Below, piece after piece: positions 1-48,336 of a stretch of 48,336 nucleotides of DNA. Origin of the DNA: Guillardia theta CCMP2712 (taxonomy: Eukaryota > Protista > Cryptophyta); the NCBI RefSeq assembly GCF_000315625.1, contig NW_005434488.1, positions 43,827 to 92,162 of the forward strand, given 5' to 3'. The notes under the pieces are model-generated. The model was not told the DNA's origin and did not search any database. It saw nothing but the letters and a program-made list of their open reading frames with translations. Position numbers and translations under genes: made by a program. Position 1 is the stretch's first letter. Each line of letters begins with the position of its first letter.

Positions 1-162
1 CAAGTGAGCTGAACAAATCTTGACAAAGTTCAAACATGGTGGAGGCAAACGTCCCATTGGGCTTCTTGTCATTCACATCAAAACACGATGCTTCTCTTCC
101 CTGATGTTCTATCCCATCGTCTTTATCCAGCTCTCCTCCACCTCCTCCGGCTCCTCCTAGTC

Positions 163-243
163 TGCTCTGCTCTGATCTGCTCTGATCTGCTCTGCTCTGC
201 TCTGCTCTGCTCTGCTCTGCTCTCTGCTCTGCTCTGCTCTGCT
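163..243 (+). repeat. (CTGCT)n microsatellite, probably intronic
   Basis: Tandem ctgct/ctgat units seen directly. Confidence 0.9.
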
Positions 244-499
244 CATATATTCTCCGCTCCATTTCTCTCCCTCCTGTTACTAATTATCCCGCCATTTCTG
301 AGGAGCTTCCGAAATTATCCTAGCTTGTGTACCCGGCGTTGCCAGTTTCCATTACTGCCAGATTATGATCGAATTTCAGTTTTAATCTACGTTGCCGTAA
401 CCATCACAATCAATGTTGTCAACATCACCATCACATCACATCATATCATATCACATCATATCATCACAAGCAGGCAGGCATGTCTGACTGGATGATCAG

Positions 500-1220
500 G
501 CATGATCACGGTATCACAACGGAAAGATTGAAGTTTGCCATCAGCTTCGAAGACCTGTACACGACTGGGTTGTTCCGCAACAAGCGAGCGGTAGGCAAGT
601 TTCATGTACGGCCTCGACCCTGCCGTCAGCGCGGCTTCCAGTAGCGCGACCTCGGCGAGAACGCGAAACTAGCGTACAAGATCAACAAGAGCTTGCGCAT
701 GGCTCTGGTGAGAGAAGCTGACTTCATGAAGAAAATCAATGACGACGACGACGACGATCGGAGTATGATGACGACGAAGGTGCCGGTATGAAGGTTGTTG
801 TATGACGGTACCTTGCAAATCTCCTGATCATCAATGTAGCAGCTCTCGTCTTGTACATTTACTATGCTAGTCTCATCGCCTCAAGTTTTCCTGCTGCTAG
901 TCATTTCAGGTTTTAAGCGGCTCAATAAAGAGACTCGGAACCCACTGAGTCGATACTCGAATGCCCCGGCCTTCCGCTCGCTGAGCAAGGAGCTGCTAAG
1001 GCCCTGAGACGAAACATTCCCAAGTTCATCAGGAAGTTCATCATGACGGGCTCCTCACACGAGTCAGCCACTGCAGGTACGCAAGACGTGTGATCCCTGT
1101 CGCCCGGGACGCGGGTGTTGAGTGGCCAATTCCATGCAAGGAGGGACAAACTCGATGAATTCCAAGCAAGGAGGGAGAAACTCGCATGCAAGGGCAGGGT
1201 GACCAGGTGCTTGCTCTCAG
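500..1220 (+). CDS. Partial multi-exon gene of unknown function (5' part probably upstream or outside the window)
   Basis: Exon 500-590 (HDHGITTERLKFAISFEDLYTTGLFRNKRA) follows a ctgac...atcag acceptor and ends at a gtaggc donor. After intron 591-644 it reads RDLGENAKLAYKINKSLRMAL. Further coding-like segments at ~910-1190 could not be joined reliably. Confidence 0.4.
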
Positions 1221-1644
1221 ATGAAACCGATAAACAATCAAGAAAACACAGGCCAGATTAGGACATGTTCCTGATCGCAACATGATCTGGTTGTTGTGAG
1301 CACTGTCCTATAGCTATCTACCAGCGAACTGCAGTGCAAGCCCCCTGTTTCTCTCCTCAACGTTGTGAGCTAAGGATCATCCCTACTCGTCCGATCCCTC
1401 CCTCCTCTCCTCTTCCACTCTCCATCCCTACGCTGCTTCCTCTCTCCATCCCTACGCTGCGTCCTCCCTTCCCACCTCCACCCTTGCTGTTTTCATCCTT
1501 TCTCTTCCTCGGTCATTTTCATAGAAAGGAGTATGAGGCAATTTCTGCCTTTAGAAGCTTGTGAATGATGTGATGAGGCGGACTCGTAGGCTTGTAGTAT
1601 TCTTTCGTAGCTTTCCTAGTCAAGCGACACGTTTGACGGGCAGC

Positions 1645-4600
1645 ATGGGGAAGTTGAAGCTTGTGGGGCTCTGCTGCTCTTGAGCCCCTCCAGCTTCTTG
1701 ACGAGCGCTGCTAGCTGCGAGCCTCCTCCTTCACACGCCTTTTGGGAGGGAAACCTCTCTTCCTCCGCTACCTGCACATGGCTCTGCTTGCCTGGCTTCA
1801 CTGAGCTCAACGGTTCTTGCCTGCCATGTCTCCCCTGCGGCTCCTCAAGTCACAGCCCATGCTGGTACCCCACACGAGAAGTGCAGACTGACATGGGTAG
1901 CTCGTCTTGCGTGCCAACCTGCGCGGACGCGTCGCTTGTCAGCACGGGAGTGTGGAGCCAGCAGAAGGACATAGTCTCCTGCCAATGCGCGAACAAGCTG
2001 GTGACTCGTTTCAGAGATCGTGTGGAATGTGCTAACTTTGGGAATGTCAACGAGCCAAACTGTGCTGGACCAAAATCCTCAGTGGAGTTCTCCTATATCA
2101 TGCAAGAGAATATGGTCGTAGATAAATCAGTTGTCACATTTGCAATTCCATATAATGGGAACATACAACTTTGTCTTGACTCGTGTAATTCTGAACCGAC
2201 TTGTCGTTGTTTCAGTATTTTCACGGATAGAAATAATGGTAGAAGGACGTGTATGTTCAGCGATTCTTCTTGCCGTGCGATGAATGTGAAGAGCTGGGAT
2301 CGTCAACCTTCTGTTCTCTACATTAAGAACGCTAGTACCTGTTCAAAGCAGTGTGACGGTTCTACTGTTTCAGTCGACAGCATTGCATACTGCCAGTGCG
2401 GTCAAGGAACTTATCTTGATGCAGCGACCGATACAGCAAGAGATTGCATAGCAAAAGATTCTTTGACCTTTCACAGCGTCATTCCTGACGTCTTTAACCA
2501 GAGCACGAGCCTTGCAATGTGTGCGACTACTGCTAGAAGTCAAAAGCGAGAATCATTCTGCTTCAGCGCCTCCACCAGAGCCTGTTATTCTCGAACGGAT
2601 TCATCTAGCGTTTGCTCGAGGGATAGTTGGCAAGGGCATGAAGTGAGTAGGAGGTTCTCGCTTTATCTTACTCCGCTTCCATGGGACGAGGCAGAAGCTT
2701 TTTGCAACAGTCACGGGGGTCATCTTTCCTCTATCACCAACCAGAAGGACAAGTTGCTGATGGAGGGGCTAGTGCAGGGCATAGAGAACGTGTGGATAGG
2801 ACTGAACTTGGATTCTCATCATGCAGATAGCAATGGATCTGACATCCGTTGGTCCGATGGCATGTTTCTCAGCAGTTTCAATCAACTCTTCCGTGAAATT
2901 CCTCGATCTGGATGCGTTGCAATGCGTTCCTTGTCATCGACAGCTGCTTTCCCGGCCTTTGCTTGTGATCGTTCGTTTGCTTTCTCATGCTCTTACATGG
3001 TGGATGATATCATCAAGATAGAGCAAGACCTCCAATGTTACTCCACTTCTTCTGTTTGTCGCGTTTGTCGCAACTTCAACGAGTCGATTGGACCTCATTT
3101 TGTTGTTGGAGTCGGAGACGTAAAGACGCGATGGTGCCCGGTTAGTTGTGAGTCGAGTTACGTGGACTCTTACACCTTGCATGGATGTAATGGGGACAAC
3201 AGTAATGCTACTTGCTCAAAGGCGAAAGCTTGCAGAACTTTCATGGAAAACGGAACAGTAGAATGTGATAGAAAATATTTGCAATGCAGCAAATTTGAAA
3301 TTCGCGGCGAATTTGAAATTCACTACTATTCCTTGGCTGTCTGGCTTTTGGGGCTTGGACTACCCTCAATGCTTGCTACAATATTCTTGTTTTTCTCAAT
3401 GGTTTACTATCCATCAGTTTGGACTACGAAGGATAAGAAAAGGCATTGTGTGTCCTGCGGTACTTCACTTTGCTTCACGTGCTACATGAATACAGCAGAA
3501 GAGACCCCTCCATCTCCTGAGAATCAGACGGTAGAAGTGATTATGCAAGGTTTCGTGATGTTGCAAGCTAAGTGTTCTTGGAGAAAAAGTCTGATTTGCT
3601 TGACCTGCAATGAAAACAGACCCTCTCAATGCGATCAAGTCTGTGCTCGATACGGCAGACGGGTAAGGCAGTGCAATGCCATGGAAGACAAGAAGTTTCA
3701 TTCATTACCGGACGCATCACTCAAATCGCTTGTTGTCAGTATCAAGAATGCGTTTTTATTGAAATACGATTTACGAATACAAGTTTGCTTCTCGATTCTC
3801 CTCATCTCTGTGATACTTTTCTTGGCAGTCTATAGTGAAATGTCACGAAATCATTCTCGGATTACAGAAAATGACGCGCTCGCAATCTCTCTCATAACCC
3901 CGTTGGTTTCACTACCTGTGTCTTGTCTTGCTGTCGTTTGCTTTTGCATGATCGTAGCAGAGCTGGAGAAGTCGCTTTGTTGCGTCTGTTCAAACGATTT
4001 CTCATGTCCGAGCTGCCACATGAGAAAGTTTAACAAGCTTATGGACAAGTCTCCCAGAGAGCTTCAAAGGTTGCGAGGAGAACGACCCGGTCGCTTCATC
4101 TACGTGAGGGACAACAAGCCGTGCAGCAGAGTTGATCTGAATGATTCGATATCCGGTAGGATAGTTCTCAAAGTGCGTCATATGGAAGAAGAGGGGAGGC
4201 CCCAGCCCCTCTACTACCTCAAGTCTGATGTTTCCTTTGCTTGGCTTCATCTCGACAACACATCAGGAGATTTGACGTTCGACACCTCCAAGATAACTGA
4301 AGACAATCGCAAGACTTCGACCATCACGTTAGTCATCGCAGCATTCAACACGTCTGGTTTCTGTACTACGAAGATCCAAGTATTCCTCGACGCTTGTCCT
4401 TCTCCTCCATCAAATCTCAGATACCCTCAATGCGACGGCTACTTGCTGATGCTTGAATCGCTCCTCTACAAGCAATGCTACATCACAGGAATGCTGCAGT
4501 GCTCGTGGTGTAGACAAGATGCGTCAGAACAGATGATATGTCAAACTTGTATCAACGAAGGCAAACGATCGCCTCTTGTCTGTCAGCAATGTTTTCACGG

Positions 4601-7600
4601 GTACGAGTTTCGACAAGTTTCGCATCATCGTCTAGGGCATGAGTTTGTTAGACGAGCACCGGCACAAGTAGGATCATACGTTCAACGAGCAGATGGGGGA
4701 ATCGAAAAGATTGAAGAGATGTCTACAGGAATACTCGAAAACGAACCTTTCATACCCCTTGACCTGTTCTATTTCCCTGTACCCCTCTTTTTTCTTGCCA
4801 ACGGTTTTTACATCTCAGTCAGTATTGTGATTTTGGGGTTTTCAGGATTAGCTATCCTTTTAACTTCGATTTTTGGTTTATATTTTGCTTATGGTGCATC
4901 CGTGGTAGTCTTTTGGCGGGAGGAGCGCAATGTGAGGAGATATAGATACTATAAGACATCACGTCGAGGGTCAGACGTCGTCAGAGATCTCCAAGAGAGC
5001 GATTATCCTTCCTTTCAAGTGTTGGGAACAGATTCGATCCCGATGCATACACACGTGGAGGCATCGGCAAGGCTGGAGGAACATAGCTTCCCTCCTGCTC
5101 GTTTCCGATCTCTCAAGGTCTTGCCCAAGGGTGTCTTTCTCAACGAGGATAGCGGGACTTTGTACGGATATCCGCTTGAAGAAGGTGAGTTTGAAATACA
5201 AGTTGAAGCATACAACGAGATCGGCTCGTCCACTTGCACGTTGCTCATGAAGATCGTCGAACGCCATGCTTCAAGCGCAGTGCGTGCATGCCCCAGCGCT
5301 TTCTCAGAAGCTCCTCTAGTGTTACTCCATGAAGACAACGAGCAAGAGAGGACGATAGAGATTGAAACCTTACAGGAGGACGACTATGCGATCAGCGAAC
5401 TCAGATACTTGAAAGGACAACTGCGAGAAGGGATTGGAAACGTGTGCTCTGAAGGATCATATCAGATGCTCTCGACTCACCCGAATCTAGTGAATCTTGA
5501 TCTTGATGCTGAAACAGGAGAAGTTTCTTGTTCGCTTACCCTTCGCACAATTCTCTCCTGTTTTCCAGCCAAGTGTGAAGCGATCTTTCTGTCTGAGAAA
5601 GCCGAGGTCATCCGCAAGTCTCTCTTCCTATCCATCGCTCAAGTCTCGTCCTGTCAGCCTCTGCCCCTGGCCTCCATCCGGTTCGCGCGCTTAAGCAACG
5701 CAAACTACATGAGCAGCATGCGGCTGCCAGACTTCCCGCAAGTTGCGCAGGTCGAGCCCCAGCTGTTCTCCCTTAGCTCGGGTGAAGAAGTGTGTATCGC
5801 TCCCTGCCTTGTCTCTCTGCCAGCAGTCATGCGCTCGTTGACTGAGCATGTCGCGTTTCATTCCGGTCTCACCCTCGTCGTCGTCGAAGTTTTGGCAGCT
5901 CACGCGAGGACAGGACGCATGCGGGTCACGCCAGGCAGAAGCAGAGGAGGCGGGGGGCTGGAGATGGAGGTCAGCTGGGATCGAGCAGGCGAGGTGTGGG
6001 AGGAGGCAGTGATGGGGAGTGACATGTACATATACGTGACAAGCGTGTTGCCCGGCTGGACCCTGAGACCGCTGCGATCCCACGTCAATGACGAGCTAGT
6101 GGAGCAGAGGAACGCGCTTCCCCCCGGGCTGAAGCTCAGCTCGAACGGAGTCATCTACGGTAAAGCGCGGGTCTTGCAGCCTGTCGTTGGGTTCGAGTTG
6201 GGGCATGCAGCGAGTCAAGGCGAAGAGAGCAAGACCATCGCCATGACGGTGACGTCATCGGCTTCCGCGAGGTATCGAGCAATATTGAGTTCTTTCCTCT
6301 TCGCCCACCAGCTCTTCATGGCGATGTTCCAACGGAAGCACGTGCGGGCAAGGCTAGAGCTCCTCTTGGAAGCAAGATCAGCGACTAGCTTGGAGGAGCT
6401 TGACCTCGAAGAAGTTGTGCGATACTACACGTTCCCTCGCAAGAATGACATCAGGTTCTGCATCAAAATGTATGAGAGATCAGACAGGCCCGACATTTCG
6501 AGCGTGAGAATACCAGGATTCAAGGTGCATGCAGTTATTGGAAGAGGAGGGCAGGGATCGGTATACCTCTGTCAGAGAGAGCAAGGCTCCTTGGCCATGT
6601 TTGCTGTTAAGGTTTGCGACAAGCCAGACGAGCGGGAGTATCAGAACCTGAAAACCCTTGAGCAGCTCCGACATCCCAACATCGTTAAAGTGTTCGAGTG
6701 CTTGCTGCAGCCGTTCGCTATCGTCATGGAATTTGTGGAAGGAGAGTCTCTGAAGGACTTGATAGAGACTTCAGAGGAGGGGGAAGGTCGACGTCTCACT
6801 AGGGATGTGGTATATGAGATCGGTTCCCAGCTTCTCCTTGGTCTCTGCGCACTGCACAAGTTATCTATCCTGCATCGCGACCTCAAGCCGTCCAACATCA
6901 TCTGCACCTTCTCAGGTAACGACATCCAGCGAGTCACGCTGATAGACTTCGGAGCTTCGAAGCACGAGAACCTGGATCACACCATGACCTACACCGGCAA
7001 CTACATCGGTACCCTGCACTACTTCAGCCCCGAGCAGTGCAGAGGAGACTCCCAGCTCGACGCAAGAGTTGACGTGTGGTCAGCTGGGGTAGTCATCTAC
7101 GAGATGACAGCTGGGAAGAAGCCTTTCTTCTCTCACAACGTGCTCGAGCTCTTCACGGCTATTCGCAGAAAGCCGTTTGCCTACATCCCGGGCTGCGGAG
7201 CTGCGATGAACTTGTTTCTGAAGACAGCGTTGAAGAAAGAGGCGGGAGATCGATTCGAAGACGCGGAGGAGATGCTGCACATGTTCAAGCAAGTGTTTGA
7301 TGATCCCGAGAAAGCAGCTCAGACGCTTTCTGAAAGGAAAAGCACGTTCAAGGCTGAAAAAGCCGAGCCCGGGAGGAAGCGAGGGTCCAACAAGTGGGGG
7401 GTACTCGCCTTCTTTGTGAAACGTCACGTCAACCCATTAACACTCAAGTCGAAGATCGGAGACGCGTGGAACAACAACAGAGACGACGAGGCGCTGGATC
7501 TCTTGCTGGCACAGGAGCTCGAGAGCATCGACCCATATGAGGAAGCCAGCATCATGCAAGACTCGTCGCTCGGCGCCATGTTCGACCTCCGCATGCACCC

Positions 7601-8196
7601 GCAGCCGACGTTTGAGAGCTTTGTGCGTCAGATGGGGGCGTGCGACTCGTCGGAGATCAGGGTGGTGCATCTGTCCGGGCATGGGGACAGCAAGAACGGC
7701 TTCTGGTGGCTGAAAGATGGCTCTAAGTCCGAGTTCGACCTCAAGTCCCCCGAGGAAGTGGCAGACGTCATCGCTCTGCACGTGGACGGAGGCCCAACCC
7801 AGACGTCCGTCGAGTGCGTCGTACTGAACGCGTGCCAGTCCTACGGGATGGGGAGGCGCCTCTTCGAGCTGGGGGTGCGCAACGTGGTTTGCTGGGAAGG
7901 GAAGGTGAGGGACACAACGGCAATAACGTTCTCGAGGTACTTCTACGAGAGTTTAAACGAGATGGCCGGGAGGAAGGAGATAGACTATCGCAGAACCTTC
8001 GAGCGAGCTTGTCTCAGATACTCCTCCTCCTCAGAGTCTGACCCAACGAGCACAGTGAGAAGTCTAGTGAGAAACTCGAAGAGAGGGAAGTTGGATCAGA
8101 TTGTGATGATAAGCAAAGGTAACTTTGAACAAGTCTTTATGTCTCCCTGCTGACTTGTCTGCAGGCGGAGATTGTAAACGAGATCTTTCAATCTAA
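1645..8196 (+). CDS. Multi-pass receptor-like Ser/Thr kinase-CHAT protease fusion (Cys-rich, PAN x2, C-type lectin, ~5 TM, ZZ finger, He_PIG repeats, kinase, CHAT)
   Basis: Open frame 1620-8153. C-type lectin at 2646-2991 (LPWDEAEAFC...GHLSSI...VWIGL...WSDG...GCV...C...FSC). Kinase motifs GRGGQG (6540), AVK (K at 6609), HRDLKPSN (6873), DFG (6945), GTLHYFSPEQ (7008), DVWSAG. CHAT motifs VVHLSGHG (H at 7680) and VVLNACQS (C at 7833). A probable terminal intron 8119-8164 (gtaact...ctgac...tgcag) gives the end SKGGDCKRDLSI* at 8196. The start is uncertain because ATG 1645 is out of frame by one base. Confidence 0.9.
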
Positions 8197-8559
8197 TCCG
8201 CCGACGCTGGACCATATTTCAATTCGCAGTTGTTTCCTGCTGTTTGTCATATCAGATAAAATGTTTGCTCAAAAACAGCTGCCGCTCGAGGAGTTGGATC
8301 CGGCTGACATAAGTAGCTTCTCTCCCTCAGCGTCTATCTGGACTAAGTATCTCGAGGAAAATGGCTGCTGCTACTTGTAGCCGGCGCGTTCACGTTCACC
8401 GGTCCCGCTCCCCGTCAGTCTTGTAGCCCACATCATCCTCTCGAGCTCAAACAGAACTTATCAGCACAATCAGCTCTGTCATCTCCAGTCACCCGCTTTC
8501 TCTCCGAGCCCTCCATAGTAAGCTCTGGAGAAAACGCCCGCATGCCTTGGTCGAGCGCA

Positions 8560-9230
8560 GTGTTCAACTCCGCCGCGGTCTTCCGGCTTCACTGCATTGC
8601 TCAGACGGAACCTATGCGTGTCCCTTGCAGACAGATTACAACATCTCAACATGGGCTCCAAGACGCTATCAAGGAGCAAATCATTCGCTACATGCTCTCC
8701 AGCATGAGCTTGTTGTTTCCCATCATCGCTGAAGCAACACCCGAGACGCTCTGTTTCTTGTTACTCTGCTCGCAATCGCGATGCTAACATGCGATCTCAT
8801 CTCTCCCACATCTCCATAGCAAGGGACATATTCAACGAGGTCTCATGCAAGTTGGTTGCTTCATTCCTCAAGGTGCAAGCGAGCTTTTGATAATCTCTTC
8901 TGCTGCAAACCTTACTGAGACTTCAGGTATCCAGGGAATCGAATTGGTCAATCAGATACCGTTACAGCCTCTGAGCTGTTCAGTAGGAAGAGTCGAAGAA
9001 ACTTGCTGGTCAACACCTTACAAGTGTTGCACGAGATATATCAGTATCACAGCTTGAAGCAACAAAGCTATCCTGTTCTGTTGTGCAACATCATATGCTG
9101 GTCGTTGGAATCTTCATCTCGGAAAGCGAAAGTGCATGTACTTGTACTGATCATGGCTGACTTGCCGAGAGACCTTCATCCATGGATGCTTGGACTGGGG
9201 AGCGATACATTGTGGGCCGCAGTCAGATAG
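8560..9230 (+). CDS. Probable small multi-exon gene, unknown function
   Basis: Coding-like segments (LQDAIKEQIIRYMLSSMSLLFPIIAEATPETL; ARDIFNE; GASELLIISSAANLTETS) separated by short gt...ag stretches. No domain recognised; boundaries unresolved. Confidence 0.3.
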
Positions 9231-9539
9231 CGCCGAGTTAACAAAACTCTCCTGTAAACACCCTTACGTGTTTCGAGGCGGCAATGTAGTACGTGTCACA
9301 ATGTGACGAAGAGGAGGCCTTCCTAGCCGTCTTGCGAAGGTCCGAGCCTCTCATATCTGCCAGTACAGTCTATCTCTCATGTGCTCCTCAATTGTGGTTT
9401 CGTGTGCCATGATCGGACTGACTTGAAACTGGTCTTGAGCAAAACCTGTCTGTCTGTCTTGTTGCAGTCTGCCTGTCTGTTTGGCATAGTACAAGTTTGC
9501 TCCGTCAGCCTCGTACAACACTCCGGCTTCAACCTCAGC

Positions 9540-9790
9540 TCGGCTGACCGTTGAACTTCCGAAGGCCGCGCCCGGGGGCCCGGCCCGCGGCCCGGGGCCC
9601 GGTGTCAGCAAGATGGGCCAGCGTGACGGTGAACCTTGCCCGGCCCGGCGGCTGAGGGCCGCGGCACTGTCACACCGCCGGGTCTCAGTCCGACGGTCGT
9701 GCCACTGGCACCGTCATGCGTAGTTACTATCATGTCTTCACTCAGACTCAACTTGAATCTACGGTTTCATTCTCACTTGTCACAGGGACT
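9540..9790. other. GC-rich palindromic-word island 1
   Basis: Dense GGCCCGGG, CCGG, GTGAC/GTCAC, ACGGT and AACTTGAA words with no coherent coding signal. Confidence 0.55.
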
Positions 9791-9795
9791 TACTG

Positions 9796-11381
9796 TTAAC
9801 AATCACAATCACGTTGTACGTCGGAGCTTGCTTTGCCGCCATAAGGACTCTTCGACGGGCTGTCAGGACTCCTGCTTCCTCCGCCCCACCCACAAGACTC
9901 GCCGCCAGCCTCTCCCTCCTGCCCTGTCGAGCTCAGCTTCATGATACTTTGTACCTCCTCCCGCGGCAGATCAGCCTGAGCTGAAGACTGATCGTCTTCT
10001 ATCGGGCAGCTCATGTACCATCGGATCCATTCACTCTCCGATATACCCTGCCCTCCTCTTCCTCCGACTTGCAACGTCAAGACTGAAGTCACACAACAAG
10101 TCAGCAGGGGAGCAGCAGCGAGACTCTCAGTCTCTCTTGCTCTCACCTTGGGTCGCGGCGCTGCTTCCGACGTGGCTGCTTCCCAGCTCCGAAGAGAGGG
10201 AGGGAGCCCCTGCCTTCCCTCCTTGCACTTGCCCTTCCACTGTGCCCTCAGCACCAGTCCAGCTGCAGCCTGCCCTGCTGGGGTATGCGAGGTTTGCGCC
10301 TGCTCCCCCCTCGGGCTTCGCATCAGAGCTGGAGTAGACGCCAGGTGGAGTACGGGAGGAGGAGGCTTCTACTGGGTACAGCGGGTACGAGCCCTCTGAC
10401 CTGTCTGAGTCCCCTGACTGCCCGTCTTGCCGGGTGACCTCTGACGTGGCACTCGCGCCCGGCACGCTCGTCTTCCTGTTTCTTGAGTAAGGCCACTTGC
10501 TAAGGCCAAGAGCCTTGCACGCGTTCTTGAGGGCGGTCAGAGAAATCCCCTGCACAGCTCCGTCATGAACAAGCGCGAGGGAGGGAGAGAGGGATAGAGG
10601 GAGGGAGAGAGAGAGGGATAGAGGGATAGANNNNNNNNNNNNNNNNNNNNNNNNNNNNNNNNNNNNNNNNNNNNNNNNNNNNNNNNNNNNNNNNNNNNNN
10701 NNNNNNNNNNNNNNNNNNNNNNNNNNNNNNGGGAGGGAGGGTGCATACAAGAGCATTTGCCGCATCCTTTTGGCTGTGATGTTGGAGGCTCCGGATGGAC
10801 TCTGCCGTCACATTCAGCGGGCCCTTTGAAACTTCAACAGCAGTAGGCATCCGCCGCTTCCTTGGGAAGACAATGTGCGTGCTGTCTCGAGGGAACGAGT
10901 ACCCAGCACCAGCACCAGCACCAGCACCAGCACCAGCACCAGCACCAGCACCAGCACCATCCTGGTGTGGAGCTTCTTCCACACGTGACGAGCGTACGCT
11001 GCTGGTTGAGGAGGAGGATGGCGAGGCATGCTGCGGCACAGGTGCCATGTTGGAAGGGCCCGGAAGCAGCGAAGGAGCCATCGTCCTCAACACGCCTTGG
11101 TGGAACTCAGCCCACGATGCTCGAGCATGGAGCTCTCCAACATGCTCTCCCCCTACCGCCATGAACGTTCTCTGTTCCTGTCGATTGTATGCTGCTCCTG
11201 TACCCTCGGCACCTTGTACGAGTGGAGCAAACGGGGCATGCGAGGGTTGTCTTGGTTCGGCTCGTTCCGATCTACAGCAATCTGATGCTCGGCGTTGCTG
11301 TACATTTCGATCCCATTGACCATCATTGCCATCATTGCCATCAACTTCTCTTGCAGAACATTGATCCCCCCGATCGCTCAT
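9796..11381 (-). CDS. RWP-RK domain transcription factor (copy 1)
   Basis: Exon 11381-10749 ends HIVFPRKRR...VTAESIRSLQHHSQKDAANAL. A phase-0 intron 10748-10550 spans the N gap. The exon from 10549 reads GISLTALKNACKALGLSKWPYSRNRK. After an intron at ~10146-10069 it continues ...SEWIRWYMSCPIEDD. The 3' end is approximate. Confidence 0.88.
10631..10730. other. Assembly gap (100 N)
   Basis: N run inside a GA-rich intron. Confidence 1.
10903..10958 (-). repeat. Coding (GGTGCT)n repeat giving a Gly-Ala tract in RWP-RK copy 1
   Basis: (gcacca)n on + strand, in frame as GAGAGA... on - strand. Confidence 0.9.
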
Positions 11382-11969
11382 CTTCGAGCTTGCCGTTCAA
11401 CTACCGCTTTTGTTAACAGGTGTGTATAACATCCGAGACCGAGACGGACGCCATCCTTCAATCCCGCCGTATGTCCATTGCGGAGCCGCACAGCATCATT
11501 CCATCCCATATCTCTCATGTGCAGACATATCTTCTCTCTGTCGCTCTCCTCCTTCACGACAAAATCCTGGATTTAGCATGTCAATCCTCGTTCGCATCTA
11601 CTCCAGGACTTGATCGCGTTTGTTTCTGAATATGAATCTGCTCATATTCTCCAGGGCATCCCTTCCTTGATTCATCACTAGTCTCTCTTCTCACCTCGTT
11701 TCCCTCTCTGCGAACATCTGGCCGCTCCTTGCTCCTCTAGATACCCTTCCCTGGCCCCACCTGCCTCCAAGCTACGCAAGTTCCCATCTTTCTGACTTGT
11801 CTGTCCTCTCACTGTCTCTTTTTACGGTCTCCATCCCCCCCCTCCCTGTCTCCTCACCTTCTAAGTGATCTCTCCTCTGCTTCTCTTCGCTCCCCGCATC
11901 CTCTTCTGCCACCATTCTTACCCTCTTGCTCCTAACAGAGCTGCTGTCCACTCTAGTTATGTCTTTCCT

Positions 11970-12330
11970 CCACACCACCCTAACCCCTGATAAAAACATG
12001 ATGACCCCATCAATATACACAACTTATTGCTACAATGTACGGGTACGTGAAGTACCACCGGTACAGACCCTTTCCTTGCGAAGCCTTTTTTTCTCTCATG
12101 CAAGGCCAGTTAAACCACCCCACCTTGACCACTCATGTCCCAGTACCCCCACCATACATTCTAAAGAGGGTTTTATTACCCACCCTTCATGAGTATCATA
12201 CACCCATCCAAAATAGCTTTGCAAGAGGGGTGTAAACGGTCACAAAAAGTACCCCCATCAACATGATACAGATGTGATGACCCCACCCTTGAATATCTGA
12301 GACTGTATTAGACCTACCCACCTCTGTGAT
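11970..12330. promoter_or_regulatory. GTACCC/CACCC motif cluster upstream of RWP-RK copy 1
   Basis: Repeated gtacccc, ccaccc, tacccacc and gggtac words in an otherwise AT-richer stretch. Regulatory role is inferred from position only. Confidence 0.4.
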
Positions 12331-13665
12331 CTCAATATATATTTTAAAAGGTAAGGGATGAAAAGAGGTGCTTTGGCCTTGATAAGACGCCTTCAGATCG
12401 ACGACGTCGGAAAAGAGAGGTTTTCAAAAATTTCCCCATGTTCCATACCGGTACTTATGCCTGGATTTTGACATGGGTACGCTAGCAATGCCTGTCAGCA
12501 ACACTGCCCAGAACTTTGGAGAGGCAGGTTCAATCCCTCCTGGTGGGGTAGGTGTAATGCTATGCAAAGTCTCGATTGTCATGAAGGTAAATCAAGGAAG
12601 GTGTGAGGGTGGCCGTCTTGAGGACTTTTGACCCTTTCAGAAAGTTCTTGGGCTAGAGGAGATTTCAGGCGCTTCTCAAGGGAATTGGGAAGGTGGGCGA
12701 AAAAAATTTATAAGTGTAAAAGTGTGGTCAGAGGGGGGATGTGGGAGGTGGGTAGTGGAACACAGCGAAATGGCGAAACGCGGGGGAGGCAGGACGAGTG
12801 ACGAGGGGAAGAAGAACATTCATAAAGCTACTTCCATGCCACATGCCGATTCGTAGAAGAAAGGAAGAGGTAGGGAGAAGAGAAGAAGGCGCAAGGGGAG
12901 CAAGAATAGCCAAGAAGTCGAGGAGCTCGAATGAGAGTCGCAAGGGAGGTCAAGGTTTGGATGAAGTGGTTAGCAGAGAGGGATAGCAGGGCCGGGCCGG
13001 GCCGAGCCGGGAAGAACATGCGGAGAAGGTTCAAGAAGAGGAAGGGGGAGGGGAAGATGTAATAGTTGAGGCGGCAGTAGCTTGTGAGCCGGGATGGAGG
13101 CCATTCAGACAGCCAGCATTGAGACATGATATGCAGATCTCAGCAGAGAGGCCGAGATTGAGAAAAAGAGAAACGGAAAAGAGGACCGGCAAACTCACAA
13201 TGTGTTCAGCTCAGCATTGTCAAGAAACGATAGATAATGAAATTGTGAAGATGGAATGAGCATAATAGCGATTTGTTGTAAGCAGAGCTAGGATTATCTG
13301 GAAGGTGGAATCTGGAAGGAATTGATGCTGTGAATGTTTTGACTAGAGTAGCTGAGATGATAGATAATGAACATGTAGCTTCTGAACCTGGATAGCTACA
13401 AGAGGGAGGAGGTTGGAAAGATGAAAAAGAGGCAAGGAGGTTGGAAAAGGAGACCATGTTTGATTGTACTCGATAACACAGCACAAGATTGGGAGCTTGC
13501 TGACATAGTTAAGGAGATTGAAGGTGTCGACAGATGGAAAAGGATTTAGCACGGAGAACAAATGAGAGAGACACACTCTGCATGAGAAGAAGACAGGGAC
13601 AGAGACAAAAGAAGAGACAGAGACAGAAACAGAAATACGCACGAAGACAAAGAAACAGATAGAAA

Positions 13666-14050
<385 letters not shown>

Positions 14051-14444
14051 GGGACAGGACTGGTCTTGGGACAGATGAAACGGCAGTCGAAAGGGAGGAG
14101 ATTTTTATAACAAGATGGTTTCTTTGAAACACGAGCAGAAACCAGGCTGTGTTATCAGATACGCTGAACCTCGAATGTGCGCAACATGTAGGAGGAAGCG
14201 AACAACCGACAGACCAGAGGAGGGAATGAGGGACGAAGTTGAGATCAGTGCAGACGGAGCGGCCGGTTTTAGGTGAGCGAAAGATGGAGACACTGTCTGA
14301 TCTTGAAGAGAAGGACAGGCTGAAAGCAGGACAGGGTTGGTGTTGATAAAAGAGAATACGAGGGAATCATGCGAATGCAGAGGCCCTCCAATGATAATTG
14401 AGTTCGGTACTTTCAATCAGAATCTGTGTAAATAAACTTGCGAG

Positions 14445-15500
14445 AGTCACCCTGAGATCAAGTACAGATCACTGTCTCAGTGCTCCCGGGCCGGAATGCT
14501 GTCACAGTTTCGGAAGTTCCGAATTCTCTTGGCATTGTAGGTCTCAGTGTCCGAGGCGCAGGCGCCGCGCAGGTCACCGGGTCTCTTTCTTCACTTGTAA
14601 TGATATCATACCGTCGCGGCTCGGTCACCAGTGAAGCAGCCTGCCCCAGGGCACACTGTCATCATTGAAGCTGCTTTTTAACTTTGAGTAAACTTTGTGA
14701 AGCCTCCACCCGGTAGACCGTCCCCGACGGTGACGGCGGCCGGGCGCCGTGAGTCAGGCGGCGGCCGGGGGGCAACCGTTGGCAATCACCGTTCACCGGC
14801 CGCGCGCCGCCCCCGCGCCGGGGGCCCGGTGCGGCTGCCAGCGGCAGTGACTCGCCAGGGCCAGCCCGGCCTAACTTAACTTCAAGGCTTTGCCAAGTTG
14901 AGCCTTCAAACTTGAACGGATCAACCCGGTGACCTCAGTAGCGGCCGCCGCGCGAGCGGCGGCTTGCCGGGCCGCGGCGGCGGCTCGCCGTCAGACTCCG
15001 CCGGGTATCAGACCGTACCGTGAGGTTAAGTTTGCCAGTCGCCACTGTGACGAGTTTCAAGCACGGTCGGCCGCACTGGGCCAACTTGCAGTGCCGGCGA
15101 GGGCAGGGGTCAAGCCTCTTCGAGTCGACCCTGGCACCACTGAGTCCGACGATCTGCGATCCGATCGGACAATCATCAAGCCGCCGCTCTTGCTGAGGCA
15201 GGCTTCCGAAGTTCGACTCTCCGAGGGCCTAATTGTCCTCGTACCGTACCGTAGAACTGATTTTTAACTTAACTTTGAGTCAAAAAGGACGGACTGGACG
15301 GCGCGCCGCCAAGACTTCCGACAAGCAAGAACAGAACGGTTAACTGGGTTTCAAGCCTTTCAAGTTCTCGGTTGAAAGAACACCCGGCGTCCGAGCCCGG
15401 CCCGGCTGTCGCGGAGCCTCCGATCGCGGTCCTCCGGCACTCACTGACGGCTCCGACTCTGTGTGACTTTCGAGTCCCCGTCGGACCGTACTACGGTCCT
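14445..15500. other. GC-rich palindromic-word island 2, between the divergent RWP-RK genes
   Basis: CCGG, GGCC, GTCAC, TGAGTC, GTACCGTACCG (15241), GATCCGATCGGA (15158) and AACTTAACTT words. Confidence 0.6.
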
Positions 15501-16499
15501 ATCCGCATTGCCGATTAGAAGATACAAGCTCGCCTCAATGTGAATCATGATGTTTCATGGGGGCAGTGATTTACATCTAGTACAAGTTAAACAAATGGCT
15601 GCGATGAAATACCTCCTGCCCAGCCCCTTCGGATGCAGCCGACTCCAGTCACAACCGGCACTACCCCCTACCACCCAAATTCAACGCCTAATCACCACCC
15701 CTTCCACTCGCCGTCTCCGCGTTGGTGCGCAGGGATTTTACTGCACGGATCTCCGAAGTCTCCTGCAATGGGTTTGATTTGGAACGCGTGATCACGTCTT
15801 TAGAATGAACCAGGCTGGTCGTTTTTTTAAAAAACATTTACTCGGACAACCCCAGGGACCCTCCACAAGACAGGTCGTGCAGGGGGTGCAAAGTGGCTTG
15901 GCCCGTGATTCGACATGTCAGCTCAGTTTGACCGGGGGTTCAATATTTGACCATGCAGCATGCCCCGGGAGAAGTCTATCTCGTGATCAAATTTCTCTCA
16001 ATTGTAAATTGTTTTACGGAGAACAGAAAACCACTTGTTGTCAGCAGCCTCCAGTCACGGCGGTTGTCGTGTCTTCAAGAGTTCCTTCGAAACTGCGAAA
16101 AGATAGGATTTCGAGAATGACTCACACAAGAAGATCGGAGGGTCACGAGGTACTAGGAACAAACTTGACTGAATTGTTTATAATGTACCAAGTGATACGT
16201 TGTGCTGTGACAACTGACGAATGAACCATTGCATCTCTGACATCACATCCCCCTTCCGAAAAGTCTCGTTTTTAGAGTGCTCAGACTGTCAGTGGGGCAA
16301 CAATCCGAAACGGTATGTTATCTCCCCGTCCCCCTAATATCCGTGACCCTCGTGACCGCTAAGCAAACTTTTAACAACTACATTTACGTTCTTTCTAGAA
16401 TCATTTTAATGTTTAACAACTGTTTTTATTCCTCAAAAACACATTTAGGTATACAATTACTTTTCTTGAGTCCTTTCGCCATTCAACATTTCCGACGGC

Positions 16500-16860
16500 T
16501 ATACCTGGCCCCACCAGTACGTACCCCACCCCTCCTCCTCCGCCCCACCATCTTTAAGTACCCCTACCCACTAGTATCGTACTCTTTTGTTCCCACAAAA
16601 CTCAATTCCTGATTCATTATAGGGCTCCGATGTCTCGGGATTCTTTGTGCCAGTAGATCGATTATTTTCCAAATGCAGTAGAATATATTTTCAGCTGCCT
16701 CTTACCCTCAAGCTCCCAGGCTTTCTAACCACAAGGCGGATCAATCAGGCGTCCTACATGTGCCTGCTATTGGTACCCCACCCACCGTAGAACCTTTTTA
16801 TTTACCACCCCCTCATGGGGGTAGTGAACCCTACCCACAAGCTTTGGATTGACCACGAGG
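16500..16860. promoter_or_regulatory. GTACCC/CACCC motif cluster upstream of RWP-RK copy 2
   Basis: gtaccccaccc, gtacccctaccc, ggtaccccacccacc, gggggtag. Confidence 0.4.
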
Positions 16861-17389
16861 GGATATCAGTTGAGAAGAGTCGGGGGAAACCACAGATGCG
16901 AGGAGAATGGAGAAACGAGAGGGGAACGAAGGGCGGGGAGGAGGAGGAAGTATGGGAGAGGTCGAGGAAGGGGAGGGATATGGTGAGCAGGAGGATATGA
17001 GACCACGATACCGACAGAGATTGTGCATGATGCTCGTGGAGAGAAGGGGTATGACACAGAGTAGATGAGGCGCAATGAAACAAGACTTGGAAGATCCTGC
17101 CGCAATGTGTAAGAAGATGATGGTGGGATTAGTGAATTCATGCAATAGGAGAACCACAGCCATGAAATCGATCGATCTGATGCATCACAGGAGTAGGTAG
17201 ACCAGCAGACCACGAGTACCGTTTTGTTTCGATACAATTTTCGTACTTTCGTAGATACGAAGCTATCTTTGAATGCCTCTCCTACTCTCCTTTCATGGTT
17301 TGACATGTGAATGTGCAGGACACTTGATACTCGAGATCTAAACACCAGAGCTTCCCTTCCCCTTCACACAAACTTCCAAGACATCTGGA

Positions 17390-18070
17390 ATGGCTGGTGA
17401 GTGCGATGAAGGATTTTCAAGTGCGTGGCGGGTGGGTCTAACGAGAGCATCACAGATCACTTGAACATCGACAAGTCAACGATAGAGAGACTCTACCATC
17501 TCCGACAAGAAGATGCGGCTCGTTCGCTGGTAACTAGAATGTACATGGCCATGGAGTGTCGTAACTCTTTGACTACCAGGGACTCTCGGTAGCGAACTTC
17601 AAGACAGTCTGTCGGAAACTTGGCATTGCCCGATGGCCCTCCTCGCGTGCCAAGAATTCTCCACCTGCTTCCTCTACAGCTCCTGCTCCCGCTCCCGCTC
17701 CTGCTCCACCGGTGGCTCAGCATGCTTCAGCTTCCATGGCCGCCATGCACTTTATGCAGGCGCAGGCGCCCTCGAACGCGGATACCGGCATGCAGCAGGA
17801 GACGCGATCGCACCCGACGTTTGTGGAGGCCCTGTGCTCGCCGAGCTCATCAATACCTCAAGCGATGCCTGAAGACTACATGATGCAGATGGAAATGCCT
17901 CCAAGAGCTGGGACATGGAGCCGGTGGAGCCTGAGCAGAACATGGCTCCTCTTGATATGGCGTGGGTACAGTGGTACTTACAGATAGACGAGTTCGGGCC
18001 TGTGACAGCAGAGAGGAATGACTTCCAGAAGTACTTTATCAACTTGCAACCAATGCAGACTGTAGAGTAG
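17390..18070 (+). CDS. RWP-RK domain transcription factor (copy 2; its domain is absent from the ORF track)
   Basis: ATG GCT G|gtgagt...cacag|AT CAC gives MADHLNIDKSTIERLYHLRQEDAARSL. After gtaact...accag it reads GLSVANFKTVCRKLGIARWPSSRAK. The C-terminal part (DMAWVQWYLQIDEF...TVE* at 18070) is in a different frame, so an unplaced intron or a frameshift is needed. Confidence 0.85.
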
Positions 18071-18155
18071 ATCTTGTTTCCTTGTCTTGTATTTAATTGT
18101 CCTCATGAAGTTTATCATGCTCTGGCGACCGCGTTGCAGTTTGGTGCTGTTTCGA

Positions 18156-20511
18156 TCAGATCTTGAACTCTGGTCTCTTTCTTATCATCTGCACAACAAT
18201 CAGAACTTCTTTCCTCCTTTTCTTCCTTCTCCTCTCACAACTTCCTACCTCCTCATAGGTCGCCATGCGCGTTCCCTCTATGGCGGCATACATGAAGCAG
18301 AGCTTGGGTTCCCCGTTGACCAGCGCAGAAACACCAGAGGAGGAGGGAGGAAAGACGGCAGCACCTGCAACAACGTCAGACTGCTAGGAGGAGGGGAGAA
18401 ATGTTTTCCTCCAGTCGTTCCGACGATCTTGTATCCGCAGACGGCCTTGGGGTAGGTGGCAATACAGGTGGGGTCGACAGTGTTGACTCCCTCCCTCATG
18501 ACCTCGCATGCTGAGCACTGTATGCGGTTGAAACGAGGAAGAGGAAGAGGAGAGGAAGAGGGAAGAGAGAGAAGGAGGGAGAGGATGAAGATCGATAAGA
18601 TGATGATGAAGATGGTGTGAGGAGGAAAGGAGGAGCAGGAAGAGGGAAAGGGAGAGGGGGAGGGAGATGGGAAGTGAGAGGGGAGGGAAAGGGGAGGGAG
18701 AGGGGGGAGGGAGAGGGGGGAGGAGGGGAGGAGGAGGAGGAGGAGGAGGAGGAGGAGGTGGTGGTGGTGGTGGTGGTGGAGGAGGAGGAGGAGGAGAAAC
18801 AGAGGGGCGGCATGAAGGACAAGAAGAAAGTGACCTGAGGCATGCAGGTGCAGGTGTTGATGTCGAGGTAGAAAAGGAGAGTCTCGTTAACGCTCCTCCA
18901 GGCGCCCTGCAGCCAGCCGAGCCCTCCTGCAGACGTAGCTGGCTCCTGAGCAGGAGGTGAGAGGAGGAGAATCGATGCTTAGCAGGACGCAGGAGATGAG
19001 AGCGAAGAATTGTACGCGAGCAGGACCAGTTGTAAGAAGCTCCGCAGAGCATGGAAGACATAAGGGGAGACAGGAAGATTTGAATCAAGGAGGCTGTGGA
19101 TGAGCAGAATATGAATAGGAGGACGTATCGGAGGCGGGAGAAATGAGGGGGTGGGAAGAAGGATATGTAGGAGGAGGAGGAGGAGAGCGAATCAAATGAA
19201 TTCCTTCACCGCGTAGTCGTACTGTCGGCAGAGAGATCCCCATACGTAGGGCTCGCTGGTTGGCACGTGGAGGTTGTCGAAGAGCCTGGAGTTGACCGGA
19301 GTCTTGCGGGAGGTTGAGACGCAGGGGCGATCAGGGGAGCAGTTGGGCTTGATGTCTCGGACTGCGAGCAGACAGCGTATCATGTCAAGATTGTCTGCTC
19401 TTGCACAACTTCGACATCTCCCTCCCTCTTCATCGCCCTGACTGCTTACCGTGTTGCCCCTTCTCCACGCAGAGTTGTCCTGCTCCGCACTCCACCTTGA
19501 GGTTGTAATCAGGGATGCCAACCTTGGGATCGTATCCTGGCACTGAGTTGCCGGCATCGGCTGGTGTGCGGGGCTTGAACGTGCAGTCGCTCTGAAAGCA
19601 GCAAACAGCAAGACACCACAGTCAGTACCCGATGTGTCTTCACGCAAGCTAGCAACAGAGACGTGTAACAAGTTAGCAAGTTTCTACCACGAGGTTTTCA
19701 GCTGTTGATTGTTTCAGAACAGACTCCACTGTCTGCAAGCTGCAGTCCAGCCCCTTCGCACACCATCTGATGGCAAGAGTCAGAGAGCGCAATTCAAAGT
19801 TCTGACAGCAACAACCCTATCGCAGTAGACCCTTTCGCTTGCCTTATATCAACCTGTAGAAAACATCGTCGGCCTCAACCTTATCTCCACTTCTTCATCT
19901 CGATCATCATCTCACAAAATCTCGATGACCCTCCCATCCTCTACCACCACATGCTGTTTGTTCATTTTCTTTCCTACCCACTAACTTGAACTATCCCATC
20001 GCCTTCCTCCCGACCTCCCTTCACGTCCCGATCTCCCAGCAGCTAGCATGCCGGTCACCACACCTGGTATGTGAATTGGAAGGGGAAGGGACCCTGGCAA
20101 GCGTTGTCTCGCCCTACGTCCCCTCGCATCTCTGAGTAACTGACTACAAGCTGCCCGCACCATCACATGTCAGAACGTCTGATAGAGCAAGGCCGCATGA
20201 AGCGAAGGAGCAGGAGCAGGAGCAGGATTGCAGGGGGTGATGCGGGGTGGGAGGGAACAACATCAACAGCAACATCAACAGCAACAGCGGACCTCGTAGG
20301 TCGCAGAGACGAAAGGAACTCCTCCATACTCAGAAGCAGTTGTTGTCGTCGTCGCTGACTGCATCCATCAGACCTGTCAGCTACTAGCGACTCGAAGAGC
20401 ATCGAGTTGCTGACAACTTTGATGAACGGGGTGTCTTACCTGCGATCCTGCATATTGTACCAACAGAGTTGCGATCAATACCACCAGGGCGCTTGCTGCC
20501 GCCCTTGACAT
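18156..20511 (-). CDS. Secreted Cys-rich protein of unknown function, ~11 short exons
   Basis: ATG 20511 starts a signal peptide MSRAAASALVVLIATLLVQYAGSQ|gtaag. Exons include SATTTTTASEYGGVPFVSATYE, LVVSYSEMRGDVGRDNACQGPFPFQFTYQ, SDCTFKPRTPADAGNSVPGYDPKVGIPDYNLKVECGAGQLCVEKGQH, EPATSAGGLGWLQGAWRSVNETLLFYLDINTCTCMPQ and CSACEVMREGVNTVDPTC. Final exon MIRKRPEFKI*. Some junctions unresolved. Confidence 0.7.
18720..18795 (+). repeat. (GGA)n(GGT)n(GGA)n intronic microsatellite
   Basis: Seen directly; lies in an intron of the secreted protein gene. Confidence 0.9.
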
Positions 20512-20774
20512 TGAAGCGTCGCTCACTGGTTAGAGCCCAGTGATGGAGGCGGTGGCGACCGTGAGCTGCTCCCACCCGGCGGCTTCCGAGACTCCTTGCT
20601 CCTTGTCTCTCAGTGACTTCCGTATCTACTAGCTCCTCTCTCCTCTCTCCTCTCCTCTTCCCTCTTCCTCCTCCTCCTACTACAAGTTCCTTCGCAGCCT
20701 GCAAAAACTGATTGATGATTTTGCCGCCTGACAAAATTTGACCTAATTGTAACCGTTTTATAACGAATCAGATC

Positions 20775-21010
20775 CTGAGTCGGCCATTGGGCCCGGGCCC
20801 GGGCAAGCCCGGCGGCACAGAGGCTCTCAGTTTAAGTACCAGAGATTTAACTCAACTCTTTGAGTGAAACCAAGGCCCTGCCTGTCCGGGAGACTCTGGT
20901 CACATGTCAACCTGTACGGTCACGTTACGGTCATGCCATCAGTCACGGAACGTATCTGCAAGTGGTATCCGGAGATCGCATCCCCGGGTCCCTCGGAGTA
21001 GCCGTGCGGG
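20775..21010. other. GC-rich palindromic-word island 3, between divergent genes
   Basis: gggcccgggcccggg, ctcagt, gtacggtcac, ttacggtca, agtcacgg. Confidence 0.5.
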
Positions 21011-21973
21011 TCATGCGCCGTTGAAATATGTTTTCCTGGGCGGTTATCAGCGGTTAGAAGGCGGTTATTGGCCGTTGCCTGCATTACAAACGCGCCCCTG
21101 TGGCAGGCTGTAAAGGATTGTAGTAAAGGGAACACGCGAGAAGGCGCTGGAACAATCGGTGTGTTAGGCAGTAGGCCAGGGTAAGGCGATCTCTCAATTG
21201 ATCTGATAGTACCAGATGCTAGAGGTCGTACCCCTGAGTGGCACTGAGCTCCTACTGAGGGAGTCGCACGCTGACGGGGTCCCAAGAAGGCAAAATAAGC
21301 GCTGACCGTAGCGGTACGGACTGGCAGTCGAAACGTTTCTGAAATAAAACGCTTCGAATAATGTAGGAGTATCTTGCATTCACACCCACCCTTCTCCATC
21401 AGCCATGTTTGAAGGGGACAGTACCGGTCATACGCCAGAATTGTACTGTTTCTGCACTGTTCCTAGAATATGGGGGGTCAGCTTCATGTTCCTACCACCC
21501 CTACCCTCAAAATATCTCTTGAATAGTACAAGGTTATCAGAGCACTTATAGCACAGTGATTTATCGATTAAGATCATATGTAATGTAGCGATACTCTATC
21601 TATCATGGACACAATTTGTCCTTTGAACCCACCCTACCCTACAACAAAGAACACACTGCTCTTGAACCTCTGTCAAGTGGGGGTAGTGTAAAAAGAACAT
21701 ATAAACAAGAGATACACGGCGGCTCGTTGTACTTTCAAGGCAGATTTGTTTTTCCCTCCTCCGAGCAAGCATTGCATTCTTCATTGCTATCTCGTTCTTC
21801 ATTGTTGTCTTTCCCACAACACCGTTCTAGCTTCACTTGCTCCTCGTCTGTGTCTTCCCTCCTTCTGATCTCCCTGCAACGTTTGAGCTTTTTGGGCCCA
21901 GTGCTTAGTCAACTCTCTCGCACCCTCCTCGAACTGCTGTTTGCTCTCCACTCAAACCCCTTCCTATCCCATC

Positions 21974-22447
21974 ATGCGCTCTCTCAACGTACCAGCTTGC
22001 GATTCCGACGAGGAGGAAGTGGTCCCCCAAGTGGTGCTCCCTTCCATTCATGAGGACGAGCGCTCCAAGGACTGCCCCTCGCCCATGGAACCGCCGAAGC
22101 GCTTTTCTCGCAACAGGCTGGGAAGTTTTGACTTATCTGCGGCCAGCGATCTCGCAGACAGCGAGCCTACTTCGTTCGCGGACCGCAAGCTTGCGATGAG
22201 AAGGGGGATGGCGAAGTGGAGCTCAGACAGCAAGGTTATCAGCATGCGAAGGTTCGCAACCGAGGACTTGCATGAGGAACCTGTAGACAGGGAGGCCATG
22301 CTGCAGGCTAGACGGTCTCATAATCAGCAAGTCGGGATCGACATTGCGCGATCCGGAGAGGGCCGTCCACTCCCCGACATGCTGTTACTCACCTGCGGCA
22401 AGAATGAGTTTCGAACGACCAAGCTGGCGGAAGAAGCAAGCAAGTAG
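21974..22447 (+). CDS. Small intronless protein (157 aa), paralog of 35660-36178
   Basis: Clean ORF from ATG 21974 after a CT-rich leader, followed by a T-rich 3' region. C-terminal motif RRSHNQQVGIDIARSGEGRPLPDMLLL is shared with the other copy. Confidence 0.75.
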   Translation: MRSLNVPACDSDEEEVVPQVVLPSIHEDERSKDCPSPMEPPKRFSRNRLGSFDLSAASDLADSEPTSFADRKLAMRRGMAKWSSDSKVISMRRFATEDLHEEPVDREAMLQARRSHNQQVGIDIARSGEGRPLPDMLLLTCGKNEFRTTKLAEEASK

Positions 22448-23039
22448 ATGCTGGTGGTTGAAGAAAGTTGCTTCCAGCTCTTGTATCAATGATTTTCCTC
22501 AGTTTTCCTGAATTTCTTTTTGTTTTATTGTTTATTCTGTTTTAAAAGCCCAGCGAAACTTTCCGATCAAACTTCTCCCTTCTCCACATGTTGGCTGGAC
22601 CATTGGGCCTGTCAATCCTCATGTGGCCTTGAAAGAACCATTCCATCCACTTCCATGGCAGCTTCTCGACTCTTACTTGTACTGTATATGTAGCAACCTG
22701 TCAGCCGCGTGGTTGAGCTGAGATGGATCCTCCTGTTAACTCTGATCTTAGCCATGATCCCTTGAGATAGATTAGTGAAGGACATCCGGGAGCTCGGCTA
22801 CACCGGCATCAAGTTGCTGCTGCCGTGCCCGGGCCTCGGACTCTTGGAGGGTGAGAGGAAGCTGCTCGAGAAGTCACTCGGGGACCCATCGGCCCCCGAG
22901 GTCCAGTGAGTTTGTCATGTGATGGTAGAACTTGATCGGATGTCACTCCTTTAGTTCATTCAAACAACCAGAACTGACTCAACAAGTTTGATCGAGCGAG
23001 ACCGTGGCAACTCAGCCTGCCATTCACTGACTCAAAGTT

Positions 23040-23660
23040 CGGATGCTGGTTGACTGATCACCACACCATCATCGAACCGTTGGAAGGACCCGGTGACCGT
23101 ACCCGGAATCATCCCGAGTCGGGCCCGCGGCTGCCGGCGGGCCGCCGCCGCCTACCGTACTACCATCCGCTCAGTCACTGCCAGTGGCAACTGTTCCCTC
23201 AACTCGACACCAACCACATTCGTGGCAGTTGGGCCGCGACCTGGCAAAGTCCGGCGCCGTGTCAGTGTCACCCCCTCAGGACGGCCGGAGTACGGTCCGT
23301 CACGTCTTGGCAGAGTCACCGGGCGGCGGCCCGGGCGCCGCGCCGGGCCCGGACGGTCAGCGGGGGGCTCACTGGCACGGTGGCTGCGCACGCCCGGCCG
23401 CAGGGCCTGTCAGACGGCGGCCACCCACACTGCCCCACTGCCACGGTCTTGCCCCACACTGCCCAGGCCAGCCGGTTCAAGAGTCGGGCCCTCTCATTAC
23501 TCTTTCCAATCCGGCGCCCGGGCTCCGAGTGGGCCCTCGCCCCCCCCGGCCGCCCCCCCGCGCCCCCCCCCGGCCCAGGCCTCAGGCTGCGGACGCCGGG
23601 CAGCATCCGCCAGGCCCAGTCAGTGAGATTCCGATCACTGACTGGGAGTCTTGTACCTGA
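23040..23660. other. GC-rich palindromic-word island 4
   Basis: ggtgaccgtacc, cagtcactg, gtacggtccgtcac, cccgggcgccg. Overlapping Arg/Pro/Gly ORFs in several frames are consistent with non-coding GC-rich DNA. Confidence 0.55.
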
Positions 23661-23675
23661 AGTTCTCTCCGATCC

Positions 23676-26600
23676 TCAAGCAAACCCAGCGTACTGCACA
23701 GGCCTCGACCGGGCTGCCTCCGATGCGGCAGCGTCCTGACCAGCAGCACCAGTAGCACCAGTAGCAGCAGCTGCTGGCCCTCCTGGGACAACTGGAAGGC
23801 CCGTGGGGATGATAGGAGCTTGTAGGAGGGGCACCCCGTGCTCGTTCCTCAGCTCAGCTGGAGGTGGAGCTGGAGTGGACTCGGAAGAGTAAGCCAGCTG
23901 GACTGATCCTTTGACGGGCTCGATGACCAACGGCTCCTCCTGCTTCTTCTCCTTCAGCACGTAGGAGGCGATCGAAAGGAGGAGCACGAAACCGCAGAAA
24001 CCTCCGACGACGCCTCCTATGATTGCTCCTCTGTTAAGCTTGTTCCCCTCTGGAGTCGTGGAGGAGGAGGCAACCGTAGCCTGGACGGTCTGGGCGGCAG
24101 AGGCATAGACGGAGAAGGAGGAAGTGAGGGCGAACACAAGCTTGTCTCCTGGCGCTGCCGGTGGCTTGCTGGTGTCGATAGCGATCTCTTCCCACAACTT
24201 GCTGGTGGGGTTGAAGCGGAGGGCCGCAAACTTGCGATTTCCCATGTCCGTGCTGGGGTCAACGGGGAGGGAGATGCTGACTGGCTTCGAAAACTTGACG
24301 CCCTCCGGCCCAAAGTTGACAGCTGGGCCGAGGATGGAGAGGGAGTCCTGCTGCTTGTAGCTGGACGGCAGCTGGAAGATCTGCATGGAAGGACCCTCCT
24401 TGAGGTCTGCTGGCCAGGCGCCGGCAGGGATGGTGAGGGAGAGATAGCTGAAGGCGCCGGGGAGAGTGAAAGTCGTGTCTGCTGTCGCGCTAATGAAGTT
24501 GAGTTAGCAAGCGGAGGAGGAGAGGAGGAGAGGAGGAGAGGAGGAGAGGAGGAGAGTAAGCAGAAGCGAGGAGGGGGGAGAAAGGAGAGAAAGCAGGAGA
24601 AAGGAGAACGGGGAAGGGGAGGAGGAGAGGAGGAGAGGAAAGGAGGGAGAAGAAAACGGAGCACGAAGAGGGGGAGGGAGGGAGGGAGGGAGGGAGGGAG
24701 GGAGGGAGGGAGGGAGCAAGGAGTGTCACCTGGGAACAGAGAACTTCTTGTAAGCGAGGACAGTCACTTGCCCAAAGACAGGCAGCTCGAGGAGGCTCAG
24801 GTTCGAATTGACCAGCTCGTACCCAGCTCGACATTGCAGGTTGACTGACTTGCCGTACGGGGCCACTGGCAAGGAGCTCCAGTAAGCGTCGGCAGCGACG
24901 TCGATGGTGGTCAGGTCGATCGTTGTGGGAGCGCTGCAGGTGACAGGCAGGCAGGTCTGAGCTGGACTCCACCTGCAGTCCTGCTGGCAGGTGACAGCTC
25001 TAGAGCCCGTCGAGCTGGGGTCCCATGCGTACCCCTCCAGGCACTTGAGGGAGAGCTGGGTCTTGTAGTCTCCTACCCGGTCGTCCTCTGCGTACGGCAT
25101 CCTCTGCCAGTTCGACTCCAGCTGGTTTACTGTGTCGCAAAACTTGGGGCAGCGGACGGGGACACAGGTGGCGATCTGGCTGAACGTCCCGTCCAGCTGG
25201 CAGGTGGAGGTGAAAGTTTGCGCGCAGTTGCTGCCCTGGACCTGGTACCCGTCCATGCACCTCCCGGTGAAGGTGTCGCCGTACCGGTGCTGCATGCTCG
25301 CGTTGCTGCTGCCGACGGCCACCGTCCTCGCATCGGCGGGGTAAGAGCCGCACATGATGGGCTTGCAGAGGGGTCCGTCCTCCCACTGGCATGCCAGCTT
25401 GCTGACGTCAGCTCGCCCGCACCTCCTTGTGAAGGAGACGTTGCTGGGGCTGCCGTCGAGTCCGTATCCTCTCTTGCACTTGAGATCGAAGCACGTCTCC
25501 CCGTAGGCGGCAAGGCGGGAAGAGGAGGAGTCCTCCACCACATTGGGGTCAACCTCCAGGTACCTCGGGCATTGAGCAAGGCGGCACTGGGCCCCGTCCT
25601 GTCTGTCAAACGTCTTGTCAGCCTGGCAGATGGTCGAAAAGCTCTTGTCGCATGTTTGCCGGTAGGTGAAGGAAGCGATGTACCCTGCTGCGCAGGTGAC
25701 CTGCACGCTGCTTGCGAAGACTGCAGAGGATGGCGAGGCTTGCAGTACGTTGGTGGCACGGGTGAGGTTGAAGGAGCAGGAGACTGGGGAGCAGGAGGGA
25801 GGAGGGGAAAGGAGGCAGTCGTTGCCGCAAACAGCCTTGCCAGCCTCCTGCCCGGTAGGGCAAGGGAGGACGAAGTTGTTCCCCACAGCCAACCTGTGCT
25901 CGACAAGCTGGTAATCAGTGACGTGGCAGAGCTTGGGAACACAACGTTGGACGTTCTGCCATAGCCCTGAGGACCCGCAGGTGACGTTGAAGGAGCTGGC
26001 GCAGGCGCCGGGGCCGTCCAACAAGCTCTCAGGCATGTAGCCATCCTTGCAAGTGATGGTTGCGACCTGTCCGCAGGAGAAGATGGAGGAGTTGAGAGGA
26101 GGAGAGGACGAAAGGCTGTTGGCTGGAAGAGCAAGCGGGCGGCACTGGACTGGAAGACAAGGGGAGGAGGAGAGGATCCGGATGTTGCAGCGAGCCTGAT
26201 TTGTATCTCCTCCTCCTCTGTCCGTGCGGAACTCAGTCACAGAGGAGCAAGCTTCCTCGTACGACTGCGGGGCTGTAGGAGGGCACAGACCTTGCTCGTC
26301 GTCGCACCTGGTGTAGATGGTAGAGTTATCTCCTGAGTACCTCATACACTGACTACACTGCACAAGGCAAGCCTGCCTCACGCACGTGCGCGTCCTGACG
26401 TCTGCCGTCTGAACATGCGGGGAGAGAGAGACTATGGTGCCGTCGTCCTGGCAGCGCACCTGAAACATGTACTGGCATGCTTGCACGTTGCTGTTGTCGA
26501 GACGGTAGAAGTCTTGACAAGTCAACGTCAACGTGTCTCCGAAGAGGAGAGTGGTGGTGGAGCCGTTGCTGAGGGAGAAGGAAGATCCGTTGTAGGACTC

Positions 26601-27333
26601 GAGAAGACCTGAGAACGTTGACTTGATCTGAGGAGGTAAAGGTGAGTTCGGTGAAGACATCGGCTGATGTTGAGGTGGAAGTGATGATCAGAGTGATGAT
26701 GATGAGACAAGACATGTGATGGATGTTGATGAAGTCAACCATGACGCCATCGCTATCATTGTTCTCCTCCTCCTCCTCCTCCTCCTCCTCCTCGTTCAAC
26801 CAACTCCTCTCCTTCATTTTCATGACTATCATCTTTGTTTCCTCCCTCCCTCCTTCCTTCCCTCCCCTTTTCACCCTCGCTCGCTAGCTCGCTCGCAACC
26901 TTTCTCCTCTGCCCCTTCTTCCTTCCTCTCTACTCCTCACACTGAAACAACATCAGCTTTCTTCACCTGAAAGTTTCCGCACGTGATTCTTCTGCATTGA
27001 GGCTTCGTAGGCGTGCAAGTGGTCGGGTTGCAAATGGCGTTGGAGGATCGAGCTATGGAAGCAGAAGGAGCGTCTGTTGTTGAGATGCGATAACCTGGAG
27101 GAAAGTTCTTCAGCAGAAAGAAAGAGACACTGAACAAGAGATGGGGGGGAGAAGTACAAGCTTGAGAAGGAGATGTCGTGAAAGGAGATATTGAGACATG
27201 GGAAAAAGAGTTTGATTGTGACAGAAATATGTAAATCTACTAGGGGTGAAGAATCAGGAATGTCGTGCGAAAACAAAGATAGTTCAAGACATCATCAAGT
27301 ACTCTTCCTCGTCCTCTTCCTCATCATCACCAT

Positions 27334-27378
<45 letters not shown>

Positions 27379-29475
27379 TATGACGAGATCACAATCTTTC
27401 CAACAGAACAACAGATCATCAAGATCACAAAGGAGTCAAGTTACCAGTGGGGCACGTCACGGTGATTGGAGAAACGGCAGAGAAGCTCGTGGAGTTAGAA
27501 TCTGATACTTGTTGCGGGTCTGGATTGAAGGTGATGGCATTTCCGTGTATCTCCGCAAGAGAGTCTGTTGTGTTGTACTTGTCAAAACCAGGACAGCCCG
27601 TCAACTTGCACGTAGTCTGGAAAGTGCAGTCGGTACAAGTGTCTGTGTACGAAGACGACGACAAGTTGCAGACAGCGTAAGGGCGCGTAGAGGAGATTGG
27701 GACAGCGGCAAATCCAGACTTACATGTCACTTGTACTGTCTGCAAGTATGACAAACTCGTGGAGGGAACGATGGAAAGAGCATTTTGATCGACCTTTGCA
27801 GAGCAATCGCGCTGGCAGCTGCCTTGACAGCCCTTGATGACACATCGCATATCAGCGGGCATGGTAAGAACACCGCAGGTACAAGATATGGTGCGGGAGG
27901 ATACGCAGTTTGAGTTCTGATAGATGTAGTTGTTGGAACAATTCAACGTGACTGACGAGGATTGGCCCATGGTGAAAGTCTGCTGAGTGTTGACAATCAT
28001 GTTGTTAGCCGGGAGCTGCACTGAACAACTTGACGCCTGGCACTGTGACAACGAGGTAGCGCAGCCCTTGCTGCAAGTGACAGAGATCGAGGTACTGCAG
28101 CTCGCCTGCCGGTCAGCGTAGCCAGCGGAGCAGTTGACAGACAAAGTCTGTCCGTCGGCGATAGAGGAGGGAGCGACGATGTTCGTGAGCTGCGAAAAAT
28201 CTGTGCATGCGATGGGACAGCCGTTGTTGCAGACCTTGGCGATGCAGGAAGGAGGAAAGGATGTGTAGTTACCATCAGCAGCCTTGCTATACTCAATGTT
28301 GCCAAGACGACAGCGCTTGTAATAGACAGTCTGACATGTTGTTGTTCCTTCAACCACCTTGCCATCGGCGCAAGGAACAGTCTCTACCACACCCGGAGCT
28401 CTGTCAACACAGCTCCGCTCCTTGCAGTAGACTTCTTCAGCATTGCAATCTGCCTGACATCTCACTACCCTGGTGATCACTGCATCGTGTGCAGAGTACA
28501 GAGCAGAGCCGTTGGTTGTAATGCCGTAGCCAGTGTTGCAAGTGATGGTAGATACTTGGTCGTAGCTCAAGAGACTCTTGGAGGAAACGCCGTTTGCGAC
28601 CTCCGGCACGACACACTGAACAGGAAGACATTTCAGGATTCGGCTCCATTCGCAAGGCGAGTAGGAGGAAGGAGTCTGGACGGTTCCTTTGCCGCACGTT
28701 GCGATATAGGAGGAAGCGTTGGAGCAGGTTGACGTCTGATCCGCCAGCAAGCCAGCTCTGAAGCCAATATTGCAGGTAACGTTCACGTCCTGCGCAAATA
28801 TCGGAGGAGTTGAAGGGGAGACAGTTGCTGTATTCTGATCCAAAGACCTCAACGTGTTGACGGAGCAAGTGGCGTTATAGCAAACGGGAAGGTTCGACTC
28901 GACGCTGAAGCTGGCAGGGTTCCCGGCAACATTGCAGAAGAGCTCTTTGGTGTAGTGACACTGATTGTCAAGAATCAGTCCATTGTTACATGTCATGATC
29001 GTTGAGTCGAGGTAGTACACCACCGACTTGTTCAGCACGCTGTTGGTCACAGCCGGCAACCTGCACTCGTTGGGGAAGCATCCCCCGTACATGGGCGTGA
29101 GCTCGCAAGTCCAGGAGCACATGCGGGAGTTGTAAGGGCTGGCGATGGACGGGAGGAAGGAAGAGTTGTGGGTAACGTTCCAGTGGTAACCGTCCTTGCA
29201 GCTGATCTTCACCTGCTCCTCGTACGACAGATCCCTTGTCAGGTCGACGACTCCAGCGATGGCAGGAGGGGAGACGGGAACGCATGTGGACTTGGAGTTG
29301 TCGCATGCGAGGGAAGAGTCGGTGGGAGGATACCCTTTGCACTTGATAGGGATGCACGAAATCTGTGAGTTGGAGAAGGAGCCGTCTGCCAAGCACTCCC
29401 GGAAGAAGGATACCTGCAATGCATTCAGATGCTGAGGATGATGAAGGAAGCATGTGAGCGAACGAGTGAATGTGT

Positions 29476-29530
<55 letters not shown>

Positions 29531-30341
29531 GGAGAGGGGTGAGGGAGGGAGGGGAGAGGAGGGAGGAAGAAAGAGGTGAGGGGAAGAGGGAAGAGGGGCC
29601 GGAGGAGCGTGCGAAGAGGGTACAGGGAATGGGCGAGAAGACAGAGGAGTGATCGCGATGGCGATGGCGATGGCGATGGCGATGGCGATGAAGACAGTGA
29701 TGAGAGAAATGTTGTGAATGGTGCAAAAAAGATATGAAAAGACCACAGAGACCATCACAGAATAGATGAACTAAGAAGAGAACATGAAAGCAACATTCTG
29801 TTTGCTGTCATACCTGACATTTCTCGTTGAATTGGTGTGCGGAATCACTCCGCATGTAGAACTGATTGCAGGAAACTCGGATGTATTCTTGATACTCCAC
29901 AAACTTGACGCCATTCGACGTCCTCTGATGAACGCTTGTTATCTCCGCATTCGCCATGTTCGGGATAGTACAAGTGATAGGAACGCAAGTTTTGTGTGCC
30001 TCGAACCCGCAGCTGTCAAGGCATCTTGGCGTCTCGCTCCCAGTGGCACTCAGCTTGTATCCCTGGTTGCACTTGATCGTGATCGTCTCTCCTACCAGCA
30101 CATAGTCGCTCCTCGGCAAGACTGCCATCCCATTCTGAACCGCCGGGAACTCCCGGCAGGCTTTCATGGAGCAGCTGTTGAAACCAAGGTCGGTTCCGTC
30201 AGCCTCGACGAAGGAAGAAGCCTCTCCGCAGTACAGGGTGGCGTTAGGAGCATGGCAGAGCTGAGCTGCGGCATGTAGTGGGGAGGAGGCGAGGAGGAGG
30301 AGGAGGAGGAGGAGGGGAACGGTTCTCGACCTTCCTGCCAT
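23676..30341 (-). CDS. Type I membrane protein with many Sushi/CCP modules, a ZU5-like juxtamembrane domain, TM and cytosolic tail (1778 aa)
   Basis: Exons 30341-29814, 29413-27445, 27094-26967, 26627-24730 and 24489-23676 have GT-AG ends and compatible phases, totalling 5337 nt. Signal peptide MAGRSRTVPLLLLLLLLASSPLHAAA. Repeated C-x-x-G-[YF]...C...C-x-P-x-x-C modules. LTIPAGAW...LGPAVNFGPEGVKFSKPVSISLP...LTSSFSVYA. TM GAIIGGVVGGFCGFVLLLSIASYVL followed by KEKK. Confidence 0.9.
27337..27377 (+). repeat. (CAG)n intronic microsatellite
   Basis: Seen directly. Confidence 0.9.
29479..29690 (+). repeat. (AG)n and (GATGGC)n intronic microsatellites
   Basis: Seen directly in intron 1 of the Sushi gene. 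Confidence 0.9.
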
Positions 30342-30369
30342 CCCGGAGTAGAGGAAATCGTACAGCAGG

Positions 30370-31185
30370 GGATAGGTAGGGTAGGGTGAAAATGAGGGGG
30401 GTGGGGGGTATCCAGTGTCACAAAGAGGGGGTCCTTCACGGACTGCACTTGGAAGGAAACAATGTCGTTGTGGGTGGGTTGCGTATCGAAGGGGGTAGGG
30501 TTGTATTGCTCGACGCAAAACACCCCTTCATCTAAAGGAAAATGTAGGATTTAGGTGGGTGGTGGTTATACAGGGCATACTGGGGGTGGTCCTCTCGACT
30601 GAGTAGTATCAGCACTCGGCGGGTCCGAGTGAAATTGTTGCTAGGGGGTAGGGGTACCATGAATGCAGGGGTACTTGTGTGATTTAGGCGGGTGGTCGTA
30701 ACCCGGCGGGTCAAATCAGTCCAGGGGGAAGGGTACCCCCTAGACATTAATTAGGGGTACTTTATACTACAAAATTGGGGGTACTATTCCAGCTTCGGCT
30801 GAGTAGTACCCCTGATATGGACAATGACACATGCTGTACTGTAAGGTCAAGAGGTCAAGGGGGTAGTCCTGAAAGTTCATTCTGTACAAAGGGGGTGGGT
30901 CATTTTGAGAATTTTGTAGGAAGGGGTACTTTCTGATTTAGTAGCTCTACCACCCCGTGTAACCGTCGTTGAATGAATACGATGTAGTAGGTAGGGTTCA
31001 TCATGATCAGCGAAGAATTGTATCAAAGGGTAGGTGCCGAATGTAGCTTACAGATAGGTGGGGTGGGATTAATGAAGTGGGGGTGGGTGTAATGGAATTT
31101 TTTCTAGCGGGGGTGGGTAGTCTGGCACGGAATGTCCTGCCTGCAGTACTAGTGACTCCAGCTTGAAGGACGGGTACGAGGGGGA
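30370..31185. promoter_or_regulatory. Dense GGGGTAC/GGGTGGG cluster upstream of the Sushi gene
   Basis: Many ggggtac, gggggtag, gggtgggt and gtacccc words over ~800 bp between divergent genes. Confidence 0.5.
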
Positions 31186-31955
31186 TGAGGGCAATACGGT
31201 TTCAACAAGTCCGCCTCAGATCGAGGTATGGGAGGACGCAATGTTGGTAAGTGAGATGGAGGGATAGAGGGAGGGAGAGGAGGGAGCGAGGGAGCGAGGG
31301 AGGATATGATTCAATGGGGAGAACGAGGGTCAGAAGCAGAGTGGATCAGGAAGCGAATGCGAGTCAAGGCAGTGTGAACAGAGGGGAGGCCCTCGCTCCT
31401 GTACCATTCTGGCCGGCATTCAGCCTTGACAACCAAAGAGACAGATATGTTGAGATCGCTTCAGGGGCATGTGTAGACGCAGAATTATGACGTCAATGGC
31501 ACCATGTAGCATTTATTATCATGATTGCTCCTTACGAGAGCAGATCAAAACGAGAAAGACGCATATGAATGTATGAAGCAAGAAGAGACCATGGCTATGT
31601 GTCAAACTTCTTGTAGTCAACAAGCAAGTTGGTTCGTTGGGTCTAAAACATAGTCTGTTTGCTTGCAGCTGCTCATCTTGTCTGTTAGAGGGCTGAATTG
31701 ACCGAACAGGGGGGTGAGTGCTTCAGGCGGGATGTACATCCTCGGTGAAATATGCAAGTGATGGAGATTATTCCTTGTGTGAGAACGCGTGAGGACTGTG
31801 GATGCAGGATTATTCTATAGCAGCAGTAAGGCCGGGGTAGAGGCTCCTTTTCCGCTCCTCCTTCCCTCTTCCTTCTCCTTTTCTTCCTTTCCCCTCGTTC
31901 ATTTCCCCTTCCTCTTCTTTCTCATTCCCAATCCTCCTGTTTCCCTTTCCCTCCC

Positions 31956-33572
31956 ATGGGCCGCAAAAGGACCTGCAGCTCTTGGTTGCTGCTTCTCGCA
32001 ATCTTCTTGGTGCAAGCGTTTCCGTCTCACAACACCGTGTCGTCCAATATCACTCCTGCTCAGCGTCCTTCTGTGCGGCTCAGGGGGGGAGTGGTCATGG
32101 GACAGTATGGTGCGAGGAGGAGCAACGGCAAGGATGGCTGGAAGAGGGAGGAGTTCAGTCACAAGGGCTCCGGCACGTCAAGCAAGCTGTTCCCTCTTCT
32201 CATCACGGGGCTGGGGGAGACTTCTTCTGAGGACATCCAGGAGCTCTTTGCGGACTGTGGGAGGGTAGCGCTGGTCAAGAGAGCAGGAGCGAGCAAGGAG
32301 CGGGTGATCGTCTACTTCGAGTCTCGAGCCGCATTGTCGCTCGCCAACAACGTCAACGGGACGGAGCTTCAAGGAGTGAAGTTGAGGAGCTTCTCGCTGC
32401 CCCCTGTGGAACGCAGCTCCCTGCCGCAGGCGTTGAGCGATCATCGGGGACCGGAGGAGAGGGGATACCCGGTCGTCGTGAACGAAGTTCCCTTGTCGGT
32501 GCAGGAGAGTGAGATCATGGCATGCGCGAACAAGATCGGAGAGATTATCAAGGTCAAGCAGGACAAGAAGCAGATGTCTTCGGTAATCAGTCGACCGTCC
32601 CGCCTGTTGCCTGAGAGTTCCTGCAGTGGTGGGTGACTTTCAAAGAGAAGAAAGCAGCGCGAACAGCCTCCAAGCACGGGATGGGGTTTGGGTGAGGCCA
32701 TATAGGAGAGTTGGAAAAGGGGGGAGGATGCAGAGAAGGAAAGGAAGAGGGAGGAGGAGGAGGAGGAAGAGAAGGAGGAAGAGGAGGAGGAGGAGGAGGA
32801 GGAGGCTGACACGATGTTCAGCCCTACTCATTGCAAGGTTGTGAGAGTTCGACCGGAGGCAGGCAACAAGAATGTGCAGGCGAAGGAAAAGAAAGACAAG
32901 AAGACTGCGCTGGTCTGTTCTCTTGCGTTCGTTCGTTTGATTTTTGTGTTTGATTTTTGTGTTTGACGTTCGTGTTTGATTTTTGTGTTTGACGTTCTTG
33001 AAGATAAAGGGGATCCCAATGTTAGCTAAGAACGAAGAGATCATGGCGTTGTTTAAAGATTTCGGCAAGATCGAAACCTTGAGATTCATCACAACGCCTG
33101 ATCCCGACACAAACTTGAGAAGGTAAGAAATGTTGTTTCCTATCCAATCTCCCCTCAACCTTTCGGGATACTGATAGATCGATACAGAGCGTTCATATCG
33201 TTTGCTACCAAGACTGCACTGAAGAAAGCAAGGAAGGTTTGCTTTCCACAATTGCCATTTCGAAGAGTTTTTGACATGTGTATTATCTCTTCACTTGCAA
33301 TCAAGGCATCGCTATCATTACACGGATCAAAGATTGGAGGTGAGAGGAGAAGAGGAAAACTCTTGAATGACGCAACATGTCCAGTCTCTATCGCAAGGAA
33401 GTCCATCTTATCAGACGCCAAAGGAAATCGAAAGAAGAATGAGGGAAAACCGATCCCGATGGGTCTGTTGCTACTCGCACAAACAACCTCCTCCCTCTGA
33501 AATCAACAGGTTGCAACACAGTGATCGTAAAGAATCTTCCATATACCATCACAAGAGACAAGATCAGGTACT

Positions 33573-33659
<87 letters not shown>

Positions 33660-34257
33660 TCACAACATGCCTGACCCTGACTCAACAGGGCATTGTTCAC
33701 CCCATGCGGGCACGTGAAGGCGATTCGGCTCATCGGCAAGCTCGCAGCAGGTGCATCAAACGCCCGATCGGAGCGTTGCTCATACAGAACAACAGGAAAC
33801 AACACTCGGACCCCAACGTCAGGCCGAGAGGCTTTCAAGGGCATGGCGTACGTCGAGGTGAATGAGATCTTGCATAACAGAAAATCCCTCCTCATGTTCT
33901 GCAGTTTGATCTAGGACGTTCAAACAAGCTGAAGCTCGACAGAAATCTTGCGATGCGAAATTCAGTGCAGGCGGCTCTGCAGTTGGAAGGTACACAACCC
34001 TCGTGCTCTTTCTTCTCCACTCCTGCATCCTACATTCTGCTCCTGTCCTCTGTCCTACCACTCTACTGTACCCTCCCCTTCTCCTTCAAGGTTTGCTCCA
34101 ACCCACAACTCGTTGCTTCTCCTCTCAGTTCCATCAGCTGAAACATTCCCTCCTCCACCCTGTTTCACTCGCATGACTTGCAGGAACTGAACTCATGGGG
34201 AGAAAGATTCGCGTGGACTGGGCCCACGGCCCGAAAGCTCTTGATCGCACATTATGA
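31956..34257 (+). CDS. Multi-RRM (4 x RRM) RNA-binding protein with N-terminal signal peptide and RLRGG motif
   Basis: RRM1 LLITGLG...EDIQELFADCG...VIVYF...NGTELQG. RRM2 VVVNEVP...IGEIIKV|WWVTF. RRM3 IKGIP...EEIMALFKDFGKIETL...AFISF. RRM4 VIVKNLPYTIT...LFTPCGHVKAIRL...FKGMAYVE|F...AALQLEG|TELMGRKIRVDWA, stop at 34257. Confidence 0.85.
33576..33658 (+). repeat. (CA)n intronic microsatellite
   Basis: Seen directly. Confidence 0.95.
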
Positions 34258-35019
34258 CTTGATAGTACAAGACTTACCCCACCTCCTCCTCATGCTCCTT
34301 CCCCAGTCAGATACAGCCCGAAGGCCGCACGCGAGCTGTCACGAGAGGACAGCAGCACTGCATCGGGAAGATCATGCCCGGTTCGACTCCTCTGATCGCC
34401 CTCAAGCTGCCATGCTCGGTGCTCCTGGTTGGGACCGATCGGAGACATTTCGGCCAAGATTTCCAATTTATCAACAACGATTTCAAATCCTTTTCCGAAA
34501 TATCAAATCTCAACGAAATGCGACCGATCACGGACACCATCACATGACGTCGGGGCAGAGCCACGTGCGCATTTTTGAGTCCCGTGGTATGTGTGTTTGC
34601 ATGTTTTCTGTTCCAAAAAGGATATAGAGTCTCGGAAGTGGGAAAAAAGTTGATCTTATTTGAAAGCAGGGGTGATATATAGCCCAAAATGGGGATATTG
34701 AGGGGGTGGGGTTATTTGATTGGGTTTTCGGAGGACTTTCGAGGTTGGTGTAGCTCCTTGCCTGCGAGCTAGTTTCTGATAGGTAAAAAACTTCAGCCCC
34801 CATTTTCTCCCGGATAAGATGTGTAATAAAAATACAGAACGATGCGTTTTCACAACGTTGCGGCTCTCAAGGATCTCATTTTAAAATGAGGTGTTTTTAA
34901 TAGCGGCCCTGCCCCGAAGCGATCCGTTGTTGTGATAGATATAGTTCGAAAAGACTCACTTTCAACTTCAGAACACTTATGATCCAAAATTGCTGACAGT
35001 AACCCTGCATCCGAGCAAT

Positions 35020-35330
35020 GATGCCTGTTTACCAGTACCCCACAAATACAACACTACCCTCTTATTGTAATCACCCACCCATATTAAATACCCCGACTTC
35101 AATATTTGCACACATACATCAACGAACTTATATTTCATCCAATATGATCTGATACGGATATTCGAAACATTAACTACCCCTACCTACTATTTTAAAGTAC
35201 CCACCCTGTTGTAATAGTACCCAGAAGTCCACATGACCCCCAGTAGATTCAGGATGATTCGATGCAGCGAGGTACCCGTACTTTTCTTTTCCCATTCCTC
35301 CTACAAGATAGGGTGGGTACTTGATCTTTC
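35020..35330. promoter_or_regulatory. GTACCC/CACCC motif cluster upstream of 35660 gene
   Basis: cagtacccc, ctaccc, cacccaccc, gtacccaccc, ggtaccc, gggtgggtac. Confidence 0.4.
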
Positions 35331-35659
35331 GTCATACCATCCCGTATCCGTTCTCCGCTCATCCTCCCTCCCTCCCCTCTGCTCCCCCTCCCTCCCCCTC
35401 CCTCCCTCCCTCCCCCTCCCTCCCTCCCTCCTTCTCCCCTTCCCCTCCCCTCCTCCCCTCCTCCCTTCCTTTCATATCTCACGCTCCCTGACCCTTGTTT
35501 CCTCCAACTTGCTCTGTCTCCGCCTTCTTCTCTTCCAGCCACGACCTTCCATCCTCGCCCTTCCCTTCGCTCCTATCTTTGATTCTCCTTTGCCCTCAGC
35601 TGAAAGATCTTCAATACAAAACCTTCCTCAACACAGTCGTGTCCATTCGACATCTCTAG

Positions 35660-36178
35660 ATGTCATCAATCACTGCTACTATGGAGCAACAGGCATCCCT
35701 GAACAAGTTCGCCAACGACATCGTCGTCGAGACACAGCAGCATGATTGTTACCTGAAAGACACCCCAAGGATGGAGGAGGAGGAAGTGGACGTGGATTAT
35801 CCGAGGCACAGCGTTCCTTTTGAAAACTGCAACCTAGAGTTCGCCATGCCTCCGCCCAGAAGGTACATGCGGTCTGAAAGCAGCTCAAGCTTGAAGTGCC
35901 TGCTGTCCAAGGAGAGGGACTTTACGAGCAGGGAGTGGAGAAAGGGGATGATGCGGTCCTCATCGGAGAGATGCCTCTCTTCCTCCGGCTCCTTCGTGCG
36001 ATCACGCAACAAGTGCTTCCAGCTTCCTTCATGGCAGGAGGCGGAGATAAGGAAGAAGCACAACATGTCGGTAGGGATGGAGCTATCGCAGTCGGACGAG
36101 GCAAAGTTGCCTGCTAGGATGATGCTGCTAGACCTGAGGAGATCAAACAGCGAGCCCTGTCTTGTTTCTCTTGACTGA
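35660..36178 (+). CDS. Small intronless protein (172 aa), paralog of 21974-22447
   Basis: Clean ATG-initiated ORF after a CT-rich leader. C-terminal motif RKKHNMSVGMELSQSDEAKLPARMMLL. Confidence 0.75.
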   Translation: MSSITATMEQQASLNKFANDIVVETQQHDCYLKDTPRMEEEEVDVDYPRHSVPFENCNLEFAMPPPRRYMRSESSSSLKCLLSKERDFTSREWRKGMMRSSSERCLSSSGSFVRSRNKCFQLPSWQEAEIRKKHNMSVGMELSQSDEAKLPARMMLLDLRRSNSEPCLVSLD

Positions 36179-36549
36179 CATGAGAGAGTTATCTGACTAC
36201 AACGTGTACAACCTTACCAGCTTGTGAGATTATTTCCATTTCAATAAAGACATTATGTTTCAGTGTATTGTTGTTTGGTACTTGTGCGCCTGCTACTGTT
36301 TGTACGGTCGAATGCATGCCGAGCATGCTTTCTGATTGTTTACATTGTTTACACATCCTTTCCTCCGAGATGGACAGCAAGTACAACTCGACCCGTCAAT
36401 ACAGGTATGGCTCCACCTTCCTCCATAAAAGGACCACCCCAAGACTGCACAACAACAGCATCACTTCGGTCCCACCCCCCAACCCCCATCCTCCTCCTCC
36501 TCCTCCACCACCTGATCGAGAGCAGACAGACGTCATGAGTCACAGCAGG

Positions 36550-39015
36550 TTCAGTTGGCTCTCGCCTCATCCCTCTCCTCCCGGGCTGCTGGGGTTCGTG
36601 GATGACTGTCTCACCATCAGAGTCCGCTGATACCGTGGCTCGGACTGCCTGAAGATGCACTTTGAGTAAACTGACTGATGATGCCATTCGGCCCGAGCCT
36701 CTGACGGGGCGGCGGCAGCGGCACGACGGTGGCCGGCGGCATACCAGCATGATGCCGTGACGGCCTTCCGCGGGGTGCTGCTACACCAGTTTGAACAGCG
36801 GTGATCAGACTGCCTTGTCCTCTCCCAGTGACTCATGCCAGCAGCTCGATCCNNNNNNNNNNNNNNNNNNNNNNNNNNNNNNNNNNNNNNNNNNNNNNNN
36901 NNNNNNNNNNNNNNNNNNNNNNNNNNNNNNNNNNNNNNNNNNNNNNNNNNNNTGCGGGGCAATGAACAGAGAAGGGACGAGAGGAAGAGAGCAGGAGGTT
37001 GAGTACGACAGGGTGAATGAAGGAAGGGGCAGAGGAGAGGGATGGAGGAGGAGAGAGTGAACGCGAGAGAGAGGGAGCGAGGTCAAGGGAGGGAGGGGGA
37101 GGGGGAGGGGGGGCCGAGAGCAGCAGAGTACGATGGAGAGAATGGAAGGGTGGACGAGGGGAGGGGAGGGAAAGTGAGGAGAGGAGAGAGGAGAGTAGGA
37201 GAGAACAAGATGGAGGAATCGAGGAAGGAGGACGGGGACAGGAGCAAAGGAGCAAGAGAAACGCTAGAAAGAGGAACAACAACACTGAGAGGAAGAGCAA
37301 GGAAAACCTTACCTGATGCAATGGCATTGCGATGAGCCAGCAGCGGAAAGCGTCCTTGAAGCGAGCATTCTCATGCTCGAAAACATGCCAACTTCCTTTC
37401 TGTATGAGAAGATCAGCAGAGGAAGAGGAGGAGAGAGGGGGAGAGGGGAGGAAGGGATTAAGCGCGAATGAGAGTAGTTCGAAGGAGATTAGAGGAGAAA
37501 GGAGACAATGGAGGAGGGAAAGGCAGGGAGGGTCAGAGTTGTGGGAGATATGAACAATCAGGAAACGAAAATTCAAAGGAGGGGGGAGAAAAACAAACAT
37601 GACAAGGAGATGTTCAGGTCCATGTCAAAGAACGAAGGAAACAGAGCAAGCAGAGAGTAAAAGAGAGCAGATGTAAGTTGGAGTGCAAGAAGGTAAGAAA
37701 GACGAACTTGGAACTGATTTAGCATAATCCCAGCAGCTACCCATGATATGCTGAGAGTCGCCGCGCTGGTGAAATATCTGCGAACAGCAAGTCAGGAAAG
37801 TCAACGATGAGCAAGATCCTGGAAAGGAGGAGGGAAGGAGTGAGGGAATGAGGTAAGTTCGAGAGCTGGAGGAGAGTTTGAACGAATACTGCGACAGAGG
37901 AAGAGGCAGAGGCAGAGGCAGAGGCAGAGGCAGAGGAAGAGAAAGAACGAGGAGGAGGAGGAGAAGGAAAGGGATTGGGGGTGGGAGGTGGGTGGAAGAA
38001 GATGAGGAGGATGATGATGAGAAAGTGAGAAACAGGCAAGCACGCAGGCAGGTAGGGCAGGGCAGGGCAGGCAGGGAGCATACCGTGATACTATGATCCA
38101 GTCTGTGAGTGTCATGCCTGGCGTGTCTTTGGGACCCTGTGCAACCAGCTAATTTGCCGGTTGTGTCAGATAAGGCGAGGAAGTGGAGGGAGAGGAGGTG
38201 GAGGGAGAGGAGGTGGAGAGAGAGGAGGTGGAGAAGAGCTGGAGGGAGAAGAAACGGAGGGAGAGGGTTGAGAGGCAGGGGAGGTCACAAGGACATGGGA
38301 GGAGGGAAATGTTAGGGAAGGTAGACAGAGAGATGAAGGAAGGAGAAATAACCTCGCAGATGGCTTGAGATAGGCTGTAGATGGAGAGAATGGAGATGTC
38401 GTTTTGAATACTCATAAGCTGCAAACCGCCAGCATCAGACATGGCGGCCGGACAATAAACAAGTCATGTTACATCAAAAGACTCGTTGTGAGGTGGTTTG
38501 ATCAGTCTGTTGATATTCACATCGTGAAAGTCGAACAGCTCACTGATATCTTGATCTTGATCTGCCATGACGCTCTGTCCACAAAGTCACACGGGGAAAG
38601 CGACGCGTTTTCATCATTCACATCAACATCCGACGCGTTCTTCTTCTGATTCTCATCTGACCTTGTGCTGTCCTCAACAGTGATGTTCTGACTCCATTTG
38701 GCTTGCAAGCAACTGGTTGAACAACCATCTCCCCTCAACACCACTCCTTGCATACTGAGAACAGCGTGCAGTCGACCGGGTATATGTAAGGCCCCTTGAC
38801 GGATCTTGGCACGGTTTGAGCTCGTTGCAAGCCGGCTTGCAGTCATTGTCCTGACATTAGGTAGACACCTCAACGCAAGACATGTGTCTGCAAACAAACA
38901 AGACACCAACACAATCATTGCGCTGAAAGATGCTCGTCTGTTCTGATCCCGGCACTGTCCCGCCGTTCTCCTCACGCTCTCACAACCGTCCTCCTTCCTA
39001 CCGCAGCTCCGCATT
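36550..39015 (-). CDS. Probable multi-exon gene of unknown function, possibly with signal peptide; spans N gap 36853-36952
   Basis: Hydrophobic SAMIVLVSCLFADTCLA near the 5' end. Splice-bounded exons DQDQDISELFDFHDVNINRLIKPPHNESFD, LMSIQNDISILSIYSLSQAICE, LVAQGPKDTPGMTLTDWIIVSR and 37313-37400. Ends uncertain; no domain recognised. Confidence 0.5.
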
Positions 39016-39599
39016 TTTGTTCCCCGAGTGCACATGATAGCAATGCAGCAGGTCTTGCTGCGATGGGGGCAAGGAAAATATTCCAGGAGCCGATTACAGA
39101 AAGGATGATGATGCTTCAATGGATTGGTTCTCCCGAGATTGTTTGAGAGTAGAAGGTAGAGAATACAATGGATGAGCGGATAGTAGAGAGTGCGCAGCAA
39201 GGGAGAAGATTCAGAGACTGCAGAACAAGGAACAAAGATCAACGAGGATGGTTCCGAGGAGCTAGGAGTAAGACTGGTATGCGCTGCGCCGACGTTGAGA
39301 TTGAGATTTTACGAGAGAAGACAACCTGTAAGAAGAGAATGTCAGGGCGACAAACAGACACTGGGAACGAGACGAGCTAGTGAAGGAAGGAGAAGCTGGA
39401 GAAGGATGTAAGGGGAGTATGAAAGAGCTAACAAAAAGAGGAGACATGAAGATAAGTCCAACAAGAGGATCAGAGAGCGATCAGCTGAAATGTAGCATGA
39501 GGAAGGGAGCTAGAGCCAAACGGCCAGGACGAGACGAAGGGAAGGCAAACGATGATAGCCAAAGCTGTATCAGAAGTAGGAGAGGCAGCAACAGGAGGA

Positions 39600-39935
39600 G
39601 GATGTAAGGGGAGGAGAAGGAAAAGCAGCAGCAGCAGCAGCAGCGGGAAGTAGAAGGGGGAGAGGAGCAGGAGCAGATTTAGGAGGAGGAGGAGGAGGAG
39701 GAGGAGGAGGAGGAGGGGGAAAAGCAGCAGCAGCAGTAGCAGCAGGAGCAGGAGCAGCAGAAATAGAAAGAAGGGCAAGAGGGGCAGGGGAGAGGAGCAG
39801 GAGCAGGAGCAGGAGCGTAAGCGTAAGCAGGAGCAGCAGCAGGAGCAGCAGCAGCAGGAAGAGCAGGAGGAGGCGGAAAAGCAGGAGGAGGAGGAGGAGG
39901 AGGAGGAGGAGGAGGAAAGGGGGGGGGGGGGGGGG
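39600..39935 (+). repeat. Compound (GCA)n/(GGA)n/(GGAGCA)n/poly-G low-complexity tract
   Basis: Seen directly. Confidence 0.9.
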
Positions 39936-40472
39936 ATCGAGCTGCAGCAAGGGATGCATGCTCAGGGGTTTCAACCCTCGTCATGTCACACGATGCAAAA
40001 TTTTAATGGTTTTTCGTTTGCTTTTCTCCATTTGTTTTTCTTAGTTTTGAAATTAAAGAACAAAATTACAAAGATGTGTCCCGAGTATTTGCAAGTAGGA
40101 GGGGGAAGGTCACGAAATCTGAGGCCGAGCAGGTGTTGCCGCTTGCTCCATGAAGACAACGAATGACACTCGTGCGATGATGATGTAGGTTTGATGATAA
40201 CAGTGATGTTTGATGATCATAGAGACGATGACACTTGTGATGAAAGGATGTAGGTTTGATGATAACAATGACATTTCCCCGTGTGATATGATGATGCATA
40301 ATTTGAACAAAAGCGAGTTAAGCTCTGTGAGAAGGAGCAAGTTTTGAAGTATGCAGTAAGTTTAAATTTAAGATAAGAATATCAAGAAATCTAGTAAACA
40401 GGTAGCCGAGCAACGCTGATCTCTCAAGGACTGGCTCGACAGATGTCGATTTCACATCAACCCCTCAAACAA

Positions 40473-43114
40473 TCAAGCTTTTTCCTCCTGTTGCAACACG
40501 ACAAGTCAGATCAAACCCCGTGCCCCATCATGCGGTCAATCATAAGGCACAGGTACACAGCACCGACCTTAGAGTCTTTGTCTAGTCCAGACGAGTCGCC
40601 GTCGTTGTTCTGAAGACAACTATGAGGATGCGACATACAGCGCGTGTCTTGGCTCCCTCACCTTAGCTAGCTCCGGCTGCTTCGCCGCTATGTGTGCTTC
40701 CAACGCACTCAAGATCGTCTCGGTCCCGTTGTACTCTGAACAACAAGTGAGACCGAGAGGGAGGCAGACGAGCCAAGAGAGGAGCGGAACGGAAGGGGAG
40801 GAGAGGAGGTAGAGGAGAGGAGGAGGAGAGGAGAGAGGGCGAGGAGAGGAGTGGCCGACCTGGAAACAAGGCGGCGATCTGAGTGTTGGCCAACGTAGCC
40901 TTGAGCTGTTCCCCGGTCACCATGGACTCCCCGATCGAGACCCCCGACCCTAAGGGCAGGACGTCAGCGAGACAGGAGGAGGGTCCAGCCATGACATCAC
41001 CGTTAGCGGAGGAGAGCGAGATAGCAAAGAGGTTGCTCGTCCCGTCCAGCAGGTTGATGTCTGAAGGCTGCTCCTTGCCGTCCTCCGTCAAGACCTCCGC
41101 GTAGAACGACGGCACTGAAACCCACACTTGCAGCGGCTCTACGGACTCTCCCGCTTCTGAAGCAGCCTGCGCGTCCTGGAGAGCATGTCACGGCCATGTA
41201 CTTTACCATCAGCGAGCGTACGAGATGTACCTGAGTGACAAGAGACATGTTCTGCTTCACGTCGTACTCTGTGATCACTCCGATCCACCACCTGAGGTCG
41301 CCGTCATCGCAGACAAGATCGTCCCATGACAGGTCTTGGTTGCATACCTGTGCTCTGGAGCGTTGTACACTCGCACCTTGGTCCCGTTCGCGGCAGGTTT
41401 TTGCGTGTTCAGTGAGATGACGTTGAGGGGTAAGTAGACGCTCTTGAAGTAGAGCTCATCGAAGATCTGTTGTCACATGTTACGAACTGCCTGCTGCCTG
41501 CTTTGAGAGGATGTCCGCTCACATTTGCCAGCATGTTTGCCAGCGAGTAGAACAAGGTCTGTGGAGACTTCTCAAGGCAATTCCGCCAGATATTTACAAC
41601 AGCTGAATGCATCTCGAATGGCGTTCGGTACCCGCCCTGCAGAAAGCCGAGTCAGGCGCCACGGGAGCCACTAAGATGCTCGTTGACCTGTTCCAACGTT
41701 GTCTTGACACCTTGAAGTTCGGACTGCAGATTGATGGGATCACTAGGCGCAGCTTTATATTGCAGCGAGTTCATCTAGAGGAGACAACTGGTCAGGGTCG
41801 GACGGCCTCACAGACTGCAACAGTACCGCGTTGGGGAGTTGTCGGTTGACGAGTTCGTCGATGACTTTCCAGCAAGCAATCACCGCTTCCGACGAGGTCT
41901 GGGGGACTAGTCACGACCCAGAGACACGACCTGCGACAAGAGCACCGTGATCGTTGACGACGTCAGCGTGCCAGAGGCCATGCGCTTCGCAGGGTTCATC
42001 TAGAGGAGGGGTCAGGATCATACTGGGTCTTATCAGTGGGCAACCTCGAGGTCCTCTGCCGGCCTCTTCATCCCCACCGTAGCAATGTCCTTCTTGGGAG
42101 TTCCTGCGAAGATCATGAGTTGAAATCACAAACTAGCTCATCGCGTCACCTGGTACAGGGCCGCTGCCATAGATCACTGTCCCGTCCGCTGCACTGTAGG
42201 AAGGCATCGACTCTCCTTGGCCTTGTTGCTTCTCCAGGGAGCGAGTCCCTTTGCGAACATTCCCATACCATCGGTTCTTGATTGAGTTGTCAGTCCTCCC
42301 CTTGGGTTCCAGTCAGCGATACAACTGTCGAAAACTGCAAACATGTACAGGAAACAGCTTGCTGATCTCGGCCCATCTTGATCCATACCGCTGCAGCGAC
42401 AATCAATCGTGACTGCAGAGATGAAGGTTCATGCAAGACCTGATAAGCCATGAGAAGCCTTTGATCCTCCTCGGTGGTCCATGGGTCCTTTCTGATGTTT
42501 GGATCGAGCTGAAAGCGCATTAGCTAAATACCGCCGCACACAACATGCTCATACCTGATTGTGCCATCTTTCTCTCATCTGCTTTCCCGTCCTTCCTGGA
42601 ATTGAACCGGCTAGCAGAGACCAAGACTTGGTTCCATGCCGCTGAGCACTCCCTTGTCACAACACGACACGTGAGCAGACGTTATGCGGGGGTCACCTGG
42701 ACATGCTCAATAATCATTTGATCTTCCTCCCTAGTCCAGGGTTTGGACGAGGACTTCTGTCATGTGATCAGATCGTCTGAGATCAAAGCTTAACTACTCT
42801 ACCTGAATCGAGTTTCCTTTGCCGTCTGTTGAGTCTGCCATCGAAGGGGTCAGGTTGCCTTAGACAAGCAACAGCTCCGCTCTGCACCTGCACCTCCATG
42901 CGCATATACTTCACTTGATTCTGGCTGTGAGGCGGTAGGAGGGGTGGCTGATACCTGTAATATGAATGAGCTTGTTTTCAGTCGCAAGATCCTTCTGGGC
43001 TCACCTCTACACCTGACATGTCGCTGTTGACCTGTGGATATACCATCAGATTGTCGTAACCACTATGCACAGGCTCAAGAGTGCTTCTTATCTCCTCCTC
43101 CTCTCGCTATCCAT
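40473..43114 (-). CDS. R2R3-type Myb transcription factor with C-terminal bromodomain-like and Tudor-like domains (~15 exons)
   Basis: Spliced Myb repeats KPWTREEDQMIIEHVQ|RHGTKSWSLLAGSIPGRTGKQMRERWHNQ|LDPNIRKDPWTTEEDQRLLMAYQ|RYGSRWAEISKLFP|GRTDNSIKNRWY. Then VKTTLEQ|GGYRTPFEMHSAVVNIWRNCLEKSPQTLFYSLANMLAN|IFDELY and GTKVRVYNAPEHR|WWIGVITEYDVKQNMSLV. Stop probably at 40473; start either ATG 43114 or ATG 42841. Confidence 0.88.
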
Positions 43115-43369
43115 GTCCTTTTAACTGCTTACTGTCCTTCCAACCCCCTGCTCTTGCCTCCTATACCATGATAAAAACAACACAACCCATGAAGTGGTGT
43201 GATGTGCAATACACAATCTGATCTAACATGTAGCACTTCTTTCAACCATATCATGGCATAAGTATATCATCATACATCACTGTGTCACATCATATCATCC
43301 CATCTTAGCGTCCATCGGCGCACTATCCCACATGCTCTTCTAGCATCACTTCGAAAGTCCAAGTTTGAA

Positions 43370-43560
43370 TGCCTACCCACCCCCTTAGATCCAAGAAGCT
43401 ATCCCTACCCCCCAAAATCAAATATTTCAAATAATACCCATATTAAACATACTGAATACTGTTAAAACTTAAGGGTGGGTATATATACCCACCCTGATTT
43501 TCACAAGTGGAAAACTGAAGAGGACCCCCACCCACTTGCTCGATCCCACTCCAAGCACTT
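43370..43560. promoter_or_regulatory. TACCC/CACCC motif cluster upstream of the Myb gene
   Basis: ctacccacccc, ctaccccc, gggtgggta, taccccaccc, ccccacccac. Confidence 0.4.
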
Positions 43561-43564
43561 CCCT

Positions 43565-43960
43565 CAGACCGTTACAGTTTGTACCAAGACTTAACGGTAC
43601 CCGTTAACTGGTACAAGGGTTCGTACCAAGAGTCAATTTATAATATTAAATATTGTAATGAAATTAACCACCTTGTACTAATTTTTGTACCATATTGATC
43701 AATATTTATACCTTTTCATAACGTATGGTACTGGGACCGTTGATTTCCGTTTTGTGTTGGTAGTAACCGTTAGTACGGGCCGTTGAGACCCGTTGAGACC
43801 CGTTGGTACGGACGTTTCCCAAAAAAACGAAAAACACCAGAAAAAAAAGAAACAAAATCCAAGGTACAAAAAAGAAAAAAGAAAAAGAGTCTTGGTAGTA
43901 ACCACAAAAGAAAAACTCCTTGAGTTCACTGCTTGCGGAAATAACTCCATACTTTGACTG
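43565..43960. mobile_element. Possible non-autonomous transposon remnant (AT-rich, internal repeats)
   Basis: Hairpin ttaacgg-tac-ccgttaa (43591-43607), tandem ccgttgagac x2 plus ccgttggtac (43780-43809), ttggtagtaacc twice, A-tracts. No TIR or TSD identified. Confidence 0.3.
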
Positions 43961-44734
43961 GACATTTCAAAATTAATAATGTCATTTCATAAGATGAAGT
44001 GTATTGTTTAATATTCAAAATACATCATTTAATTTCAAATGACAAGGCAACATCTGCAAAAACTATTTCGATATGTGGTGGTTGTCGCCGGGTAAACCAG
44101 CTAGTAGTGAGCCTGCCCCAGAGCTGGCTAGGCTCAGATGCCTTCCGGATTTGGCACCATGGCAATGGGTGGGATCGAGACTTGGGAAAGTCGGCAACGA
44201 GAGAGGGGGGTGAGGGTTAGAGCGAAGGTTGATGAATCGAAGGCATGAGAGACGAACAAAATGTTTTCAATGCTGAAATGTTAAAGCCCGATCATCGTTC
44301 TGAACGCTTGAAAACGTACAAAGCAAACTGTCTGGTGTAGCTCGCTGCAGAATTGATAAATGGTATTGTGTTGAAGTTGAAGATGTTTTGATTCGCTTGG
44401 AAATTGTTCTTGGTTTTCTTTCGCTAACAATACTACTGTCATCAGGGGGATGTTCAGCATCTTGGAGAAGGTTCAGGTATGGTTGTGCCAAATATCAGAT
44501 TTTCGTCTGAGATTATTTGCTTTTCGTAGGGCTTCGCTCGTTCGAGGCGTAATACCACCTATCTTGTCTCTTGAAAGCATAACTGATTCGCTTGTCTTGC
44601 TGGCAGAATTTCAGATCCTATGATCTAAAGCTCCCAAGTTTCCTACTGGAGATGACATCAGGTTTGTACATTGAAAACAGTTAAAAAAAAAAAAAGGAAA
44701 GATCTCTGCACATGAATTTGTGTCTCTATTTTAG

Positions 44735-44986
44735 GACAAACCAGTTCAGTTTCTGGCATTGAACACAAAAATGATCTCTGCTTCCTTTCCTTGATCCAAA
44801 CATTCGTTGCTGGGCTGGTCCTTGGGTGTTGCCTGATTACGATTTCAGGAAACAAGAGCAACAACAACAAGCCCAGGAACAGAAATACCAGGTAAGGAGT
44901 CAACGGGGTATATGCTGCCTCTCCACTCACTGAAACTCCCTCCAGCAAAACTGGCTCGAAGAGATGAAGAGTCTTGGAGCAGTGTA
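44735..44986 (+). CDS. Possible 3' exons of a small gene
   Basis: ...FRKQEQQQQAQEQKYQ|gtaagg...ctccag|QNWLEEMKSLGAV*. 5' part unresolved. Confidence 0.25.
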
Positions 44987-45331
44987 AGCCACCCATCAAC
45001 TGCAACAGCGCAAGGAGAAAGCCAGTCATGGATTCACGAATGACGCGGGTGTAGGAAACGTGCAATCTCATTTGCATGCTGCATCTGCCGAGACTTTTGC
45101 ACTCATTGTCTTATGTGTTAAAGTGAACATGAATGGAAATATAATTCTTTCACAAAGCAAAATCTGGAAGAGTCTATTTAAATTGCAAGCGCTCAAGTCC
45201 TTCATTTTGTTTGAGAGCGTTGCATTTCTGTAGCTTCCCAGGAATCAGAAGATGTGACATATCACACCCTACGAAAACTGAAATTCGTATGATACAGAAC
45301 TTTATTAATTCATGACCTCTATATAAGATTT

Positions 45332-45877
45332 TTACATGCAAAACTTGATCGCCCCCTCTAAGCTTGCTTGTCTGCAAATGCGATGAAGCTCCAGCAAATC
45401 TTTGGAATTTGATCCCGCGGGTCCACTCAGTGCTCGAGCACGAGGAGACATTCGGTGCTCAATCTGCTTAGAAGGCAGCGGGTTTGTGCAAACCCTTTCG
45501 GGCTTGAACGCCCTCGTCTTGCGGACGCCGACATCTCTTCGCTTGATGGCAGAAGGCCTGGGCGTATGAGAATTGATGTGAACGCCATGTCGGCGGGCGT
45601 GGGATGGAGAGGATCTGCTTGGAGAGGCCGGCTGCTTTGAAAGTGACGACCTCCCATCGAGCTGATTCAATTCCGTTATCACTGTCATCAATCGATGGTC
45701 CTGCTCAGCGGCGAGCCAGACGCATTCGGTATCGATGAGAACCGGCGGACGGGAGCGAGTCCTATCGAGGGACGAATCTTCGCAGTTGCTCAGCTGATGA
45801 CTCTGTGAGGAGGGTCTGGGGGAAAGGGAGAAACCCCAGAACTTTTCGAAGTCCTTCAAGTCGACCGGAGTCGCCAT
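45332..45877 (-). CDS. Small intronless protein (181 aa), unknown function
   Basis: ATG 45877 in good context (aaaATGG) after a CT-rich leader; MATPVDLKDFEKFWGF...DLLELHRICRQASLEGAIKFCM*. Confidence 0.65.
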   Translation of the reverse strand: MATPVDLKDFEKFWGFSLSPRPSSQSHQLSNCEDSSLDRTRSRPPVLIDTECVWLAAEQDHRLMTVITELNQLDGRSSLSKQPASPSRSSPSHARRHGVHINSHTPRPSAIKRRDVGVRKTRAFKPERVCTNPLPSKQIEHRMSPRARALSGPAGSNSKDLLELHRICRQASLEGAIKFCM

Positions 45878-46479
45878 TTTGATGATGCGAAGCAAGTAGA
45901 TGAAAGAAAAGGTAGAAGTAGAAGTTGCTGAAGGAACAGGAAGAGGGAGGAGCAGGCGAGTTCTTCTTGAGGGAGCAAGAGAACGTGAGGTTGAACTCTG
46001 TGACGACAGGGAGGAAGGAAGCAGGACAGTTAAGACGGGAACCTCGGTGTAGTAAGAAACTTTTTTGTGGAGTAAATAAGACTTTACCACACATTTTCAT
46101 GTGTAGTAAGGATACATCTCGGGCTGAGAGTTTCTAAAAATGGCGTGTTTGTGTAGTAATATACTGATGCTTACACCTCGTGTCCTTCAATAACTCCCGC
46201 TCACCTCAGATTGTCCCCTATATTATTTGAAAGGCAGTGGCTATATTACTATCATGGAGCTATGAAATGCAAAGGACAGCGACAAAACTGAACCGCCGGC
46301 CTTCGGAACGAGCGGGATCATATTCACTGTGGGGAGTGTTGGGGGTACTTATGACGGGTATCAAACCCCTTCTAATCCGCTCTCTTCCACGGGTAGTCCT
46401 AGCATATCTATTTATGCTGAATAGGGTAGGGTCCCCTACAGAGTTTACACTACGGTTCACGGTTGTTCACTTTGTGTCA

Positions 46480-47020
46480 CGGGGTCCTGCTGGGGCAACC
46501 GATACCGTGACCACCACAAACTGATCCAAATACTACTAGTGATGAGTCATGCAGCCCGCCGCCCTCGTGACCCAGGGCCCCGGGCGCAGCTGGCCATCGT
46601 GTACCGTACCGAGGCCGGGCCGGGCCGCGGCTGGGCAGTCCGATCGGATCGAGTCGGGCGGTATCTCTTGCTGCCGTTGAAAACTTGTTTGAATTCACAC
46701 GCCACCCCAAAAAAACTTTCTCGAAAAGAAGAGTAGAAATTAACGAAAGGGCTAAAAGTGAACGAACGGCGTGACGGACGGGCCACTGAGCGTCTGCGCC
46801 GGGCGGCGCCGCGGCCTGACTCAGTAAACCGTACGGTCTGTGTGAGTCCCGGGTCACCGTGTCCGGGTCACTGTGAGTCGCCATCGGCCCTTCGGAAAAC
46901 TTTTAGGCTCAAGACTCGAATGTTGAAGTTCCCAGTAACCTTCTCTCCAGACGGTGACACAGCCAGTGGCAGTGACCGTACGGTGACACCCGAAGTAGAC
47001 AGTGATAGCACCGACTGCAA
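46480..47020. other. GC-rich palindromic-word island 5
   Basis: gtaccgtaccg (46601), tccgatcggatc (46639), ccgtacggt, gggtcac, tgagtc, gtgaccgtacggtgac. Confidence 0.55.
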
Positions 47021-47541
47021 GTTTCTGTAGCAGTGGTAATAGTTATCACGAATGGCCGCGCAGGAATCATCATAGTATATCAGGATACAGAGAACAAACG
47101 GAGGTGATAAGAGATTGGTATAGATGGTCAAGCTTCAAGGCTTGTTTACTTCAAGCAATCCAGTCTCACAGAGACTATACACCTCGTTCTCCTTTCCCTG
47201 TCCTGCAAATGCGTGCGGCCCTTCTTCCTCTTCGTCGGTCCCTAAAATAGGGACTGCCTGGTCCTAGGAACTACCACTACCGGTACTCTACGCTTCTTAT
47301 CTGCGATATGATTCTTCGACCGGTCCGAGGCCTGGTTCCAGTACCTTAACCGTGAGTTGAAACCAGCTCTCAGTCTGTCACGCGGGACGGTCACCGGGTA
47401 GCACTTGAGCACTCTCCCACTGACTCGGCAGAGGAAGCCCCTTGTTACGTGAAGCTTGTCCGCTAGTCACTGAGTCCTGTACTGCCAGGCCTTCTCGGAT
47501 GACGATGAAACAATCATGCGGGAGTGCTGGCGCCAAGATGA

Positions 47542-48279
<738 letters not shown>

Positions 48280-48336
48280 CTGTCACCCGCACACTTTTCT
48301 CCTCCTCCTCCTCCTCCTCCTCCTCCTCCTCCTCCT

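Follow-up and report, generated by a model that had tools for sequence, protein, structure and literature searches.

We propose that a gene of the cryptophyte alga Guillardia theta CCMP2712 encodes a protein in which an outward-facing sensor, a protein kinase and a CHAT effector act together as one receptor-protease, a reading to which we assign a probability of roughly 0.55 and under which the protein is a candidate for coupling surface sensing directly to proteolysis. The gene lies on the forward strand of the window, that is, the whole stretch of 48,336 nucleotides analysed here (contig NW_005434488.1, positions 43,827 to 92,162), to which all positions below refer. It is a real gene for a protein of about 2,170 residues, which is predicted to cross the membrane several times. 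No description of a eukaryotic transmembrane receptor carrying a kinase and a CHAT domain in one chain was found in the searchable literature, in agreement with an earlier, sequence-only reading of this DNA that knew of no eukaryotic receptor with this architecture. The same reading had placed a lectin domain, transmembrane (TM) helices, a kinase and a C-terminal domain in one frame, and the Pfam matches, the motif positions and the hydropathy profile confirm this for 1680-8153. The features, from the 5' end, are as follows.

1645..1715, + strand: candidate start ATG (1645-1647) followed by a signal-peptide-like hydrophobic stretch, read from the sequence; the ATG is out of frame as assembled
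1680..8153, + strand: open reading frame of 2157 codons with its stop at 8151-8153, collinear over its full length with a 2255-residue paralogue (43% identity)
1716..2039, + strand: Cys-rich N-terminal module, residues 13-120, presumed extracellular; 19 Cys in the first 200 residues, no Pfam match
2085..2336, + strand: PAN/apple-like module 1, residues 136-219, from a fold match (VIA-align) of a low-confidence model
2508..2595, + strand: second stretch previously called PAN-like; its Cys are conserved among the paralogues
2673..2990, + strand: C-type lectin-like domain (CTLD), residues 332-437; Pfam Lectin_C (PF00059), E 6.6e-9, 36.9 bits against a cut-off of 22.6
3333..3401, + strand: predicted TM helix 1, residues 552-570; Kyte-Doolittle peak 2.04, aligned paralogue segment hydrophobic
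3447..3659, + strand: zinc-ribbon-like loop with CxxC pairs at residues 590, 598 and 640, from sequence
3777..3959, + strand: predicted TM helices 2 and 3, residues 700-718 and 742-760; Kyte-Doolittle peaks 2.59 and 2.61, kept in the paralogue
3978..4649, + strand: CxxC clusters at residues 767/776 and 941/954/968 with an Ig-like, He_PIG-type stretch; highly conserved in the paralogue
4764..4916, + strand: hydrophobic stretch of about 50 residues (1029-1079), read from hydropathy as a two-helix hairpin (TM4-5)
5121..5234, + strand: He_PIG Ig-like domain, residues 1148-1185; Pfam He_PIG E 3e-7, two stretches
6522..7253, + strand: Hanks-type Ser/Thr protein kinase domain, residues 1615-1831 (Pfam); Pfam Pkinase E 2.3e-42 and motifs
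7398..8114, + strand: compact CHAT domain (caspase fold, clan CD), residues 1907-2145; Pfam CHAT, AF2 and Foldseek
7680..7682, + strand: predicted catalytic His, residue 2001, the second His of HLSGHG (7668-7685); at least 90% conserved in 43 relatives
7833..7835, + strand: predicted catalytic Cys, residue 2052, in LNAC (7824-7835); invariant in 43 relatives

From sequence and structural modelling, the C-terminal tail is predicted to be a caspase-fold cysteine protease with an intact dyad and with peptidase activity. Pfam CHAT (PF12770) matched residues 1970-2098 with an E-value of 4.9e-10 and 39.8 bits against a cut-off of 24 (Pfam matches were counted when they exceeded the curated cut-offs), and a scan of the organism's own genome agrees. 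The matched profile positions are only 124-255 of 289, which indicates a compact version of the domain. As the sequence-only reading had anticipated for an AlphaFold model of the tail, the AF2 prediction (pLDDT 82.8, pTM 0.84) has a caspase-like fold; its best Foldseek match is the SAVED-CHAT structure 8tl0 (E 8.5e-11), followed by CED-3, caspase-3/7/8, the metacaspase Yca1, MALT1 and separase at E-values of 2e-4 to 2e-3, and a sequence profile compared with the PDB also identified 8tl0 (E 4.8e-20). Prediction of a homodimer of the tail gave a score of 0.00, which speaks neither for nor against binding. The His at 7680 and the Cys at 7833 are located where they had been reported, and their assignment to the His-Cys dyad of CHAT/clan CD peptidases is upheld by the Pfam match and by an HMM alignment, in which His 2001 and Cys 2052 coincide with the His and Cys of 8tl0 that are 47 residues apart and form the dyad H375/C422. 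This dyad is required for SAVED-CHAT activity, the double mutant being inactive, and the protease is activated by filament formation, its cleavage then being directed at one specific partner and not broad (bioRxiv 10.1101/2023.06.23.546230).

The kinase also looks intact, as its catalytic motifs are complete and spaced as expected: GRGGQG (6540-6557), the Lys of AVK (6609-6611), HRDLKPSN (6873-6896), DFG (6945-6953) and SPE (7026-7034). Together with the Pfam Pkinase match, these positions agree with the kinase that had been proposed at 6516-7300. Among solved structures its best relatives are PknB, CDPK, NEK, SGK and CaMK, and none of the 60 matches listed is an RLK or IRAK. Both the kinase and the CHAT domain are under purifying selection: compared with the closest environmental contig, which is 93.7% identical, dN/dS was 0.17 for the kinase, 0.11 for the linker plus CHAT domain and 0.06 for the CHAT core. 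The latter value, the invariant Cys and the near-invariant His in 43 relatives point to retained catalysis.

The combination of kinase and CHAT domain recurs. Among 150 representative protein clusters, 15, which stem from uncultured organisms and give a lower bound, have a kinase directly upstream of this CHAT type, with gaps of 23-183 residues. The tail also follows Roc-COR in many environmental clusters, as well as RING and ubiquitin, and the G. theta genome encodes He_PIG-CHAT proteins and an LRR-Roc-COR-kinase-CHAT protein (contig C23). The recurrent kinase-to-CHAT order and the fusions to Roc-COR and LRR-Roc-COR-kinase fit an output module that is placed on signalling scaffolds. In bacteria, a search with a 9-sequence core alignment identified relatives of the CHAT module at a minimum of 493 loci, mostly in filamentous cyanobacteria, with approximately 26-38% identity and the motif [IV][ED]C..LNAC. 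There the module is the N-terminal effector of STAND/NLR-like proteins, for example CHAT-nSTAND1-WD40, CHAT-TIR-AAA_35 and CHAT-SIR2-NB-ARC-FGE-sulfatase (locus L064). A kinase in the same reading frame as the bacterial CHAT module was found at 0 of the 80 loci examined, and Pfam detected no NTPase or SAVED family in the window protein.

One might alternatively speculate that the tail is a self-directed regulatory protease, which cuts the cytosolic linkers of its own receptor and releases kinase or Ig/zinc-finger fragments as the signal, in a manner comparable to the regulated proteolysis of receptors. We regard this as rather unlikely, though it deserves consideration, as the intact dyad and the caspase fold apply to it equally, the CHAT domain sits in cis with all that it would need to cut, and the linker regions between the TM hairpin and the kinase are long and weakly constrained (dN/dS 0.54). 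The restriction of activated SAVED-CHAT to a single partner is likewise consistent with such a role. However, in the NLR-like proteins of bacteria the module serves as terminal effector and not as an autoprocessing domain, and the presence of the tail on scaffolds as unrelated as Roc-COR, RING and ubiquitin argues for a generic output.

The frame from 1680 to 8153 is a single one, open from 1620, and a run of 2157 random codons would be free of stops with a probability of (61/64)^2157, or approximately 1e-45. The gene is a member of a small family and not a singleton: the 87.1 Mb genome contains two further full-length, collinear paralogues on contigs C37 and C7, giving three copies in total. 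Hidden in-frame introns were considered, and the collinearity with the two paralogues and the environmental relative shows no sign of them. The start is less clear. The sequence-only reading had let the gene begin at 1645, and the ATG at this position, the only one nearby, is off the ORF frame as assembled; the signal peptide of the window copy is therefore not secured. The open frame 5' of 1680, up to the first Cys, reads ...GALLLLSPSSFLTSAAS, and from our reading of the sequence one extra G in the GGGG run at 1665-1668 would bring the ATG into frame. When metagenomes were scanned for the 5' end, neither the version with four G nor that with five had a match. The 2011 contigs that span the gene, whose kind is unspecified, are collinear with the genome and have no skips of their own over the stretch compared, which lay outside the 5' end. 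Two listed joints were discounted; they stem from other contigs with matches of only about 20 bases.

A second alternative is that the window copy is a decaying or silent paralogue or is expressed as separate products, for instance with kinase and CHAT domain translated together from an internal start. In the ORF frame, Met does not occur before residue 72, past the signal-like stretch, and transcript support is thin, with only 9 reads found when 6% of one RNA run was sampled. In addition, the frame of the C7 paralogue is broken near residue 1395, and the environmental contig carries 1-base indels at window positions 7286 and 8145; its 1-base deletion between the kinase and the CHAT domain may reflect either an error of assembly or a genuine split. 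Against this stand the stop-free 2157 codons, the dN/dS values well below 1 for both catalytic domains and the observation that, apart from these two single-base events, all coding indels relative to the environmental contig are of 3 bases. Moreover, the gene is collinear from end to end with the intact C37 paralogue, where the site equivalent to 1645..1715 holds a Met in frame and a signal peptide. We consider it improbable that the window copy is not made as one functional protein.

The sensor of this proposed receptor-protease would be formed by the N-terminal modules. The Cys pattern of the first module is maintained in the paralogue. Module 1 was tentatively assigned through an AF2 model of the ectodomain, which was built from 4 sequences and has a mean pLDDT of 46, with 58-77 over module 1 as its sole usable part. 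Model residues 17-100 align in VIA-align with the apple domains of kallikrein/FXI and the PAN domains of plasminogen, TgMIC4, SRK and HGF; for residues 136-219, some twenty PAN/apple structures gave Z-scores of 7.9-5.0, which below 8 are middling, and an rmsd of 2.6-3.7 over 69-80 residues. The Atlas embedding neighbours of module 1 are PAN clusters at 0.85, which we regard as a weak lead. Pfam found no PAN family, even for the isolated N-terminal piece at E <= 10, and 2508-2595 has neither a Pfam match nor a confident fold. Of the two PAN-like modules suggested previously, the first keeps modest fold-level support and the second does not, and of the Pfam families that had been expected, CHAT, Pkinase, Lectin_C and He_PIG were recovered and PAN was not.

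The C-type lectin domain claimed at 2646-2991 is confirmed by the Lectin_C match at 2673-2990, and the profile also exceeds the cut-off in the C37 and C7 paralogues. Ca-dependent sugar binding by C-type lectins is marked by an EPN or QPD motif together with WND. As read by eye, these motifs are absent from the CTLD in all three paralogues, which have EIP/LEP/TFR-type residues at the motif positions, and the earlier suggestion that the protein senses a glycan is not borne out by this domain.

Hydropathy yields four to five hydrophobic segments in total, including the stretch of about 50 residues at 1029-1079, in line with the TM helices reported before. At the position of the TM4-5 hairpin the paralogue has two hydrophobic segments. 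The membrane part thus looks multi-pass rather than single-pass, with an uncertain number of passes. The loop at 3447-3659 gave only faint FYVE/IBR and Zn_ribbon Pfam scores, all below the cut-off. The last CxxC cluster of 3978-4649 has a ZZ-finger-like pattern, and Pfam searches with isolated pieces of this region at E <= 10 returned no match and no ZZ family; its fold assignment is tentative. Atlas embedding placed the ZZ-like stretch among generic zinc-finger clusters with low recognition and was discounted. The placement of Ig-like domains in the cytosol is unusual.

That the protein is instead an inner-membrane resident or an adhesion or scaffold protein, in which the CHAT domain mainly serves oligomerisation or docking, would suit the multi-pass topology, the cytosolic Ig-like and zinc-finger-like modules that differ from those of classical receptors and the CTLD devoid of sugar-binding motifs, but is highly improbable given the conservation of the dyad and of the CHAT core and a paralogue in which a signal peptide precedes Cys-rich PAN-like and CTLD modules, as is typical of extracellular proteins.

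We favour the receptor-protease and propose the following mechanism. The Cys-rich N-terminal 550 residues, containing the PAN/apple-like and CTLD modules, would face outward and bind a ligand, which could be a protein or a glycan. The cytosolic part would comprise the CxxC zinc-finger-like clusters, the He_PIG Ig-like repeats, the Hanks-type kinase and the terminal CHAT domain. Binding of the ligand would lead to clustering of the receptor, in which the kinases could be activated in trans. Clustering would also bring the CHAT tails together, and the protease might be switched on by induced proximity or oligomerisation, similar to initiator caspases, MALT1 and the SAVED-CHAT filament; for MALT1 and initiator caspases, activation by recruitment into oligomers is established. 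Phosphorylation may act as an additional licensing step. In the next step, the active protease would carry out limited proteolysis, either of downstream proteins or of its own receptor. The likeliest setting would be the recognition of non-self at the cell surface, be it a pathogen, prey or a partner, with an output of the stress or cell-death type. A role in immunity or programmed cell death is suggested here by analogy with the roles of the bacterial CHAT relatives.

We tentatively speculate, while considering it somewhat doubtful, that such a surface receptor with its own caspase-fold protease represents a "death receptor plus initiator caspase" within a single polypeptide, gated by the kinase. 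If so, the protease would derive from the CHAT effector that NLR-like immune proteins of bacteria carry, and cryptophytes and other protists would possess a direct route by which a pathogen or partner recognised at the surface elicits proteolytic signalling or programmed cell death. Phytoplankton have been described as lacking caspases, with the molecular components of their cell-death programmes largely unknown (PMC8455989); the proposed receptor could explain part of the caspase-like activity reported in such organisms. The small gene family and its ROCO-CHAT relatives, present in a cultured and sequenced alga, offer a concrete and testable entry point and would document how a bacterial immune effector module was rewired onto eukaryotic signalling scaffolds.

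Several known systems resemble the window protein in part. With plant lectin receptor kinases (G-type/S-locus and C-type) it appears to share a general plan, in which an ectodomain of lectin-type and PAN/apple-like modules is anchored in the membrane and joined to a Ser/Thr kinase in the cytosol, and the PAN module of plant SRK (5gyy) is among the fold matches of module 1. Whereas the plant proteins have an RLK/Pelle-IRAK kinase, a single TM pass and no protease domain, the window protein has a PknB/CDPK/NEK-like kinase, several predicted TM helices and a CHAT domain. The resemblance is one of analogy and not of membership, and the designation "lectin receptor kinase" given to the protein previously holds in this sense, but neither for the kinase type nor for the membrane part. 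MALT1 and the initiator caspases have the caspase fold in common with the tail (Foldseek matched MALT1 and caspase-8/3, among others), and both sides of this comparison combine Ig-like domains and a caspase-fold protease in one polypeptide; they lack a kinase, a membrane part and an ectodomain, and belong to different clan-CD families, with 8-14% identity and a similarity at the fold level only. In ROCO/LRRK-type proteins, the same tail follows LRR-Roc-COR-kinase, as in the contig C23 gene of this genome, or, in environmental proteins, Roc-COR with or without TIR, SPRY or LRR. A literature search found no paper linking ROCO proteins to CHAT. Unlike the window protein, these are cytosolic GTPase scaffolds without ectodomains.

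In bacteria, sensor-fused CHAT proteases are represented by Craspase, SAVED-CHAT, gasdermin-activating proteases and NLR-like proteins. For multicellular bacteria, putative antigen sensors have been described that have a lectin fold and are linked to a CHAT, TIR or kinase domain, and kinase, TIR and CHAT domains are among those listed for the target proteins with DGR-diversified lectin-fold antigen sensors (PMC10907252). The STAND/NLR-like proteins contain the same compact CHAT subtype in a single chain with a sensor, including the C-type-lectin-fold FGE-sulfatase of locus L064. In these cytosolic proteins the CHAT domain is N-terminal and accompanied by a STAND NTPase, whereas here it is C-terminal, follows a kinase and is part of a predicted eukaryotic transmembrane protein. 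The closest solved structure by both profile and fold is SAVED-CHAT, a module of the Haliangium ochraceum type III-B CRISPR/CBASS system (PDB 8TL0). It is a soluble bacterial protein, in which a cyclic-oligoadenylate-binding SAVED sensor lies N-terminal to the CHAT domain, and it lacks the kinase, the membrane part and the extracellular domains that are all predicted for the window protein. With SAVED-CHAT and the STAND/NLR-like proteins, the window protein appears to share only the effector module. In SAVED-CHAT a compact CHAT domain is coupled to a sensor whose oligomerisation activates it, and here a CHAT domain of this kind is part of a sensor-like chain.

The open reading frame at 1680-8153 on the forward strand runs for 2157 uninterrupted codons, a length that random codons would reach without a stop with a chance of about 1e-45 by our arithmetic, and the frame is already open from 1620. 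Pfam matches over the curated cut-offs, motif searches and hydropathy identified the following features (aa, residues of the open reading frame; otherwise window nucleotides).

aa 332-437, forward strand, Lectin_C (Pfam, E 6.6e-9)
aa 552-570, 700-718 and 742-760, forward strand, TM-like segments (hydropathy)
aa 1029-1079, forward strand, hydrophobic stretch of about 50 aa (hydropathy)
aa 1148-1185, forward strand, He_PIG (Pfam, E 3e-7)
aa 1615-1831, forward strand, Pkinase (Pfam, E 2.3e-42)
aa 1970-2098, forward strand, CHAT (Pfam, E 4.9e-10; profile positions 124-255 of 289)
7668-7685, forward strand, HLSGHG, second His at 7680 (motif search)
7824-7835, forward strand, LNAC, Cys at 7833 (motif search)

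The sequence-only reading had placed all parts in one frame; this holds for Lectin_C, He_PIG, Pkinase and CHAT, but the ATG at 1645 lies in a different frame. Immediately upstream of the first Cys, the open frame encodes a typical signal-peptide core, and one additional G in the GGGG run at 1665-1668 would bring the ATG into frame, giving a signal peptide that resembles that of the paralogue on contig C37. An assembly error, a genuine frameshift or an unusual start could each explain the mismatch across 1645-1720; a metagenome scan for the 5' end of the gene gave no match. Upstream of the gene lies a CT-rich stretch (1360-1500), in which a sequence of about 17 bases (ctccatccctacgctgc) is directly repeated, at about 1421 and about 1447, and a long CT/CCT-rich tract is also present upstream of the C37 paralogue (locus L007, 8840-8960, minus strand). 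Strand asymmetry is strong at 12001-14000 and 36001-40000 of the window (for 2-kb windows, GC skew between +0.26 and +0.33, AT skew between +0.28 and +0.29).

The assignment of the C-terminal tail to the CHAT/clan CD peptidases with a His-Cys dyad was borne out by Pfam, fold comparison and alignment. A search with the last 278 residues against 1.84 billion representatives returned 416 relatives at E <= 1e-3, of which 94 also passed E <= 1e-10. When 43 of these were aligned, the Cys proved invariant, and conservation was at least 90% for the GHG His, for an upstream Glu and for a VVCW..V.D..A..F...FY motif that is typical of CHAT domains. The profile of this alignment strongly matched one solved protein, the activated filament of the bacterial protease SAVED-CHAT (8TL0, E 4.8e-20), and the HMM alignment placed the predicted His and Cys on a His and a Cys of 8TL0 that are 47 residues apart, like H375 and C422 (the 8TL0 chain numbering is offset by 20 from that of the paper). 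An AlphaFold2 model of the tail, built with this alignment (pLDDT 82.8, pTM 0.84), puts the His after one core strand and the Cys after the next. Foldseek matched this model first to SAVED-CHAT (E 8.5e-11) and then to CED-3, caspases 3, 7 and 8, the metacaspase Yca1, MALT1 and separase, and these matches thus indicate a caspase-like fold. In SAVED-CHAT, the CHAT domain is turned on by cA3-induced filament formation, the activated enzyme cuts one partner, PCaspase, and H375A/C422A abolishes activity (bioRxiv 10.1101/2023.06.23.546230). The tail module is a homologue of a bacterial immune effector protease activated through sensor-driven oligomerisation.

The kinase likewise has its full set of catalytic motifs (GRGGQG, AVK, HRDLKPSN, DFG and SPE), at the positions claimed for them. 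As its closest solved relatives are PknB, CDPK, NEK and CaMK kinases and not the plant RLK/IRAK group, the label 'lectin receptor kinase' is an analogy. Glycan sensing, also proposed earlier, is not indicated by sequence, since the EPN/QPD and WND motifs are absent by eye from the C-type lectin-like domain in all three paralogues. Two PAN-like modules had been claimed, and PAN was the one expected family that Pfam did not match, also when the N-terminal piece was searched alone. The second of them stays a candidate. A first module at aa 136-219 is nevertheless plausible: in an ectodomain model from a shallow alignment, poor overall (pLDDT 46), this best part matched about 20 PAN/apple structures (Z 7.9-5.0), including the apple domains of kallikrein and factor XI, plasminogen, Toxoplasma MIC4, a Sarcocystis lectin, plant S-locus receptor kinase and HGF. 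In language-model space it neighbours PAN clusters (0.85), which we take as a lead only.

Hydropathy bears out the TM helices noted earlier, and all four hydrophobic segments are also hydrophobic at the aligned places in the paralogue. CxxC pairs follow TM1 and TM3 (3447-3659 and 3978-4649), and aa 941-988 carry a C-x2-C ... C-x2-C ... C-x2-C ... H-x3-H pattern. This pattern is reminiscent of a ZZ-type zinc finger, and its conservation in the paralogue is high; a profile search gave no match for it or the CxxC regions. The residue patterns suggest that these loops bind zinc, which would place them in the cytosol and fits five TM passes with aa 1029-1079 as a hairpin. Alternatively, a three-pass topology would leave aa 761-1028 outside. 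If a signal peptide is present, the part with the Cys-rich, PAN and C-type lectin-like modules would be outside, and the kinase and CHAT domains are predicted to be cytosolic with five passes and three alike.

The Guillardia theta genome (87,145,349 bases in 669 contigs) contains two further full-length copies. The C37 copy, a 2255-aa open reading frame with an in-frame Met and a signal peptide, shares 43% identity and keeps the same order all the way from the first Cys-rich module through the CHAT tail (collinear), with Lectin_C, He_PIG, Pkinase and CHAT; the copy on contig C7 combines Lectin_C, Pkinase and CHAT and is interrupted by one frame break near aa 1395. The coding regions of two paralogues (1680-8153; L007 1989-8753) extend over 6.5-6.8 kb without sign of introns. 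Nuclear genes of Guillardia theta usually have several introns, and their lack here might point to an origin by retro-copying or transfer.

L011, an environmental contig, shares 93.7% identity with 4936-8978. Values of dN/dS between the two are 0.54 (middle region), 0.17 (kinase), 0.11 (linker plus CHAT) and 0.06 (CHAT core), the last value resting on 2 non-synonymous and 9 synonymous changes. L011 has a single-base deletion at 7286 (L011 2591), between kinase and CHAT, and a one-base insertion at 8145 (L011 3449), just before the stop; because of these, a prokaryotic gene caller split the gene into products of 906 and 321 aa (P0121). The L011 gene might truly be split between kinase and CHAT; given the strong constraint downstream, we favour misassembly or very recent damage as the cause of the indels. 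The runs bearing the gene at 1680-8153 consist of contigs from 2011, of unspecified kind and collinear with the genome. Transcript support is weak, with nine reads scattered over 3100-8290 in the sole run on record as RNA (6% sample; 2300-8290 covered).

The architecture is not a singleton. A kinase lies directly upstream of CHAT in 15 of the 150 best representative clusters (gaps of 23-183 aa), and Pfam revealed a sixteenth case, P0185. The environmental protein P0001 (1809 aa) reads Cys-rich/PAN-like, TM, He_PIG, kinase and CHAT, with no lectin match. Many other environmental relatives combine Roc-COR with TIR, SPRY or LRR, and some carry RING, ubiquitin, FYRN or Cbl_N2; the latter look eukaryotic by domain content, as do the contigs, with a single large open reading frame among unannotated small ones. 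In the Guillardia theta genome, CHAT loci number at least ten, of which three to four are full-length and canonical. A He_PIG protein without a kinase (C19; L009 2432-7069) ends in the same CHAT tail, a LRRK-like LRR-Roc-COR-kinase protein of 2492 aa (C23; L010 1625-9100, minus strand) in the same compact CHAT-like tail, and an ankyrin-repeat protein (C4; L013 1096-5196, minus strand) starts with a related CHAT. C21, C8, C79 and C55 carry further CHAT genes. In protists, the module sits behind kinases and ROCO GTPases. The other CHAT genes of the genome could act in a protease cascade, as partners or substrates.

Taken together, the receptor-kinase-CHAT open reading frame is confirmed, and the architecture is real, recurrent and, as far as we have seen, undescribed: in a literature with thin coverage of subscription journals, we found it neither among papers on CHAT with Guillardia or eukaryotic kinases nor on cryptophyte or haptophyte caspase-like proteases, nor a paper on a ROCO-CHAT fusion, in keeping with the earlier statement that no such eukaryotic receptor was known. 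Most economically, receptor clustering would activate the kinase and, by proximity, the CHAT tail, which would then carry out limited proteolysis of a downstream protein or of the receptor itself, possibly leading to defence, cell death or another response. This account is a plausible hypothesis. In a published study (PMC10907252), sensors with a lectin fold, linked to a CHAT, TIR or kinase domain, are presented as putative sensors of antigen. Scanning 185,579 species genomes for the motif gave at least 493 bacterial relatives, the best mostly from filamentous cyanobacteria. Architectures sampled were CHAT-NACHT-associated domain-WD40, CHAT-nSTAND1-WD40, CHAT-TIR-AAA_35, CHAT-AAA_35, EAD1-CHAT and CHAT-SIR2-NB-ARC-FGE-sulfatase, which represent the NLR-like conflict proteins found in multicellular bacteria. 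In the 80 loci examined, CHAT is usually N-terminal and no CHAT open reading frame contains a kinase, whereas in the Guillardia theta gene CHAT is C-terminal, behind a kinase. Sensor-fused CHAT proteases are already known, and the putative kinase-CHAT receptor is a variant among them.
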